A DNA stretch of 64,000 bases from an uncultured Actinomycetes bacterium. GTDB lineage: Bacteria; Actinomycetota; Acidimicrobiia; IMCC26256; JANYLB01. Below the pieces are notes generated by a model, which saw nothing but the letters and a program-made list of their open reading frames with translations, did no database searches and was not told the origin of the DNA. The position numbers were made by a program, and so were the translations under genes. Positions 1-64,000 of this stretch are shown piece after piece. The DNA is taken from contig CAWHIU010000001.1 of NCBI GenBank assembly GCA_963829475.1, positions 87,068 through 151,067 on the forward strand. Reading direction: 5' to 3'. The first letter of the stretch is position 1. The number at the start of each line of letters is the position of its first letter.

Positions 1-409
1 TGTGCTCGGCGGAGCTCAGGATCCCGAGGTAGTAGGGCGGGAACACCGTCGCGTGCACCGAGAGCGCGTCGGAGAACGTGACGCCGGCGTGGAGGGCTTC
101 CTGCACGTCGATCAGGATCGCCTTGAAGCGCTTGTTGTCGACCCCTTCGGCCACGACGCCAAGCGCGTCGGTGAGCGGGATGCCGCCGCGGGTGAACGCT
201 GCCATCTGACGGGAGAAGTGCTGGATCACCTGGCGCGGGACGCGCTCCTTGGTGATCTCGATGTTCATGCCCTTCTTCTCGCGGATCTTGACGACCTGGA
301 AGTCGCGCCGCGCGAGCTGGTTCTTGAGCGCGTTCGCACTTTCGGCGTTGCCCGCGGCCTTGACCTTGGTGCCGTCGGGTGCGACGGCCACATATCGGAA
401 CGTTGCCAT
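1..409 (-). CDS. pilC: type IV pilus / type II secretion platform protein (PilC/GspF family), N-terminal part; runs off the left edge
   Basis: Own minus-strand translation from ATG 409-407 gives MATFRYVAVAPDGTKVKAAGNAESANALKNQLARRDFQVVKIREKK...FSRQMAAFTRGGIPLTDALGVVAEG...FPPYYLGILSSAEH, a typical GspF/PilC N-terminus. It lies 24 nt downstream of the PilB-like ATPase. It is absent from the ORF track because no stop lies inside the window. Confidence 0.8.
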   Translation of the reverse strand, partial: MATFRYVAVAPDGTKVKAAGNAESANALKNQLARRDFQVVKIREKKGMNIEITKERVPRQVIQHFSRQMAAFTRGGIPLTDALGVVAEGVDNKRFKAILIDVQEALHAGVTFSDALSVHATVFPPYYLGILSSAEH

Positions 410-432
410 GACTCTCTTCTCCCGTAGCCCTG

Positions 433-2304
433 CTAGACGACGTACACGGTTCGCAGCACCTCACCGATGGTGGTCTCGCCGCGGGCGACGAGCCGCAGCG
501 CTTCGTCGGCGAGGGTCCGCATGCCGTTCTCGAGCGCGACCTTGCGGATGAGGTCCTGGGGCGCGTTCTCGATCACGAGCTGCTTCAGCTCGTCGTTGAT
601 GGGCATGACCTCGTAGATGCCGATCCGGTCGTAGAACCCGGTGCCGGCGCAGAAGTTGCAGCCCTCGCCCCGGTAGAAGTGCTCGACCGCCGGGCCGCCG
701 GCCTGCTCGTAGTACGCGAGCTCCTCGCCGTCGGGCTGGTAGGCCGACGTGCAGGTCGGGCACACACGACGGATGAGGCGTTGCGCGACCACACCCACCA
801 CGCAGGAAGCGATGAGGAACGGCTCGATGCCCATGTCGAGGAAGCGATGCAGTGCGCTCGTCGAGTCGTTCGCGTGCAACGACGACATCACGAAGTGACC
901 GGTGAGCGCGGCCTGGACCGCGATGCGCGCGGTCTCGACGTCGCGGATCTCGCCGATCATCACCGCATCGGGGTCCTGGCGCAGGATGGATCGGAGACCG
1001 TTCGCGAACGTGATCTCGGCTTGCTCGTTGATCTGGATCTGGTTGATCTCCGGGAACACGTACTCGACCGGATCCTCGATCGTCATCACGTTGATCTCTT
1101 CGCGGTTGATCTCGGTGATGGTGGCGTAGAGCGTGGTCGTCTTCCCGCTCCCGGTCGGCCCGGCGCAGATCACCATTCCGTACGGCGACTTCACCAACTT
1201 CTCGAACCGCGCCGCGGTGTCGGGGGGCATGCCGAGGTCGGAGAGCCGGAAGAGCGCGCGGCTCTTGTCGAGCAGCCGCATGACGCACTTCTCGCCGAAG
1301 ACGGTCGACGTGGTGCTGACGCGGATGTCGAGCTCCTTGTCGCCGACCGACGTCTCGATCTGACCGTCCTGCGGGCGGCGACGCTCGACGATGTTCATGT
1401 TCGCCATGACCTTGATGCGACTCACGAGCGACTGCGCCATCGACTCCGGGAGGCTCAACACCTCGTGGAGCGCACCATCGGTGCGGTTGCGCACCCGTAC
1501 CCGACCGGCGAGGGGCTCGATGTGCACGTCGGACGCGCGGTCGCGCACCGCCTGCTCGAGGATGAGCTTCACCACCTGGACGATCGGTGCGTTCTCGTCG
1601 ACGACCGCCTTCGGCGTCTCCTCGACGACGCGGTCGATCGCGAGGGTCTCGAACGCGCGCACAGCTTCGTCGACCTTGGCGGTGGCCTTGTAGCTGGTCT
1701 CGATCGCGCGACGGATGTCGGACACCGGCGCGAGGAGCAACGTGACCCGTCGCCCGGTGACCTCCCCGAGGGTCGCGGCGAGATTCGGCTGCGTCGGATC
1801 GGCCGCGACGATCGCGATCTGACGGTCATTGCATCGGAACGGAACGACCGAGAGCTCGCGAGCCATGTCCTCCGAGATGGTTGCGATCGCGTCGGGGTTC
1901 GGTGCCTCGCGTCGCAGATCCGCGAGGTGCAGGCCGAACTGCTCCGCGAGGGCCGCGACCAGGATCAGCTCGTCGATCAGGCCCGCGTCGACGAGGAAGG
2001 CCCCCAGTCGCTTCCCCGTCGGCGCGAGCTGGAGCAGCGCTTCGTTGATCTGCTCCTCGGTGAGGATGTTCGTCGACTCGAGGATCTCACCGAGCCGAGG
2101 TCGACCACCGGCCCGCGGCGCACTCGGAGCGACCGCGAACGGGTCCGACTCGGTACTCGCCGTGTGCCCGTTCGTGGCGTGCTCCGGATCGGCGGCCGCG
2201 ACGGGCGCGCCCTCGACGACAGCGTCGTCGTCGGACGGCGTCAGGTCGATCGCCGACAGACCGGTCTCGAACAGGGCTGGCTTCGTCGCCTTCCGAAGCT
2301 TCAC
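433..2304 (-). CDS. pilB: type IV pilus assembly / type II secretion ATPase (PilB/GspE family)
   Basis: 623-aa ORF with a GTG start at 2304 preceded by GGGGAGAGAG. It has Walker A GPTGSGKTTT, a zinc tetracysteine CPTC...CNFC and a long N-terminal GspE_N-like region. Confidence 0.9.
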   Translation of the reverse strand: MKLRKATKPALFETGLSAIDLTPSDDDAVVEGAPVAAADPEHATNGHTASTESDPFAVAPSAPRAGGRPRLGEILESTNILTEEQINEALLQLAPTGKRLGAFLVDAGLIDELILVAALAEQFGLHLADLRREAPNPDAIATISEDMARELSVVPFRCNDRQIAIVAADPTQPNLAATLGEVTGRRVTLLLAPVSDIRRAIETSYKATAKVDEAVRAFETLAIDRVVEETPKAVVDENAPIVQVVKLILEQAVRDRASDVHIEPLAGRVRVRNRTDGALHEVLSLPESMAQSLVSRIKVMANMNIVERRRPQDGQIETSVGDKELDIRVSTTSTVFGEKCVMRLLDKSRALFRLSDLGMPPDTAARFEKLVKSPYGMVICAGPTGSGKTTTLYATITEINREEINVMTIEDPVEYVFPEINQIQINEQAEITFANGLRSILRQDPDAVMIGEIRDVETARIAVQAALTGHFVMSSLHANDSTSALHRFLDMGIEPFLIASCVVGVVAQRLIRRVCPTCTSAYQPDGEELAYYEQAGGPAVEHFYRGEGCNFCAGTGFYDRIGIYEVMPINDELKQLVIENAPQDLIRKVALENGMRTLADEALRLVARGETTIGEVLRTVYVV

Positions 2305-2538
2305 GTGCGGTCTCTCTCCCCTTGTGCCAAGGCATGGATTCCCGGGACCGCTCGGTCGGCTCCCAGCCCGCCCCGAGCCATTGGGACGATACGGACATCA
2401 CGGAGGGTGAACAATGGGTCCCCAGACCCAGGGACGCTCCCGCGGAACGTGGGAATGCCGGCCCGGGATCACGATCGGGCCCGGTGAGCCATACTCGGCC
2501 GCTCATTGGGGGGTCGGTCGTTTCGCCGAGGAGGCGCC

Positions 2539-4164
2539 GTGTCGGGGGATTGGAACTTCGCGACCTGCTGGGAGGCGATCGCCGATGCCCGGCCCGACGC
2601 CCCGGCGCTGGTCCAGGGGGACCGTCGGGTCACCTGGGCCCGGTTCGAGGACCGCAGCGCCCGCCTCGCCCGGGCCTTCGCAGGCTTCGGACTCGGTCCC
2701 GACGCCAAGGTCGCGAGCTACCTGTACAACTGCCCGGAGTACCTCGAGGGCACCTTCGCGACGTGGAAGCTGCGTGCGGTCCCGGTCAACGTGAACTACC
2801 GCTACCTCGAGGACGAGCTCCTCTACCTCCTCGAGAACTCCGACGCCGAGGTGCTCCTCTTCCACGGAGTGCTCGGCGAACACGTCGCCAAGATCCGTGA
2901 CCGGGCGCCGAAGCTGCGCGCCGTGGTGCAGGTCGACGACGGATCGCCCCTCCTCGAGGGCGCCGTCGCCTACGAAGACCTGATCGCCGCGAACGAACCG
3001 GCGGAACGCATCACCCGCTCTGGCGACGACCGCTACATCATCTACACCGGCGGTACCACCGGGATGCCCAAGGGCGTGATGTGGCGCATCGGCGACCTCT
3101 TCGACACCACCGTGTCGACGATGGTCGACCTGCTGGGTGAGGCGCTCCCCGACACTCCCGAGGGCATCGGACCGGTCGCGCAACGAATCGCGGCCGGCGG
3201 CGGAACTCCCGTGCACCTCCCGGCGTCACCCCTGATGCACGGCACCGGGTTCTTCAGCTCGCTGACCGCGCTCACCCTGGGCGGCACGATCGTCACGCTC
3301 GAACCGCGCAACTTCGAAGCCGACGAGCTGTGGGCCACCGTCGCGCGTGACCGCGTCACGCAGATGGCGATCGTCGGCGACGCGTTCGGTCGGCCGATGG
3401 TCCACGCGCTCGATGCCGCGGCCGCGATCGGCGAGCCGTACGACCTGTCGTCATTGGTGCTCATCATCAGCTCCGGGGTCATGTGGACCGCCGAGGTGAA
3501 GCAGGGGCTGATGAAGCACGGCCACTTCGTCTGCTACGACTCGCTCGGATCGAGCGAGGGCATCGGCTTCGCGAGCCAGCTCACCGAGCCCGGAGCCGAG
3601 GCGACCACGGCATCGTTCCAGATCGGCGAGCACTGCGTCGTGCTCACCGAAGACGGCCGTCGGGTCGAGCCGGGCTCCGAGGAGATCGGGCTGCTCGCGC
3701 TGGGCGGGCCACTCCCGCTCGGCTACTACAAGGACGACGCGAAGACGGCCGCGACGTTCCGCACCATTGCCGGAGAGCGATACTCCATCCCCGGCGACTG
3801 GGCGAGGGTCGCGGCCGACGGGACGATCGAGCTGCTCGGACGGGGCTCGGTGTCGATCAACACCGGCGGCGAGAAGGTCTTCCCGGAAGAGGTCGAGGAG
3901 GCCGTGAAGCTGCATCCGGCCGTCGTCGACGCGATCGTGGTGGGCGTTCCCGACGACCGCTTCGGCGAAGTGATCGCTGCGGTGGTCTCGGTGCACGACG
4001 CCGACGCCGTGACCGAAGCCGAGATCGTCGACGAGGTGCGGGACCGGTTGGCGAGCTTCAAGCGTCCCCGGCACGTCGTCATCGTCGACGACGTGCCGCG
4101 CGGACCGAACGGCAAGGCCGACTACGCGTGGGCCAAGAAGCTCGCGGTCGAACGGACGCGCTGA
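2539..4164 (+). CDS. acyl-CoA synthetase / AMP-dependent ligase (FadD-like)
   Basis: Carries the AMP-binding signature IIYTGGTTGMPKGVMW and a C-terminal PNGKADY. I place the start at GTG 2539 (GAGGAGG 5 nt upstream) rather than the ORF-track start 2506. Confidence 0.8.
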   Translation: MSGDWNFATCWEAIADARPDAPALVQGDRRVTWARFEDRSARLARAFAGFGLGPDAKVASYLYNCPEYLEGTFATWKLRAVPVNVNYRYLEDELLYLLENSDAEVLLFHGVLGEHVAKIRDRAPKLRAVVQVDDGSPLLEGAVAYEDLIAANEPAERITRSGDDRYIIYTGGTTGMPKGVMWRIGDLFDTTVSTMVDLLGEALPDTPEGIGPVAQRIAAGGGTPVHLPASPLMHGTGFFSSLTALTLGGTIVTLEPRNFEADELWATVARDRVTQMAIVGDAFGRPMVHALDAAAAIGEPYDLSSLVLIISSGVMWTAEVKQGLMKHGHFVCYDSLGSSEGIGFASQLTEPGAEATTASFQIGEHCVVLTEDGRRVEPGSEEIGLLALGGPLPLGYYKDDAKTAATFRTIAGERYSIPGDWARVAADGTIELLGRGSVSINTGGEKVFPEEVEEAVKLHPAVVDAIVVGVPDDRFGEVIAAVVSVHDADAVTEAEIVDEVRDRLASFKRPRHVVIVDDVPRGPNGKADYAWAKKLAVERTR

Positions 4165-4188
4165 GCCGGAGGTCGGCCGGACGCGAAC

Positions 4189-4216
4189 CGGCGGCGCCCC
4201 CGAGGGAGCGCCGCCG
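4189..4216. terminator. GC-rich hairpin between convergent fadD-like and groES genes (candidate bidirectional terminator)
   Basis: The arm cggcggcgc pairs with gcgccgccg (9 bp) around a 10-nt loop. There is no U-tract. Confidence 0.5.
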
Positions 4217-4269
4217 TCCGTGACACCTGAGTCCTGAACCCCGAGGCCTGAACCCCTGAAGTTCGGGAA

Positions 4270-4578
4270 CTACTTCTTCTTCTTGCCACCCGTGATCTTG
4301 GCGAGCACGTCGCGCGAGCTGAGGATCAGGAGGTCTTCACCGTCGATCGTGATCTCGGTGCCGCCGTACTTCGAGTAGACGACGTTGTCGCCCACGGCGA
4401 GGTCGATCGGGATCACCTCGCCACTCTGCTCGGCCCGGCGACCCGGACCGACAGCGAGGACTTCACCCTGCTGCGGCTTCTCCTTGGCCGTGTCGGGAAT
4501 GACCAGCCCGCTCACGGTGGTCTCCTCGGCCTCGCCGGCCCGGACGACGATCCGGTCCTCGAGAGGTGAGAGGTTCAT
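4270..4578 (-). CDS. groES: co-chaperonin GroES
   Basis: Translation [46 protein letters not shown]...[33 protein letters not shown] at 4578 is preceded by GAGGAGGAAC. Confidence 0.95.
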
Positions 4579-4653
4579 CGATGTTCCTCCTCGACAGCTA
4601 TCAGTTGTGCGCGAATCTGCATGAGCCACGGGCGGGAGCGCCCGGAGATCGAA

Positions 4654-4680
4654 TTAGCACTCGCGGTTGGTGAGTGCTAA
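4654..4680 (-). promoter_or_regulatory. CIRCE operator (HrcA binding site) upstream of groES
   Basis: TTAGCACTC-gcggttggt-GAGTGCTAA is a perfect match to the CIRCE consensus TTAGCACTC-N9-GAGTGCTAA. It lies 76 nt upstream of the groES ATG. Confidence 0.9.
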
Positions 4681-4692
4681 TCCACGATACCG

Positions 4693-4724
4693 TCTCGGCC
4701 CCGGTCGGGCAAGCGGGGCCGAGA
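4693..4724 (-). terminator. hairpin after tsaD (candidate terminator separating tsaD from the groES promoter)
   Basis: The arm tctcggccccg pairs with cggggccgaga (11 bp) around a 10-nt loop, 26 nt after the tsaD stop. Confidence 0.5.
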
Positions 4725-4749
4725 CCTGATCAGCGGAGACGGCGCCGGA

Positions 4750-5739
4750 TCAGCTCAGGGTCAGCGACGGATCCGCGCCCGAGTCGAGCGGCGTCGGGCC
4801 GTCGATCCGCAGGCGCCACCATGCCGTGGCGGCGATCATCGCCCCGTTGTCGGTGCAGAGCTCGGGCGGCGGGAGGAACGCGTGGCGTCCGGTCGCCTCC
4901 GCCGCCTCGCGCACCCGTGCCCGCAAGCGGGAGTTCGCGGCGACACCGCCCCCGATCACCAGGGTCGGCGCATCGATCTCGTCGGCCGCGGCCAGCAGCT
5001 TCGCCACCAACGTGTCGACGACCGCCTCCTGGAACGACGCCGCGACGTCGGCGGGCACGGCGTCGGGCGCGCCCCGCAGGTGGTAGGCGACCGCGGTCTT
5101 CAGGCCCGCGAAGGAGAAGTCGAAGCCGTTGCCGACCATCGGACGGGGGAACGGCACCGCGTCGATGCGACCGACGCGCGCGATCCGGTCGATCGCCGGC
5201 CCGCCGGGGTACCCGAGACCGAGAAGACGGGCCACCTTGTCGAACGCCTCACCCGCGGCGTCGTCGAGCGTCTGACCGAGCACCCGGTACTTCCCGTGAT
5301 CCTCGACCGCGACCACCATGGTGTGGCCACCCGACACGAGCAGCACCGCGAGCGGCGACGGCAGATCGGGCTCCTCGAGCCACGCCGCATGCAGGTGGCC
5401 CTCGAGATGGTTCACGCCGACGTAGGGGATGTCGGCCGCGAGCGCGAGCGCCTTCGCCGCGCTCACACCGACGAGGAGCGCGCCGGCGAGCCCCGGGCCG
5501 TGGCACGCCGCGACCGCGTCGAGATCGGAGAGCTCGCACCCGGCCTCGACGAGCGCCTCCGCGATGACCGCCGTGATGAGCTGCACGTGGGCCCGACTCG
5601 CGATCTCGGGGACGACACCACCGAACCGCGCGTGGAGGTCGATCTGGCTCGACACCACCGACGAGCAGATCACGCGGCCGTCTTCCACCACCGCGGCAGC
5701 CGTCTCGTCGCAACTCGTCTCGAGCCCCAAGATCTTCAT
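4750..5739 (-). CDS. tsaD: tRNA N6-adenosine threonylcarbamoyltransferase TsaD (Kae1/Gcp)
   Basis: MKILGLETSCDETAAAVVEDG...GVNHLEGH...VSGGHT; 329 aa and intact. Confidence 0.95.
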   Translation of the reverse strand: MKILGLETSCDETAAAVVEDGRVICSSVVSSQIDLHARFGGVVPEIASRAHVQLITAVIAEALVEAGCELSDLDAVAACHGPGLAGALLVGVSAAKALALAADIPYVGVNHLEGHLHAAWLEEPDLPSPLAVLLVSGGHTMVVAVEDHGKYRVLGQTLDDAAGEAFDKVARLLGLGYPGGPAIDRIARVGRIDAVPFPRPMVGNGFDFSFAGLKTAVAYHLRGAPDAVPADVAASFQEAVVDTLVAKLLAAADEIDAPTLVIGGGVAANSRLRARVREAAEATGRHAFLPPPELCTDNGAMIAATAWWRLRIDGPTPLDSGADPSLTLS

Positions 5740-5760
5740 CGCCGTGATTCACCAACGTCC

Positions 5761-6318
5761 TCACCACCTTCTCGGGCTCTCGACGATGGTGGCGCCGCGG
5801 ATCGATCGGTCCAACGCTGCGAGTCGATCGGCGTAGGGCTCGGAGTCGATGCCGTTGGCCCACATGATCATGGCGTCCTCGTTCGTCTCGGCGTAGTAGC
5901 CCTTGCGCACGCCGACGGACTCGAAGCCGAAGTGCCGGTACAGCTCCTGCGCGCCGCGGTTCCCGACCCGGACCTCCAGCGTGAGGTTGACCGTCTCCCG
6001 GGCACGCGCCTCGTGGGCGAGCGCGAGCAGCAGACGGGTCCCCACCTGGTGCCGATGCCAGGAAGGATCGACCGCGATCGTCGTGATGTGACCGTCTTCG
6101 CCGGTGAGCATCAGGCCGGCGTATCCGACGACCTCTCGGCCGACGCGAGCGACGAAGTACGCCCGGGTCGCCCGGAGCCCGAGCTCGCTCATGAACAACG
6201 ACATGCTCCACGGACGTGGATACACCTCGGCCTCGATGCGCAGCACCGAGCGGAGATGACGACGACGCATCGGAACGACGTGCACGACGAGCGCACTCGG
6301 ATCGGGTTCGGCGGCCAT
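5761..6318 (-). CDS. rimI: ribosomal-protein-alanine N-acetyltransferase (GNAT, RimI)
   Basis: GNAT motif HRHQVGTRLLLAL and a conserved position between tsaB and tsaD. The ATG at 6318 shares one nt with the tsaB TGA. Confidence 0.8.
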   Translation of the reverse strand: MAAEPDPSALVVHVVPMRRRHLRSVLRIEAEVYPRPWSMSLFMSELGLRATRAYFVARVGREVVGYAGLMLTGEDGHITTIAVDPSWHRHQVGTRLLLALAHEARARETVNLTLEVRVGNRGAQELYRHFGFESVGVRKGYYAETNEDAMIMWANGIDSEPYADRLAALDRSIRGATIVESPRRW

Positions 6319-7015
6319 CACAGCCCCCGCCGGTCCCACTCGATCTCGGCGTCACTCGCTCGGAGGTACAGCACGTCGAGCTCCCACGGCGCGCAGAACT
6401 CCTCCCGTTCGACACGGGGAGCCGCGAGCTCCAGCAGTGCCGCGGCCCGGGGCCAGGCCGCCGCCGGGCCGGCCAGCTCGACGTGCTCGAGCTCGTCGAA
6501 CTTCGCTCGGTGGAGCAGCGCGCCGTCGCCCGCGATGAGCACTTCGTCGCCACGGGCCGCGAGCTCCCCCGCCAGCTCGTCGGGAGTGCCGACCGCGTAC
6601 TCCGAGATCCGTTGCAACCCGCCGGGGACCCCGCGGTACAGACGCGTAGAAGACCTCGCCCCGACGCGCGTCGATCGTCGGGACGACCAGACGGGTCGCG
6701 TGCCGCAGCGGGTACGCGACGAGGTCGAGCGTGGCGACGCCGACGACGGGGATCCGCAGGGCCTGCGCGAGCACCTTCGCCGTCGTGACGCCGACGCGGA
6801 GGCCGGTGAAGAGGCCCGGCCCGATCCCGACGCAGACGGCGGCGATCGTGTCGAGCGCGACGCCGCCACGCGGCGCAGACGTCGTGGATCGCGGGGACGA
6901 GATCCTCGGCGTGGCGACGCCCCGGCGGGAGCTCGAGCTCGGCCAGGGCCTCACCGTCGCGACCGACGGCGACGCTCACCCGAGGCGTCGCGGTGTCGAA
7001 GCAGAGGAGGTGCAT
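6318..7015 (-). pseudogene. tsaB: t6A protein TsaB (YeaZ), reading frame broken twice as sequenced
   Basis: Three frame segments join into one TsaB. They are MHLLCFDTATPRVSVAVGRDGE...LVPAIHDVCAA, then GVALDTIAAVCVGIGPGLFTGLRVGVTTAKVLAQAL...DARRGEVFYA, then LYRGVPGG...DAEIEWDRRGL. The shifts are near 6870 and 6645. Confidence 0.85.
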
Positions 7016-7017
7016 GA

Positions 7018-7501
7018 TCAAGCCGCCTCGAACGGCGCGATCACGGCGGCGAGGTCGCTGGCGCGCGCGGCCCAGGTCACCCCGTGAGGTGTGAGCGACA
7101 CCACCCGGGCCTGTTCGCCGTCGGCCACGTACTCGAAGTCCAGGTGGAGTCGGTCGGGCGGGAGCAACGGGCCGAGGATGTCGCCCCATTCGACGACCGC
7201 GACGGCATCGCCTCCGACGAGCTCGTCGAACCCGAGGTCGTGGACCTCCTGGAGATGCTCGAGGCGGTAGACGTCGATGTGCACGATCGGAACGCGCCCG
7301 TGGTACTCGTGCACGAGGGTGAAGGTCGGGCTGGTGACCGGCGTCGTCACGCCGAGAGCCGTCGCCAACCCCTGGGTGAAGGTGGTCTTGCCGGCACCGA
7401 GGTCGCCGGCCAGCACGAGCACGTCACCCCCGACGAGCAGCGGTTCGATCGCGGCCGCGAGCGCCCGGCGTCGACTCGGCCGAGTCGGTGCGCACCCTCA
7501 C
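7018..7501 (-). pseudogene. tsaE: t6A ATPase TsaE (YjeE), one frame break as sequenced
   Basis: The P-loop [14 protein letters not shown] is in the ORF-track frame. The only sensible start is GTG 7501, which overlaps the udg TGA as GTGA and reads [10 protein letters not shown] in another frame. The shift is near 7465. Confidence 0.75.
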
Positions 7502-8101
7502 GAGTCACCCCGCTCGGTCCGGCCCCGCTCGAGCGCACGCTTCATCAGCACGAAGTCGGCGCGGACGTTGGCGAGATGCACGCCACCGGTCCGCAACACC
7601 GCCGACGGATGCAACGTCGGGACGACGACGACCCCGTCGCCACGGGGGTACTCCGAGCCGCGCAGCTTCGTGATCCCGACCTTCGTGTCGAGCAGGAGCT
7701 TGGTCGCGAAGTTGCCGAGCGTGACGATGACCAGTGGGTCGATGAAACCGAGCTGAGCCGTCGAGGAAGGGGCGACAGGTCTCGATCTCGAGCGGGAGCG
7801 GATCGCGGTTGCCGGGCGGCCGGCACTTCACGACGTTCGCGATGTACGTCTGCTCGCGAGTCAGGCCGATCCCCTCGATCAGCGTCGTGAGCAGACGCCC
7901 GGCCCGGCCCACGAAGGGGATCCCGGTCTTGTCCTCTTCCGCCCCCGGGCCCTCACCCACGAAGACGAGATCGGCATGCGGGTCACCGGCACCGAACACG
8001 ACCTGGTTCCGGGTCTCGGCGAGCGGGCAGCGTCGGCAGCCGAGCGCTTCGTGCTCCAGCGCGTCGAACGTCGTCGCCGAAAGGACCGAATCCGCGTTCA
8101 C
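7498..8101 (-). pseudogene. udg: family-4 uracil-DNA glycosylase, one frame break as sequenced
   Basis: The N-terminal part has [16 protein letters not shown] and [11 protein letters not shown]. After ...CRPFLDGSA the homologous continuation [36 protein letters not shown]...[11 protein letters not shown] is in another frame. The shift is near 7748. Confidence 0.8.
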
Positions 8102-9092
8102 CGCACCGACGGGGCGAGGGCCCCGACCTCACGGGCGAAATCGATGATCAACGCGTCGAGCTCGGCGGCGCGTTCGAGCATCAGCATGTGCCCCGCCTTC
8201 GGGAACAGCTCGAGGCGGGCTCCGGGGATCAGCGATGCGATGCGACGCGACTCGGAGGGAGGGGTGAGCAGATCGGCCGTCCCACAGATGACGAGCGTCG
8301 GGAGCGTGATGGTCGGGAGCACCGCGGTGAGGTCGAGGCTGAGCAGCGCCTGCACCGCGAGCCGACTGGTGTCGGCCGCGCATCCGGCCATCATCTGTCG
8401 GGTGAGCTCGACGTGACTGGGCTGCGGATTCGCCCCGAAGCCGATGCGGGCGAGCACGAGGCCGAGGTCGCGACGCCGGAGCACCGAACCGATGTCGGGT
8501 GTCGTGTCGGCAACGAGCTCGGAACAGCTGCTGCATGCGTCGCATCTCGCTGATCCGGATCCGGTACATCGTGGAGAGCAACACGATTCCCCGCACGTGC
8601 TCGGCCGCATGCTCGGGGTGGCGGGTGACGTACGCCTGCACCGCGATGCCACCCATCGAGTGCCCGACGAGCACCGCGTCGCGAATCTCGAGTGCGTCGA
8701 TCACGGTCTTGACGTCGTCGGCGAGGTTGTCGATCGAATGCCCGCTCGATCCGACCGAGGAGTCGCCGTGACCCCGGTGGTCGAACGCGACGACGCTGAA
8801 CCCCGCTGCCGCCAGCTCGTCGAACTGCTTCACCCAGGTGCGGTTCGAGAGCGTGACGCCGTGCGAGAGCACGATCGTCGGCCCCTCGCCGTACTCCAGG
8901 GTGGCGATCGTCCCGCCGTCGTGGCTCGGGAACGAGCGCGCCGAACCGGGCGGGAGCGTGAAGTCTTCGCCGGAATCGCGGTCCGGGCCTGACCGCGCGC
9001 CGACGGGCCAGCGTCCGTTCGAGGACCCATGCTCCGCCGGCGAGCATCCCGGCCGCCGCCGCGCCGCCGACGAACACGCGCCGCGGGTTCAC
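8098..9092 (-). pseudogene. alpha/beta-fold hydrolase with N-terminal membrane anchor, two frame breaks as sequenced
   Basis: GTG 9092 overlaps the alr TGA and opens VNPRRVFVGGAAAAGMLAGGAWVLE. The sequence continues in a second frame (GEDFTLPPG...VAFDHRGHGDS...GHSMGG) and a third (LPTLVICGTADLL...FPKAGHMLMLE). The shifts are near 8990 and 8545. Confidence 0.7.
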
Positions 9093-10216
9093 ACGATCCG
9101 CCGCGGGACGCGCGGTCCGATGCCACAGATGATCTCGTACGGGATGGTGCCGAGCCGATCGGCCCACTCGGCCGCCGTGACCTCGACGTCGCCCTGACGT
9201 CCGACGAGCACCACCTCGTCGCCGACTTCGACCGTCGCGTCGCCGATGTCGAGCAGGATCTGGTCCATCGTGACCGTGCCGGCGATCGGCACGCGGCGAC
9301 CTCCGACGGCGACCTCGCCACCGACGTGCGCGAGGTTCCGCGGGACTCCGTCGGCGTATCCCACCGGCACGGTGGCGACGCGCGACGTTCGGCTCAGCTC
9401 GTACCGAAGGCCGTAGGAGAGGCGAGACCCTGCGGGAAGGGTCTTCACGTACGAGACCCGGGCCTTGAACGACAGGGCCGGGCGCAGCGGGATGCGGTCG
9501 GCGAGCGTCGGCGCTCGGTGCGATGCCGTAGATCGCGATCCCAGCGCGGACGAGGTCGTAGTGGGCCGACGGGAACGCCAGGAGACCGGCCGAGTTCGCC
9601 GCGTGGCGAAGCCCGACGTCGACGCCGGCCGCTGCGAGATCGGCGAGCAGCGCGTCGAAGCGACCCGACCTGTTCACCGGTGTACGGATCGTCGGGCTCG
9701 TCGGCGACCGCGAGGTGGGTACACACCCCACCGAGCACCAACTCGCCGCGCTCGCCGATCGCGTCGACGAGCGCGCGTGCGTCGCCGGGCGCGCAGCCGA
9801 CGCGGTGCATCCCGGTGTCGACCTTGAGGTGCACCGGCAACGGATCCCGACGACCGCTCCCGGCAACGGCCTTCGCGAGGTGCTCGAGCCCAGACGGGCG
9901 TGTAGACGACGGGGGTCAGGCCCGCGGCGACGAGCGCGGCGGCAGCGTCGGGCGTGGGCTCCGACAGCACGAGGATCGGCGCGTCGATGCCCGCGTCGCG
10001 CAGCGCGATCCCCTCCTCGGTGAGCGCGACACCGAACCATTGCGCGCCCGCGTCGAGCGCGGCGCGCGCGACCGGGACCGCGCCGTGTCCGTACCCATCG
10101 GCCTTCACCACGGCCATGACCGCGGCCGGATCAGCCGCGGCGGCGATGGCGCGGGTGTTCGCCCGCACCGCGTCGAGATCGATCTCGACCCATGCGGGTC
10201 GGAAGCGCTCGGTCAT
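9089..10216 (-). pseudogene. alr: alanine racemase, three frame breaks as sequenced
   Basis: Four segments join into one Alr. They are MTERFRPAWVEIDLDAVRANT...VVKADGYGHG...VVYTP, then SGLEHLAKAV...PVHLKVDTGMHRVGC...DDPYT, then RFDALLADLAAAGVD...HAANSAG...AIYGIAPS, then PTLADRIPLRPALSFKARVSYVKTLPAGSRLSYG...GTVTMDQ...IPYEIIC. The shifts are near 9895, 9664 and 9517. Confidence 0.85.
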
Positions 10217-11676
10217 GGAGTCTTCGCTTCGTTGACGGTTCTCAGCGTCCGGGGGATCGCGGCGACGAGGTCACCCGCCACGAGCCCAGTATGCCCGGCG
10301 ACGTCGGCGGCGCGGCCGTGGAGCCACGCGCCCGTCGCGGCCGCTTCGAACGGGCCGGCACCCCGGGCGGCCACTCCCCCGATGATCCCCGACAGCACGT
10401 CGCCGGATCCGGCCGTGGCCAACCAGGGTCCACCCGTCGGGTTCACACCGACCCGACCGTCGGGATCCGCGACCACCGTGCCCGGACCCTTGAGCAGCAC
10501 GACCGAACGCGACTCGGCGGCGAGCGCCCGGGCCGCGACGATGCGATCCGGTCCGACCGGGCGGCGGGCGAGGCGGGCGTACTCGGCCGCGTGAGGCGTC
10601 AGGATCGTGGGCGAGCCCCGATCGGCTCGGGCCCGCAGCGCCGTCATGTCACCCTCGAGCGCGTTGAGCCCGTCGGCGTCGAGCACGAGGGTCACCGGCG
10701 CCTCCGAGACGATCCGCTGGACCGCGGCGCGAGTGGCCGACCCGGCACCGAGGCCGGGGCCGAGCACGAGCACCCGGAAGCGGTCGAGCGCGGCGAGCAC
10801 CGCGATGGCGGCGTCGGCGCCCATCGAGCCGTCGGTCGCGGCGGGGAGGAGTCGGGTCACGACCTCACTCCCCGACGCCCGGGTCGCCGCGTCACCGGGC
10901 ATGCCGCACCAGACGATGCCCGCGCCGACCCGCATCGCGGCGTGGCTCACCATCATCGGCGCGCCGGTCATCCCGCTCGACCCACCGACCACGAACACGC
11001 CACCCGCGCTCCACTTGTGCGCATCCGCGCCGCGATCCGGCAGCCACGCCCGAATGTCTGCCTCCGAGATGACGCCGGTGTCGGGTCCGGCGCGGGAGCC
11101 GGAGCAGACGTCGAGACCGATGTCGACCACGTCGACGACGCCCGACCGGGACCGACCCGGCTCGAACAGCACGCCGGGCTTGGCCGCGGCGAAGCACACG
11201 GTGCGGTCGGCCCGCACCGCGGGGCCCTCGACCGCGCCGGTGAGTCCGTCGACGCCGGACGGGATGTCGACGGCGACGCACCCGCTCGTGCGGTGCTCGG
11301 TCTGCGCGGCGAACCACCCGGCATCACCGTCGAGCACACCCCGGAAGCCGGTGCCGAACATCGCGTCGACGACTACGTCGGCGCGGGCCAACGCCCTGCC
11401 GCACACATCCCGGTCGATTCCCGTCTCGAGGCTGAAGACGTCGACTCGCACTCCCCACGAGCGCAACACCCGCGCCGCGATCGCGCCATCTCCTCCGTTG
11501 TTCCCGCGCCCGCAGACGACGACGACCCGACGACCGTAGGTACCACCGAGCTCGGTGCGCACTGCGCGCGCCACCGCCCGGCCGGCACGGTCCATCAATG
11601 TCACGACCGACGTACCCGCGGCGACGGCGTGGGCGTCGACGGCGCGCATCTCGTCGGGAGTCAGCAGCGGCTTCAT
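10213..11676 (-). CDS. nnr: bifunctional NAD(P)H-hydrate repair enzyme Nnr (epimerase + ADP-dependent dehydratase)
   Basis: MKPLLTPDEMRAVD...VVCGRGNNGGDG (YjeF_N) plus a C-terminal kinase-like domain with GSGDVLSGIIGG. ATG 11676 overlaps the acpS TGA as ATGA. Confidence 0.9.
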   Translation of the reverse strand: MKPLLTPDEMRAVDAHAVAAGTSVVTLMDRAGRAVARAVRTELGGTYGRRVVVVCGRGNNGGDGAIAARVLRSWGVRVDVFSLETGIDRDVCGRALARADVVVDAMFGTGFRGVLDGDAGWFAAQTEHRTSGCVAVDIPSGVDGLTGAVEGPAVRADRTVCFAAAKPGVLFEPGRSRSGVVDVVDIGLDVCSGSRAGPDTGVISEADIRAWLPDRGADAHKWSAGGVFVVGGSSGMTGAPMMVSHAAMRVGAGIVWCGMPGDAATRASGSEVVTRLLPAATDGSMGADAAIAVLAALDRFRVLVLGPGLGAGSATRAAVQRIVSEAPVTLVLDADGLNALEGDMTALRARADRGSPTILTPHAAEYARLARRPVGPDRIVAARALAAESRSVVLLKGPGTVVADPDGRVGVNPTGGPWLATAGSGDVLSGIIGGVAARGAGPFEAAATGAWLHGRAADVAGHTGLVAGDLVAAIPRTLRTVNEAKTP

Positions 11677-12059
11677 CCGAGCGCGATCGCGGTCGCGGAA
11701 GCCATGGAGTCGGTGTGGGTGAGCGTGAGCTGCCACGCGGTGACGTGGCGGGCATCGGCGAGCGCGGCGGCCTTGTCGTGCAGCGCGATGGTCGGTTGAC
11801 CGCTCGGCAAGCGGACGACCTCGACGTCGCGCAGGGCGAACTTCCACAACCCGATCCCGAGGGCCTTCATCACCGCTTCCTTGGCACCGAAGCGGGCGGC
11901 GAGGTGCGGCGCGGCGTTCCGATGCCGGAACGAGTACTCGCGCTCGGCATCGCTGAAGAGGCGATCGAGGAGGCGGTCACCTTGTCGTTCCATCGCGAGG
12001 CGGAAACGGTCGACCTCGACCAGGTCGGTGCCCAGGCCGAGTACCCCGGTCGTGGTCAC
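11673..12059 (-). CDS. acpS: holo-[acyl-carrier-protein] synthase
   Basis: GLGTDLVEVDRFRLAME...FGAKEAVMKALG. I place the start at GTG 12059, just downstream of the glmS-like stop (12073). Confidence 0.85.
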   Translation of the reverse strand: MTTTGVLGLGTDLVEVDRFRLAMERQGDRLLDRLFSDAEREYSFRHRNAAPHLAARFGAKEAVMKALGIGLWKFALRDVEVVRLPSGQPTIALHDKAAALADARHVTAWQLTLTHTDSMASATAIALG

Positions 12060-12072
12060 GAACGCGCGCTCG

Positions 12073-15000
12073 TCAACCTCGACGCCAGCGGTCGGCGAGG
12101 ACGTACACCGGCATCGTGAGCAGGTCGGCAACGTCGATCTCGGCCAGGCGGGTGTCGTCGAAGATCAGCTCCGTCTCGGTGACGGCACCCTTCAACGCGG
12201 CGTACCGGTTGCGATACCCCTGGAGCACGGTGCGGGCCGCGGCGGGCTCGAGGCGGTCGGCGAACTGCACGTGCAGGAGGGTCAGGCCGACGGTCTGGTT
12301 CCCCTTCACCTCGGGTACGAAGATCAAGGTGCGGTCGTCACTGCGTCCGCGGGCGACGGTCACCTCGCGCTCGATCGCGACGAGCTGCTTGGTACCTCGC
12401 AGCCGCGGATCGTCGTCGGTCCGGGAGCGGATCTGGGCAGCCATGCCACCGCGGTCGACCACCGAGATCGTCGCGGTGTCGCGCTCGATGTCGCCCTCGA
12501 TGCGGTACCGGGTGAACCCCGTGACCTGGGCGACGGCGCGATCGAGGGCCACGACGGAGCGGAGCGCGCGGTAGCTGAGGTTGTCGCGGGCCACGCCGGC
12601 CGCGAGGAGCTCCTGGACGAGACCGACCTGGAGCAACGTCTCGTCGGCGCGGGAGATGCCGACGGTGACCGTCTTCGCCTGGTGCTTGATCGCGTCGACG
12701 GGTCGCGTCAGCTGCTCGATGCCTTCGGTGAGGGCCGCGGTCAGGTCTTCGACGACCACGCTCGGTGTGCCGACCTTCCCGTAGTCGACCTGGTACGCGT
12801 CGAGCGGGACGATGCCGATGGCGTACCGGAGCAACGAGGCCACCCGCACCGCGGTGCCGGCTTCGAGGCTTCCGTCGTAGCCGCCGCTTCGAAGACCGTC
12901 GAAGAAGGTGCGGCTCAGCGGCTCGAGCTGCGTTCGCAACCGGCGGAACGCGGCGTCGGCATCACGGCCACCCGAGGTGACCATCGCTTCGATCGCGGCG
13001 CGCGCCTCGCGTAGCGGTCGGGCCGACGCGTCGATGGCAAGCGCAGCCTCGTATCCGAACAGGTGGCCGACCATCGCCGAGAGCACGAACGCGAGGGCCG
13101 GGTGCACGACCGGCACCTCGATGGTCTCGAGCGCGATCCCGTTGAAGCGGTGCTGGCCCTCACTCGCGATCACGACCGCCGCCGCCTTGTGGGCGCGGTA
13201 GATGGCGAGCTCCTTGGCGACGTCGTCGGCGTTCGAACCGCTCAGGCCGGCGGCGCAGACGATGATCAGCGGCTCCGACGACAGGTCGATGTGCTTCTTG
13301 TCCTCGGTCACATCGCAGGCGATCGCCTTGTAGCAGAGCTCGGAGAGCTTGATCCGGATCTCGTGCGCTGCGACGCGGTTCACGCCGTTGCCGACGACCG
13401 CCCAGGATCGGCGTTGCGGTGCCTGGCGCTGCGCGGCGACCGCGATGTCGGCTCGCCGGCCGAGCACCGCGACCAGCGCGTCGGGAAGATCGCGCAGACC
13501 GGTGAGCAGCTCGTCACGCTCGGTCGGCGCGCCGGTCGCCCACGCTCCGGTGATGTCGTCGGCGATCGCGAACGCGAGAAGGAACCCCGCCGCGATCTGC
13601 GCGTAGAACGCCTTCGTCGACGCGACGCTCATCTCCACGTCGCGCCCGTCGGAGGTGTAGAGCACTCCGTCGGCCCGGTCGACGAGATCGCTGTTGCGAC
13701 GGTTCACGATGGCGACGACCGACGCACCACGGTCACGCACGAGGTCGACGGTGCGGTTGGTGTCGGTGGTGGTGCCGCTCTGGCTGATCGCGACCACGAG
13801 GGTGTCGTGCATGTCGGCGACGAGCCGGAAGCCCGACAGCTCGGTGCCCGGGATCGCCTCGACGATGACGTGATCGGAGACGCCGGGGAGTTGCGCCAGC
13901 ACTGCGGCAAGGCTCTGACCCGCAACCGCGGCCGTCCCCTGGCCGATCACGAGCACCCGACGGATGGCACCCGATCGCAGTCGTTCCCGGAGCTCCAGCG
14001 GGAGCGTCTCGGGACCGAGCTCGACCACCATGCGTCCGTCGCGCTCGACGAGCTTCCCCCGCAGGGTCTTGCGGAACGAAGCCGGCGCCTCGGAGATCTC
14101 CTTGAGCAGGTAGTGGGGCGCGTCACCGCGGTCGATGTCACGCGTCGTGATCTGTGCCCGCGACAGATCGTCGGCGCCCAACGACAGCACGGTGCCGTCG
14201 TACGAGCGTCGGTCGATGCCCTCGACCTGCCCCGCCCGCGCGCCGTCGAGCAGCACGATCTGACCCCGGCTCGACTCCGGGTGGTCGGCGTCGGCGGGGG
14301 TCTCGCCGTCGAGGCGGAGGTAGTGCGGGGTCTCCTCGACGAGCCCGTAGGGCTCACTCGCGACGACGAACGCATCCTCGGTCAGCCCGACGTAGAGCGA
14401 TTGCCCGCTCCCTCGCAGCGCGAGCAGGATCTGATCGGTCGGCCCCGACACGCTCGCCGCGATCGCGACCGAGCCTTCGAGCGTCGCGACGGTCGCGCGG
14501 AACGCCTCGTCGACGCCCGCGCCCTGGTCGATTCGCCGACCGACGAGCGCAGGGATGACCTTGGCGTCGGTCGTGATCTCGCGGGCGATGCGCAAGCCTT
14601 CGATCGCGACGAGGTCGGCGTGGTTGTCGACGTCGCCGTTCAGCGCGGCGGTGACGTACGACTCGGCGACAGCAGCGGCGCCGTCTCCCGCCGGGAGCTC
14701 CTCGGCGTCGAGCGGATGAGCGTTCGCCTCGGAGATGATCCCGACACTCGCCCAGCGCGTGTGACCGAGCACGGTGACGCGCGCCGTCTCGTTCGCGAGC
14801 GCGAGGTGGAGCAAGACATCGGCGCGGATCGCGTCTCTGATCACGCGGGTGTTGTCGCCGAGCTCGCCGATCTCGGCGGCCGCCTTGTAGACGAACGCGG
14901 CGGAATCGGGGCGGGGCAGTCGGAGCGAGCCGGTGCGGAAGAGCGGGTCGTCGGTCCGTTCGGAGATCAGTCGCATCACGGTGGAATCGGAGAGATCGAG

Positions 15001-15567
15001 CGCGTGGTCGCGCACGAGGATGTGGATGCCCGCCGAGTCGCGCCCGCGCACTTCGAGCCGGTCGATCGACGAGAGCGCGACCTGGACCGCCCAGAAGGCG
15101 TCGACTGCGGCGCCGGTCGCAGTGGCCCCTCCCGCGAGATCGCCGACCGCGGCCGCGCCCCGGAGTCGGTCACGCGCGATGGCCCAGAGCGCGTCCTTGA
15201 CCCGGACGAGCTCGGTGCTCAGCAGCTCGATCTCGGCCGGGGCGAGACCACGGCCGTCGGCGTCGAGCTGAGCGTCGAGCTCGTCGACCGTGCACTGCAG
15301 ATCGGCCACCCGGGCTGCGAGCTCGGCGGCCCCGGTGGGTTCGGCGAGGAGGGTGCGGACGCCGGGGGTGCCCCGGAGCGCCGCGTCGGCCCGCTCCACG
15401 TGCGCGGCGGCCTCGGCGACGGCAGCCACCAGATCGACGAGAGGGAGGCCGCGATCGAGCACCGGGGCCAGATGGCCCGACGCGGCACGCAGCTCAGCGG
15501 CGATCTCGGCGATCGTGGGTGGCGTGCGACCGGCCGGACGGCCGATCACGGCGATGATGCCGCACAC
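12073..15567 (-). CDS. glmS: oversized glutamine--fructose-6-phosphate aminotransferase-like protein (class-II GATase + 2 SIS domains + extra inserts and a C-terminal domain), 1164 aa
   Basis: GTG start after AGGAGG gives fMet-Cys2 (MCGIIAV). GATase landmarks are RGRDSAG, GHTRWAS..NAHP and NGDVDNH. SIS landmarks are ISQSGTTTDT, VASTKAF, KLSELCYK..KH and AKTVTV. It sits at the syntenic glmS locus between glmM and acpS. Its length is about twice that of canonical GlmS. Confidence 0.7.
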   Translation of the reverse strand: MCGIIAVIGRPAGRTPPTIAEIAAELRAASGHLAPVLDRGLPLVDLVAAVAEAAAHVERADAALRGTPGVRTLLAEPTGAAELAARVADLQCTVDELDAQLDADGRGLAPAEIELLSTELVRVKDALWAIARDRLRGAAAVGDLAGGATATGAAVDAFWAVQVALSSIDRLEVRGRDSAGIHILVRDHALDLSDSTVMRLISERTDDPLFRTGSLRLPRPDSAAFVYKAAAEIGELGDNTRVIRDAIRADVLLHLALANETARVTVLGHTRWASVGIISEANAHPLDAEELPAGDGAAAVAESYVTAALNGDVDNHADLVAIEGLRIAREITTDAKVIPALVGRRIDQGAGVDEAFRATVATLEGSVAIAASVSGPTDQILLALRGSGQSLYVGLTEDAFVVASEPYGLVEETPHYLRLDGETPADADHPESSRGQIVLLDGARAGQVEGIDRRSYDGTVLSLGADDLSRAQITTRDIDRGDAPHYLLKEISEAPASFRKTLRGKLVERDGRMVVELGPETLPLELRERLRSGAIRRVLVIGQGTAAVAGQSLAAVLAQLPGVSDHVIVEAIPGTELSGFRLVADMHDTLVVAISQSGTTTDTNRTVDLVRDRGASVVAIVNRRNSDLVDRADGVLYTSDGRDVEMSVASTKAFYAQIAAGFLLAFAIADDITGAWATGAPTERDELLTGLRDLPDALVAVLGRRADIAVAAQRQAPQRRSWAVVGNGVNRVAAHEIRIKLSELCYKAIACDVTEDKKHIDLSSEPLIIVCAAGLSGSNADDVAKELAIYRAHKAAAVVIASEGQHRFNGIALETIEVPVVHPALAFVLSAMVGHLFGYEAALAIDASARPLREARAAIEAMVTSGGRDADAAFRRLRTQLEPLSRTFFDGLRSGGYDGSLEAGTAVRVASLLRYAIGIVPLDAYQVDYGKVGTPSVVVEDLTAALTEGIEQLTRPVDAIKHQAKTVTVGISRADETLLQVGLVQELLAAGVARDNLSYRALRSVVALDRAVAQVTGFTRYRIEGDIERDTATISVVDRGGMAAQIRSRTDDDPRLRGTKQLVAIEREVTVARGRSDDRTLIFVPEVKGNQTVGLTLLHVQFADRLEPAAARTVLQGYRNRYAALKGAVTETELIFDDTRLAEIDVADLLTMPVYVLADRWRRG

Positions 15568-15669
15568 GATGATCCTCCTGCTCGACGGGGGGTTCGATCC
15601 GGGGTGATCGGCAGCCGACGCATGATTCTAGAGAGATCTGCGGGTGTCCCCGACCGAAGTCCCGCGGCT

Positions 15670-17025
15670 CTACGTGTCCAGCGCTCCGAGCTCCCGTGTG
15701 AGGGCGGAGGCCAGGCGGTCGGCGAGCGCGGTGGCCTCGTCGTCGGTCGGGGCCTCGACCATGACCCTCACCACCGGCTCGGTGCCCGACGGGCGCACGA
15801 GCACCCGACCCCCGTCGCCGAGCTCGGCCTCGACCGCCCGGACCTCGCTCCAGAACCCGTCGGCGCCGTCGAGACCGGCGCGGTCGCCGACCCGCACGTT
15901 GAGGAGCACCTGGGGAAAGCGGGTCACCACGCCGGCCAGCTCCGACAGGGTGGCTCCGGCACGCCGGACCGCATCGAGGAGCAGGATGCCGGTGAGGATC
16001 CCGTCGCCGGTGTCGGCGTGGTCGGCGAAGATCACGTGCCCCGACTGCTCACCGCCGAGCACCAGTCCGTGCTCCTGCATCGCGGCCCAGACGTGGCGGT
16101 CACCGACGGGCGTCTCGACGATGCCGATCCCGCGCTCCGTGAGCGCACGGCGCAACCCGAGGTTCGACATGACGGTGACCGCGAGCGCGTCACCGGTGAG
16201 CAACCCGCGCGCGGCAAGGTCGATCGCGCACACGGCCAGGATCTGATCGCCATCGACCAATGTGCCGTGCTCGTCGACGGCGACGGCGCGGTCGGCGTCG
16301 CCGTCGAAGGCCAGCCCGGCCGCGGCGCCGTGCGCGACCACTGCTTCCTGCAGGTGCGTCGGATCGGTGGAGCCGCAGCCCGCGTTGATGTTCGAGCCGT
16401 CGGGCTCGGCATTCATGACGGTGACGACCGCGCCCAGCGCACGCAGGATCCGCGGGCCGATCTCCGACGCCGCGCCGTGACCGCAGTCGACGACGATCTC
16501 CATCCCACCGAGATCACGACCGGAGACGGCCTCGACCACGTGCGCGACGTACTCGTCGACGAGGGCGTCGCCTCGGAGCGCGACTCCGACGCCCGGACCC
16601 GGTCGACCGGTCGGCACCGCCGCGGGGTCGAGCAGCGCGGCGAGCTCCGACTCGAGCGCCTCCTCGAGCGCGTCGGGGAGCTTGCGTCCACCCGCGGCGA
16701 AGAACTTGATGCCGTTGTCGGCGAAGGGGTTGTGGCTGGCCGAGATCACCGCCCCGGGCACGCCGAGCCGTCGGCTGGCGAACGCGACCGTCGGGGTGGG
16801 CACGACACCGAGGAGCGTCGGGTCGACACCTTCGGCCGCCAAGCCGGCGACGAGCGCGGCCTCGAGCATGGGCCCCGATCGGCGGGTGTCGCGACCGATG
16901 ACGAACCCGCTCCCCGGCGCGCCCACGTTCAGCACTCGGGCCGCGGCGCGACCGGCTGCGAGCGCGACCTCGGGCGTGAGATCGACGTTCGCGACGCCAC
17001 GGATTCCGTCGGTACCGAAGCGCAC
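15670..17025 (-). CDS. glmM: phosphoglucosamine mutase
   Basis: MRFGTDGIRGVAN...ISASHNPFADNGIKFF...GDGDADR; 451 aa. Confidence 0.95.
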   Translation of the reverse strand: MRFGTDGIRGVANVDLTPEVALAAGRAAARVLNVGAPGSGFVIGRDTRRSGPMLEAALVAGLAAEGVDPTLLGVVPTPTVAFASRRLGVPGAVISASHNPFADNGIKFFAAGGRKLPDALEEALESELAALLDPAAVPTGRPGPGVGVALRGDALVDEYVAHVVEAVSGRDLGGMEIVVDCGHGAASEIGPRILRALGAVVTVMNAEPDGSNINAGCGSTDPTHLQEAVVAHGAAAGLAFDGDADRAVAVDEHGTLVDGDQILAVCAIDLAARGLLTGDALAVTVMSNLGLRRALTERGIGIVETPVGDRHVWAAMQEHGLVLGGEQSGHVIFADHADTGDGILTGILLLDAVRRAGATLSELAGVVTRFPQVLLNVRVGDRAGLDGADGFWSEVRAVEAELGDGGRVLVRPSGTEPVVRVMVEAPTDDEATALADRLASALTRELGALDT

Positions 17026-17039
17026 GAGCGCGCCGACGC

Positions 17040-17435
17040 TTACCGCTTGGAGTACTGGGGCGCCTTGCGCGCCTTGTGGAGGCCGTACTTCTTGCGCTCG
17101 ACCCGACGCGAGTCACGCGTCAGCAGGCCGGCCTTCTTCAGCGAGGGCCGCGCCTCTCCGTCGAGGGCGACGAGCGCCCGTGCGATCCCGAGGCGCAGGG
17201 CACCGGCCTGGCCGTTCACGCCACCGCCGTGGAGCGTGGCGTCGACGTCGTACACGTCGGCCGTCTGCGTGACCCGGAGCGGCTCCGTCGCGATGACCTG
17301 GTGCGACAGCGTGGTGAAGTACTCCGCGAACTCCCGGCCGTTGCACGAGATCTTGCCGGTGCCGGGGCGCAGGCGCACGCGTGCGACCGCTTCCTTGCGT
17401 CGACCGGTCGTCTGGATCAGAGGCTTGGGCAACAC
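17040..17435 (-). CDS. rpsI: 30S ribosomal protein S9
   Basis: ...[20 protein letters not shown]...[19 protein letters not shown]...[18 protein letters not shown]. The start at GTG 17435 is chosen to avoid overlap with rplM and is uncertain. Confidence 0.85.
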
Positions 17436-17484
17436 GGGCCTTTCGGGTCGACCGAGAGTTCGGGCGAAGAGTCGGTGGAGCGCA

Positions 17485-17934
17485 TCACTGGTCGACGCGG
17501 CGGCTGATGAGTGCGAACGCCTCGGGCTGCTGCGCACCGTGGGGGTGGCTCGGGCCGGCGTAGACGCGGAGCTTCTTGATCATCGCCCGGCCGAGGCGAC
17601 CCTTGGGGAGCATGCCCTTGACCGCGAGGGTGACGACGCGGTCGGGGTGCTTCTCGATCATCTGCTCGAGCGAACGCTGTGTGAGACCGCCGGGGTAGCC
17701 GGAGTGCCGGTAGTACTGCTTCGCGGCCGCCTTGCGGGCCGACACGTCGAGCTTCTCGGCGTTGATCACGACCACGTGGTCGCCGACGTCGAGGTTCGGG
17801 GCGTAGATCGGCTTGTGCTTGCCGCGGAGCAGGACCGCGATCTCGCTCGCCATACGACCGAGCACCGCGCCATCGGCATCGATGACGTGCCAGGCGCGCT
17901 GAATGTCGGAGTTTTTCGGGGTGAAGGTCCGCAT
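17485..17934 (-). CDS. rplM: 50S ribosomal protein L13
   Basis: [42 protein letters not shown]...; ATG at 17934. Confidence 0.95.
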
Positions 17935-17987
17935 CGGTCCTCGGTGGTCCGCGACAAGAGGGGGTGCCCACGCAGGGGGAGCAGGAG

Positions 17988-18017
17988 ATTGTACGTCTCC
18001 GGAGGACCTCTCGGCAA
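17988..18017 (-). promoter_or_regulatory. candidate sigma-A promoter of rplM-rpsI
   Basis: On the minus strand TTGCCG-N18-TACAAT lies about 50 nt upstream of the rplM ATG. Confidence 0.4.
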
Positions 18018-18037
18018 TCCACCCGTATTCTCTGGCC

Positions 18038-19543
18038 ATGACGCTGGCTGAGACCGAGACCGAGGCGGCCCTGGAGGTGCTGCTCTCCTCTGATCTCGAG
18101 CCGATCGTCGACATGGTGCTCCGCCACCACGACGACGGTCGCTACGAGGCCGCCAGCCACGACGGCAGCGTGACGTTCCGCCGGACCGGCCCCGGCCCGG
18201 ACGGCTACGAGACGGTCGCGGTGACCGGCTCGAACCCCTTCGCCGACACCGCCACCGACCGGTTCAGCCCCCTCGCCGACGAGCGGGCCCACCCGTTCCC
18301 GGGCCGGGCCGAGAACGCCTACCCCTTCGCCTACGACCACACCGCGCAGCTGTTCGATGCCGCTGCCGCCCCCGATCTCTGCGTGCTCCACTCCGCGGCC
18401 CACAACTGGGAAGACCAGGGCGGTCACCGCGGGGAGCACGGGTCCCTCGGAATCGTCCAGGCCCGGGCGCCCTGGGTCATCGCCGGCAAGGGGGTGCGCA
18501 ACGACGGCATCGCCCCGAAGTCGGCGCGCCTGGTCGACGTCGCCCCGACGGTGGCGGAACTGCTCGGCTGCCGGCCGATCGGCGAGCACGACCGGAGCGA
18601 GACGTATCTCGCGGGCCAGGACGGCGAGGTCCGTCACGACCTGCTCGACCTCGAAGGCGGGCGGCCGCGAATGGTCGTCGGCTTCCTCTTCGACGGCACC
18701 AACCCGAACGTGCTCCACGACATGGCCGCGCGCGGCGAGGCCCCGAACGTGGCGCGCCTCGTCGAGATGGGCACGGCGTTCGGTCACGGCGCGATCGCCG
18801 GCCTGCCCACCATCACGTTGGCGAACCACACGTCGATCCTCACGTCGAGGCTTCCCGGTCACCACGGCATCCTCAACAACGCGTGGTACGACCGCGGTCG
18901 GGGCGAGCAGATCATCACCAACTCGTCGGCGACCTGGCCGACGGCGATGCAGCACGTCGCACCAGGTGTCGATTCGATCCACGACGCGGTCCACCGGAGC
19001 TTCCCCGGCGACTTCTCCGCTTCGGTGAACGAGCCCTGCGACATCGGCGCCGACTACTCGACGTTCGACTTCTTCCGCCGCGGCGATGTGCCCCCGATCC
19101 CCTCTTCGCCCGAGGGGCTTCCGCACACGACCGAGCGGTTCGTGCGCCCGTCGAAGGACTACTCGTGGTCGTCGATCGTGGATCACATGGGGACCGAACA
19201 GGCTGTGGGCGTGTTGAGCGGCTCGTACCGCGAGGACACCTATCCCCTCCCGCGGTTCATGTTCGTGAACTTCACGCTCACCGACTCGGCGATGCACGAA
19301 GGCGGGCCGTACTCCGAGATCGCCGCGGCATCGGTGCGCGACAGCGACGCCCGCCTCGGCGAGGTGCTCGCCGCGGTGGAACGCACCGGCGCGTTCGACG
19401 ACAGCGCGTTCTTCCTGGTCGCCGACCACGGCATGGAGGAGAACGACCCGACCTGCACCGGTGACTGGGACGTCCATCTCCGAGCAGCCGGCCTCCGCTT
19501 CCGCGACGAGGCCTTCTCGTTCCTCTATCTCGGCGAGGAGTGA
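18038..19543 (+). CDS. alkaline-phosphatase-superfamily enzyme (nucleotide pyrophosphatase/phosphodiesterase-like)
   Basis: LFDGTNPNVL...GLPTITLANHTSILTSRLPGHHGILNNAWYD...FFLVADHGME are the metal and nucleophile motifs of the NPP/AP family. I place the start at ATG 18038. Confidence 0.7.
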   Translation: MTLAETETEAALEVLLSSDLEPIVDMVLRHHDDGRYEAASHDGSVTFRRTGPGPDGYETVAVTGSNPFADTATDRFSPLADERAHPFPGRAENAYPFAYDHTAQLFDAAAAPDLCVLHSAAHNWEDQGGHRGEHGSLGIVQARAPWVIAGKGVRNDGIAPKSARLVDVAPTVAELLGCRPIGEHDRSETYLAGQDGEVRHDLLDLEGGRPRMVVGFLFDGTNPNVLHDMAARGEAPNVARLVEMGTAFGHGAIAGLPTITLANHTSILTSRLPGHHGILNNAWYDRGRGEQIITNSSATWPTAMQHVAPGVDSIHDAVHRSFPGDFSASVNEPCDIGADYSTFDFFRRGDVPPIPSSPEGLPHTTERFVRPSKDYSWSSIVDHMGTEQAVGVLSGSYREDTYPLPRFMFVNFTLTDSAMHEGGPYSEIAAASVRDSDARLGEVLAAVERTGAFDDSAFFLVADHGMEENDPTCTGDWDVHLRAAGLRFRDEAFSFLYLGEE

Positions 19544-19615
19544 GCTCCGGTCCGCTCGCGCGTTCGTGCGCGCGGTATCCACCACCAACGCGCGCTCACC
19601 CCGTACGCTGCCGAC

Positions 19616-19846
19616 GTGGCGAGGCCGAAGGTCTACGAAGAAGAGCGGATCGCGACCGCGGTCCGTCTGCCCCGGAGCCTGCACGAACAGCTCCATGAAG
19701 CTGCCGACGAGCGGCAGGTCGCGGCGAACCTCCTGATCGTGAAGGCGCTCGAGACGTTCCTCGCGCAGCTGACCCCCGTCGACCAGCTCACGGGAGCGCA
19801 GCGCCCCGGCCGGCTGTCCCAGGCCCCCGGTACGGTCGATCGATGA
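19616..19846 (+). CDS. ribbon-helix-helix (Arc/CopG-like) DNA-binding protein, 76 aa
   Basis: MARPKVYEEERIATAVRLPRSLHEQLHEAADERQVAANLLIVKALETFLAQL shows a beta-strand followed by two helices. Its TGA overlaps the methyltransferase ATG as ATGA. TACGCT lies 6 nt before the GTG, which suggests a leaderless transcript. Confidence 0.7.
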   Translation: MARPKVYEEERIATAVRLPRSLHEQLHEAADERQVAANLLIVKALETFLAQLTPVDQLTGAQRPGRLSQAPGTVDR

Positions 19847-21715
19847 CCGACTCCCCCGATCGGCGGCGCAAGCCCACCTCGACGTCGAACTTCGGTGTCG
19901 GCCGCCGCGAGAACCACGACGCGACCGCGTTCTACGAGCGGTTCTCGCCGCCCGAGCTCTCCGGCGACGACACGCTCCTCGCGCCGACGCCGATCGACGA
20001 GCCGTTCCAGAAGGGCGACAGCCGCAACATGGAGGCCGTCGCCGACGGATCGGTCGCGCTCGTCGTCACCTCACCGCCCTACTTCGCCGGCAAGAAGTAC
20101 GAGGAGGAGCTCGAGCGCGACGGCATCCCGAGCTCGTACGTCGAGTACCTCGAGCTGCTCACGGATGTGTTCGCCGACTGCAAGCGAACACTGGAACCGG
20201 GTGGGCGCATCGCGGTGAACGTCGCGAACCTGGGGCGCAAGCCCTATCGCAGCCTCTCGGCCGACGTCATCCGGATCCTGCAGGACGATCTCGGTTTGTT
20301 GCTCCGCGGCGAGGTCGTGTGGCGCAAGGGAGTCGGCGACGTCGGCGCGGCGGGGAGCTGCGCCTGGGGATCCTTCCGCAAGCCGTCGAACCCGGTGCTG
20401 CGCGACGTCACGGAGCGCGTCGTGATCGCGAGCAAGGGACGCTTCGACCGTGCGCAGTCGATGCGCAAGCGTGAGGTCGCGGGCTTCCCGTCGAAGACCA
20501 CGGTCGATGCCGACGAGTTCATGGCTGCGACCCTCGACGTGTGGGACCTCCCACCCGAGAGCGCGAAGCGGGTGCGCCATCCCGCGCCATTCCCGGTCGC
20601 GCTCCCCGAGCGGCTGATCCTCCTCTACACATTCGAGAACGACCTCGTCCTCGACCCGTTCATGGGCTCGGGGTCCACGCTCGTCGCCGCGGCCCGACAC
20701 CGCCGTCGCCACGTCGGCTACGACCTCGATCCCGAGTACGTCGACCTCGCCCGTGCCCACGTCGAGGAGACAGTCGTCGCCCCTCCCGCCGCCGACGCCG
20801 GCAAGCCCGCCGCCTCGCTCGCGGCCGAGCTCATCGAGGCCGCGGGCTTCACCATCACCCATCGCGACCGGAAGCTGCGGGGCACCGGGCTCACGGTCCC
20901 GTACATCGCGACCGACTCCGGCGGACGACCGTGGTACTTCGACGTGTCCGGCGCGTTCACCACCTCGCGCGACGGCATGCTCCGCACCGACACTGTCTGG
21001 CGGTCGCTCGGGCGCGCGCACGTGCTCGCCAACAACAACCCCGACGGCATCCCGCTCGTGTTCCTCACGTCGGATCTCCCCCGACCCGGGAGCGAAGGCG
21101 ACGTCGCGTTGCGTGCCGCGGGGCCGCACGCGTTCTTCGACGCCGATCGCGCTGCTGCGCTACGCGCCGACGGGTCGTCGTCCGCCGCCGCGGCTCTGCG
21201 ACCGCGACCGACGCCGCCGGGTCGTCGTCCGGGCCGGCCGTCGGCTTCTGGACCGACCGCGACCTCGACCGCCGCTCGTAGCCTCGAATCTCGTGACCGG
21301 ATCGTTCCAGTCGTCGTCGAGCGCGCAGGGGCGGGCCTTCGCGCAGCAGTGCGACGCGCTTCTCGCCGGGCTCGGGTTCTCGCTCGCCGGCGCGACCAAG
21401 ATCGCGGGCATCGGCGTCGAAGTCGACCAGGTCGCAACCAGCTCCCGCGGGCAAGTCGTGTGGCTCGAGTACAAGGGCAGCATCCAGGGCAGCCGACCCG
21501 GTTTGCGGCGCACCGACACGCTGAAGAAGGCGGTCGCCAACGGGGCGTTGCTCGCGGCGCTCCCCGACCACCCGCCGTACATCGTGCTGACGTCCCACCT
21601 GCCGACGGCCGGTGCCGGGCTCGAGATGCTGAACACGGCTGTGTCGCTCCGCTACTTCGCCGACGTCGTCTGCATCTACGACCCCGGCGACCACGCCCGC
21701 CTCAAGCACCTCTGA
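19843..21715 (+). CDS. beta-class amino DNA methyltransferase (SPPY, probably N4-cytosine) with C-terminal PD-(D/E)xK-like domain(s); the frame must switch near 21143 and the 3' end depends on the model
   Basis: TSPPY (motif IV) precedes DPFMGSGST (motif I). The starting frame stays open to 22401, which I read as a GC artefact. Paralogue alignment (AFFDA then IALLRYA, against YFADVVCIY) places a shift into the frame of ORF 20753..21715. That frame runs through an Arg/Pro linker into the second nuclease-like domain. The alternative end is TAG 21281 in the third frame. Confidence 0.6.
21293..21715 (+). CDS. PD-(D/E)xK (Mrr-cat-like) nuclease-fold unit; either a stand-alone 140-aa ORF from GTG 21293 or the C-terminal domain of the methyltransferase
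   Basis: GIGVEVDQVATSSRGQVVWLEYKGS gives D...ExK, followed by LRRTDT and PYIVLTSHLP. It aligns by eye with methyltransferase residues GTGLTVPYIATDSGGRPWYFDVSGAFTTSRDGMLRTDT...PLVFLTSDLP, where the D and ExK positions are lost. Confidence 0.5.
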   Translation: MTGSFQSSSSAQGRAFAQQCDALLAGLGFSLAGATKIAGIGVEVDQVATSSRGQVVWLEYKGSIQGSRPGLRRTDTLKKAVANGALLAALPDHPPYIVLTSHLPTAGAGLEMLNTAVSLRYFADVVCIYDPGDHARLKHL

Positions 21716-21769
21716 CCCCACCCCGACCCCGTGCTCAAGGGGGTCGGCCAAGGGGTCGATGGAACCGTC

Positions 21770-22354
21770 ATGAAGAGGACTCTGACCATCATGATCGCCG
21801 GCCTCGCGGCCGTCTTCGCGCTCGGTGCCTGCGGCGCCGCGTCGAACACCGTGAGCAACGGCGCCAAGAAGGCCGTCGAGGACGCGACCGGCTGCAAGGT
21901 GAACGGGAGCGACAAGAGCACCAAGGTCGAGTGCAAGGGCAAGAACGGCAAGGGCTCGTTCAGCGTCGGCGAAGGTGCGACGCTGCCCGACGGCTTCCCG
22001 GAGAGCGACGTCCCGATGCCCGACGGCAAGATCGTCAGCGCGATCTCGAGCGAGATCAACGGCAAACCCGCGTACATCATCACCGTGAAGGTCGACGGGT
22101 CCGTGGGAACTGTGGCCGACGACTACAAGCAGACACTCGAAGACAAGGGCTTCACGGCCGACAAGGACAGCTCCTTCAGTCTCGGCGGCGGCAGCGGCAG
22201 CCTGACCACGTTCACCGTCAGGAGTGCCGACTGGGACGTGAACGTCGTCGGTGCCGGCGGTACCACGGGCAAGGACAGCAACGGCCTCGTCGTCACGGTC
22301 TCCACCCACGACAGCACCACCGACACCACCGACACGACCAGCTCCCCGAGCTAG
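21770..22354 (+). CDS. lipoprotein of unknown function
   Basis: MKRTLTIMIAGLAAVFALGAC is a signal peptide plus lipobox (LGAC). The C-terminal tail is Thr/Asp-rich (STHDSTTDTTDTTSSPS). Confidence 0.75.
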   Translation: MKRTLTIMIAGLAAVFALGACGAASNTVSNGAKKAVEDATGCKVNGSDKSTKVECKGKNGKGSFSVGEGATLPDGFPESDVPMPDGKIVSAISSEINGKPAYIITVKVDGSVGTVADDYKQTLEDKGFTADKDSSFSLGGGSGSLTTFTVRSADWDVNVVGAGGTTGKDSNGLVVTVSTHDSTTDTTDTTSSPS

Positions 22355-22415
22355 GAACCTGCTCGAACTTGTCGCGCCTCATGACCCCAGAGCGCGTCTG
22401 ACGCGACACGTTGGT

Positions 22416-23192
22416 TCAGGGGGCGGGGTCGTAGCCCACTTGCCAGAGGCAGAGGCCGTGGGGCGGGGCCACCGGGCCGGCCGCCGAACGGTCGCGCGAT
22501 CGCAGGATGGTCAGGATGTCGCCCGGCCGGCGACGACCGCGACCGACGTCGACGAGCGTCCCGACGATCGAGCGCACCATCTGCCAGCAGAACGCCTGGG
22601 CGCGGATGTCGTAGCGCAGGACGTCGTCACCGAGATCGACCCACGACGACTCGAGCACCCGCCGCGTCGTCGACGTCCCTTCGGGACCCTTCCGACAGAA
22701 CGATGCGAAGTCGTGCTCGCCGACGAACGGATCGGCGGCGAGCCGCAGGCGTGACCGATCGAGCGGTTCGGGCACCCACCAGGCGGAGCGGGCGAGAAAC
22801 GGGTCGGGCTCGCGTCGGTTGACGATCGTGTACCGGTAGGCGCGCCAGGTCGCCGAGTGCCGGGCATCGAACTCGGCGTCGACGATGTCGGCCGACCGCA
22901 CCACGATCTCGGGACCGAGCATCCCGTTCAACGACGACTGGAGCCGCCACGGATCGAGCCCGGTGCCGGCCTCGAACGTGACCACCTGACCCCACGCATG
23001 CACGCCCGCGTCGGTGCGGCCGGCGCACGTCAGCTCCACGGGGTGACGGAGCACCCGTTCGAGCGCCCGTCTCAACACGCCTGCAACGGTCCGCACCTCG
23101 GGCTGCGCGGCGAAGCCGCGGAACCCAGTCCCGTCGTACGCGACGACGAGTCGGCAGCGGGCAGGGCCCCCGGCCGACTCGAAGAGCGTCAC
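22416..23192 (-). CDS. truA: tRNA pseudouridine(38-40) synthase TruA
   Basis: RLVVAYDGTGFRGFAAQ...CAGRTDAGVHAWGQVV...RYDIRAQAFCWQMVRSIVG. I place the start at GTG 23192, 13 nt after rplQ. Confidence 0.9.
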   Translation of the reverse strand: MTLFESAGGPARCRLVVAYDGTGFRGFAAQPEVRTVAGVLRRALERVLRHPVELTCAGRTDAGVHAWGQVVTFEAGTGLDPWRLQSSLNGMLGPEIVVRSADIVDAEFDARHSATWRAYRYTIVNRREPDPFLARSAWWVPEPLDRSRLRLAADPFVGEHDFASFCRKGPEGTSTTRRVLESSWVDLGDDVLRYDIRAQAFCWQMVRSIVGTLVDVGRGRRRPGDILTILRSRDRSAAGPVAPPHGLCLWQVGYDPAP

Positions 23193-23205
23193 ACCGACAG
23201 CAGGA

Positions 23206-23556
23206 TCAGACGAGCTCGATGCGCGCCATCGGCGCGCGGTCGCCGGGTCGCGACCCGAGCTTGAGGATCCGCGTGTACCCACCGTTGCGGTCGGCGTAGC
23301 GCGGACCGATCTCCTCGAAGAGCTTGTGGGCGGCGTCCTTGTCGTGGATCGTCGCGACCACCTGGCGCTGACGGTGCACGCCACCCTTCTTGGCCTTGGT
23401 GATGAGGTGCTCCGCGTACGGACGCAGCTCCTTCGCCTTCGCGACCGTGGTGGTGATCCCCTCGGCCTCGAACAGGCTCGCGGCGAGGTTCGCCATCATG
23501 TGCCAGTGGTGGGCGGGGTCGCCGCCGAAGCGCTTCCCCTTCTTCGGCGCGGGCAT
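23206..23556 (-). CDS. rplQ: 50S ribosomal protein L17
   Basis: [56 protein letters not shown]... Confidence 0.95.
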
Positions 23557-23563
23557 CGGGCCC

Positions 23564-24503
23564 CTACTCCTTCACGCGCAGCGACAGGCCACGCTCGTCG
23601 AGCTTCTGGAGCACCTCGTCGAGCGACTTCGAACCGAAGTTCGTGATCGCGAGGAGGTCGTCTTCGGTCTTCTGCACGAGCTGACCGATCGTGTCGACCC
23701 GGGCCCGCTTGAGGCAGTTGCGCGGCCGCTCCGAGAGATCGAGCTCCTCGATGGGGAGCTCGAGGTCGGGCGACGTCGACGTGGTCGGCGACACCTCACC
23801 GAGCTCGAGGCTCGGGGCCTCGGCGGAGAGGTTGGCGACCAGACCCACGAGGTTGCCGAGCGTCGCACCGGCCGATGCGAGCGCGTCACGCGGCGCTGAT
23901 CGAACCATCGGTCTCGATCTCGAGCGTCAGGCGGTCGAAGTTCGTCGCCTGCTCGACGCGGGTGGGCTCGACGTCGAACGCGACCCGGCGCACGGGCGAG
24001 AAGATCGCGTCGACCGGGATGACACCGATCGGCGAACCCGCCCGCTTGGTCTTCTCCGCCGACGCGTAGCCCCGACCCTGCTCGACCGTGAGGTCGAACG
24101 CGAGGCGCCCCTTGGCGTTGACCGTCGCGAGATGCAGATCGAGGTTCAGGATCTCGACATCGGACGTGGTCTGGATGTCGGCCGCGGTGATCTCACCCGG
24201 ACCGCGCTTGTCGAGCCGCAACGTGACCGGTTCCTCGGCCACGCACTGGAGCACGAGGTCCTTGAGGTTCAGGATCAGGTCGGTGACGTCTTCCTTGACG
24301 CCGGGGATCACGTCGAACTCGTGCAGCGCTTCGTCGAAGCGCACCTGCGTGACGGCCGCGCCGGGGATCGACGAGAGCAGCGTGCGACGAAGGCTGTTGC
24401 CGAGCGTGTGGCCGAAGCCGGGCTCGAGGGGGGAGATGATGAAGCGCTCGGTGTTGCCCTCGGGCTCGAGGGCTTCGATCTCGGGACGCTGGATGATGAG
24501 CAT
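23564..24503 (-). pseudogene. rpoA: DNA-directed RNA polymerase alpha subunit, split by a 1-nt frame break near 23890 as sequenced (probably a sequence error)
   Basis: The NTD ORF MLIIQRPEIEALEPE...LTLEIETDGSISAA stops at 23886. The CTD (SAPRDALASAGATL...ERPRNCLKRARVDTIGQLV...FGSKSLDEV) continues in the next frame. Confidence 0.9.
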
Positions 24504-24512
24504 GGCGGTTCC

Positions 24513-25136
24513 TTACTTGGAGTAGAGCTCGACGATGAGCTGCTCACGCACGGGCACGTCGATCTGCTCGCGGAGGGGCAGGTCGCGGACGGTCGCCTTG
24601 TGATCAGCGGAAGCAACTTCGAGCCACTGCGGCACACCCCGGTCGAGCGTGTCGAGGTTGTGGCGCACGATGATCATCGACTTGGCCTTCGGGCCGAGCT
24701 CGATCACGTCGCCGCGACGAACCTGGAACGACGGGATCGTGACCCGCTTGCCGTTGACCAGCACGTGGCCGTGGCGCACGAACTGGCGGGCCTGGTTCCG
24801 GCTCGCCGAGTAGCCGGCGCGGAACACCGTGTTGTCGAGGCGGAGCTCGAGCATCTGCAGGAGGTTCTCACCCGTGATGCCGGCCTGGGCGTTCGCCTGC
24901 TGGTAGAGGTTCCGGAACTGCTTCTCGAGCAGGCCGTAGATGCGCTTGGCCTTCTGCTTCTCACGGAGCTGCAGGAGGTACTCGCTCTCGCGGATGCGGC
25001 CGCGGCCGTGCATCCCCGGCGGATACGGGCGACGCTCGATCGGGCAGCGCATGCTGTCGCACTTCGCGCCCTTCAGGAACAACTTCATCCGCTCCCGCCG
25101 GCAGAGCCGACAGACCGCGCCTGTGTACCGAGCCAT
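24513..25136 (-). CDS. rpsD: 30S ribosomal protein S4
   Basis: [26 protein letters not shown]...LDNTVFRAGYSASRNQARQFVRHGHVLVNGKRV. Confidence 0.95.
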   Translation of the reverse strand: MARYTGAVCRLCRRERMKLFLKGAKCDSMRCPIERRPYPPGMHGRGRIRESEYLLQLREKQKAKRIYGLLEKQFRNLYQQANAQAGITGENLLQMLELRLDNTVFRAGYSASRNQARQFVRHGHVLVNGKRVTIPSFQVRRGDVIELGPKAKSMIIVRHNLDTLDRGVPQWLEVASADHKATVRDLPLREQIDVPVREQLIVELYSK

Positions 25137-25534
25137 CAGACCCTCCGCCGCTTGGGTGGGCGGCAACCGTTGTGCGGGATGGGAGTCACGTCTTTGATGC
25201 CGAGCACCTCGATGCCCGTGTTCTGGATCGACCGGATGGCGGTCTCTCGCCCCGAGCCCGGACCCTTCACCACGACGTCGACCTTGCGGACACCGTGCTC
25301 CATCGCCCGACGGGCGGCGGTCTCGGCCGCGAGCTGCGCCGCGAACGGTGTCGACTTACGCGAGCCCTTGAAGCCGACGTTGCCCGACGACGCCCACGCG
25401 ATGACGTTGCCCTGCGTGTCGGCGATCGTCACGATCGTGTTGTTGAACGACGACTTGATGTGCGCGATGCCGTGCGTGATGTTCTTGCGTTCACGACGCT
25501 TCGGACGCCGGCCGCCAGGCGGGGGCTTGGCCAT
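25136..25534 (-). CDS. rpsK: 30S ribosomal protein S11
   Basis: ...[46 protein letters not shown]... Confidence 0.95.
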
Positions 25535-25590
25535 ACTCTTCGCTCGCTCTCTACCGTGATCTCGGGTGTTCGATGGTGCGGGACTGTTCC

Positions 25591-25612
25591 GTTCGCTCGC
25601 TGGCGAGCGAAC
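25591..25612 (-). other. perfect 10-bp palindrome/hairpin inside the unusually long (164 nt) rpsM-rpsK spacer
   Basis: The arm gttcgctcgc, then tg, then gcgagcgaac. A second small hairpin ccgca-cgtga-tgcgg lies upstream of it in the sense direction. Confidence 0.5.
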
Positions 25613-25698
25613 TCCACTCGCTGGCGCTCGCTCCGGGTCGCCGCATCACGTGCGGAAGACGCGGGCGCAGGCTCGACGAGCTGTGCGGTTGTCGTTGG

Positions 25699-26076
25699 TT
25701 ACTTGCGGGCCTTCTTGCGGCCGGCGACGGTCTTCTTCGGGCCCTTGCGGGTGCGGGCGTTGGTGCGGGTGCGCTGACCACGGACCGGGAGGCCGCGGCG
25801 GTGACGCACGCCCTGGTAGCTCCCGATCTCCATCTTGCGCTTGATGTGGCCCTGCACCTCGCGGCGAAGGTCACCCTCGACCTTCAGGCCCGAGTCGATC
25901 CACGACCGGAGCTGCGACACCTCTTCCTCGGTGAGGTCGCGCACGCGCGTGTCGGGGGAGATCCCACACGCCTCGCACACTTGCTTGGCCGTGGTGCGAC
26001 CGATTCCGAAGATGTAGGTGAGCGAGATCTCGAGGCGCTTCTCTCGAGGGATGTCGACACCGGCGATACGAGCCAT
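25699..26076 (-). CDS. rpsM: 30S ribosomal protein S13
   Basis: [33 protein letters not shown]... Confidence 0.95.
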
Positions 26077-26097
26077 TGTTCTCCCTAAACCCTGCCG

Positions 26098-26211
26098 CTA
26101 GCCCTGGCGCTGTTTGTGCCGGGGGTTGGTGCAGATGACCCGGACCGCGCCGTGGCGGCGGATCACCTTGCACTTCTCACAGATCTTCTTGACCGACGGT
26201 CGGACTTTCAC
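26098..26211 (-). CDS. rpmJ: 50S ribosomal protein L36 (zinc type)
   Basis: Own translation from GTG 26211 gives [37 protein letters not shown], 37 aa. It is below the ORF-track size cutoff in its own frame. Confidence 0.9.
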
Positions 26212-26234
26212 TGCTGCCTCATGACTTGTGTGGG

Positions 26235-26459
26235 CTACTTGTAGCGGTAGGTGATGCGCCCGCGACTGAGGTCGTAGGGCGTGAGCTCCACCTGGACCCG
26301 ATCGCCCGGCAGGATCCGGATGTAGTGCATCCGCATCTTCCCGGAGATGTGCGCCAGCACCTTGTGGCCGTTCTCGAGCTCGACGCGGAACATGGCGTTG
26401 GGGAGAGGTTCGACGACTGTCCCCTCGACGAGGATCGTGTCGTCCTTGGGCTTTGCGAC
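26235..26459 (-). CDS. infA: translation initiation factor IF-1; no canonical start codon at the expected position
   Basis: (V)[73 protein letters not shown]. The codon aligned with Met1 is GTC (26459-26457), 6 nt after AGGTGG. Confidence 0.85.
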
Positions 26460-26624
26460 GGTGCACCACCTGCAACTGGAACTGACAAATGAAACGGGCG
26501 AAATCGACCGGCGGGAAGGGTCGCGCGATGAGCGCACCAGAAGACCGCGGGGCCGACCGGAGATCCTACACCGCGACCAGCCCGGACTCAATCCCGGTCG
26601 CCGCGGCTTCAGGTTGCGAGACGG

Positions 26625-27375
26625 TCAGGGAAGGGTCAGGACCTCGGGTCCGTGGTCGGTGACGGCGATCGTGTGCTCGAAATGGGCCGAGCGACGGCCG
26701 TCGCGGGTGACGACGGTCCAGCCGTCGTCGAGCAGGAGGGTCTCGGCGGTGCCGGCGTTGACCATGGGCTCGATGGCGAGCACCAGACCCTCCTTCATCT
26801 TGTACTTGCTGTTCGGGCCCCCGGCATAGTTCGGGACCTGCGGTTCTTCGTGCATGGCGGTGCCGATGCCGTGCCCGACGTACTCCTTGACCACCGTGAA
26901 GCCCGGCCCCGACCGCGACGTCTTCCACCGCGGCGCCGACCTCGCCGAGGCGCTTGCCGTCGACGACCCGTTCGATCGCCGCGTCGAGCGAGGCCTTGGT
27001 GATGTCGATCAGGCGCTGCGACTCCGCGTCGACCGTGCCGATCGGGATCGTGATCGCGGCGTCACCGTGCCAACCCTCGATGATCGCACCGCAGTCGATC
27101 GAGAAGATGTCGCCTTCCTCGAGCACGGTGTGGTCGGGGATGCCGTGCACGATCACGTGGTTCGGCGACGCGCAGATGACTGCCGGGAACCCGTGGTAGT
27201 TGAGGAAGTTCGACTGCGCGCCCCGACGCTCGAGCACCTCACGGGCGACCCGGTCGACGTCGAGCGTGGTCGCACCCGGCTTCGACGCCCGGATGCATTC
27301 CTCGTGCATCTCGGCGACGACACGTCCGGCCCTGCGCATCAATGCGATCTGCTCGTGCGACTTCTTCGTGATCAC
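26625..27375 (-). pseudogene. map: type I methionine aminopeptidase, one frame break near 26900 as sequenced (GGG run)
   Basis: VITKKSHEQIALMRRAGRVV...FSIDCGAIIEGWHGDAAIT...VEDVAVGAG continues in another frame as [25 protein letters not shown]...LAIEPMVN...[11 protein letters not shown]. Confidence 0.85.
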
Positions 27376-27391
27376 CGCTGCTCCCCCCGTT

Positions 27392-28060
27392 TCATTCGGG
27401 GTTCTGGCTGACGCGCGCCTCGATCGCAGCCGCGAGACGCGACGCCACTTCGTCGCCGGTACCGACACCATCGACCACGACGAGGCGCCGCTGGCGCCGG
27501 TAGTGCTGGACGATCGGCAACATCTCGCGCTCGTAGAGCTCGAGGCGCCGTTCGATCGCGGCTTCGGTGTCGTCCTCGCGCTGGATGACATGACCCCCGC
27601 ACTCGTCGCACGTCCAGTTGGTCGTGGGCGGGTGGTCGACGTGGTACACGGTGCCGCAGTCTTCGCACACCCGCCGACCCGCGAGGCGCGCCAACGCGAT
27701 CTCGGTGGGGACGTCGAGGGTGGCCACGAGGTCGAGGGGCTGGCCGTCGAGCACCCGGTCGAGCTCGACCGCCTGGAACTCGGTGCGGGGAAACCCGTCG
27801 AGCACGAACCCACGGTCGAACACCCCGCGGGCGAACTGCTCCTCGACCACCCCGACCACGACGTTGTCGGGGACGAGCTCGCCCCGGTTCATGTAGCTCT
27901 CGGCTTCGAGGCCGGCAGGGGTTCCCTCCTTGGCCTCCGCGCGGAAGAGATCCCCGGTGGAGAAGTGGGGAACGCGGCGGTGGTCGGCAAGGCGCGAGGC
28001 CTGCGTTCCCTTGCCGGCACCCTGCTTTCCCAGCAGGACGAGACGGGGTCCTCGTTTCAT
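27392..28060 (-). CDS. adk: adenylate kinase (zinc-lid type)
   Basis: P-loop LLGKQGAGKGTQ and lid CEDCGTVYH...CDECGG. Confidence 0.95.
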   Translation of the reverse strand: MKRGPRLVLLGKQGAGKGTQASRLADHRRVPHFSTGDLFRAEAKEGTPAGLEAESYMNRGELVPDNVVVGVVEEQFARGVFDRGFVLDGFPRTEFQAVELDRVLDGQPLDLVATLDVPTEIALARLAGRRVCEDCGTVYHVDHPPTTNWTCDECGGHVIQREDDTEAAIERRLELYEREMLPIVQHYRRQRRLVVVDGVGTGDEVASRLAAAIEARVSQNPE

Positions 28061-28073
28061 TGCCGCACCGCGC

Positions 28074-29375
28074 CTACGCGAGGAAGCCTTCGTAGTTGCG
28101 CATCATCAGCTGGCTGTCGATCTGCTTCATCGTCTCCAGCGCGACACCCACGGTGATCAGCAACGCGGTCCCGCCGAACGGGAACTGGCTGATGTTCCAG
28201 AACGCGAACACGAGCAAGGGGGTGATCGCGATCACCGCGAGGAAGAGCGCGCCCGGCAGCGTGATGCGGTTCAAGACCTTGGCGAGGTACTTCTCGGTGG
28301 GCGGGCCCGGCCGGATGCCGGGGATGAACCCGCCCTGCTTGCGGATGATGTCGGCCTGCTGCGCGGGGTTGAACGCGATGGCTGTGTAGAAGTAGGCGAA
28401 GAAGATGATCAGCAGCGTTTCCATGCCGATGTAGAAGAAGCTCTGGCGGGCGACGAGGTTGTCGTTGACGAACGTCTGGAAACCCTTCCAGGGCGTCGCG
28501 CTCGCGATGAGGGCCGGGAACGACAGGATCGACGTCGCGAAGATCACCGGGATCACACCCGACTGGTTGACCTTCAGCGGGATGTAGGTGCTCTGCCCGC
28601 CGTACATCCGCCGACCGACGACGCGTTTGGCGAACTGCACGGGGATCCGCCGCTGCCCCGACTCCACGAACACGATGCCGACGATCATCGCGATCCCGAT
28701 GGCGATGATCGTGAAGAACTGGAACTTGCTGCCCTCGGTGTAGACGGCCGAACCCTGCGCGGGGAGCCGTGACACGACCGACGCGAAGATCAGGATCGAC
28801 ATCCCGTTGCCGATGCCGCGCTGGGTGATGAGCTCGGCGAGCCACATCACCATCGCGGTGCCGGCGGTCCAGATGAGGATGATCAGCATGGCCCGCGGGG
28901 CGTCGAAGCCGGGGATGAGGTCCTTGCCCTGGAACCCCGCCGAACCGAGCAGGCCACCCTTGCCCTCGTGGAGCGCGAACACGAAGCCGGTCGACTGGAC
29001 GAGCGCGAGGCCGACGGTGAGGTACCGCGTCCACTGGGTGATCTTCTTCTGCCCCGACTGACCTTCCTGCTGCCACTGCTCGAGCTTCGGGATCACCACG
29101 CCGAGGAGCTGCATGATGATCGATGCCGTGATGTACGGCATGATCCCGAGGAAGAAGATCGCGACACTGGTGATCGCTCCGCCGGAGAACAGGTCGAGGA
29201 ACCCGACCACGCCGTTGCTGTCGGCGCTGTGCTGCAGTTCCTTGATGGCCGCGAAGTCGACATAGGGGACCGGGATGTGCGTCCCGATCCGGTACACGAA
29301 GATGATCGCGATCGTGAAGAGGATCTTGTTGCGCAGGTCGGGCACCCGGAACATGTTCCGCAGGCGGGACAGCAT
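28074..29375 (-). CDS. secY: preprotein translocase subunit SecY
   Basis: 433 aa with multiple TM segments. Typical sequences include LGIMPYITASIIMQLL, a GEL-type segment WLAELITQRGIGNGMSILIF and a C-terminal MMRNYEGFL. Confidence 0.95.
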   Translation of the reverse strand: MLSRLRNMFRVPDLRNKILFTIAIIFVYRIGTHIPVPYVDFAAIKELQHSADSNGVVGFLDLFSGGAITSVAIFFLGIMPYITASIIMQLLGVVIPKLEQWQQEGQSGQKKITQWTRYLTVGLALVQSTGFVFALHEGKGGLLGSAGFQGKDLIPGFDAPRAMLIILIWTAGTAMVMWLAELITQRGIGNGMSILIFASVVSRLPAQGSAVYTEGSKFQFFTIIAIGIAMIVGIVFVESGQRRIPVQFAKRVVGRRMYGGQSTYIPLKVNQSGVIPVIFATSILSFPALIASATPWKGFQTFVNDNLVARQSFFYIGMETLLIIFFAYFYTAIAFNPAQQADIIRKQGGFIPGIRPGPPTEKYLAKVLNRITLPGALFLAVIAITPLLVFAFWNISQFPFGGTALLITVGVALETMKQIDSQLMMRNYEGFLA

Positions 29376-29427
29376 GGGGTGCAGACCTCCTCAGTGGTAG
29401 CGGCCGGACGGGGCGGGACCCGAGAGC

Positions 29428-29919
29428 CTACCGGTTGGTGAGCGCGTTGCCCTTGGCGGGAGGCCGACGGCCACCGAACGGCGCCGGCAGGGTCTCTGCC
29501 GTACCCCCGGCGACCACGATCGCGGCCTGGGCCGACGCCGAGAATGCGTGGGCGTGGACCGTCAGCGACTTGGTGAGCTCACCCCGGCCGAGGACCTTCA
29601 CGAAGCCGTGCTTGTGGACCAGGCCGGCAGCTCGGAGGGTCTCGAGATCGACGACGGTTCCGGCGTCGAACTGGTCGAGAGCATCGAGGTTGATCGCCTG
29701 GTACTCGATCCGGAACGGGTTGTTGAAGCCCTTGGCCTTCGGGGTGCGGCGGTGGATCGGGGTCTGACCACCCTCGAACCCGACCGGAACCGTCCCGCGT
29801 GCGTGCTGGCCCTTGTGGCCGCGGCCGGCGGTCTTGCCGCCCTTGCCACCGATGCCGCGCGCGACGCGCTTGCGCTTGGTGTTCGAGCCCTTGGCCGGCT
29901 TCAGATCGTGGATGTGCAT
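29428..29919 (-). CDS. rplO: 50S ribosomal protein L15
   Basis: MHIHDLKPAKGSNTKRKRVARGIGGKGGKTAGRGHKGQ... Confidence 0.95.
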   Translation of the reverse strand: MHIHDLKPAKGSNTKRKRVARGIGGKGGKTAGRGHKGQHARGTVPVGFEGGQTPIHRRTPKAKGFNNPFRIEYQAINLDALDQFDAGTVVDLETLRAAGLVHKHGFVKVLGRGELTKSLTVHAHAFSASAQAAIVVAGGTAETLPAPFGGRRPPAKGNALTNR

Positions 29920-30015
29920 GTCGCTCCTTGATGGTCGAATCCGCTGCGCCGGCTCGATCGCCCGCTGGCTGAACTTCCCGCGGTGGCGTGTCCGCCGGCT
30001 CCGCTGCTTCTCCTA
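29920..30015 (-). repeat. intergenic repeat family, locus A (1 unit, 96 nt) filling the whole rpmD-rplO spacer
   Basis: The sense strand reads CTAGGAGAAGCAGCGGAGCCGGCGGACAC...GCGATCGAGCCGGCGCAGCGGATTCGACCATCAAGGAGcgacATG. It starts on the rpmD TAG and its 3' end forms the rplO Shine-Dalgarno. Confidence 0.85.
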
Positions 30016-30195
30016 GACCTCTTCCACACGTACGAGGTGCGGGACCTTGGCGAGCATCCCGCGGATCTCGGGCTTGTCGGCGTGCTCGACCGTGTGGTCG
30101 ATGCGCCGGAGGCCGAGCGCACGCAACGTGCCGCGCTGCTTCGGCTTGATCCCGATCTTGGAACGAACTTGCGTCACGCGCAGGGTGGTCGCCAT
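30013..30195 (-). CDS. rpmD: 50S ribosomal protein L30
   Basis: [63 protein letters not shown] 30195 shares one nt with the rpsE TGA. Confidence 0.9.
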
Positions 30196-30743
30196 CACTT
30201 GACCTCGGTCATCTCGACCTTGCCCTTCTGGCGCTCGCGGTACGCGCGGAGCATCCCGCCGGTCGCGACTTCCTCGGGCGACTTCCCGCGGATCCGGGCC
30301 ACTTCGTCGGGTCGACGCAGCGAGCGCAGTCCTTGGATGGTCGCGCGCGAGACGTTGATGGCGTTCGACGAACCGAGCGACTTCGCGAGGACGTCGCCGA
30401 TGCCGGCCGCTTCGAGGATCGCACGCGCCGCCCCACCGGCGATGACCCCGGTACCGGGCGCAGCGGGCTTGAGCAACACCCGCGCCGCGTCGTGCTCACC
30501 GATGATCGTGTGGGTGATCGTCGAGCCGGCCAGCGGCACCGCGAAGGTGTTCTTCTTCGCCTCTTCCATGCCCTTCTGGATCGCGGCCGGGACTTCCTTG
30601 GCCTTGCCGTAGCCGAGGCCGACGTTCCCCGAGCCGTCGCCGACGACGACGAGCGCGGTGAAGGAGAACCGCCGACCGCCCTTGACGACCTTGGCGACCC
30701 GGTTGATCGCGATCACTCGCTCTTCGTACTGACCCTCAGCCAT
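30195..30743 (-). CDS. rpsE: 30S ribosomal protein S5
   Basis: ...[50 protein letters not shown]... Confidence 0.95.
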
Positions 30744-30766
30744 CTTCTCTGCTTCCCTCTTGTCTC

Positions 30767-31123
30767 TCAGAACTCGAGACCGGCTTCGCGGGCGCCATCG
30801 GCGACCCCTGCGACCCGACCGTGGTACCGGAACCCGCCGCGGTCGAACACGACCGTGCTCACACCGGCGGCCTTGGCTCGTTCTCCGACCAGCTTGCCGA
30901 TCGCCTTCGCGGCGTCGACCGTGGCGGTCGGGTCGGTGCGCCGATCGGATTCCATCGTCGACGCGGATGCGAGGGTCCGACCCTGCACGTCGTCGATGAC
31001 CTGCGCGTAGATGTGCTTGTTCGACCGGAACACGGCGAGGCGCGGCTTCGAGGCGGTGCCTCTGACCTTCTTGCGCACCCGGCGGTGCCGGCGCAGTCGA
31101 TGTTCGTGCGTGCTGATGCTCAT
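30767..31123 (-). CDS. rplR: 50S ribosomal protein L18
   Basis: [45 protein letters not shown]...[27 protein letters not shown]. Confidence 0.9.
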
Positions 31124-31133
31124 GCGATCCTCG

Positions 31134-31673
31134 CTACTTCGCCGACTTGCCGGCCTTGCGCAGCACCCGCTCATCGGAATAGCGGATGCCCTTGCCCTTG
31201 TACGGCTCGGGCTTCCGGACCTTGCGGATGTTCGCGGCAACCTGGCCGACCAGCTGCTTGTCGGCGCCGCGCACGATGATGCGGTTGGGGGCGGGTACCT
31301 CGAGGGTGATGCCCTCGGGGGCATCCACCGGAACCGAGTGGGAGAACCCGACCTGCAGCTCGAGCTTCGACGGACCCTGCGCCGTGGCGCGGTAGCCGAC
31401 GCCGACGATCTCGAGCTCGCGCACGAAACCCTCCGACACGCCGACCACCATGTTGTTCACGAGCGAACGGGTGAGGCCGTGGAGCGCGCGGTGGCGTCGT
31501 TCGTCGTCGGGCCGGGTGATGACGAGCTGGTCACCCTCGGTCGCGATCGCGATCTCGCCCGGCGCGTCGAGCTCGAGGGTCCCCTTCGGGCCCTTCACGG
31601 CCACGTGCTGACCGGAGATCGAGACCTCGACCCCCGACGGGATGGTGATGGGTTGCTTGCCGATTCGAGACAT
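31134..31673 (-). CDS. rplF: 50S ribosomal protein L6
   Basis: [34 protein letters not shown]... Confidence 0.95.
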
Positions 31674-31676
31674 GCG

Positions 31677-32075
31677 CTACCAGACGTGACAGAGGATCTC
31701 GCCGCCCACGCGGCGCCGGCGCGCCTCGCGGTCGGTCATGAGCCCGTGGTTGGTCGACAGGACTGCGATGCCCATGCCACCGAGGACGCGGGGAACCCCG
31801 GCCGACTTGGTGTACACGCGCAGGCCCGGCTTGGAGACGCGCTTGATGCCGGAGATGGTGCGCTTGCGTTCGGGCGTGTACTTCAACGTGATGGTCAGCT
31901 TCTGACCCGGACGGGTTGCGTCGTCCTCCACCTTGAAGCCCTCGATGTAACCCTCCTGGAGGAGGATCCCCGCGAGCGCGCCCTTCAACTTCGAAGCAGG
32001 CATGATGACCTCGTCGTGGAACGCGGTGTTCGCGTTCCGCAGACGGGTGAGCATGTCGGCGATCGGGTCGGTCAT
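31677..32075 (-). CDS. rpsH: 30S ribosomal protein S8
   Basis: [31 protein letters not shown]... Confidence 0.95.
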
Positions 32076-32094
32076 CGTCACTGTCGCGTCCCCC

Positions 32095-32280
32095 TCACCA
32101 GGAAGCCTTGGTGATGCCCGGAACCTCGCCCGCATGGGCGAGCTCGCGCAGGCAGATCCGGCACAGACCGAAGCGCCGGTACACCGAGCGAGCGCGGCCG
32201 CACTTGCGGCAGCGCGTGTAGCCCCGAACCTTGAACTTCGGCTCGGCCTGTTGCTTGTTGACGAGTGCTTTCTTGGCCAT
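32095..32280 (-). CDS. rpsN: 30S ribosomal protein S14 type Z (zinc-binding, 61 aa)
   Basis: [61 protein letters not shown]. Confidence 0.95.
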
Positions 32281-32282
32281 CC

Positions 32283-32858
32283 CTACCCCTGAGCCTGGTC
32301 GCGGCGAAACGGGAACCCGAGGGCCCGCAGAAGCGCGCGACCCTCGTCGTCGGTGACGGCGGAGGAGACGATGGTGATGTCCATCCCGCGCACCTGGTCG
32401 ATCTTGTCGTAGTCGATCTCCGGGAAGATCAACTGCTCGGTGACCCCGAACGTGTAGTTGCCGTGGCCGTCGAACGACTTGGGGTTGAGCCCCCGGAAGT
32501 CGCGGATGCGCGGGATCGCCAAGCTGACGAGCCGGTCGTAGAACTCCCACATGCGCGCACCGCGCAGGGTGACCTTGGCGCCGATCGCGTTGCCCTCGCG
32601 GAGCTTGAACGTTGCGATCGACTTCTTGGCTCGGGTCACGAGCGGCTTCTGACCGGTGATGATCGTGAGGTCGGTGACCGCGCCGTCGAGCAGTGATGCC
32701 TGCTGTGTGGCCCGACCGACTCCCATGTTCACCACGATCTTCTCGAGCCGGGGTACCTCGAGCACGTTCCCCTTGCCGAGCTCCTCCTGGAGCTGCGGGC
32801 GGAGCTCGGTGAGGTACTTCTCCTTGAGACGCGGGCCGGACGCCGTCGTGGTCGCCAT
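32283..32858 (-). CDS. rplE: 50S ribosomal protein L5
   Basis: ...[40 protein letters not shown]... Confidence 0.95.
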
Positions 32859-33169
32859 CACAGGTCCTTCCCCGTCTTGCGGCAGATGCGGACCTTCTTG
32901 CCGTCGGCGTCGATGCGGTACCCGATGCGCGTCGGTCCGCTCGGACCGAGGATCGCGACGTTCGAGACGTGGATCGGCATCTCCTTGTCGATGATGCCGG
33001 CCTGCATGGTCGCGCTGGTCGCCCGTTGGTGCTTCTTGACCACGTTGACGAGCTGCGGGCTGGTCACGATGACGCGGCTGCGGTCGGTGAGCACCGCGGT
33101 GACCTCACCTTCCTTGCCCTTGTCCTTGCCGGACAGGACCCGCACCCGGTCGCCCTTCTTGATCTTCAT
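32858..33169 (-). CDS. rplX: 50S ribosomal protein L24
   Basis: [26 protein letters not shown]... Confidence 0.95.
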
Positions 33170-33538
33170 CTAGAGCACCTCCGGGGCGAGCGAGACGATC
33201 CGCATGAACTTGCGGTCGCGCAGCTCCCGGCCCACCGGGCCGAAGATGCGCGTGCCGCGCGGCTGGAACTGGTCGTTGATCAGCACGGCCGCGTTCTCGT
33301 CGAAGCGGATGTAGCTACCGTCGGCACGACGGCGCTCCTTCTTCGTCCGCACGACGACGCACTTCACGACCTCGCCCTTCTTCACCGCGGCACCGGGAAC
33401 GGCGTCTTTCACCGTGGCGACGAAGATGTCGCCGATCCCGGCGTAGCGGCGGCGAGTGCCACCGAGCACCTTGATGCACAGCACCTCGCGGGCACCCGAG
33501 TTGTCGGCCACCTTGAGGCGGCTCTCCTGCTGGATCAC
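33170..33538 (-). CDS. rplN: 50S ribosomal protein L14
   Basis: (V)[26 protein letters not shown]... GTG 33538 overlaps the rpsQ TGA as GTGA. Confidence 0.95.
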
Positions 33539-33834
33539 CGGGCACGCTCCAGCACTTCCACGACGCGCCACCGCTTCTGACGCGACATCGGGCGGGTCTC
33601 GGCGATCCGAACGCGGTCACCCTCGCGGATCTCGTTCTGCTCGTCGTGCGCGTAGAACCGCCGCGTGCGCTGCATCGTCTTCTGGTACCGACGGTGGCGC
33701 ACCCGGTCGACCACCGCGACGACGACGGTCTTGTCCATCTTGGTGGAGACGACGAGACCCTCCCGCACCTTGCGCGGGTTGGGTCGGGCGTCGGCGCCCA
33801 CATCCGTCTGGTTGGTCTCGGTCTCGTCGCTCAT
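33535..33834 (-). CDS. rpsQ: 30S ribosomal protein S17
   Basis: ...[45 protein letters not shown]... Confidence 0.95.
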
Positions 33835-34049
33835 GCGTTGCTTCCTTCTGCGGCCTGGATCTCGCGCTCACGCAGGAGCGTCTGCAGGCGGGCGATGTTC
33901 CGCTGGACGTCGCCGAGGCGGGCGGTGTTGTCGAGCTGACCGGTGGCGTGCTGGAAGCGGAGGTTGAAGTGCTCCTCCTTGGCTTCGAGCAGGCGCTGGA
34001 TCAGCTCGCCGTCGTTGAGCTCGCGGAGCTCACTGGTGGGGTTCGGCAT
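33831..34049 (-). CDS. rpmC: 50S ribosomal protein L29
   Basis: ...[57 protein letters not shown]. Confidence 0.9.
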
Positions 34050-34052
34050 GAT

Positions 34053-34469
34053 CTACGCCTCCTCGGTCCGGAGGACGAAGCGGGACTTGATCGGGAGCTT
34101 GTGCATCGCGAGTCGCATCGCTTCTCGCGCGGTCTGCTCGGGAACGCCCGACAGCTCGAACATGACCCGGCCGGGCTTGACCACGGCGACCCAGTGCTCC
34201 GGGTTGCCCTTGCCCGAGCCCATGCGCGTCTCCGCGGGCTTCTGGGTCACGGGCTTGTCGGGGAACACGGTGATCCAGACCTTGCCGCCACGCTTGATGT
34301 AGCGCGTCATCGCGATACGGGCCGCTTCGATCTGGCGGTTCGTGATCCAACCCGGCTCGAGGGCCTGGATCCCGTAGTCGCCGAACGTCACGCGCGTGCC
34401 GCCCTTGGCAACACCGCTCATGCGTCCTCGTTGCACCTTGCGGTGCTTCACCTTCTTCGGCATCAACAT
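34053..34469 (-). CDS. rplP: 50S ribosomal protein L16
   Basis: [38 protein letters not shown]... Confidence 0.95.
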
Positions 34470-34479
34470 CGCAGCAGCC

Positions 34480-35406
34480 TCAGTCTTCTTCGCCGCCGTG
34501 GAACTTCGGCGCTTCGTGGTGCTCGCGGGTACGACGCTCGATCTCTTCTTCCTCGGCGAGCAGTCGCTCGAGCTCGGGATCGGCTTCCTTGACGAGGTCG
34601 GTGGCCTCGACGGGTGCTTCGTCGCCCACCGTCGACGGGTCGACCTCGACCGACTCCTGGGCCGGACGACGGCGACCGCCACCCGCGCGCACGACCCGAC
34701 CGGGCTGGTTGCCCGCGGTGTCGCCGACCGCCATCGCGGCTTCCTTGGCGATCTTGTCCTCGGCGGCGGCCTTGTAGGGGAGGATGTCGCCCTTGTAGAT
34801 CCAGACCTTCACGCCGATGCGACCGAACGTGGTCTTCGCCTCGGCCTGGCCGTAGTCGATGTCGGCGCGGAGGGTGTGCAGCGGGACGCGACCCTCGCGG
34901 TACCACTCCTTGCGGCTCATCTCGGCGCCGCCGAGGCGACCGCCGCACTGAACCCGGATGCCCTGGGCACCGGCCTTCATCGCGGTCTGCACCGCGCGCT
35001 TCATCGCCCGACGGAAGCTGACCCGGCCGGCGAGCTGATCGGCAACACCCTGCGCGATGAGCATCGCGTCGAGCTCGGGCTGCTTGATCTCCTGGATGTT
35101 GAAGTGGATCTTCGGGTTGCCCGTGATCTTGAGCAGCCCGGCGCGGAGGCGGTCGGCCTCCGCACCACGACGCCCGATGACGATGCCGGGGCGCGCGGTG
35201 TAGACGTCGACCCGGAGGCGGTCACGCGTGCGCTCGATCTCGACGCGACTCACCGCGGCCCGCTCGAGCTGGCTCTTCAGGTAGTCGCGGATCTTCCAGT
35301 CTTCGATCAGCTGCTCGGTGTACTCGCCGTGCTCGGCGAACCACCGCGACTTCCAATCGGTGGTGACCCCGAGCCGGAACCCGTACGGGTTGACCTTCTG
35401 TCCCAT
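34480..35406 (-). CDS. rpsC: 30S ribosomal protein S3 with a long C-terminal extension
   Basis: [24 protein letters not shown]... The S3 core is followed by about 90 extra residues ending ...[24 protein letters not shown]. Confidence 0.95.
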
Positions 35407-36085
35407 TTACTTCGTCTCTTCTTCGTCGTCGGCGTCGTTCGTGGTGGCGTCGTTCGTGGTGACGTCGTTCGTGGTGGTGTCGGCCTCTACGGCTTCCGGT
35501 GCTGCGTCGGCGACGGCCGTGGTCGCGATCGCGTCGTCGGACGGGGCCTCGTGGTCGTGCTCGTGATCGTGGCCCTCGTGATCGTGATCGTGGTCATGGT
35601 CCTCGACCGGCGCGCTCGCCTTGACCCGGCGGCGGCGCGACGCACGGCGGCGTGCCTCTGCGGTTCCGCCCGCGCTCGTCTTCACGACGGCGACGGAGCT
35701 CGAGCTGCTCGTCGGTGTAGCGGGCGACGACGATCGTCACGTGGCTGGTGCGCTTGCGGATCGTCACACCACGACCGCGGGCACGCGGACGCATCCGCTT
35801 CTGCGTGGGGCCTTCGTCGGCCCAGGCGCGCACCACGTAGAGCTCGTCGGGCGGCAGGTTGTTGTTGTGCTCGGCGTTCGCCACTGCGGAGTCGAGCAGC
35901 TTGCGCACCGGCTCGGCCGGGCCGCGCTCGCAGAACCGGAGACGGTCGCGAGCCTCGTCGACGTCGATGCCGCGGATCAGACCGAGCACCTGACGGACCT
36001 TCGTGGGCGACACGTGGGAGTAGCGCAGAACGGCCCGGGTCTCGGGGTACACGGGCGCGGCGGGCGAGCTCGTCGGGGCCGGCAT
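35407..36085 (-). pseudogene. rplV: 50S ribosomal protein L22 plus a His/Asp-rich acidic C-terminal tail; the two parts are in different frames as sequenced (break near 35690)
   Basis: The L22 core is ...RYSHVSPTKVRQVLGLIRGIDVDEARDRLRF...RKRTSHVTIVVAR. The coding-looking frame after it reads KTSAGGTAEARRRASRRRRVKASAPVEDHDHDHDHEGHDHEHDHE...TTTNDVTTNDATTNDADDEEETK. It ends at TAA 35407-35409, directly abutting the rpsC ATG. Confidence 0.6.
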
Positions 36086-36087
36086 CG

Positions 36088-36366
36088 TCAGCGCCTCCCC
36101 GAGCGCTCTTGGCCGGCGTGGTACCGGAAGACGCGGGTGGGCGCGAACTCTCCGAGCTTGTGACCGACCATCGATTCCGAGATGTACACGGGCACGTGCT
36201 TGCGGCCGTCGTGCACGGCGATGGTGTGCCCGACCATGTCGGGGATGATCGTCGAACGGCGCGACCAGGTCTTGATGACCTTGCGGTCACCCGCTTCGTT
36301 CATGCGGTCGACCTTCACCTGCAGGTGATCGTCGACGAACGGACCCTTCTTCAAGCTGCGCGGCAT
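36088..36366 (-). CDS. rpsS: 30S ribosomal protein S19
   Basis: [62 protein letters not shown]... Confidence 0.95.
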
Positions 36367-36368
36367 GA

Positions 36369-37206
36369 CTACCTCCGTGACCCGCGGCCACGACGGCGAC
36401 GGACGATCTGCTTGTCGGATGCCTTGCCCTTCTTGCGGGTGCGCCCCTCGGGCTTGCCCCAGGGCGAGACCGGGTGGCGTCCACCCGAGCTCTTGCCCTC
36501 GCCTCCACCCAGCGGGTGGTCGACCGGGTTCATGGCGACACCACGGACCTTCGGGCGCTTGCCCCGCCACCGGTTGCGACCGGCCTTGCCCCACGAGATC
36601 GAGCGCGGCCTCGGCGTTGCCGACCGCACCCACCGTGGCCCGGCAGTCGATCGGCACGCGGCGCATCTCGGTGGAGGGGAGACGCAGCGTCGCGTAGAGA
36701 CCTTCCTTGGCGACGAGCTGGATCGAGGATCCGGCCCCGCGGGCCATCTTGCCCCCGGCACCCGGCTTGAGCTCGACGTTGTGCACCACCGTGCCGACGG
36801 GGATGTAGCGCAACGGGAGCGCGTTGCCGGCGCGGATCTCGGCGCCTTGGCCGCTCTGCAACTGGTCGCCGACCTTCACGAGGGCGGGGGCGAGGATGTA
36901 GCGCTTCTCGCCGTCGACGTAGTGCAGCAGCGCGATGCGCGCGTTGCGGTTGGGGTCGTACTCGATCGCGGCGACGGTGGCCGGGACGCCGTCCTTGTCG
37001 CGCCGGAAGTCGACCACGCGGTACTTCTGCTTGTGGCCACCGCCACGGTGACGCGCCGTCATCCGCCCGTAGGCGTTGCGACCGCCGGTGCGCGGCTTGG
37101 GCTCGAGCAGTGAGCGCTCGGGCGTCGACTTGGTGATCTCCGCGAAGTCGGACGCGCTCTGGAAGCGGCGACCGGGGCTCGTGGGTTTGCGCTTGCGGAC
37201 CGGCAT
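36369..37206 (-). pseudogene. rplB: 50S ribosomal protein L2, one frame break near 36605 as sequenced (probably a sequence error)
   Basis: [21 protein letters not shown]...[10 protein letters not shown] continues in another frame as [48 protein letters not shown]... Confidence 0.9.
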
Positions 37207-37208
37207 CG

Positions 37209-37505
37209 TCAGCTCCCGAAGATTTCGATGTGGTCACCTTCGGCGAGCGAGACGATCGCCCGCTTCTGGTCGGCGCGCTTGCCCCAGGTGCCGGTGCGGC
37301 GGTTGCGCTTGCGCTTGCCGTGACGGTTGAGCGTGTTCACGTTCGTGACCTTCACGTTGAAGATGGTCTCGACCGCGTGCTTGATCTCGATCTTGTTCGC
37401 GTCGCTCGTGACGAGGAACGTGTAGACGTTCGCGTCGTAGTTCGCGTACGACTTCTCCGACACCACCGGCTTGATGAGGATGTCGCGGGGGTCACGGATG
37501 ATCAT
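37209..37505 (-). CDS. rplW: 50S ribosomal protein L23
   Basis: [53 protein letters not shown]... Confidence 0.95.
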
Positions 37506-38194
37506 GCCGTCACCTCAGCGTCGTTGATGGAGGCGTCGTCGTTCGAGGACGAAGGCGAGAAGCGGGCGTTCAGCGTCGCGAGTGTCGACGAGCTGAAGAC
37601 GAGCCAGTCGTTGACGAGGATGTCGTAGGTGTTGAGCTCCTCGGGCAGCACGATCTGGACCCACTTGCCGAGGTTGCGGAAGCTCTTCCAGGCGCCTTCC
37701 TCGTTGCGGTCGAGCACGATGAGCAGGCGATCTTCACGCTCACCCTTGGTGCGCAGACCCAACGCGTGCAGCGCGGCGAGCGCGTCCTTGGTGCGAGGAG
37801 TCTCGAGGCCCCAGTCGTCGATCACGACGACCTTGCTCTCCGACGCCCGATCGGAGAGGGCGGAGCGGAGCGCGAGGCGGATCATCTTCTTCGGGGTGCG
37901 TTGGCGATAGTCACGCGGCTTCGGGCCGTGCGCGATGCCGCCACCACGCCAGTGGGGCGCCCGGATCGATCCCTGGCGGGCGTGACCGGTGCCCTTCTGG
38001 CGCCACGGCTTCGCACCACCACCCGACACCTCGGCGCGGGTCTTGGTGCTGTGCGTGCCGGACCGCGCGTTGGCGAGCTGCGCAGTGACGACCTGGTGCA
38101 TCACCGCGACGTTCGGCTCGATGCCGAACACGTCGTCGGCGAGGTCGGCCTGACCTGCATCGGCGCCAGCAGCGGTCTTCAGTACTGCCTTCAT
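37502..38194 (-). CDS. rplD: 50S ribosomal protein L4
   Basis: ...[45 protein letters not shown]... Confidence 0.95.
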
Positions 38195-38243
38195 GCGGCT
38201 CCGCCTCGCTCGATGGACCGCCCGCTCGGTTCCGCCTGGCCCT

Positions 38244-38891
38244 TCATGCCCGCACCCCGCTCTTCACGGCGTTGCGGATGAACACCATGCTGCCGTTCGG
38301 ACCGGGGACCGACCCGCGCACGAGGATCAGGTTCCGCTCCGCGTCACCCTCGACGACGGTGAGGTTCAGCGTCGTCACCTTCTGGTGACCCATCTGGCCC
38401 GCCATGCGGGTGCCCTTGAACACCCGGGCCGGGGTGGCGCAGGCGCCGATCGCACCGGGAACGCGGTGGCTCTTGTGGTTCCCGTGGCTCGCGCCCTGGC
38501 CCTTGAAGTTGTGGCGCACCATCACGCCGGCGAAGCCCTTGCCCTTCGAGATGCCGGAGACGTCGACCCGCTCGCCCGCCTCGAACACGTCGGCCCGGAT
38601 CGTCTGGCCGACCTCGAAGCCCGAGAGGTCGACGACCCGGAGCTCGACGAGGTGTGCGGATGGTCCGACGCCGGCAGCCTCGAGATGACCGAGCTCGGGC
38701 TTGGACAGCCGACGAGCCTTGGCCTCACCGAAAGAAAGCTGCACCGCGGCGTAGCCATCACGTTCGGGCGTCTTGAGCTGCACCACGCGACAGGGCCCGG
38801 CCTGGATCACCGTGACCGGAACGATCCGGTTCTCGGAATCCCAGACCTGGGTCATGCCGAGCTTGCGCCCCAGGATGCCTTTCGCGGCCAT
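38244..38891 (-). CDS. rplC: 50S ribosomal protein L3
   Basis: [34 protein letters not shown]... Confidence 0.95.
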
Positions 38892-38916
38892 GCTGCTCCC
38901 GCTCTGTCTCACGCGA

Positions 38917-38949
38917 ACGCTCCGCAGGGAACTGATCCCGGCGGAGCGT
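38917..38949 (-). other. 9-bp stem hairpin about 25 nt upstream of the rplC start
   Basis: The arm acgctccgc pairs with gcggagcgt around a 15-nt loop. Confidence 0.45.
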
Positions 38950-39050
38950 CGATTCGGTTGTGCCGTGTGGTGCCTCGCCGGACCGCGGCAGAGGCCTGCA
39001 CGGACGTCAATTGGGGGTGGGAAGCGAAGAACGCCAACTCCCCGACGAAC

Positions 39051-39074
39051 CCGAGGAGCCTACAGGCTCCTCGG
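39051..39074 (-). terminator. perfect 10-bp/4-nt-loop hairpin 19 nt after the rpsJ stop (attenuator or terminator-like, inside the S10 operon)
   Basis: In the sense direction CCGAGGAGCC-TGTA-GGCTCCTCGG is followed by GTTCGTCGG. Confidence 0.5.
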
Positions 39075-39092
39075 CTGTTGCTCAACCCGGGG

Positions 39093-39419
39093 CTAAACCC
39101 CTTGGATCTTGATCTCGATGTCGACACCGGCCGGGAGGTCGAGGCGCTGGAGCGACTCGACCGTCTTGGTGGCGGGTTCGACGATGTCGAGCAGGCGCTT
39201 GTGGATGCGCATCTCGAAGTGCTCGCGGGAGTCCTTGTCGACGTGGGGACCCCGGACGACGCAGTACCGGTGGATCTCGGTCGGCAGCGGAACCGGGCCA
39301 CGCACCTGGGCGCCCGTACGCACGACCGTCTCGACGATCTTCTTCGTCGACTGGTCGATGACCTCGTGGTCGTACGCCTTCAGTCGGATCCGGATCTTCT
39401 GACCCTTTGCTTCAGCCAC
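39093..39419 (-). CDS. rpsJ: 30S ribosomal protein S10
   Basis: (M)[47 protein letters not shown]...; GTG start. Confidence 0.95.
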
Positions 39420-39435
39420 CGCTCTGCGTCCCGTC

Positions 39436-40625
39436 TCTACTTGAGGATCTTGGTGACGCGGCCGGCGCCCACGGTGCGGCCACCCTCACGGATCGCGAAC
39501 CGCAGGCCGTCTTCCATCGCGATCGGCTTGCCCAACTGGACGACCATCTCAGTGTTGTCGCCCGGCATCACCATCTCCGTACCCTCCGGCAAGGACAACC
39601 GTCCCCGTCACGTCCGTCGTCCGGAAATAGAACTGCGGGTGATAATTCGCGAAGAACGGAGTGTGGCGACCACCCTCCTCCTTCGTCAACACATACACCT
39701 GCGCCTCGAAATCCGTGTGCGGCGTGATCGACCCCGGCTTCGCGAGGACCTGACCCCGCTCCACATCTTCCTTCTTCGTACCCCGCAACAAGGCACCGAT
39801 GTTGTCACCCGCGCGGCCCTCATCCAGAAGCTTGCGGAACATCTCCACACCCGTACACGTCGTCTTCGTCGTATCCCGCAGACCGACGATCTCGACCTCT
39901 TCACCCGTCTTCACGATGCCCTGCTCGACCTTGCCGGTCACGACCGTCCCACGACCCGTGATCGTGAACACATCCTCGATCGGCATCAAGAACGGCTTCT
40001 CCAACTCCCGCACCGGCTCCGGGATGAACGCATCCACCGCATCCATCAACTCGACGACACCCGCCGCCGCAGCCTCATCACCCTCCAGCGCCTTCAACGC
40101 AGACACCCGAACGATCGGGGTGTCATCACCCGGGAACTCGTACTCGTTCAACAACTCACGAACCTCGAGCTCCACCAACTCGAGGAGCTCCTCATCATCG
40201 ACCTGATCAACCTTGTTCAACGCCACCACAATCGACGGAACCCCAACCTGACGAGCCAAGAGCACATGCTCACGCGTCTGCGGCATCGGACCATCCGTCG
40301 CCGCGACCACCAAAATCGCGCCATCCACCTGCGCGGCACCCGTGATCATGTTCTTGATGTAATCCGCATGCCCAGGCATATCCACATGCGCGTAATGCCG
40401 ATTCGCGGTCTCATACTCAACATGGGAGATATTGATCGTGATCCCCCGCGCCTTCTCCTCCGGCGCCTTATCGATCTGATCAAACGCCGTCGCCGTCACA
40501 TTCGCATCACGATCCGCCAACACCCGCGTGATCGCAGCCGTCAACGTCGTCTTCCCATGATCGATGTGACCCATCGTCCCAATATTCAAATGCGGCTTGT
40601 TCCGCTCGAACTTCGCCTTCGCCAT
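39436..40625 (-). pseudogene. tuf: elongation factor Tu, copy 1 (str-operon copy); 1-nt insertion near 39590 breaks the last ~50 codons as sequenced
   Basis: [31 protein letters not shown]... Compared with copy 2, ggcAAggac replaces ggcAggac. The restored frame ends KILK-TAG at 39436. Confidence 0.9.
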
Positions 40626-40748
40626 CTCTCATCGCTCCGTTCGCTGATCGGCGTGGCGGGCACGGTGTTCTCCGTGTGAACGCTCACTGCACATTCCGGA
40701 CGTACTCCTGGGTGGGACGTGTCGCGCGTCGTGGGGGTGGGGCTGAGA

Positions 40749-42851
<2,103 letters not shown>

Positions 42852-42904
42852 CGTCGTCTCTCTTCGTTCTTCTACGTGTCGTACATGTCAATGAGATTCT
42901 GTGT

Positions 42905-42921
42905 CCCACCCCACCCCACCC
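42905..42921 (-). other. canonical G-quadruplex motif on the sense strand of the rpsG-fusA spacer
   Basis: The minus strand reads GGGTGGGGTGGGGTGGG (four G3+ tracts with 1-nt loops), 54-70 nt upstream of the fusA ATG. Confidence 0.6.
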
Positions 42922-43086
42922 AAGACCGTGAGCGAGGCGGTGCGGCGGTGGGCGCCCAGTAGCGCTCGCAGGCCCGAGACCCGGCCCGGAGGGCCGACCC
43001 GAGCGCAGCGAGGGGAGCAGGGGCTCGGGCCGTCCGCGAGTGCCGGGCGCACGCCGTCGTGCCGCCGAGCGGACGCCGCCGATCGG

Positions 43087-43557
43087 CTACCAACGGTAGT
43101 GAGCGAATGCCTTGTTCGACTCGGCCATCTTCTGCAGGTCTTCTTTGCGCTTGATCGCGGCACCCAGCCCGTTGCTGGCATCCAACAGCTCGGCCGACAG
43201 ACGTTCGGCCATCGTCTTCTCGCGACGCTGGCGCGAGTAGCCGACGAGCCAGCGGATCGCGAGCGTGGTCGCGCGACGGGGGCGGACCTCCATCGGCACC
43301 TGGTAGGTGGCACCACCGACGCGACGGCTCTTGACCTCGAGCGCGGGACGCACGTTCTCGACCGCGCGCTTCAGCGTCGACACCGGCTCGGAACCGGTCT
43401 TGCGCTCGATGTCGGCGAGCGCGTCGTAGACGATGCTCTCGGCGACGGAGCGCTTGCCTTCTTGCAGCACCTTGTTCACGAGCTGCGTGACGACGACCGA
43501 CCGGTGAACCGGGTCGGGCATGAGATCACGTCGGGGGGCGGGACCCTTGCGAGGCAT
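43087..43557 (-). CDS. rpsG: 30S ribosomal protein S7
   Basis: [40 protein letters not shown]...AFAHYRW. Confidence 0.95.
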
Positions 43558-43559
43558 TG

Positions 43560-43929
43560 CTAACCCTTCTTCGCGCCGTAGCGGCTGCGCGCCTGCTTGC
43601 GATCGGCGACCCCACTCGCGTCGAGCGCACCGCGGACGATCTTGTAGCGAACACCTGGGAGGTCCTTCACCCGGCCGCCACGCACGAGCACGATCGAGTG
43701 CTCCTGGAGGTTGTGGCCGATGCCCGGGATGTACGCCGTGACCTCGACGCCCGTGGTGAGGCGGACGCCGCGCGACCTTGCGGAGCGCGGAGTTCGGCTT
43801 CTTCGGGGTGTGGGTGAAGACGCGCGTGCAGACACCACGGCGCTGCGGCGAACTCTTCAGCGCCGGGGTCTTCGACTTCTCGGTCTTGCTCTTGCGGCCC
43901 TTGCGGACCAGCTGGGCGATCGTCGGCAC
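43560..43929 (-). pseudogene. rpsL: 30S ribosomal protein S12, one frame break near 43770 as sequenced (probably a sequence error)
   Basis: (M)[53 protein letters not shown] continues in another frame as [46 protein letters not shown]... Confidence 0.9.
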
Positions 43930-43960
43930 AACGCTCCTAGACGTTCACTTCGGGTGTTTC

Positions 43961-43990
43961 AGGATAGGGATCTCGCGGTACGCGGGCAAA
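43961..43990 (-). promoter_or_regulatory. candidate promoter of the rpsL-rpsG-fusA-tuf operon
   Basis: On the minus strand TTTGCC-N18-TATCCT lies directly after the rpoC stop, about 30 nt upstream of the rpsL GTG (SD AGGAGC). Confidence 0.4.
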
Positions 43991-43994
43991 CGGA

Positions 43995-46900
43995 TCAGGC
44001 TTCTTCACCTGCGGCGACGTCGGGGAGGACGACCGGCTCGGGAGCCCCTTCCACCTCCGCGACCGCAGCCGCGGGCTCGTCGGTACCACCGAACGAAGCG
44101 GTGAACGCACCCGTCTCCCCACCGCTCCCGCTGGCGAGAAACGCCGGGAGATCGGTGCTCGACGACTGCCGCGACGCGCTGGCGGCGAGCCACTCGGCGA
44201 TGTCGGCATCGTCGCCGACCTCGCTCGAGTAGAAGGGAAGCGGCTCGTAGTCGGGGGCCTCGGTGCGGATCTCGCGGTAGCGGGGCATCCCGGTACCGGC
44301 GGGGATCAGCTTGCCGATGATCACGTTCTCCTTGAGACCCTCGAGGCCGTCCTTCTTGCCCTCGATGGCCGCCTCGGTGAGGACGCGGGTGGTCTCCTGG
44401 AACGACGCCGCCGACAACCACGAGTCGGTGGCCAGCGATGCCTTCGTGATCCCCATCAGCTCGGGGCGACCCTCGGCCGGCTGCTTGCCAGCCTCCACGA
44501 GGCGACGGTTCGTCTCGGCGTAGAGCCGGGCGTCCTTCTTCTCGCCCGGCAGGAACTCCGAGTCACCCGACTCCGACACGGCGACGCGTCGGAGCATCTG
44601 ACGGATGATGACCTCGACGTGCTTGTCGTGGATCGACACGCCCTGTTCCCGGTAGACCTTCTGCACCTCGTCGACGAGGTACTGCTGGGTCTCACGGATG
44701 CCCTTGATCTCGAGCACCTTCTTCGGGTCGAGCGGGGTCTCGACATCGCCGACCAGACGGTCGCCGGCCGAGACCTCGTCGCCGTCGGTCACGTTGAGCT
44801 TCTGGCGCCACAGGACGATGTGCACCTCTTCGGTGCCGTCGTCGGCCACGATCGTGACCGTCCGCTCGCCCTTCTCGTTCTCGCCGACCCGGATCACACC
44901 GGAGCTCTCGGCGAGGGTCGAGGCGCCCTTCGGGGTGCGCGCCTCGAACAGCTCGACGACACGCGGCAGACCGTGGGTGATGTCCTCACCTGCCACACCA
45001 CCGGTGTGGAAGGTCCGCATGGTGAGCTGGGTTCCCGGCTCACCGATCGACTGGGCCGCGATGATCCCGACGGCCTCACCCATGTCGACGGCCTTGCCCG
45101 TGGCGAGCATCATCCCGTAGCACGACCCGCAGACACCCGAGAGGGAGTCGCAGGTGAGCGTGGAACGAACCCGGACCTGGGTGACGTCTTCGTCGGACGC
45201 GAGCTGGTCGAGCACGGTCTCGGTGCAGAGGGTGTTGCGGGCCAGGATCGATCCGTCGGCCAGCTCGACGTCGTCGAGCAGGCACCGGCCGAGCAGCCGG
45301 GTCTCCAGGAGACGACGGCTCTCGGCGTCGTCGAGGATGTCGTGCACCCAGATGCCGCGTCGGGCGCCGCAGTCTTCCTCGCGGACGATGATCTCCTGCG
45401 CGACGTCGACGAGTCGACGGGTCAGGTAGCCGGAGTCGGCGGTACGCAACGCGGTGTCGGCAAGACCCTTCCTCGCACCGTGGGTCGAGATGAAGTACTC
45501 GAGCACGGAGAGGCCTTCCCGGAAGTTCGACCGGATCGGCCGCGGGATGATCTCACCACGCGGGTTGGCGACGAGACCGCGCATACCGGCGATCTGACGC
45601 ACCTGCATGACGTTGCCTCGGGCACCCGACCCCACCATCATCTCGATGGGGTTGAAGAAGTTCTGGCTCATCTCGGCCGTCATGGCGTCGGTGACCTGCT
45701 GGGTCGCCTCCGTCCAGATCTCGATCTCCTTCTGGCGGCGCTCGTCGTCGGTGATGATGCCCCGGTCGTACTGCTGCTCGACCTTCTCGGCCTCACGCTC
45801 GTGGGCCTCGATGATCTCCGGCTTCGCGTCGGGGGTCTTCACGTCGGCGATCGAGATGGTCACACCGGCGCGCGACGAGTACTCGAACCCGAGGTCCTTG
45901 AGCTTGTCGAGGCTCACGGCCACGATCGCACGCGGGTACTTGTCGACCAGCTTCTGGACGACCTCGGTGACCTCGCGCTTCTTGACGATCCGGTCCTCGA
46001 ACGGGAAGTCGGGCGGGAACGCCTCGTTGAAGAGGAACCGACCGAGCGTCGTCTCGACCAGAGCCGAGCCGGTGTCGTTGGTGTCGGCGCCGTTGGAACC
46101 CTGACGTCGCAGCACCGGGGAATCACCCGCGTTGGGGTTCGCGACCCAGGCACCGTCGGACTCGTTCCAGATCAGCTGCGACGGGAACTGCTCCTCGGGG
46201 AAACGCCCGAGCGGCATGCGCACCTTGATCTTGGCGTGCAACGACAGGCCCTGCGACGCGGAGCCGGGGAGCGAGGTGTCGAGGTCGGGGTCGGCGTCCC
46301 AGCCGCGCTCCTCGTACGCCGCGCGAGCTTCCTCGAGCGACGAGAACGCGCGTCCTTCACCGGGGGCACCTTCGCTGTGCACGGTGAGGTAGTACGCACC
46401 GATGATCTGGTCCTGGTTCGGGACCGTGATCGGACGACCGTGGGCCGGCGACAAGATGTTGTGCGCCGACAGCATGAGCAGTCGAGCCTCGGCCTGCGCC
46501 TCCGACGAGAGCGGGAGGTGGACGGCCATCTGGTCACCGTCGAAGTCGGCGTTGAACGCGGTGCAGACGAGCGGGTGGATCTGGATCGCCTTGCCCTCGA
46601 CGAGCACGGGCTCGAACGCCTGGATGCCGAGACGGTGCAACGTTGGGGCCCGGTTCAGGAACACCGGGTGCTCCTTGATGACCTCTTCGAGCACGTCCCA
46701 CACCTGCGGGCGCGCGCGCTCGACCATGCGCTTCGCCGACTTGATGTTCTGCGCGTACTCGAGGTCGACGAGCCGCTTCATCACGAAGGGCTTGAACAGC
46801 TCGAGCGCCATCTGCTTCGGCAGACCGCACTGCTGGAGCTTGAGCTTCGGGCCGACGACGATCACCGAACGGCCGGAGTAGTCGACGCGCTTGCCGAGCA

Positions 46901-48164
46901 GGTTCTGACGGAACCGACCCTGCTTGCCCTTCAGCATGTCGGAGAGCGACTTGAGCGCGCGGTTGCCCGGACCGGTGACCGGACGGCCACGACGACCGTT
47001 GTCGAACAGCGCGTCGACGGCCTCCTGCAGCATCCGCTTCTCGTTGTTGATGATGATCTCGGGGGCACCGAGGTCGAGGAGGCGCTTCAACCGGTTGTTG
47101 CGGTTGATGACCCGGCGGTAGAGGTCGTTGAGGTCGGAGGTGGCGAAGCGGCCACCGTCGAGCTGGACCATCGGGCGCAGGTCGGGCGGGATGACCGGGA
47201 CGGCGTCGAGCACCATGCCCATCGGCTCGTTGATGAGCGTGCCGTCTTCGCGCTTGTTGAAGGCCGAGATCACCTTCAGGCGCTTGATGGCCTTGGCCTT
47301 GCGCTGACCCTTGGCGGTGGCGATGACCTCCTTCAGCTCCTCTTCCTCACCCTCGAGGTCGAGACGCGTGATGAGGTCCTTCACCGCTTCGGCACCCATG
47401 CCGCCGCTGAAGTACTCGGTGTAGCGGTCCTGCAGCTCGCGCCAGACGCGCTCGTCGTCGACGAGCTCCTTGCGCTTCAGCGTGCGGAACGTGTCCCACA
47501 CCGTCTTGGTGAAGTCGATCTCGAGCTGCGCGCGCTCGCGCATCTCCTCGATCTCCTTCTCGGAGCCCTTGCGGAGCTTGTTCAGCTCGGCATCCTTGGC
47601 GCCCCGACCCTCGGCCTCGGCGAGCTCGCCCTCGAGCGCCTGGAACTTGGCCTCGATGCGGAGGTCGCGCTCACGCTCGAGATCGTCGATCTCGGCGCGG
47701 ATGTCGGCCTCGAGCGTCGCGAGGTCGGTGTGGCGCTTCTCCTCGTCGATCCAGGTGATCAGGTGCGCGGCGAAGTAGATGACCTTCTCGAGGCTCTTCG
47801 GAGCGATGTCGAGCAGGTACCCCAACCGGCTCGGAACGCCCTTGAAGTACCAGATGTGGGTGACCGGAGCGGCGAGCTCGATGTGGCCCATGCGCTCACG
47901 ACGGACCTTGGAGCGCGTGACCTCGACGCCACAGCGCTCGCAGATGATCCCCTTGAAGCGCACGCGCTTGTACTTGCCGCAGTAGCACTCCCAGTCCTTC
48001 GTCGGACCGAAGATCTTCTCGCAGAAGAGCCCGTCCTTCTCCGGCTTGAGCGTGCGGTAGTTGATCGTCTCGGGCTTCTTGACCTCTCCGTTCGACCACG
48101 TGCGGATCTGGTCCGCGGTCGCGAGCGAGATGGAGAGGCGGTCGGAATCGTTGACGTCGAGCAC
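43995..48164 (-). CDS. rpoC: DNA-directed RNA polymerase beta' subunit
   Basis: 1389 aa, intact. It has [32 protein letters not shown] and an acidic C-terminal tail. Confidence 0.97.
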
Positions 48165-48230
48165 AGACGCCTGCTTTCTTCTCTACGTGCTGGCTGCTGG
48201 GGTGGCGCGGTGGAGCTCCGTGCAGATGCG

Positions 48231-51704
<3,474 letters not shown>

Positions 51705-51919
51705 TCCTTCACAGGGAAGAGAATTGCGCCCAGGACCTGGACACGGGGGTGGGGCTCCGGAAGGCGCGGCTCAGAACCGAACGGTTCGAGCGCGCGCGGA
51801 CCAGGGCCAGGGATTTCAGCAAGAGGCGGAGCGGGCAGACACGGCTCTCGCAAGAGTAGCCGCGTCGACCCGCCGACGCAACGAGGCGTCGGCGGCCAGG
51901 CACCCTTGGGCGCCCCGGG

Positions 51920-51948
51920 AGGATACGACGCCCCCTCCCGGGGGTCAA
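51920..51948 (-). promoter_or_regulatory. candidate rpoBC promoter overlapped by a 9-bp inverted repeat
   Basis: On the minus strand the promoter reads TTGACC-N17-TATCCT. The inverted repeat CCCGGGAGG...CCTCCCGGG (51914-51942) spans the spacer and the -10. Confidence 0.45.
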
Positions 51949-51960
51949 GGATGTGCCTGT

Positions 51961-51988
51961 GGACCACGCTCCGCTTCGAGCGTGGTCC
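51961..51988 (-). terminator. hairpin directly after rplL (rplL-rpoB attenuator/terminator-like)
   Basis: The arm ggaccacgctc pairs with gagcgtggtcc (11 bp) around a 6-nt loop, 4 nt after the rplL stop. Confidence 0.55.
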
Positions 51989-51992
51989 CGTG

Positions 51993-52379
51993 CTACTTGA
52001 GCTCGACGGTGGCGCCGGCGCCCTCGAGGGCCGCCTTCGCCTTCTCCGCGTCTTCCTTGCCGACCTTCTCGAGCACGGGCTTCGGTGCCCCGTCGACCAG
52101 GTCCTTCGCTTCCTTCAGCCCGAGGCTGGTGAGGCCGCGAACTTCCTTGATGACCTGGATCTTCTTGTCGCCCGCGGCGGTGAGGATGACGTCGAACTCG
52201 TCCTTCTCCTCGGCCGGAGCGGCAGCCTCGCCGCCGCCGCCACCGACTGCGGCGACCGCGACGGGAGCCGCGGCGGTCACACCGAACTCCTCCTCGAAGG
52301 CCTTCAGGAACTCGTTCAGCTCGAGGACCGTCATGTTCTTGAAGACGTCCAGCAGCTCGGTCGTGCTCGGGGTAGCCAT
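51993..52379 (-). CDS. rplL: 50S ribosomal protein L7/L12
   Basis: ...[19 protein letters not shown]...[56 protein letters not shown]. Confidence 0.95.
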
Positions 52380-53083
52380 TACTCGCTCTCTTTCTCTGTC
52401 TCTGCGACTTCGGGTTCGGGTTCGGGTTCGGGTTCGGGAGATTCGGTGGGCGCTTCGCCGGCGTCGGCTGCCGGCGCTTCGGCTGCCGGCGCTTCGCCCT
52501 CGGCGGCGGGAGTCTCGGCTTCAGCGGATGGGGCCTCGGGCTCGTCGGCCGGGAGGGCCTCACCACCTTCAACCCGCTGATCCACGTACGCCTTGATGCC
52601 GTAGGCGAAGTTCCGGGTGAAGGCCTGGAACAGTCCGGCGGCCTTGACGAGCGGGGCCTGGAAACCGCCGGCGAGACGCGCCAGCAGGACCTCTCGGGGC
52701 TGTACGTCGGCGAGGGCCTTGACCTCGCTCGCGTCGAGCACGTTCTCGCCGAGGATCCCACCCTTGACGACGAGCGCCGGGTTGTCCTTGGCGAAGTCGC
52801 GTAGGGCCTTCGCCGCTATGACCGCGTCGCCGTGCACGAACGCGATGGCGACCGGGCCCTCGAGCATCGGGACGAGCTCACCCAGGCCCGCGGCCTCGGC
52901 GCCCCGTCGGGCGAGGGTGTTCTTGAAGACCTTGTACTCGGCGCCGGCCGGGCGCAGCGACGCACGCAGCGACGCGAGCTCGCCGACGGTCAGACCGCGA
53001 TATTCGGTGAGCACCGCGGCGTCGGCATCGGTCAGCTTGGCGCTGATCTCGTCGACGACGGCGGACTTCTCGGGACGGGCCAC
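52379..53083 (-). CDS. rplJ: 50S ribosomal protein L10 with an acidic Pro/Glu/Ala-rich C-terminal extension
   Basis: (M)[39 protein letters not shown]... The tail reads ...[56 protein letters not shown]. The TAA overlaps the rplL ATG. Confidence 0.9.
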
Positions 53084-53421
53084 GCGTGACTCCTCTACGA
53101 CCAGTGCGTGTGGGGCGATCCGGGCACCTCGGCCTCACGGCAGACGAGGACACCCGAACCCCAGCCGATGGATCCGGCGTCTGGGAGCGGAGTCACCTCG
53201 TCCGGCCGGGCGGCAAGCCGCCTGATTACCCCGGGTGACGACCCGGGACCGGAGGTCTTCGGTGCATGGAACACTTCGATGCTTGGAACGACGTGCGGAC
53301 GGAGATGGTAGTCGGACGGCCATGACGCAGTCACGCCGGCCGATTCGGAGACCCGTGCCGACGTTTGTCGATCCAGCCGCGCCGAGCGCGACGAGGCCTA
53401 CAAACGTCGAGGGTCGGTTGA
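53084..53421 (-). promoter_or_regulatory. 338-nt rplA-rplJ spacer; candidate rplJL promoter plus L10-type leader, with a 10-bp long-range stem at 53359-53409
   Basis: Evidence is length and position only. CGACGTTTGT...ACAAACGTCG encloses a GC-rich inner hairpin just after the rplA stop. I could not match it to the L10 leader consensus by eye. Confidence 0.3.
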
Positions 53422-54117
53422 TCAGGGAGCTTCGGAGGCGGTGTCGACCTTGACGCCGGGACCCATGGTCGACGAGACCGTGATGCCCTTGAGGTAACGA
53501 CCCTTGGCCGACGCGGGCTTGGCCCGCTGCAGCTCGTCGAACACGGCGTTGTAGTTCTCGAGCAGAGCGGCGGGCTCGAAGCTCGCCTTGCCGATCGGGA
53601 CCTGGACGTTTCCGTTGCGGTCGGTGCGGTACTCGACCTTGCCCGCCTTGAACTCGGCGACGGCCTTCGCGATGTCGGGTGTGACGGTGCCGGTCTTCGG
53701 GTTCGGCATCAGACCACGCGGACCGAGCACGCGGCCGAGCTTGCCGACCTGGGCCATGAGATCCGGCGTGGCGATCGCGATGTCGAAGTCGAGGAAGCCG
53801 CCCTCGACCCGCGCGACGAGCTCCTCTGCACCGACGACGTCGGCGCCGGCCTCTTCCGCGGCGCGGGCGGCATCACCCTGGGCGAACGCGGCCACCCGTA
53901 CGGTCTTGCCGGTGCCGTTCGGCAAGGAAACGGTGCCGCGCAGCATCTGGTCGGCCTTGCGGGGATCGACGCCGAGGCGGAACGCCGCTTCGACCGTCTC
54001 GTCGAAGTTGCGGGTTGCCAGCGACTTCACGAGGTCGAGGGCCTCGGACGCGCCGTGCAGCTTCTCGCGGTCGAACCGTCGGGTTGCGTCGAGGTACTTC
54101 TTGCCGTGCGGTGCCAT
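53422..54117 (-). CDS. rplA: 50S ribosomal protein L1
   Basis: [71 protein letters not shown]... Confidence 0.95.
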
Positions 54118-54205
54118 CGGAGCTCCTTCGCCTCATCGGCTCCCTCGGGGTCCCGGGTCCGGCGGCGAGGTCGTCCGCCGGGGGTTGTAGCAAAGAACGG
54201 GTGGG

Positions 54206-54634
54206 CTAGCCGGTGACGGTGATGCCCATGGAACGGGCGGTCCCCTCGACCTGGGCCATGGCCCCTTCGATGTCGATCGCGTTCAAGTCGGGCATCTTCG
54301 TCTCCGCGATCTTCTTGACCTGGTCGCGGGTGACGGAACCGACCTTGTCACGCAGGGGGTTGCCCGAGCCCTTCTCGAGGCCGGCCGCTTCGCGCAGCAG
54401 GAACGGGGTCGGCGGCGTCTTGGTGACGAATGTGAACGACCGGTCTTCGTAGACCGAGATCTCGACCGGCACGATCTGACCGCGCTGGGCCTCGGTCGCC
54501 GCGTTGTAGGCCTTGCAGAAGTCCATGATGTTCAGACCGTGCGGACCGAGGGCGGTACCGACGGGCGGCGCGGGCGTCGCCTGACCGGCCGGGATCTGGA
54601 TCTTCACGATCGCCGCGAGCTTCTTCTTTGCCAT
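54206..54634 (-). CDS. rplK: 50S ribosomal protein L11
   Basis: [45 protein letters not shown]... Confidence 0.95.
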
Positions 54635-54690
54635 TGCGCGTGCTCTTTCCGTTTGTGTCTGGCGCGCACGGTTGGCGCGCGCCGAGGGTC

Positions 54691-55500
54691 TTAGAGCTTG
54701 GCCACCTGGCCGAACTCGAGCTCGACCGGGGTCTCCCGGCCGAAGATGTTCACGAGCACCTTGAGCTTGGAGCGATCGAAGTCGATCTCGCTGATCGCGC
54801 CGTTGAAGTCGGCGAACGGACCGGTCGTGACCCGCACCTGCTCGCCCTCGTCGAACGCGAGCCGCGGGCGCGCCTTCTTCTCCGGTGCGCCTTCCGGCTT
54901 CACGCCGAGGATGTCTTCGACCTCGCGTCGCGACAACGGCGTGGGCTTCGCGCCGCTGCCGACGAATCCCGTGACACCCGGAGTGTTGCGCACGACGTAC
55001 CAGGAGTCGTCGTCGAGAGCCATCCGCACGAGCAGGTACCCGGGGAAGACCTTCTTCTGCACGACGACCTTGCGGCCGTTCTTGAACTCGATGACGTCTT
55101 CCATCGGGATGACGACCTCGAAGATGCGCTCTTCGACGTTCATCGAACGCACGCGGCTCGCGAGGTTCTGCTTCACCTTGTTCTCGTAGCCGGCGTAGGT
55201 GTGCACGACGTACCACGCGCCCGGCCGGTCGTAGGGGCTGGGCTCGGGTTCCTCGTCTTCGTACTCGTCGTCTTCGTCGAGGACGTCGATGAGCTCGGCA
55301 TCGGCGAGATCGACCTCTGCGGCGACCTCCACGATGACCGCGTCGACTTCGCCGTCGCCGTCGACATCGATGGCCGCGACGATCGCGTCGGTCACGCCGT
55401 CACCGTCGACATCGATGGCCGCGACGACGATCTCCCCTTCGGGAGTGTCGGTTGCGGTGTCGTTCGGGTTGGTTTCTTCAGCAGTCACAGGGTCGACCAT
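54691..55500 (-). CDS. nusG: transcription antitermination factor NusG with an acidic N-terminal extension containing a tandem DVDGDG repeat
   Basis: The core is [18 protein letters not shown]...[11 protein letters not shown]...[22 protein letters not shown]. The N-terminal ~95 aa are Asp/Glu-rich. Confidence 0.95.
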
Positions 55501-55781
55501 CAGTCGTAGAGGAAGAGAACGAACTTCGCGGATGCGTAGTCGAACAAGAAGATCAGGGTGGTCATCACCACGACTGCGATGAGCACGATGATCGTCGAGT
55601 TGATGATCTCGTGCTTCGTCGGCCAGGCGACCTTGCGCATCTCGCCGCGGACCTCGCGAAGGAACTCGCTCGGTCCGGTGCGTTCCTTGGTCTGTTGCGC
55701 AGCGGGACGCGACTTGCGCTCGGGCGCGCGCGGCTTGTCGCCGCCTTGCTTCGCCATCATGCGCTTGCTCTGTCGGTTCAC
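55500..55781 (-). CDS. secE: preprotein translocase subunit SecE
   Basis: ...FLREVRGEMRKVAWPTKHEIINSTIIVLIAVVVMTTLIFLFD. The start is uncertain (GTG 55781 or the internal ATGs). Confidence 0.85.
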   Translation of the reverse strand: MNRQSKRMMAKQGGDKPRAPERKSRPAAQQTKERTGPSEFLREVRGEMRKVAWPTKHEIINSTIIVLIAVVVMTTLIFLFDYASAKFVLFLYD

Positions 55782-55856
55782 CCGAACGCCTTCATGCTGG
55801 GTCGTGATGCCATGGGTTGCAGGGGTCGTGATCTGGCCGTCGTGACCATGTCACTG

Positions 55857-55929
55857 CAGGGCAGGAGGGACTCGAACCCCCAACCGCCGGTTTTGGAGAC
55901 CGGAGCTCTACCAATTGAGCTACTGCCCT
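55857..55929 (-). tRNA. trpT: tRNA-Trp (anticodon CCA)
   Basis: Hand-folded cloverleaf. Acceptor AGGGCAG/CTGCCCT, D stem GCTC/GAGC, anticodon stem CCGGT/ACCGG with loop CTCCAAA, T arm GGGGG-TTCGAGT-CCCTC. Total 73 nt. Confidence 0.9.
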
Positions 55930-55987
55930 CCGGGGGTCCGGACGCGACAGATTAGCCGACGCTCCCGGCCAGGGTCCGGGCGAGGAG

Positions 55988-56110
55988 CCGTCGTTGGTGT
56001 CCGGCGGCTCCGCTGCTTCTCCTCTTGATGGTCGAATCCGCTCCGCCACCTCGATCGCCCACCCGCGAAACACCCGTCGTTGGTGTCCGGCGGCTCCGCT
56101 GCTTCTCCTA
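55988..56110 (-). repeat. intergenic repeat family, locus B (1 full unit 56023-56110 plus a 35-nt partial unit) between rpmG and tRNA-Trp
   Basis: The sense strand reads CTAGGAGAAGCAGCGGAGCCGCCGGACACC...GCGATCGAGGTGGCGGAGCGGATTCGACCATCAAGA, then GGAGAAGCAGCGGAGCCGCCGGACACCAACGACGG. It starts on the rpmG TAG. Confidence 0.85.
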
Positions 56111-56269
56111 GCGCGTTTCCTTGTGCAGGGTGTGGCGGCGGTCGAAGCGGCAGTACTTCTTCATCTCGATGCGCTCGCGGTCGTTCACCTTGTTCTTCTT
56201 GGTGATGTAGTTCCGCCGCTTGCAGTCTTCACACGCGAGGGTCACCTTGACCCTTTTGTCACTTGCCAT
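56108..56269 (-). CDS. rpmG: 50S ribosomal protein L33 (53 aa)
   Basis: Own translation gives [53 protein letters not shown]. It is below the ORF-track size cutoff. Confidence 0.9.
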
Positions 56270-56304
56270 CGTCGTGTCCCGTCTCGTCTGCTCGAAGTCT
56301 TGTG

Positions 56305-57493
56305 TTACTTGAGGATCTTGGTGACGCGGCCGGCGCCCACGGTGCGGCCACCCTCACGGATCGCGAACCGCAGGCCGTCTTCCATCGCGATCGGCTTGCC
56401 CAACTGGACGACCATCTCAGTGTTGTCGCCCGGCATCACCATCTCCGTACCCTCCGGCAGGACAACCGTCCCCGTCACGTCCGTCGTCCGGAAATAGAAC
56501 TGCGGGTGATAATTCGCGAAGAACGGAGTGTGGCGACCACCCTCCTCCTTCGTCAACACATACACCTGCGCCTCGAAATCCGTGTGCGGCGTGATCGACC
56601 CCGGCTTCGCGAGGACCTGACCCCGCTCCACATCTTCCTTCTTCGTACCCCGCAACAAGGCACCGATGTTGTCACCCGCGCGGCCCTCATCCAGAAGCTT
56701 GCGGAACATCTCCACACCCGTACACGTCGTCTTCGTCGTATCCCGCAGACCGACGATCTCGACCTCTTCACCCGTCTTCACGATGCCCTGCTCGACCTTG
56801 CCGGTCACGACCGTCCCACGACCCGTGATCGTGAACACATCCTCGATCGGCATCAAGAACGGCTTCTCCAACTCCCGCACCGGCTCCGGGATGAACGCAT
56901 CCACCGCATCCATCAACTCGACGACACCCGCCGCCGCAGCCTCATCACCCTCCAACGCCTTCAACGCGACTGACCCGAACGATCGGGGTGTCATCACCCG
57001 GGAACTCGTACTCGTTCAACAACTCACGAACCTCGAGCTCCACCAACTCGAGGAGCTCCTCATCATCGACCTGATCAACCTTGTTCAACGCCACCACAAT
57101 CGACGGAACCCCAACCTGACGAGCCAAGAGCACATGCTCACGCGTCTGCGGCATCGGACCATCCGTCGCCGCGACCACCAAAATCGCGCCATCCACCTGC
57201 GCGGCACCCGTGATCATGTTCTTGATGTAATCCGCATGCCCAGGCATATCCACATGCGCGTAATGCCGATTCGCGGTCTCATACTCAACATGGGAGATAT
57301 TGATCGTGATCCCCCGCGCCTTCTCCTCCGGCGCCTTATCGATCTGATCAAACGCCGTCGCCGTCACATTCGCATCACGATCCGCCAACACCCGCGTGAT
57401 CGCAGCCGTCAACGTCGTCTTCCCATGATCGATGTGACCCATCGTCCCAATATTCAAATGCGGCTTGTTCCGCTCGAACTTCGCCTTCGCCAT
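56305..57493 (-). pseudogene. tuf: elongation factor Tu, copy 2 (tRNA-tuf-rpmG-secE copy); 1-nt insertion in a small divergent patch near 56966-56974 splits it as sequenced
   Basis: It is identical to copy 1 except at four places. These are the stop codon (TAA vs TAG), one synonymous Leu change, the patch gtc-agt-C-gcg (copy 1 gtg-tct-gcg), and the absence of the copy-1 extra A. Confidence 0.9.
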
Positions 57494-57646
57494 CTCAGAC
57501 CGCTCCGTTCGCTACTCGGCGTGGACGTGCACGCTTCCCCTCGTACCGACGTTCACTCCACATGCTCTCATCGCTCCGTTCAGTGCTCGGCGGGACCCGC
57601 CTCGCGGCCTCTGGCTCTGGATTGCAAGATCTCGGTCGGGCTTGCG

Positions 57647-57720
57647 TAGCGGGGGCGGGACTCGAACCCGCGACAACACGATTATGAGCCGTGTGCTCTA
57701 ACCAACTGAGCTACCCCGCC
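57647..57720 (-). tRNA. tRNA-Met (anticodon CAT; elongator type, tRNA-Ile2 not excluded)
   Basis: GGCGGGGTAGCTCAGTTGGTTAGAGCACACGGCTCATAATCGTGTTGTCGCGGGTTCGAGTCCCGCCCCCGCTA folds as a cloverleaf. There is no 3xGC anticodon stem, so it is not an initiator. Confidence 0.85.
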
Positions 57721-57753
57721 TGGTCGCGGGCGTCGGGTCGACGCTCGCGGCGG

Positions 57754-57826
57754 AGCCCCCTTACGGAATCGAACCGTAGACCTTTTCCTTACCATGGAAA
57801 CGCTCTGCCGACTGAGCTAAGGGGGC
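57754..57826 (-). tRNA. tRNA-Thr (anticodon GGT)
   Basis: GCCCCCTTAGCTCAGTCGGCAGAGCGTTTCCATGGTAAGGAAAAGGTCTACGGTTCGATTCCGTAAGGGGGCT is a 73-nt cloverleaf. Confidence 0.9.
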
Positions 57827-57890
57827 GGACCGACAACGATAGCCGCGGCCCGAGGTCGGCTACCTTCCGGGCCGTGGAGGACTTCGAGCC

Positions 57891-58394
57891 ATGATCACGA
57901 TCCGGCCGGCCGAACCCGGCGACGCCGAGGCCACCCGCGCCATCTACAACCCGGAGGTCCTCGAGTCGACCGTGACCTTCGACCTGCGGCCCCGCAGCCT
58001 CGAGGAGCAGCGGGCCTGGATCGCCGCCCACGCCGGTGGGCACATCGCGATCGTGGCGATCGACGGTGCGGAGGCCGACGGAGGCGAGGTGGTCGGGTTC
58101 GGTTCGCTGTCGCCGTACCGCTCGCGGCCGGCGTACTCCACCACGGTCGAGAACTCGGTCTACGTGCGCCGCGACCGCCAGGAGGAGGGAATCGGGCGGT
58201 TGCTCCTCGAGGAGCTGGCCCTCCGGGCGACGGCGCACGGGTTCCACGCCATGATCGCCCGCATCGTGGGTGACCACGAAGCCTCGATCGCCCTTCATCG
58301 GGCGTGCGGCTTCGAGATCGTCGGGACCGAACGCGAGGTCGGCCGGAAGTTCAACCGCTGGCTCGACGTCGTCCTGATGCAACGCATGCTCTGA
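57891..58394 (+). CDS. GNAT N-acetyltransferase (phosphinothricin/methionine-sulfoximine acetyltransferase-like)
   Basis: MITIRPAEPGDAEATRAIYNPEVLESTVTFDL...ENSVYVRRDRQEEGIGRLLLEEL...ASIALHRACGFEIVG is a PAT-family pattern. Confidence 0.75.
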   Translation: MITIRPAEPGDAEATRAIYNPEVLESTVTFDLRPRSLEEQRAWIAAHAGGHIAIVAIDGAEADGGEVVGFGSLSPYRSRPAYSTTVENSVYVRRDRQEEGIGRLLLEELALRATAHGFHAMIARIVGDHEASIALHRACGFEIVGTEREVGRKFNRWLDVVLMQRML

Positions 58395-58435
58395 ACAACA
58401 GGGCACACGTGGCGCCAAGCTGGGAGCGCCGGGGT

Positions 58436-58500
58436 ATGTGGAGCGAGCGGAGGCTCCTCAGCCGTGCCCCGAACCGGCGAGCGAGCGGAGCAATCAGAGA
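58436..58500 (+). repeat. possible degenerate or truncated member of the repeat family, downstream of the GNAT gene
   Basis: GTGGAGCGAGCGGAGG resembles the 5' box. CGAACCGGCGAGCGA is identical to 15 nt of the locus C units. It is followed by GCGGAGCAATCAGAGA (compare AGCGGATTCGACCATCAAG). Confidence 0.3.
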
Positions 58501-58584
58501 TGGTGGGCCGGGCAGGATTCGAACCTGCGTAGCTTGCGCAACTGGTTTACAGCCAGTCCCCTTTGGCCACTTGGGTACCGACCC
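58501..58584 (-). tRNA. tRNA-Tyr (anticodon GTA), long variable arm, CCA encoded
   Basis: GGGTCGGTACCCAAGTGGCCAAAGGGGACTGGCTGTAAACCAGTTGCGCAAGCTACGCAGGTTCGAATCCTGCCCGGCCCACCA. Confidence 0.85.
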
Positions 58585-58668
58585 GCAGGGCCGCGTACGA
58601 TAGCAGCCGATCTTCACGCCGATCCCCCCGTCCGCCCACCCCGTCAAGCCGACCCGAGAGGTGCTCCC

Positions 58669-59157
58669 ATGCCCAGCTTCGACGTCGTCTCCGAGGTCGA
58701 CATGCAGGAAGTCCGCAACGCGGTCGACCAGGCCGACCGCGAGATCGCGAACCGGTTCGACTTCAAGGGCACCGACAGCTCGATCGAGCTGAAGGACAAG
58801 GGCATCGAGCTCGAGACGGCCAGTGAGGAGCGGCTGAAGGCGCTCACGCAGGTGCTCGAGGAGAAGTTCGTCAAGCGCAAGGTCTCGTTGAAGTCGCTCG
58901 ACTACGGCAAGATCGAGGAAGCGTCGAAAGGCGCGGTCCGCCAGACCGTCGGTCTCGCGGTCGGCATCAACTCCGACAAGGCCCGCGAGATCGGCAAGTA
59001 CATCAAGGGCCTCGGGATGAAGGGCGTCCAGCACCAGGTCCAGGGCGAGCAGCTCCGGGTGACCGGCAAGAAGCGTGACGACCTCCAGGCCACGATCGCG
59101 AAGCTCAAGGAGCACGACTTCGGGATCCCGCTCCAGTTCGAGAACTTCCGGGACTAG
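58669..59157 (+). CDS. yajQ: YajQ-family (UPF0234) nucleotide-binding protein
   Basis: MPSFDVVSEVDMQEVRNAVDQADREIANRFDFKGTDSSIELKDK...LQFENFRD. Confidence 0.85.
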   Translation: MPSFDVVSEVDMQEVRNAVDQADREIANRFDFKGTDSSIELKDKGIELETASEERLKALTQVLEEKFVKRKVSLKSLDYGKIEEASKGAVRQTVGLAVGINSDKAREIGKYIKGLGMKGVQHQVQGEQLRVTGKKRDDLQATIAKLKEHDFGIPLQFENFRD

Positions 59158-59328
59158 GAGAAGAAGCGGAGCCGGCGGACACACGCCGCGGGCCACGAAC
59201 CGGCGAGCGATCGAGCCGGCGCAGCGGATTCGACCAACAAGTAGGAGAAGAAGCGGAGCCGGCGGACACACGCCGCGGGCCACGAACCGGCGAGCGATCG
59301 AGCCGGCGCAGCGGATTCGACCATCAAG
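59155..59328 (+). repeat. intergenic repeat family, locus C: two tandem 87-nt units differing at one base
   Basis: The unit is TAGGAGAAGAAGCGGAGCCGGCGGACACACGCCGCGGGCCACGAACCGGCGAGCGATCGAGCCGGCGCAGCGGATTCGACCA(A/T)CAAG, present twice. The first TAG is the yajQ stop. The array ends at the stop of the convergent HAD gene. Confidence 0.9.
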
Positions 59329-59835
59329 TCAGTCGTAGTAGCCGGAGTGGATGTAGATGCAGGGGATGCCGTCGCGTCGGAGCATGTCGACGTTGCGGCG
59401 GTCGTCTTCGATCCCGAGGCGGAGATCGAACCCGAAGCGACGGAGATCCCAGATGCTCGATTGCTTGAACTCGCGGGCCATCTCGTAGTCACCCCACGGC
59501 CGCATGATCAACAGGTCCCAGCGGATCCCGTAGCGGTTGAGCCACGCTTCGGTGAGGTGGTGGACCCGACCGGGACGCGCGGTCAACAGCACGATCCGCA
59601 GCCCGGGGTGGAGGAGGTCGAGGAGGACCTTGATCTCCTCGATCACGTCGTCGTCACCGCAGGCCTCGAAGAACGACTGCCAGTCGCGTCGCGGTGCCTC
59701 GAGGTAGTGCTGTCGGTTCGCGGCGTCGGAGAGCACACCGTCGATGTCGACGACCGCGGCGGGACCGGGCTCCACCGCACCGTCGCGCCACGTCCAATGC
59801 TCAGGAGGAGCGACCGGCGGGGTCGGAGCCGTCAC
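59329..59835 (-). CDS. HAD-superfamily phosphatase-like protein (168 aa)
   Basis: [11 protein letters not shown] (DxDG motif I), VLLTARP (motif II) and GIEDD (motif IV). GTG 59835 overlaps the acs TGA as GTGA. Confidence 0.6.
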
Positions 59836-61815
59836 GCATCGTCTCCCGGCGGTGCCGACGAGAGGTAGCGCTGCTTGATCCCTTCGACGACCGACGGATC
59901 GGCGAGGGTCGTGGTGTCGCCGAGCGCCTCGTCTTCCGCGACGTTGCGCAGCAGTCGGCGCATGATCTTGCCCGATCGGGTCTTCGGCAGCTCCTCGGTG
60001 AACAGCACCGTCTTCGGCTTCGCGATCGGCCCGATGGCCTTCGCCACGTGGTCGCGGAGCTCGAGGCCGAGCGCGTCGCTCGGCTCGAAGCCGGCCCGCA
60101 GGATCACGAACGCGCCGATGGCCTGGCCCGAGGTCGGATCGCTCTTGCCGACGACCGCGGCTTCGGCCACGGCCGGATGGCCGACGAGCGCCGACTCGAC
60201 CTCGGTGGTGGAGATGTTGTGGCCCGACACGAGCATGATGTCGTCGACCCGGCCGAGCAGCCAGAAGTACCCGTCGTCGTCGCGCTTGGCGCCGTCGCCG
60301 GCGAAGTACCGGCCCGCGTACTCGGACCAATACGTGTCGCGGTATCGATCGGGGTCGCCCCAGATGCCGCGCAGCATCGACGGCCACGGTCGGGTCAACA
60401 CGAGGTAGCCGCCACCGGGGATCCCGACCGACACGCCGTGCTCGTCGACGACATCGGCACCGATGCCCGGGATCGGGAACGTGGCGCTCCCGGGCTTCAA
60501 CGTGGTCGCGCCGGGGAGCGGGCTGATCATGATCGCCCCGGTCTCGGTCTGCCACCACGTGTCGACGACCGGACAACGCTCACCACCGATGTGCTTCCAG
60601 TACCAGATCCACGCTTCGGGGTTGATCGGTTCGCCGACCGTCCCGAGCAAGCGGAGCGACGAGAGATCGTGGCGCTCGGGGAACTCCGTGCCCCACTTCA
60701 TGAAGGTACGGATCGCGGTCGGCGCGGTGTAGAGCGTCGTCACCGCGTAGCGCTCGACGATCGACCAGAAGCGCTCCTTGTCGGGGAAGTCGGGCGTGCC
60801 CTCGTACATGACGCTGGTCGTGCGGTTCGCGAGCGGTCCGTAGACGATGTACGAGTGACCGGTGACCCACCCACAGTCAGCCGCGCACCAGTAGACGTCG
60901 GTGTCGGGGTGCAGGTCGAACACGTGCTTGTGGGTGAACGCGACCTGGGTGAGGTAGCCACCCGTCGTGTGCATGATCCCCTTGGGCTTTCCGGTCGTCC
61001 CGCTCGTGTAGAGGATGAACAGGAGGTCTTCGGAATCCATCGCCTCGGGCGCGCACTCGGCGCTCTGGCTGCGGGACGAGGTCGTGGTACCAGACGTCGC
61101 GGCCTTCCTGCATCGTGACGTCGTTCTCGGTGCGCCGGACCACGAGGACCTTCTGGATCGACGGCGTCTCCGCGACCGCGTCGTCGGCGGTTGCCTTCAA
61201 CGGGACCACGTTCCCCCGCCGCCACGCGCCGTCGCCGGTGACGAGCACCGTGCACTCGGCATCGTTGATCCGGTCGCGGAGGGAGTCCTTCGAGAACCCG
61301 CCGAACACCACGGAGTGCGCGGCGCCGATTCGTGCGCACGCGAGCATCGCCATCGGGAGTTCGGGCACCATCCCGAGGTAGATGGCGACCCGGTCGCCCT
61401 TGCCGACGCCGAGCTCCTTGAGCGCGTTCGCCAACCGGCTCACCTCGTCGAGGAGCTCGGAGTAGGTGATGGTGCGGGTGTCGCCGGGCTCGCCCTCCCA
61501 GTGGTACGCCACCTGCGAGCCGTGCCCGGAATCGACATGACGATCGATGCAGTTCTGACTGGCGTTCAGCTCCCCGCCCACGAACCACTTCGCGAACGGC
61601 AGGTCCCAGTCGAGGATGGTGTCCCACTCCTTCGACCAGTCGAGCGCGACTGCCTGACGCGCCCAGAAGCCCTCGTAGTCGCGATCGGCGTCGTCGTAGA
61701 GGTCGGTCCCGACGACGAGGGCATCCTTCTTGAAGGTCTCGGGCGGTGGGAAGCGACGCCCCTCGGCCAGCAGTCCCTCGATCGTCGGCTCCGCCATCGT
61801 CTCCCCCTGGGTCAT
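59832..61815 (-). pseudogene. acs: acetyl-CoA synthetase, one frame break near 61070 as sequenced
   Basis: The N-terminal part is ...FWARQAVALDWSKEWDTILDW...WFVGGELNASQNCIDRH...VFGGFS. It continues in another frame as [38 protein letters not shown]...[15 protein letters not shown] 61797 is an alternative start. Confidence 0.85.
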
Positions 61816-61860
61816 CCACCGAAGCGGATCACCCTACCGTCCGCCCACCGCAGCGTTCCT

Positions 61861-61898
61861 GCGTCGTGAGCGCGGGGAATTTCCCGCGCTCACGACGC
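61861..61898 (-). terminator. 16-bp perfect hairpin overlapping the stop codon of the MidA-like gene
   Basis: The arm gcgtcgtgagcgcggg pairs with cccgcgctcacgacgc around the 6-nt loop gaattt. The stop TGA (61892-61890) lies in the 3' arm. There is no U-tract. Confidence 0.55.
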
Positions 61899-63051
61899 CG
61901 GAACGAGGCCCTTGGTGAGGATGGTGACGGTGTGGGCGCCGAGACCGTCGGGGTCGCTGAGGGCGGCGGCCTCGGTGACGCGGCTGCGGGCGGCGAGCGC
62001 GGCCAGGTCGCCGATGTGGGCGCGGGCCTGCCACTCGCGACGACCCGCCTCGACCATCTGGTCGAGGCCGAGACCCGTCAGCCACTCGGCCTGGGTCATC
62101 TCCGCCGCGACCGTGAAGCCGACCCGACGTGCGGCGCGGTGCAGCGTCTCGGTGACGACATCGGTCGTCACGTCCTGCGTCCCCGGCCCGACGAGCGGAT
62201 CGTCGCCCCGCTGGTGGGCCCGGTAGGTCCGCAGCCACCCGGATTGGCCACGTGCTGCGAGGACCGACGCCGAGGCTGCGTAGTCGATCACGACGACGAC
62301 GCCACGGTGCAGGCAGCTTGCACAGGCGGCGAGCCAGGCTTCGACCCCGCGCTGCAATGGGAGCCGGCTCCCGGGCGGCGCGTCGAACGCAGGGGCGAGC
62401 GGAGGCGTCGGCGGGGATCGGCACCTCCACGAACCGGTCGCCGTCGACGCCGATCCGAATCTCGTCCCAACCGGTGGCCGTGCGTTCGACAACGTCGAAG
62501 GGGAGGTTGTCGAGCAGCTCGTTGGCGAAGATCACGCCTTCGAAACCGAGTGCGGGCAGATCGTCGAGCGCGGTCACGATCGGTCCGATTCCGGTGACCG
62601 CCTCGGGATCGCCGTCGCCGCCCGCCGAGGGGAGGAACGGGCCGAGCGCGTCTTCCCAAGGTTCGATCGTGACGTGCTCACGTTGCTCGGCCCGCAGCGT
62701 GGCCGAGCGCTCCACCAGCACGTAGCGCAGAGCCGTGGCGCACGACGGTTCGACGCGCAGCACGTCACGTGCGAGGCGGCCACGCCCGGCGCCGGCCTCG
62801 ACCACGATGAACGGATCCGGAGACCCGAGCTCGACGAACCACCGATCGAGCGCCCGGGCGACCAGCGCACCGAAGAGCGACCCGACCTCGGGGCTGGTGA
62901 CGAAGTCGGCTCCGCCGCGGCCGGCGCCGCCATGGGTGAAGAACTCGTCGAGCGCCGCACGGACGAAGACCGAGTACGGCACCGGCCCCTCCCGGTGGAT
63001 CCGCTCAACCAACTCGATGGTCGAATCCGTTCCGCCGGCTCGATCGCTCAC
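61890..63051 (-). pseudogene. MidA/NDUFAF7-family (DUF185) SAM-dependent methyltransferase, one frame break near 62402 as sequenced (C run); start uncertain
   Basis: ELVERIHREGPVPYSVFVRAALDEFF...DFVTSPEVGSLFGALVA...VEAGAGRGRLARDVL...FANELLDNLPF continues in another frame as PLAPAFDAPPGSRLPLQRGVEAWL...VVIDYA...LRTYR. The longest-ORF GTG (63051) lies inside repeat unit D3. TTG 63012 abuts the repeat end. Confidence 0.7.
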
Positions 63052-63292
63052 CGACTCATCGCCCGTGGGAGAAATCCGCCGGCTCCACTTCTTCTCCTGC
63101 GATGGTCACGTCTACCACGATGGTCGAATCCGTTCCGCTGGCTCGATCGCCCACCCAATCGGCAACCGCGCGGGAGTGTCCGCCGGCTCCACTCCTTCTC
63201 CTACTTCGATGGTCGAATCCGTTCCGCAGGCTCGATCGCCCACCCAATCGGCAACCATGCGGGCCTTTCCGCCGGCTCCACTCCTTCTCCTA
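63013..63292 (-). repeat. intergenic repeat family, locus D: three tandem units (63204-63292, 63118-63203, 63013-63097, with a 20-nt linker) between nuoN and the MidA-like gene
   Basis: The sense strand reads CTAGGAGAAGGAGTGGAGCCGGCGGA...GGGCGATCGAGCC(T/A)GCGGAACGGATTCGACCATCGAAG, then TAGGAGAAGGAGTGG... The first TAG is the nuoN stop. Confidence 0.9.
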
Positions 63293-64000
63293 GAACCGTG
63301 CGAGCTCTCCGATGTGACCGAAGAGCTGCGGGTAGATCCCGATCACGACCACCGTTGCGGCGCACAGGGAGATCGCGACGCCGAGCGCGGCCGGGATCTC
63401 GACGGTCCGGGTTCCTTCGACCGCGGGCTCCTTGAACCACATCTGGCGGACGACCGCGGTGTAGTAGAAGAACGCGATCACCGAGTTCACCGCCGCGATC
63501 ACACCGAGGACAGTCGCCCAGGGCGTTCCGGCGTCGAGCACGGCGCGGAAGAGCATGAACTTGGCGTACCAACCGGCCAACGGCGGGACGCCGGCGAGCG
63601 AGAACAGGAAGATCGACATCAGGATCGCGAGCACCGGCGCGAACTGGCCGAGCCCGGCGTAGCTCGAGATCTCCGCCGGAACGTGTGCGGCGCGAGACCG
63701 CGATCACGACGGCGAACGCACCGAGGTTCATCGCCGCGTAGATGAGCAGGTAGGTGACCACCGCCTCGAGGGCAGCCGCGGGCGCCGTTCTGGGCCACCG
63801 CGAGCGGAACGAGGATGAAGCCACCCTGTGCGACCGACGAGTAGGCGAGCATCCGGACGATGTTGGTCTGGCGCAGCGCGACGAGGTTCCCGACCGTCAT
63901 CGACAGCGCGGCGAGCACCCAGAGCACCGGCTGCCACGAGTCGATGCTCGGGAAGAACCCGACGTAGACGACCGTGAGCAGGGCGACGAAGCCACCCGCC
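63290..64000 (-). pseudogene. nuoN: NADH-quinone oxidoreductase subunit N, C-terminal part (runs off the right edge), two frame breaks as sequenced
   Basis: The segments are ...[48 protein letters not shown], then [28 protein letters not shown], then [42 protein letters not shown]...GIYPQLF. The shifts are near 63780 and 63675. Confidence 0.8.

Follow-up and report, generated by a model that had tools for sequence, protein, structure and literature searches.

What kind of sequence can fill the spacer between two ribosomal-protein genes and turn up again at the ends of other genes nearby? The rpmD–rplO spacer raises this question in the 64-kb stretch of DNA analysed here (the window; G+C content 68%). 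The first-pass annotation of the window described a repeat at four loci, and the sequence bears this out: seven full units of ~87 nt each and one half unit are spread over four loci, with 8 matches to the 5′ box AGGAGAAGNAGNGGAGCCGNCGGA where 0.00 are expected and 7 matches to the 3′ box CGGATTCGACCATC where 1.2 are expected. Unit coordinates were taken from nhmmer, and the four loci were also read directly.

30015–30013, minus strand: stop codon TAG of rpmD, which is the first triplet of unit A1
29927–30015, minus strand: unit A1, between the rpmD stop and rplO (nhmmer E=3e-20)
29920–29926, minus strand: 7-nt linker GAGCGAC between unit A1 and the rplO ATG (29919–29917)
56024–56110, minus strand: unit B1, beginning on the rpmG stop TAG (56110–56108)
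55983–56023, minus strand: half unit B2, 41 nt, model positions 2–42, with the 5′ box only (E=2e-4)
55929–55856, minus strand: tRNA-Trp, downstream of B2 after ~50 nt of unrelated sequence
59155–59241 and 59242–59328, plus strand: units C1 and C2 in tandem, 87 nt each
63205–63292, 63116–63203 and 63013–63099, minus strand: units D1, D2 and D3, a three-unit array

Repeat units in the window and in other Acidimicrobiia

Read in the sense direction, a unit starts with TAGGAGAAGnAGyGGAGCCGGCGGAC, continues through ~25 variable nt and ends with GGTGAGCGATCGAGCCGGCGnAGCGGATTCGACCATCAAG; a core of ~80 nt (GAGAAG...GATTCGACCA) is conserved. The window units are also recovered by repeat finders (periods 87 and 89; families D6, D10 and D14). 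The units of the C array reach from the TAG that ends a yajQ-like gene to the TGA stop (TCA on the plus strand) of a convergent gene at 59329. The D array begins on the TAG of nuoN and reaches the TTG with which a midA-like gene starts; its junction between D2 and D3 is irregular (16 nt, with a second copy of GACCATCG). Units of one array have a common middle, with identities of 99% between C1 and C2 and 91% between D1 and D2, so arrays grow by local duplication. As had been claimed, all four arrays in the window start on the TAG of the upstream gene (rpmD, rpmG, yajQ-like and nuoN), and this TAG is preceded by C.

Further copies were collected by two independent scans. A genome collection scanned with the 3′-box pattern gave 81 loci, in which a profile built from the seven window units found 124 units in 93 arrays, and a metagenome scan with the 5′-box pattern gave 117 stretches, most of them from three samples, with 199 units in 128 arrays. 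Pooled, the scans comprise 221 arrays, 323 units and 198 loci. The genome collection excludes the window's own genome, and the nearest loci in it are 85–93% identical. The genome matches are nearly all in Acidimicrobiia MAGs (CAWIOF01, a long-read MAG, JBBRHS01, JBBQMI01 and UBA3086), and the hosts of the family are uncultured Acidimicrobiia from soil and freshwater. Single units make up 66% of the 221 arrays (145), followed by double (55), triple (16) and quadruple (5) arrays. Unit lengths stay within 85–89 nt across the family, and the in-frame GC3 of a unit is ~66%, compared with 80–95% in the ORFs taken as genes.

The repeat is therefore a genuine multi-copy family, and it is new, as had been proposed. 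A gathering-threshold Rfam scan of the window returned four tRNAs only, and a permissive scan of locus C returned nothing on the units; the searchable literature, queried by topic and with the exact box sequences, held no description of the repeat; and locus C had no blastn match in the plasmid collection. The class of small bacterial mobile repeats is already known. What the family adds is a well-defined repeat for Acidimicrobiia, a class that has received little study and is for the most part uncultured.

One further segment of the window had been regarded as a possible relic of the same repeat.

58436–58500, plus strand: member of a second family, 5′ TATGTGGAGCGAGCGGAGGCTC ... GGCGAGCGAGCGGAGCAATCAGAG 3′, ending at the 3′ end of tRNA-Tyr

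Its origin as a decayed copy is rejected: at E=2.9, nhmmer rates the segment no higher than sequences within genes. Both of its ends recur in elements of the loci L082 and L070, indicating that it belongs to a second family of ~66–72 nt and lower copy number, 5′ (T)ATGTGGAGCGAGCGGAG ... GGCGAGYGAGCGGAGCAATCWGAG 3′, with copies at 58436–58500 of the window, at 9578–9649 of L082 and at about 4310–4371 of L070 (minus strand). In L082, where the L15 identity is 93%, it is a 72-nt element of this second family that occupies the rpmD–rplO spacer. An unrelated 87-nt G+C-rich insert with GCAGCGGAGCGGAGCG motifs was also observed between rplX and rplE of L126 (8064–8151), unlike in the window, where the two genes overlap (GTGATGG); this insert may represent a third intercistronic repeat family.

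Paired boxes and stop codons at both ends

The two boxes pair with each other. RNAalifold, run on 110 distinct units, gave an interrupted, long-range stem of 11 bp in three parts (columns 6–8 with 79–81, 12–13 with 74–75 and 17–22 with 65–70), and 97.7% of the stem cells are standard pairs, compared with 23–47% in slid controls. Double changes occur in 5 of the 11 pairs, and 26 cells are changed on both sides as opposed to 2.4±1.4 in shuffles, none of 500 of which reaches this number; these counts are inflated by related copies, but several pair types still recur at unrelated loci. The compensated pairs include GGCGGC/GCCGCC, GTCGGC/GCCGAC and GCAGGC/GCCTGC, and within the window the helix of unit B1, GCCGCC/GGTGGC, is compensated relative to the consensus GCCGGC/GCCGGC. 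Regarded as terminal inverted repeats, the ends are weak, with 11 paired positions in ~25 that form three short, non-contiguous helices. Whole units exceed shuffled sequences modestly in stability (mean z about −1). A conserved hairpin in the variable middle was considered as a candidate and rejected, its stability being no better than that of shuffled sequences (mean z=−0.24).

Comparison of 12 orthologous pairs showed identities of 95.8% for the 5′ box, 93.9% for the 3′ box, 62.6% for the middle and 85–97% for the flanks. With boxes ~95% and middles ~63% identical in orthologs, the boxes appear to be constrained or homogenised while the middle drifts.

To place the arrays relative to genes, we predicted genes from codon log-odds, using a model that was trained on the loci's own long ORFs and was correct on the known genes of the window; a GC3-threshold caller was not used because it mis-called rpmD. 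The pooled arrays lie in convergent spacers (54), in co-directional spacers in antisense (37) or sense (33) orientation, and in divergent spacers (8). The repeat had been said always to point in the direction of its upstream gene, with a genome-wide census as the proposed test of that statement. The census gave 33 sense and 37 antisense arrays, indistinguishable from 1:1 (binomial p=0.72), and an antisense case inside an operon, sufS–element–sufU in L004, was checked by hand. The claimed polarity rested on three informative loci of the window (at locus C the neighbouring genes converge, which makes the orientation uninformative) and does not hold family-wide.

What does hold across the family is a preference for gene 3′ ends. 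Within the genome set, 33/76 convergent spacers are occupied (43%), 38/360 co-directional ones (11%) and 3/65 divergent ones (5%; chi-square p=1e-13); occupancy is lowest in the divergent class although its spacers are the longest. Spacers in these genomes are short, with a median of 25 nt. Replication-strand bias, judged from local GC skew, was not significant (p=0.2) in a test that is confounded by gene orientation.

The tie to stop codons that had been noticed in the window is real, but it is two-sided and involves both strands instead of running in one direction. Among the arrays with both flanks in view, 76% have an end ≤6 nt from a stop. On the 5′ side, with a co-oriented upstream gene, 63% (n=49) and 73% (n=52) of the ends in the two scans lie within this distance; the first triplet of the element, TAG, is itself the stop of the upstream gene in 37 arrays (17+20), which forms a sharp peak, and TAG accounts for 59% of the 5′-side stops versus a genome-wide baseline of 26%. 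On the 3′ side, with a convergent downstream gene, the corresponding fractions are 91% (n=56) and 80% (n=66), and the 3′ end ...GACCA-TCA/CTA gives TGA or TAG to the gene on the opposite strand in 53 arrays (TCA in 16+21, CTA in 7+9). The 70 co-directional arrays lie at a median distance of −3 nt on the stop side versus 29 nt on the start side, the stop side being the nearer one in 59 of them (p=4e-8). A truncated unit may also end on the internal TGA of GGTGAGCG, which is then used as a stop (L036).

The stricter rules read from the window are tendencies elsewhere. The array begins with TAG in only ~25–30% of cases family-wide, not always, the other first triplets being CAG, CCG, GAG and AAG, and the C that was thought always to precede the TAG of the element is present at 13/24 de-duplicated sites against a 33% baseline (p=0.02). 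For annotators, the practical point is that units supply stop codons and, at some loci, seemingly start codons or ribosome-binding sites.

Occupied and empty sites

At locus A, the unit and the 7 nt GAGCGAC together make up the whole rpmD–rplO spacer, as had been described. The sequence AAGGAG sits 5 nt before the rplO ATG and straddles the 3′ end of the element, being composed of the unit's last AAG and the linker. Relatives with this locus were found via the L15 protein. The site is empty in two of them with an L15 identity of 77–78%: it reads GGA TAG TC GTG in L084, with a spacer of 2 nt, and TAATG in L085, where rpmD and rplO overlap, and in both the Shine–Dalgarno sequence of rplO is located inside rpmD. 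These sequences agree with the earlier proposal that the repeat supplies the Shine–Dalgarno sequence of rplO, and, judging from them, the element at locus A has displaced the native ribosome-binding site, or translation-initiation context, of this gene. One unit is present at rpmD–rplO in each of L009, L044, L126, L161 and L162 and two in L083, and a copy is kept there in at least seven relatives. A duplication of AGGAG at locus A, considered as a general insertion pattern, did not generalise to other copies.

The number of tandem units varies between relatives, as had been anticipated: locus A carries 0, 1 or 2 units, and locus D carries 3 in the window versus 1.5 in L055 (one full unit and a 3′ half unit). 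Because of this variation, the units could serve as strain markers. Both filled and empty states were found at rpmD–rplO, rplR–rpsE, the ends of rpoC, truA and yajQ, and other sites, with flanks 88–97% identical. L072 and L195 carry the element just downstream of the rpoC stop, a site (43985–44000) that is empty in the window, and L083 carries it at the truA end. L115 lacks it at the yajQ end (locus C), where the gene stops on the same TAG, and further polymorphic sites occur among the MAGs. Wherever filled and empty orthologs could be compared, the position of the stop, hence the protein length, was equal.

The rplR–rpsE spacer is filled in L083 and L126 and unoccupied in the window (30760–30771, minus strand). 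The window reads TGA-GAGA-CAAG-AGGG there, which looks like fused element ends and exceeds by 10 nt the shorter spacer of L044 and L082, TAGGGAAGCAG (TAGGGAAG). One possible interpretation is that the window spacer is a footprint of excision or deletion, and it may also be an element-like target. The unoccupied targets TAGGGAAGCAGAGAAG (rplR–rpsE in L044 and L082) and TAAGCGGAGTCGCCG (L062, 3540–3560) resemble the 5′ box TAGGAGAAGCAGCGGAGCCGGCG, which hints that microhomology may have guided insertion, or that the box may have arisen from an intercistronic leader.

The cleanest pair of sites is L075 (filled) and L188 (empty). When the flanks of the L075 copy are joined, they match L188 in a gapless alignment at 94% identity, and the 9-nt TCAGGACGG, present once in L188, stands on either side of the element in L075. 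This is one clean insertion with a flanking duplication, which measures 7–9 bp and takes in the TGA of the neighbouring gene. Two further arrays have flanking repeats of 7–8 nt (L104, TCAGAGCA; L123, GAGCTAG around a 2-unit array), and the flanks of the same copy share more than permuted pairs do (mean longest common run 4.30 vs 4.01±0.08, z about 3.7). Most copies are without flanking duplication; the left-flank consensus is only YAG, left and right flanks share no consensus beyond AG, and the ATCARG of the right flank behaves as part of the element. Duplication of a TA or CTAG target, as with IS630-like elements, was rejected as a general rule, as only ~5% of the 3′ ends read CATC-TA-G.

Shortened forms also exist. 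A 43-nt derivative, deleted between two GAGCCGGCG direct repeats, is present in L034 (about 6574, minus strand), and L136 has four 5′-box matches at a 43-nt period (2830–2979). In the 0.55 Mb of flanks (~8–20 kb per locus), no transposase or RAYT-like gene was found among ~630 predicted proteins. Neighbouring genes and genes between inverted copies were housekeeping only, with no recurrent transposase-like neighbour, and the same 0.55 Mb contained no long copy bounded by both boxes and no box pair at an IS-like distance.

Nature of the repeat and neighbouring genes

A family whose boxes pair with covariation, which is biased to gene 3′ ends and stops, occurs in both orientations and is polymorphic in both presence and copy number, is best explained in our view as a non-autonomous, structured mobile DNA repeat of the MITE/REP-like class that belongs to a lineage of Acidimicrobiia (probability roughly 0.6). 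Bacterial MITEs include the Correia or nemis elements of Neisseria, ERIC/IRU and YPAL of enterobacteria, and RUP and BOX of pneumococcus. Like these, the element is small (<300 bp), non-coding and dispersed in many copies; pairing of its ends folds the transcript or the single strand into a rod; its copies are present or absent between relatives, with short flanking duplications at some of them; and they can overlap flanking genes and supply signals to them. Unlike MITEs, it has weak terminal inverted repeats, no parent IS found in the flanks and duplications at only a minority of copies, it frequently forms direct tandem arrays, and it carries stop triplets at both termini, which are used by the neighbours in ~35% of flanks.

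As a mobile repeat, the element would be copied, in either orientation, into the very short spacers found at gene 3′ ends and could then be amplified locally into direct tandem arrays. Its outer triplets are stop codons, (C)TAG at the 5′ end for one strand and, for the other, TCA or CTA at the 3′ end (read as TGA or TAG), and the element would land on or regenerate the stops of the flanking genes, leaving protein length unchanged. Such stop-coding termini, by keeping protein length, would account for the flush position of copies at stops and for their tolerance within essential operons. A trans-acting factor or enzyme that reads the folded, paired boxes would maintain the element, and the choice of stops would reflect a target preference, microhomology with the element ends, or selection after random insertion. 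Some observations fit the mobile repeat less well. The conservation of the boxes in old orthologs, including those in the spc operon, also fits an element that is useful to the host; stop-flushness could partly reflect selection, given the median spacer of 25 nt; and most copies lack a flanking duplication, the terminal inverted repeats are weak and no transposase gene was found in the 0.55 Mb of flanks.

A bolder and rather doubtful proposal is that the termini TAG-G... and ...CCA-TCA-RG guide insertion exactly to TAG or TGA stops on either strand, with the stop regenerated and both protein lengths kept. To our knowledge, a targeting logic of this kind has not been described for bacterial repeats. 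If true, it would explain how a selfish element can sit in even the 2-nt spacers of ribosomal-protein operons, and it is the only feature that could raise the element above an ordinary MITE/REP-like repeat. Should the two-sided flushness with stops be due to targeting and not to selection alone, it would represent an interesting mobile-element life in extremely compact operons.

The position of the stem right after stops could also suggest a cis-acting RNA of the host, which would stabilise or process mRNA 3′ ends, or modulate termination or re-initiation, including the supply of a ribosome-binding site as at rplO; we consider this unlikely as the main explanation. The strong constraint on the boxes in orthologs, the covarying stem, the retention of the rpmD–rplO copy in at least seven relatives and the AAGGAG 5 nt before the rplO ATG would all be expected of such an RNA, and G-U pairs on the sense strand are slightly more numerous than A-C mismatches (16 vs 9). 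However, this excess is not significant (p=0.23), and compared with shuffled sequences the middle hairpin gains no stability (z=−0.24) and the whole unit only a modest amount (z about −1). Terminator-like sites were found on no unit's main stem and their count was no higher than in shuffles, U-tracts were absent, and no promoter-like site coincided with a unit. A search for transcript evidence found no public run that holds the window (best word share 0.10). Which sites are occupied also varies among close relatives. With 33 sense and 37 antisense arrays in operons, a sequence-specific function would need both strands, and this even split of orientations weakens the RNA explanation further. 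A host RNA function and mobility are not mutually exclusive.

A REP- or REPIN-type element, maintained not by MITE-like cut-and-paste but by a RAYT (Y1 transposase) present in a single copy, or by a different recombinase that works on the folded single strand, seems to us more improbable still. As reportedly found by Liang, Rudd and Deutscher in 2015, many E. coli REPs lie within a few nt of stop codons. The element shares with REP, BIME and REPIN sequences its extragenic location at gene 3′ ends and in convergent spacers, its rarity in divergent (promoter) spacers, its conserved arms with a variable centre, and its long-term persistence; its structure would also fold as single-stranded DNA, and there is no general target duplication. 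In contrast to REPs, its 87-nt unit is not a near-perfect 20–40-bp palindrome, the arms being only partly complementary, and its arrays are direct, head to tail, and not inverted doublets. The GTAG/CGTC tag by which the REP family is defined (PMC3733652) is absent from the element ends. Moreover, the fetched flanks hold no copy-flanked RAYT-like gene, local GC skew gives no replication-strand bias (p=0.2), and one insertion has a 7–9-bp duplication.

Least of all do we favour the earlier comparison with mycobacterial MIRUs, i.e., a polar intercistronic minisatellite of co-oriented tandem units with a small ORF that overlaps the flanking stop and start codons and couples translation: the actinobacterial host, the 50–100-nt size, the intercistronic position with overlap of the upstream stop at some loci, the co-oriented start on a stop codon at window loci A, B and D, the variable copy number with 2–4 units in 76/221 arrays and the length of 87 nt, a multiple of 3, are all MIRU-like, but orientation is unbiased (33 vs 37) with no transcriptional polarity, the largest class of arrays (54) lies in convergent spacers without a downstream cistron, most copies are single (66% of arrays) and at convergent or terminal gene ends, unit lengths range over 85–89 nt, the consensus has no ATG, GTG or TTG after AGGAG and no overlapping mini-ORF, and no sequence relationship is apparent.

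Several neighbouring genes showed features of their own. In a citramalate/isopropylmalate synthase-like gene (KVEIYDTTLRDG), the reading frame extends upstream into the element as far as a GTG within GGTGGGCG. This frame is open in 3/3 orthologs (L001, 5362; L041, 6981; L074, 4997), none of which has a start codon between the conserved N-terminus and the element, and the element may supply a start and a 13-residue extension to this gene. The same frame is open in window unit D3 (63051), ahead of the midA-like gene. In L063, where cinA is followed by an element, a promoter-like site just beyond that element (4767–4800, TTGACC-GAACGGGTGTTC-...TACCCT) lies ahead of recA and carries a GAAC-N4-GTTC box of the LexA type, which the insertion left intact.

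The window contains two tuf copies (39438–40404 and 56306–57272) with 100%-identical stretches of 154–300 nt, in registers 1 nt apart. The second copy (tuf2, 56305–57493), the acetyl-CoA synthetase gene (59832–61815) and the midA-like gene (61834–63051) each consist of two overlapping ORFs; the pattern resembles single-base indels introduced by long-read assembly, the alternative being pseudogenes. In L195 (10320–11818), a metagenome contig joins fusA-tuf directly to rpmG and the element, probably through an assembly jump across the duplicated tuf.
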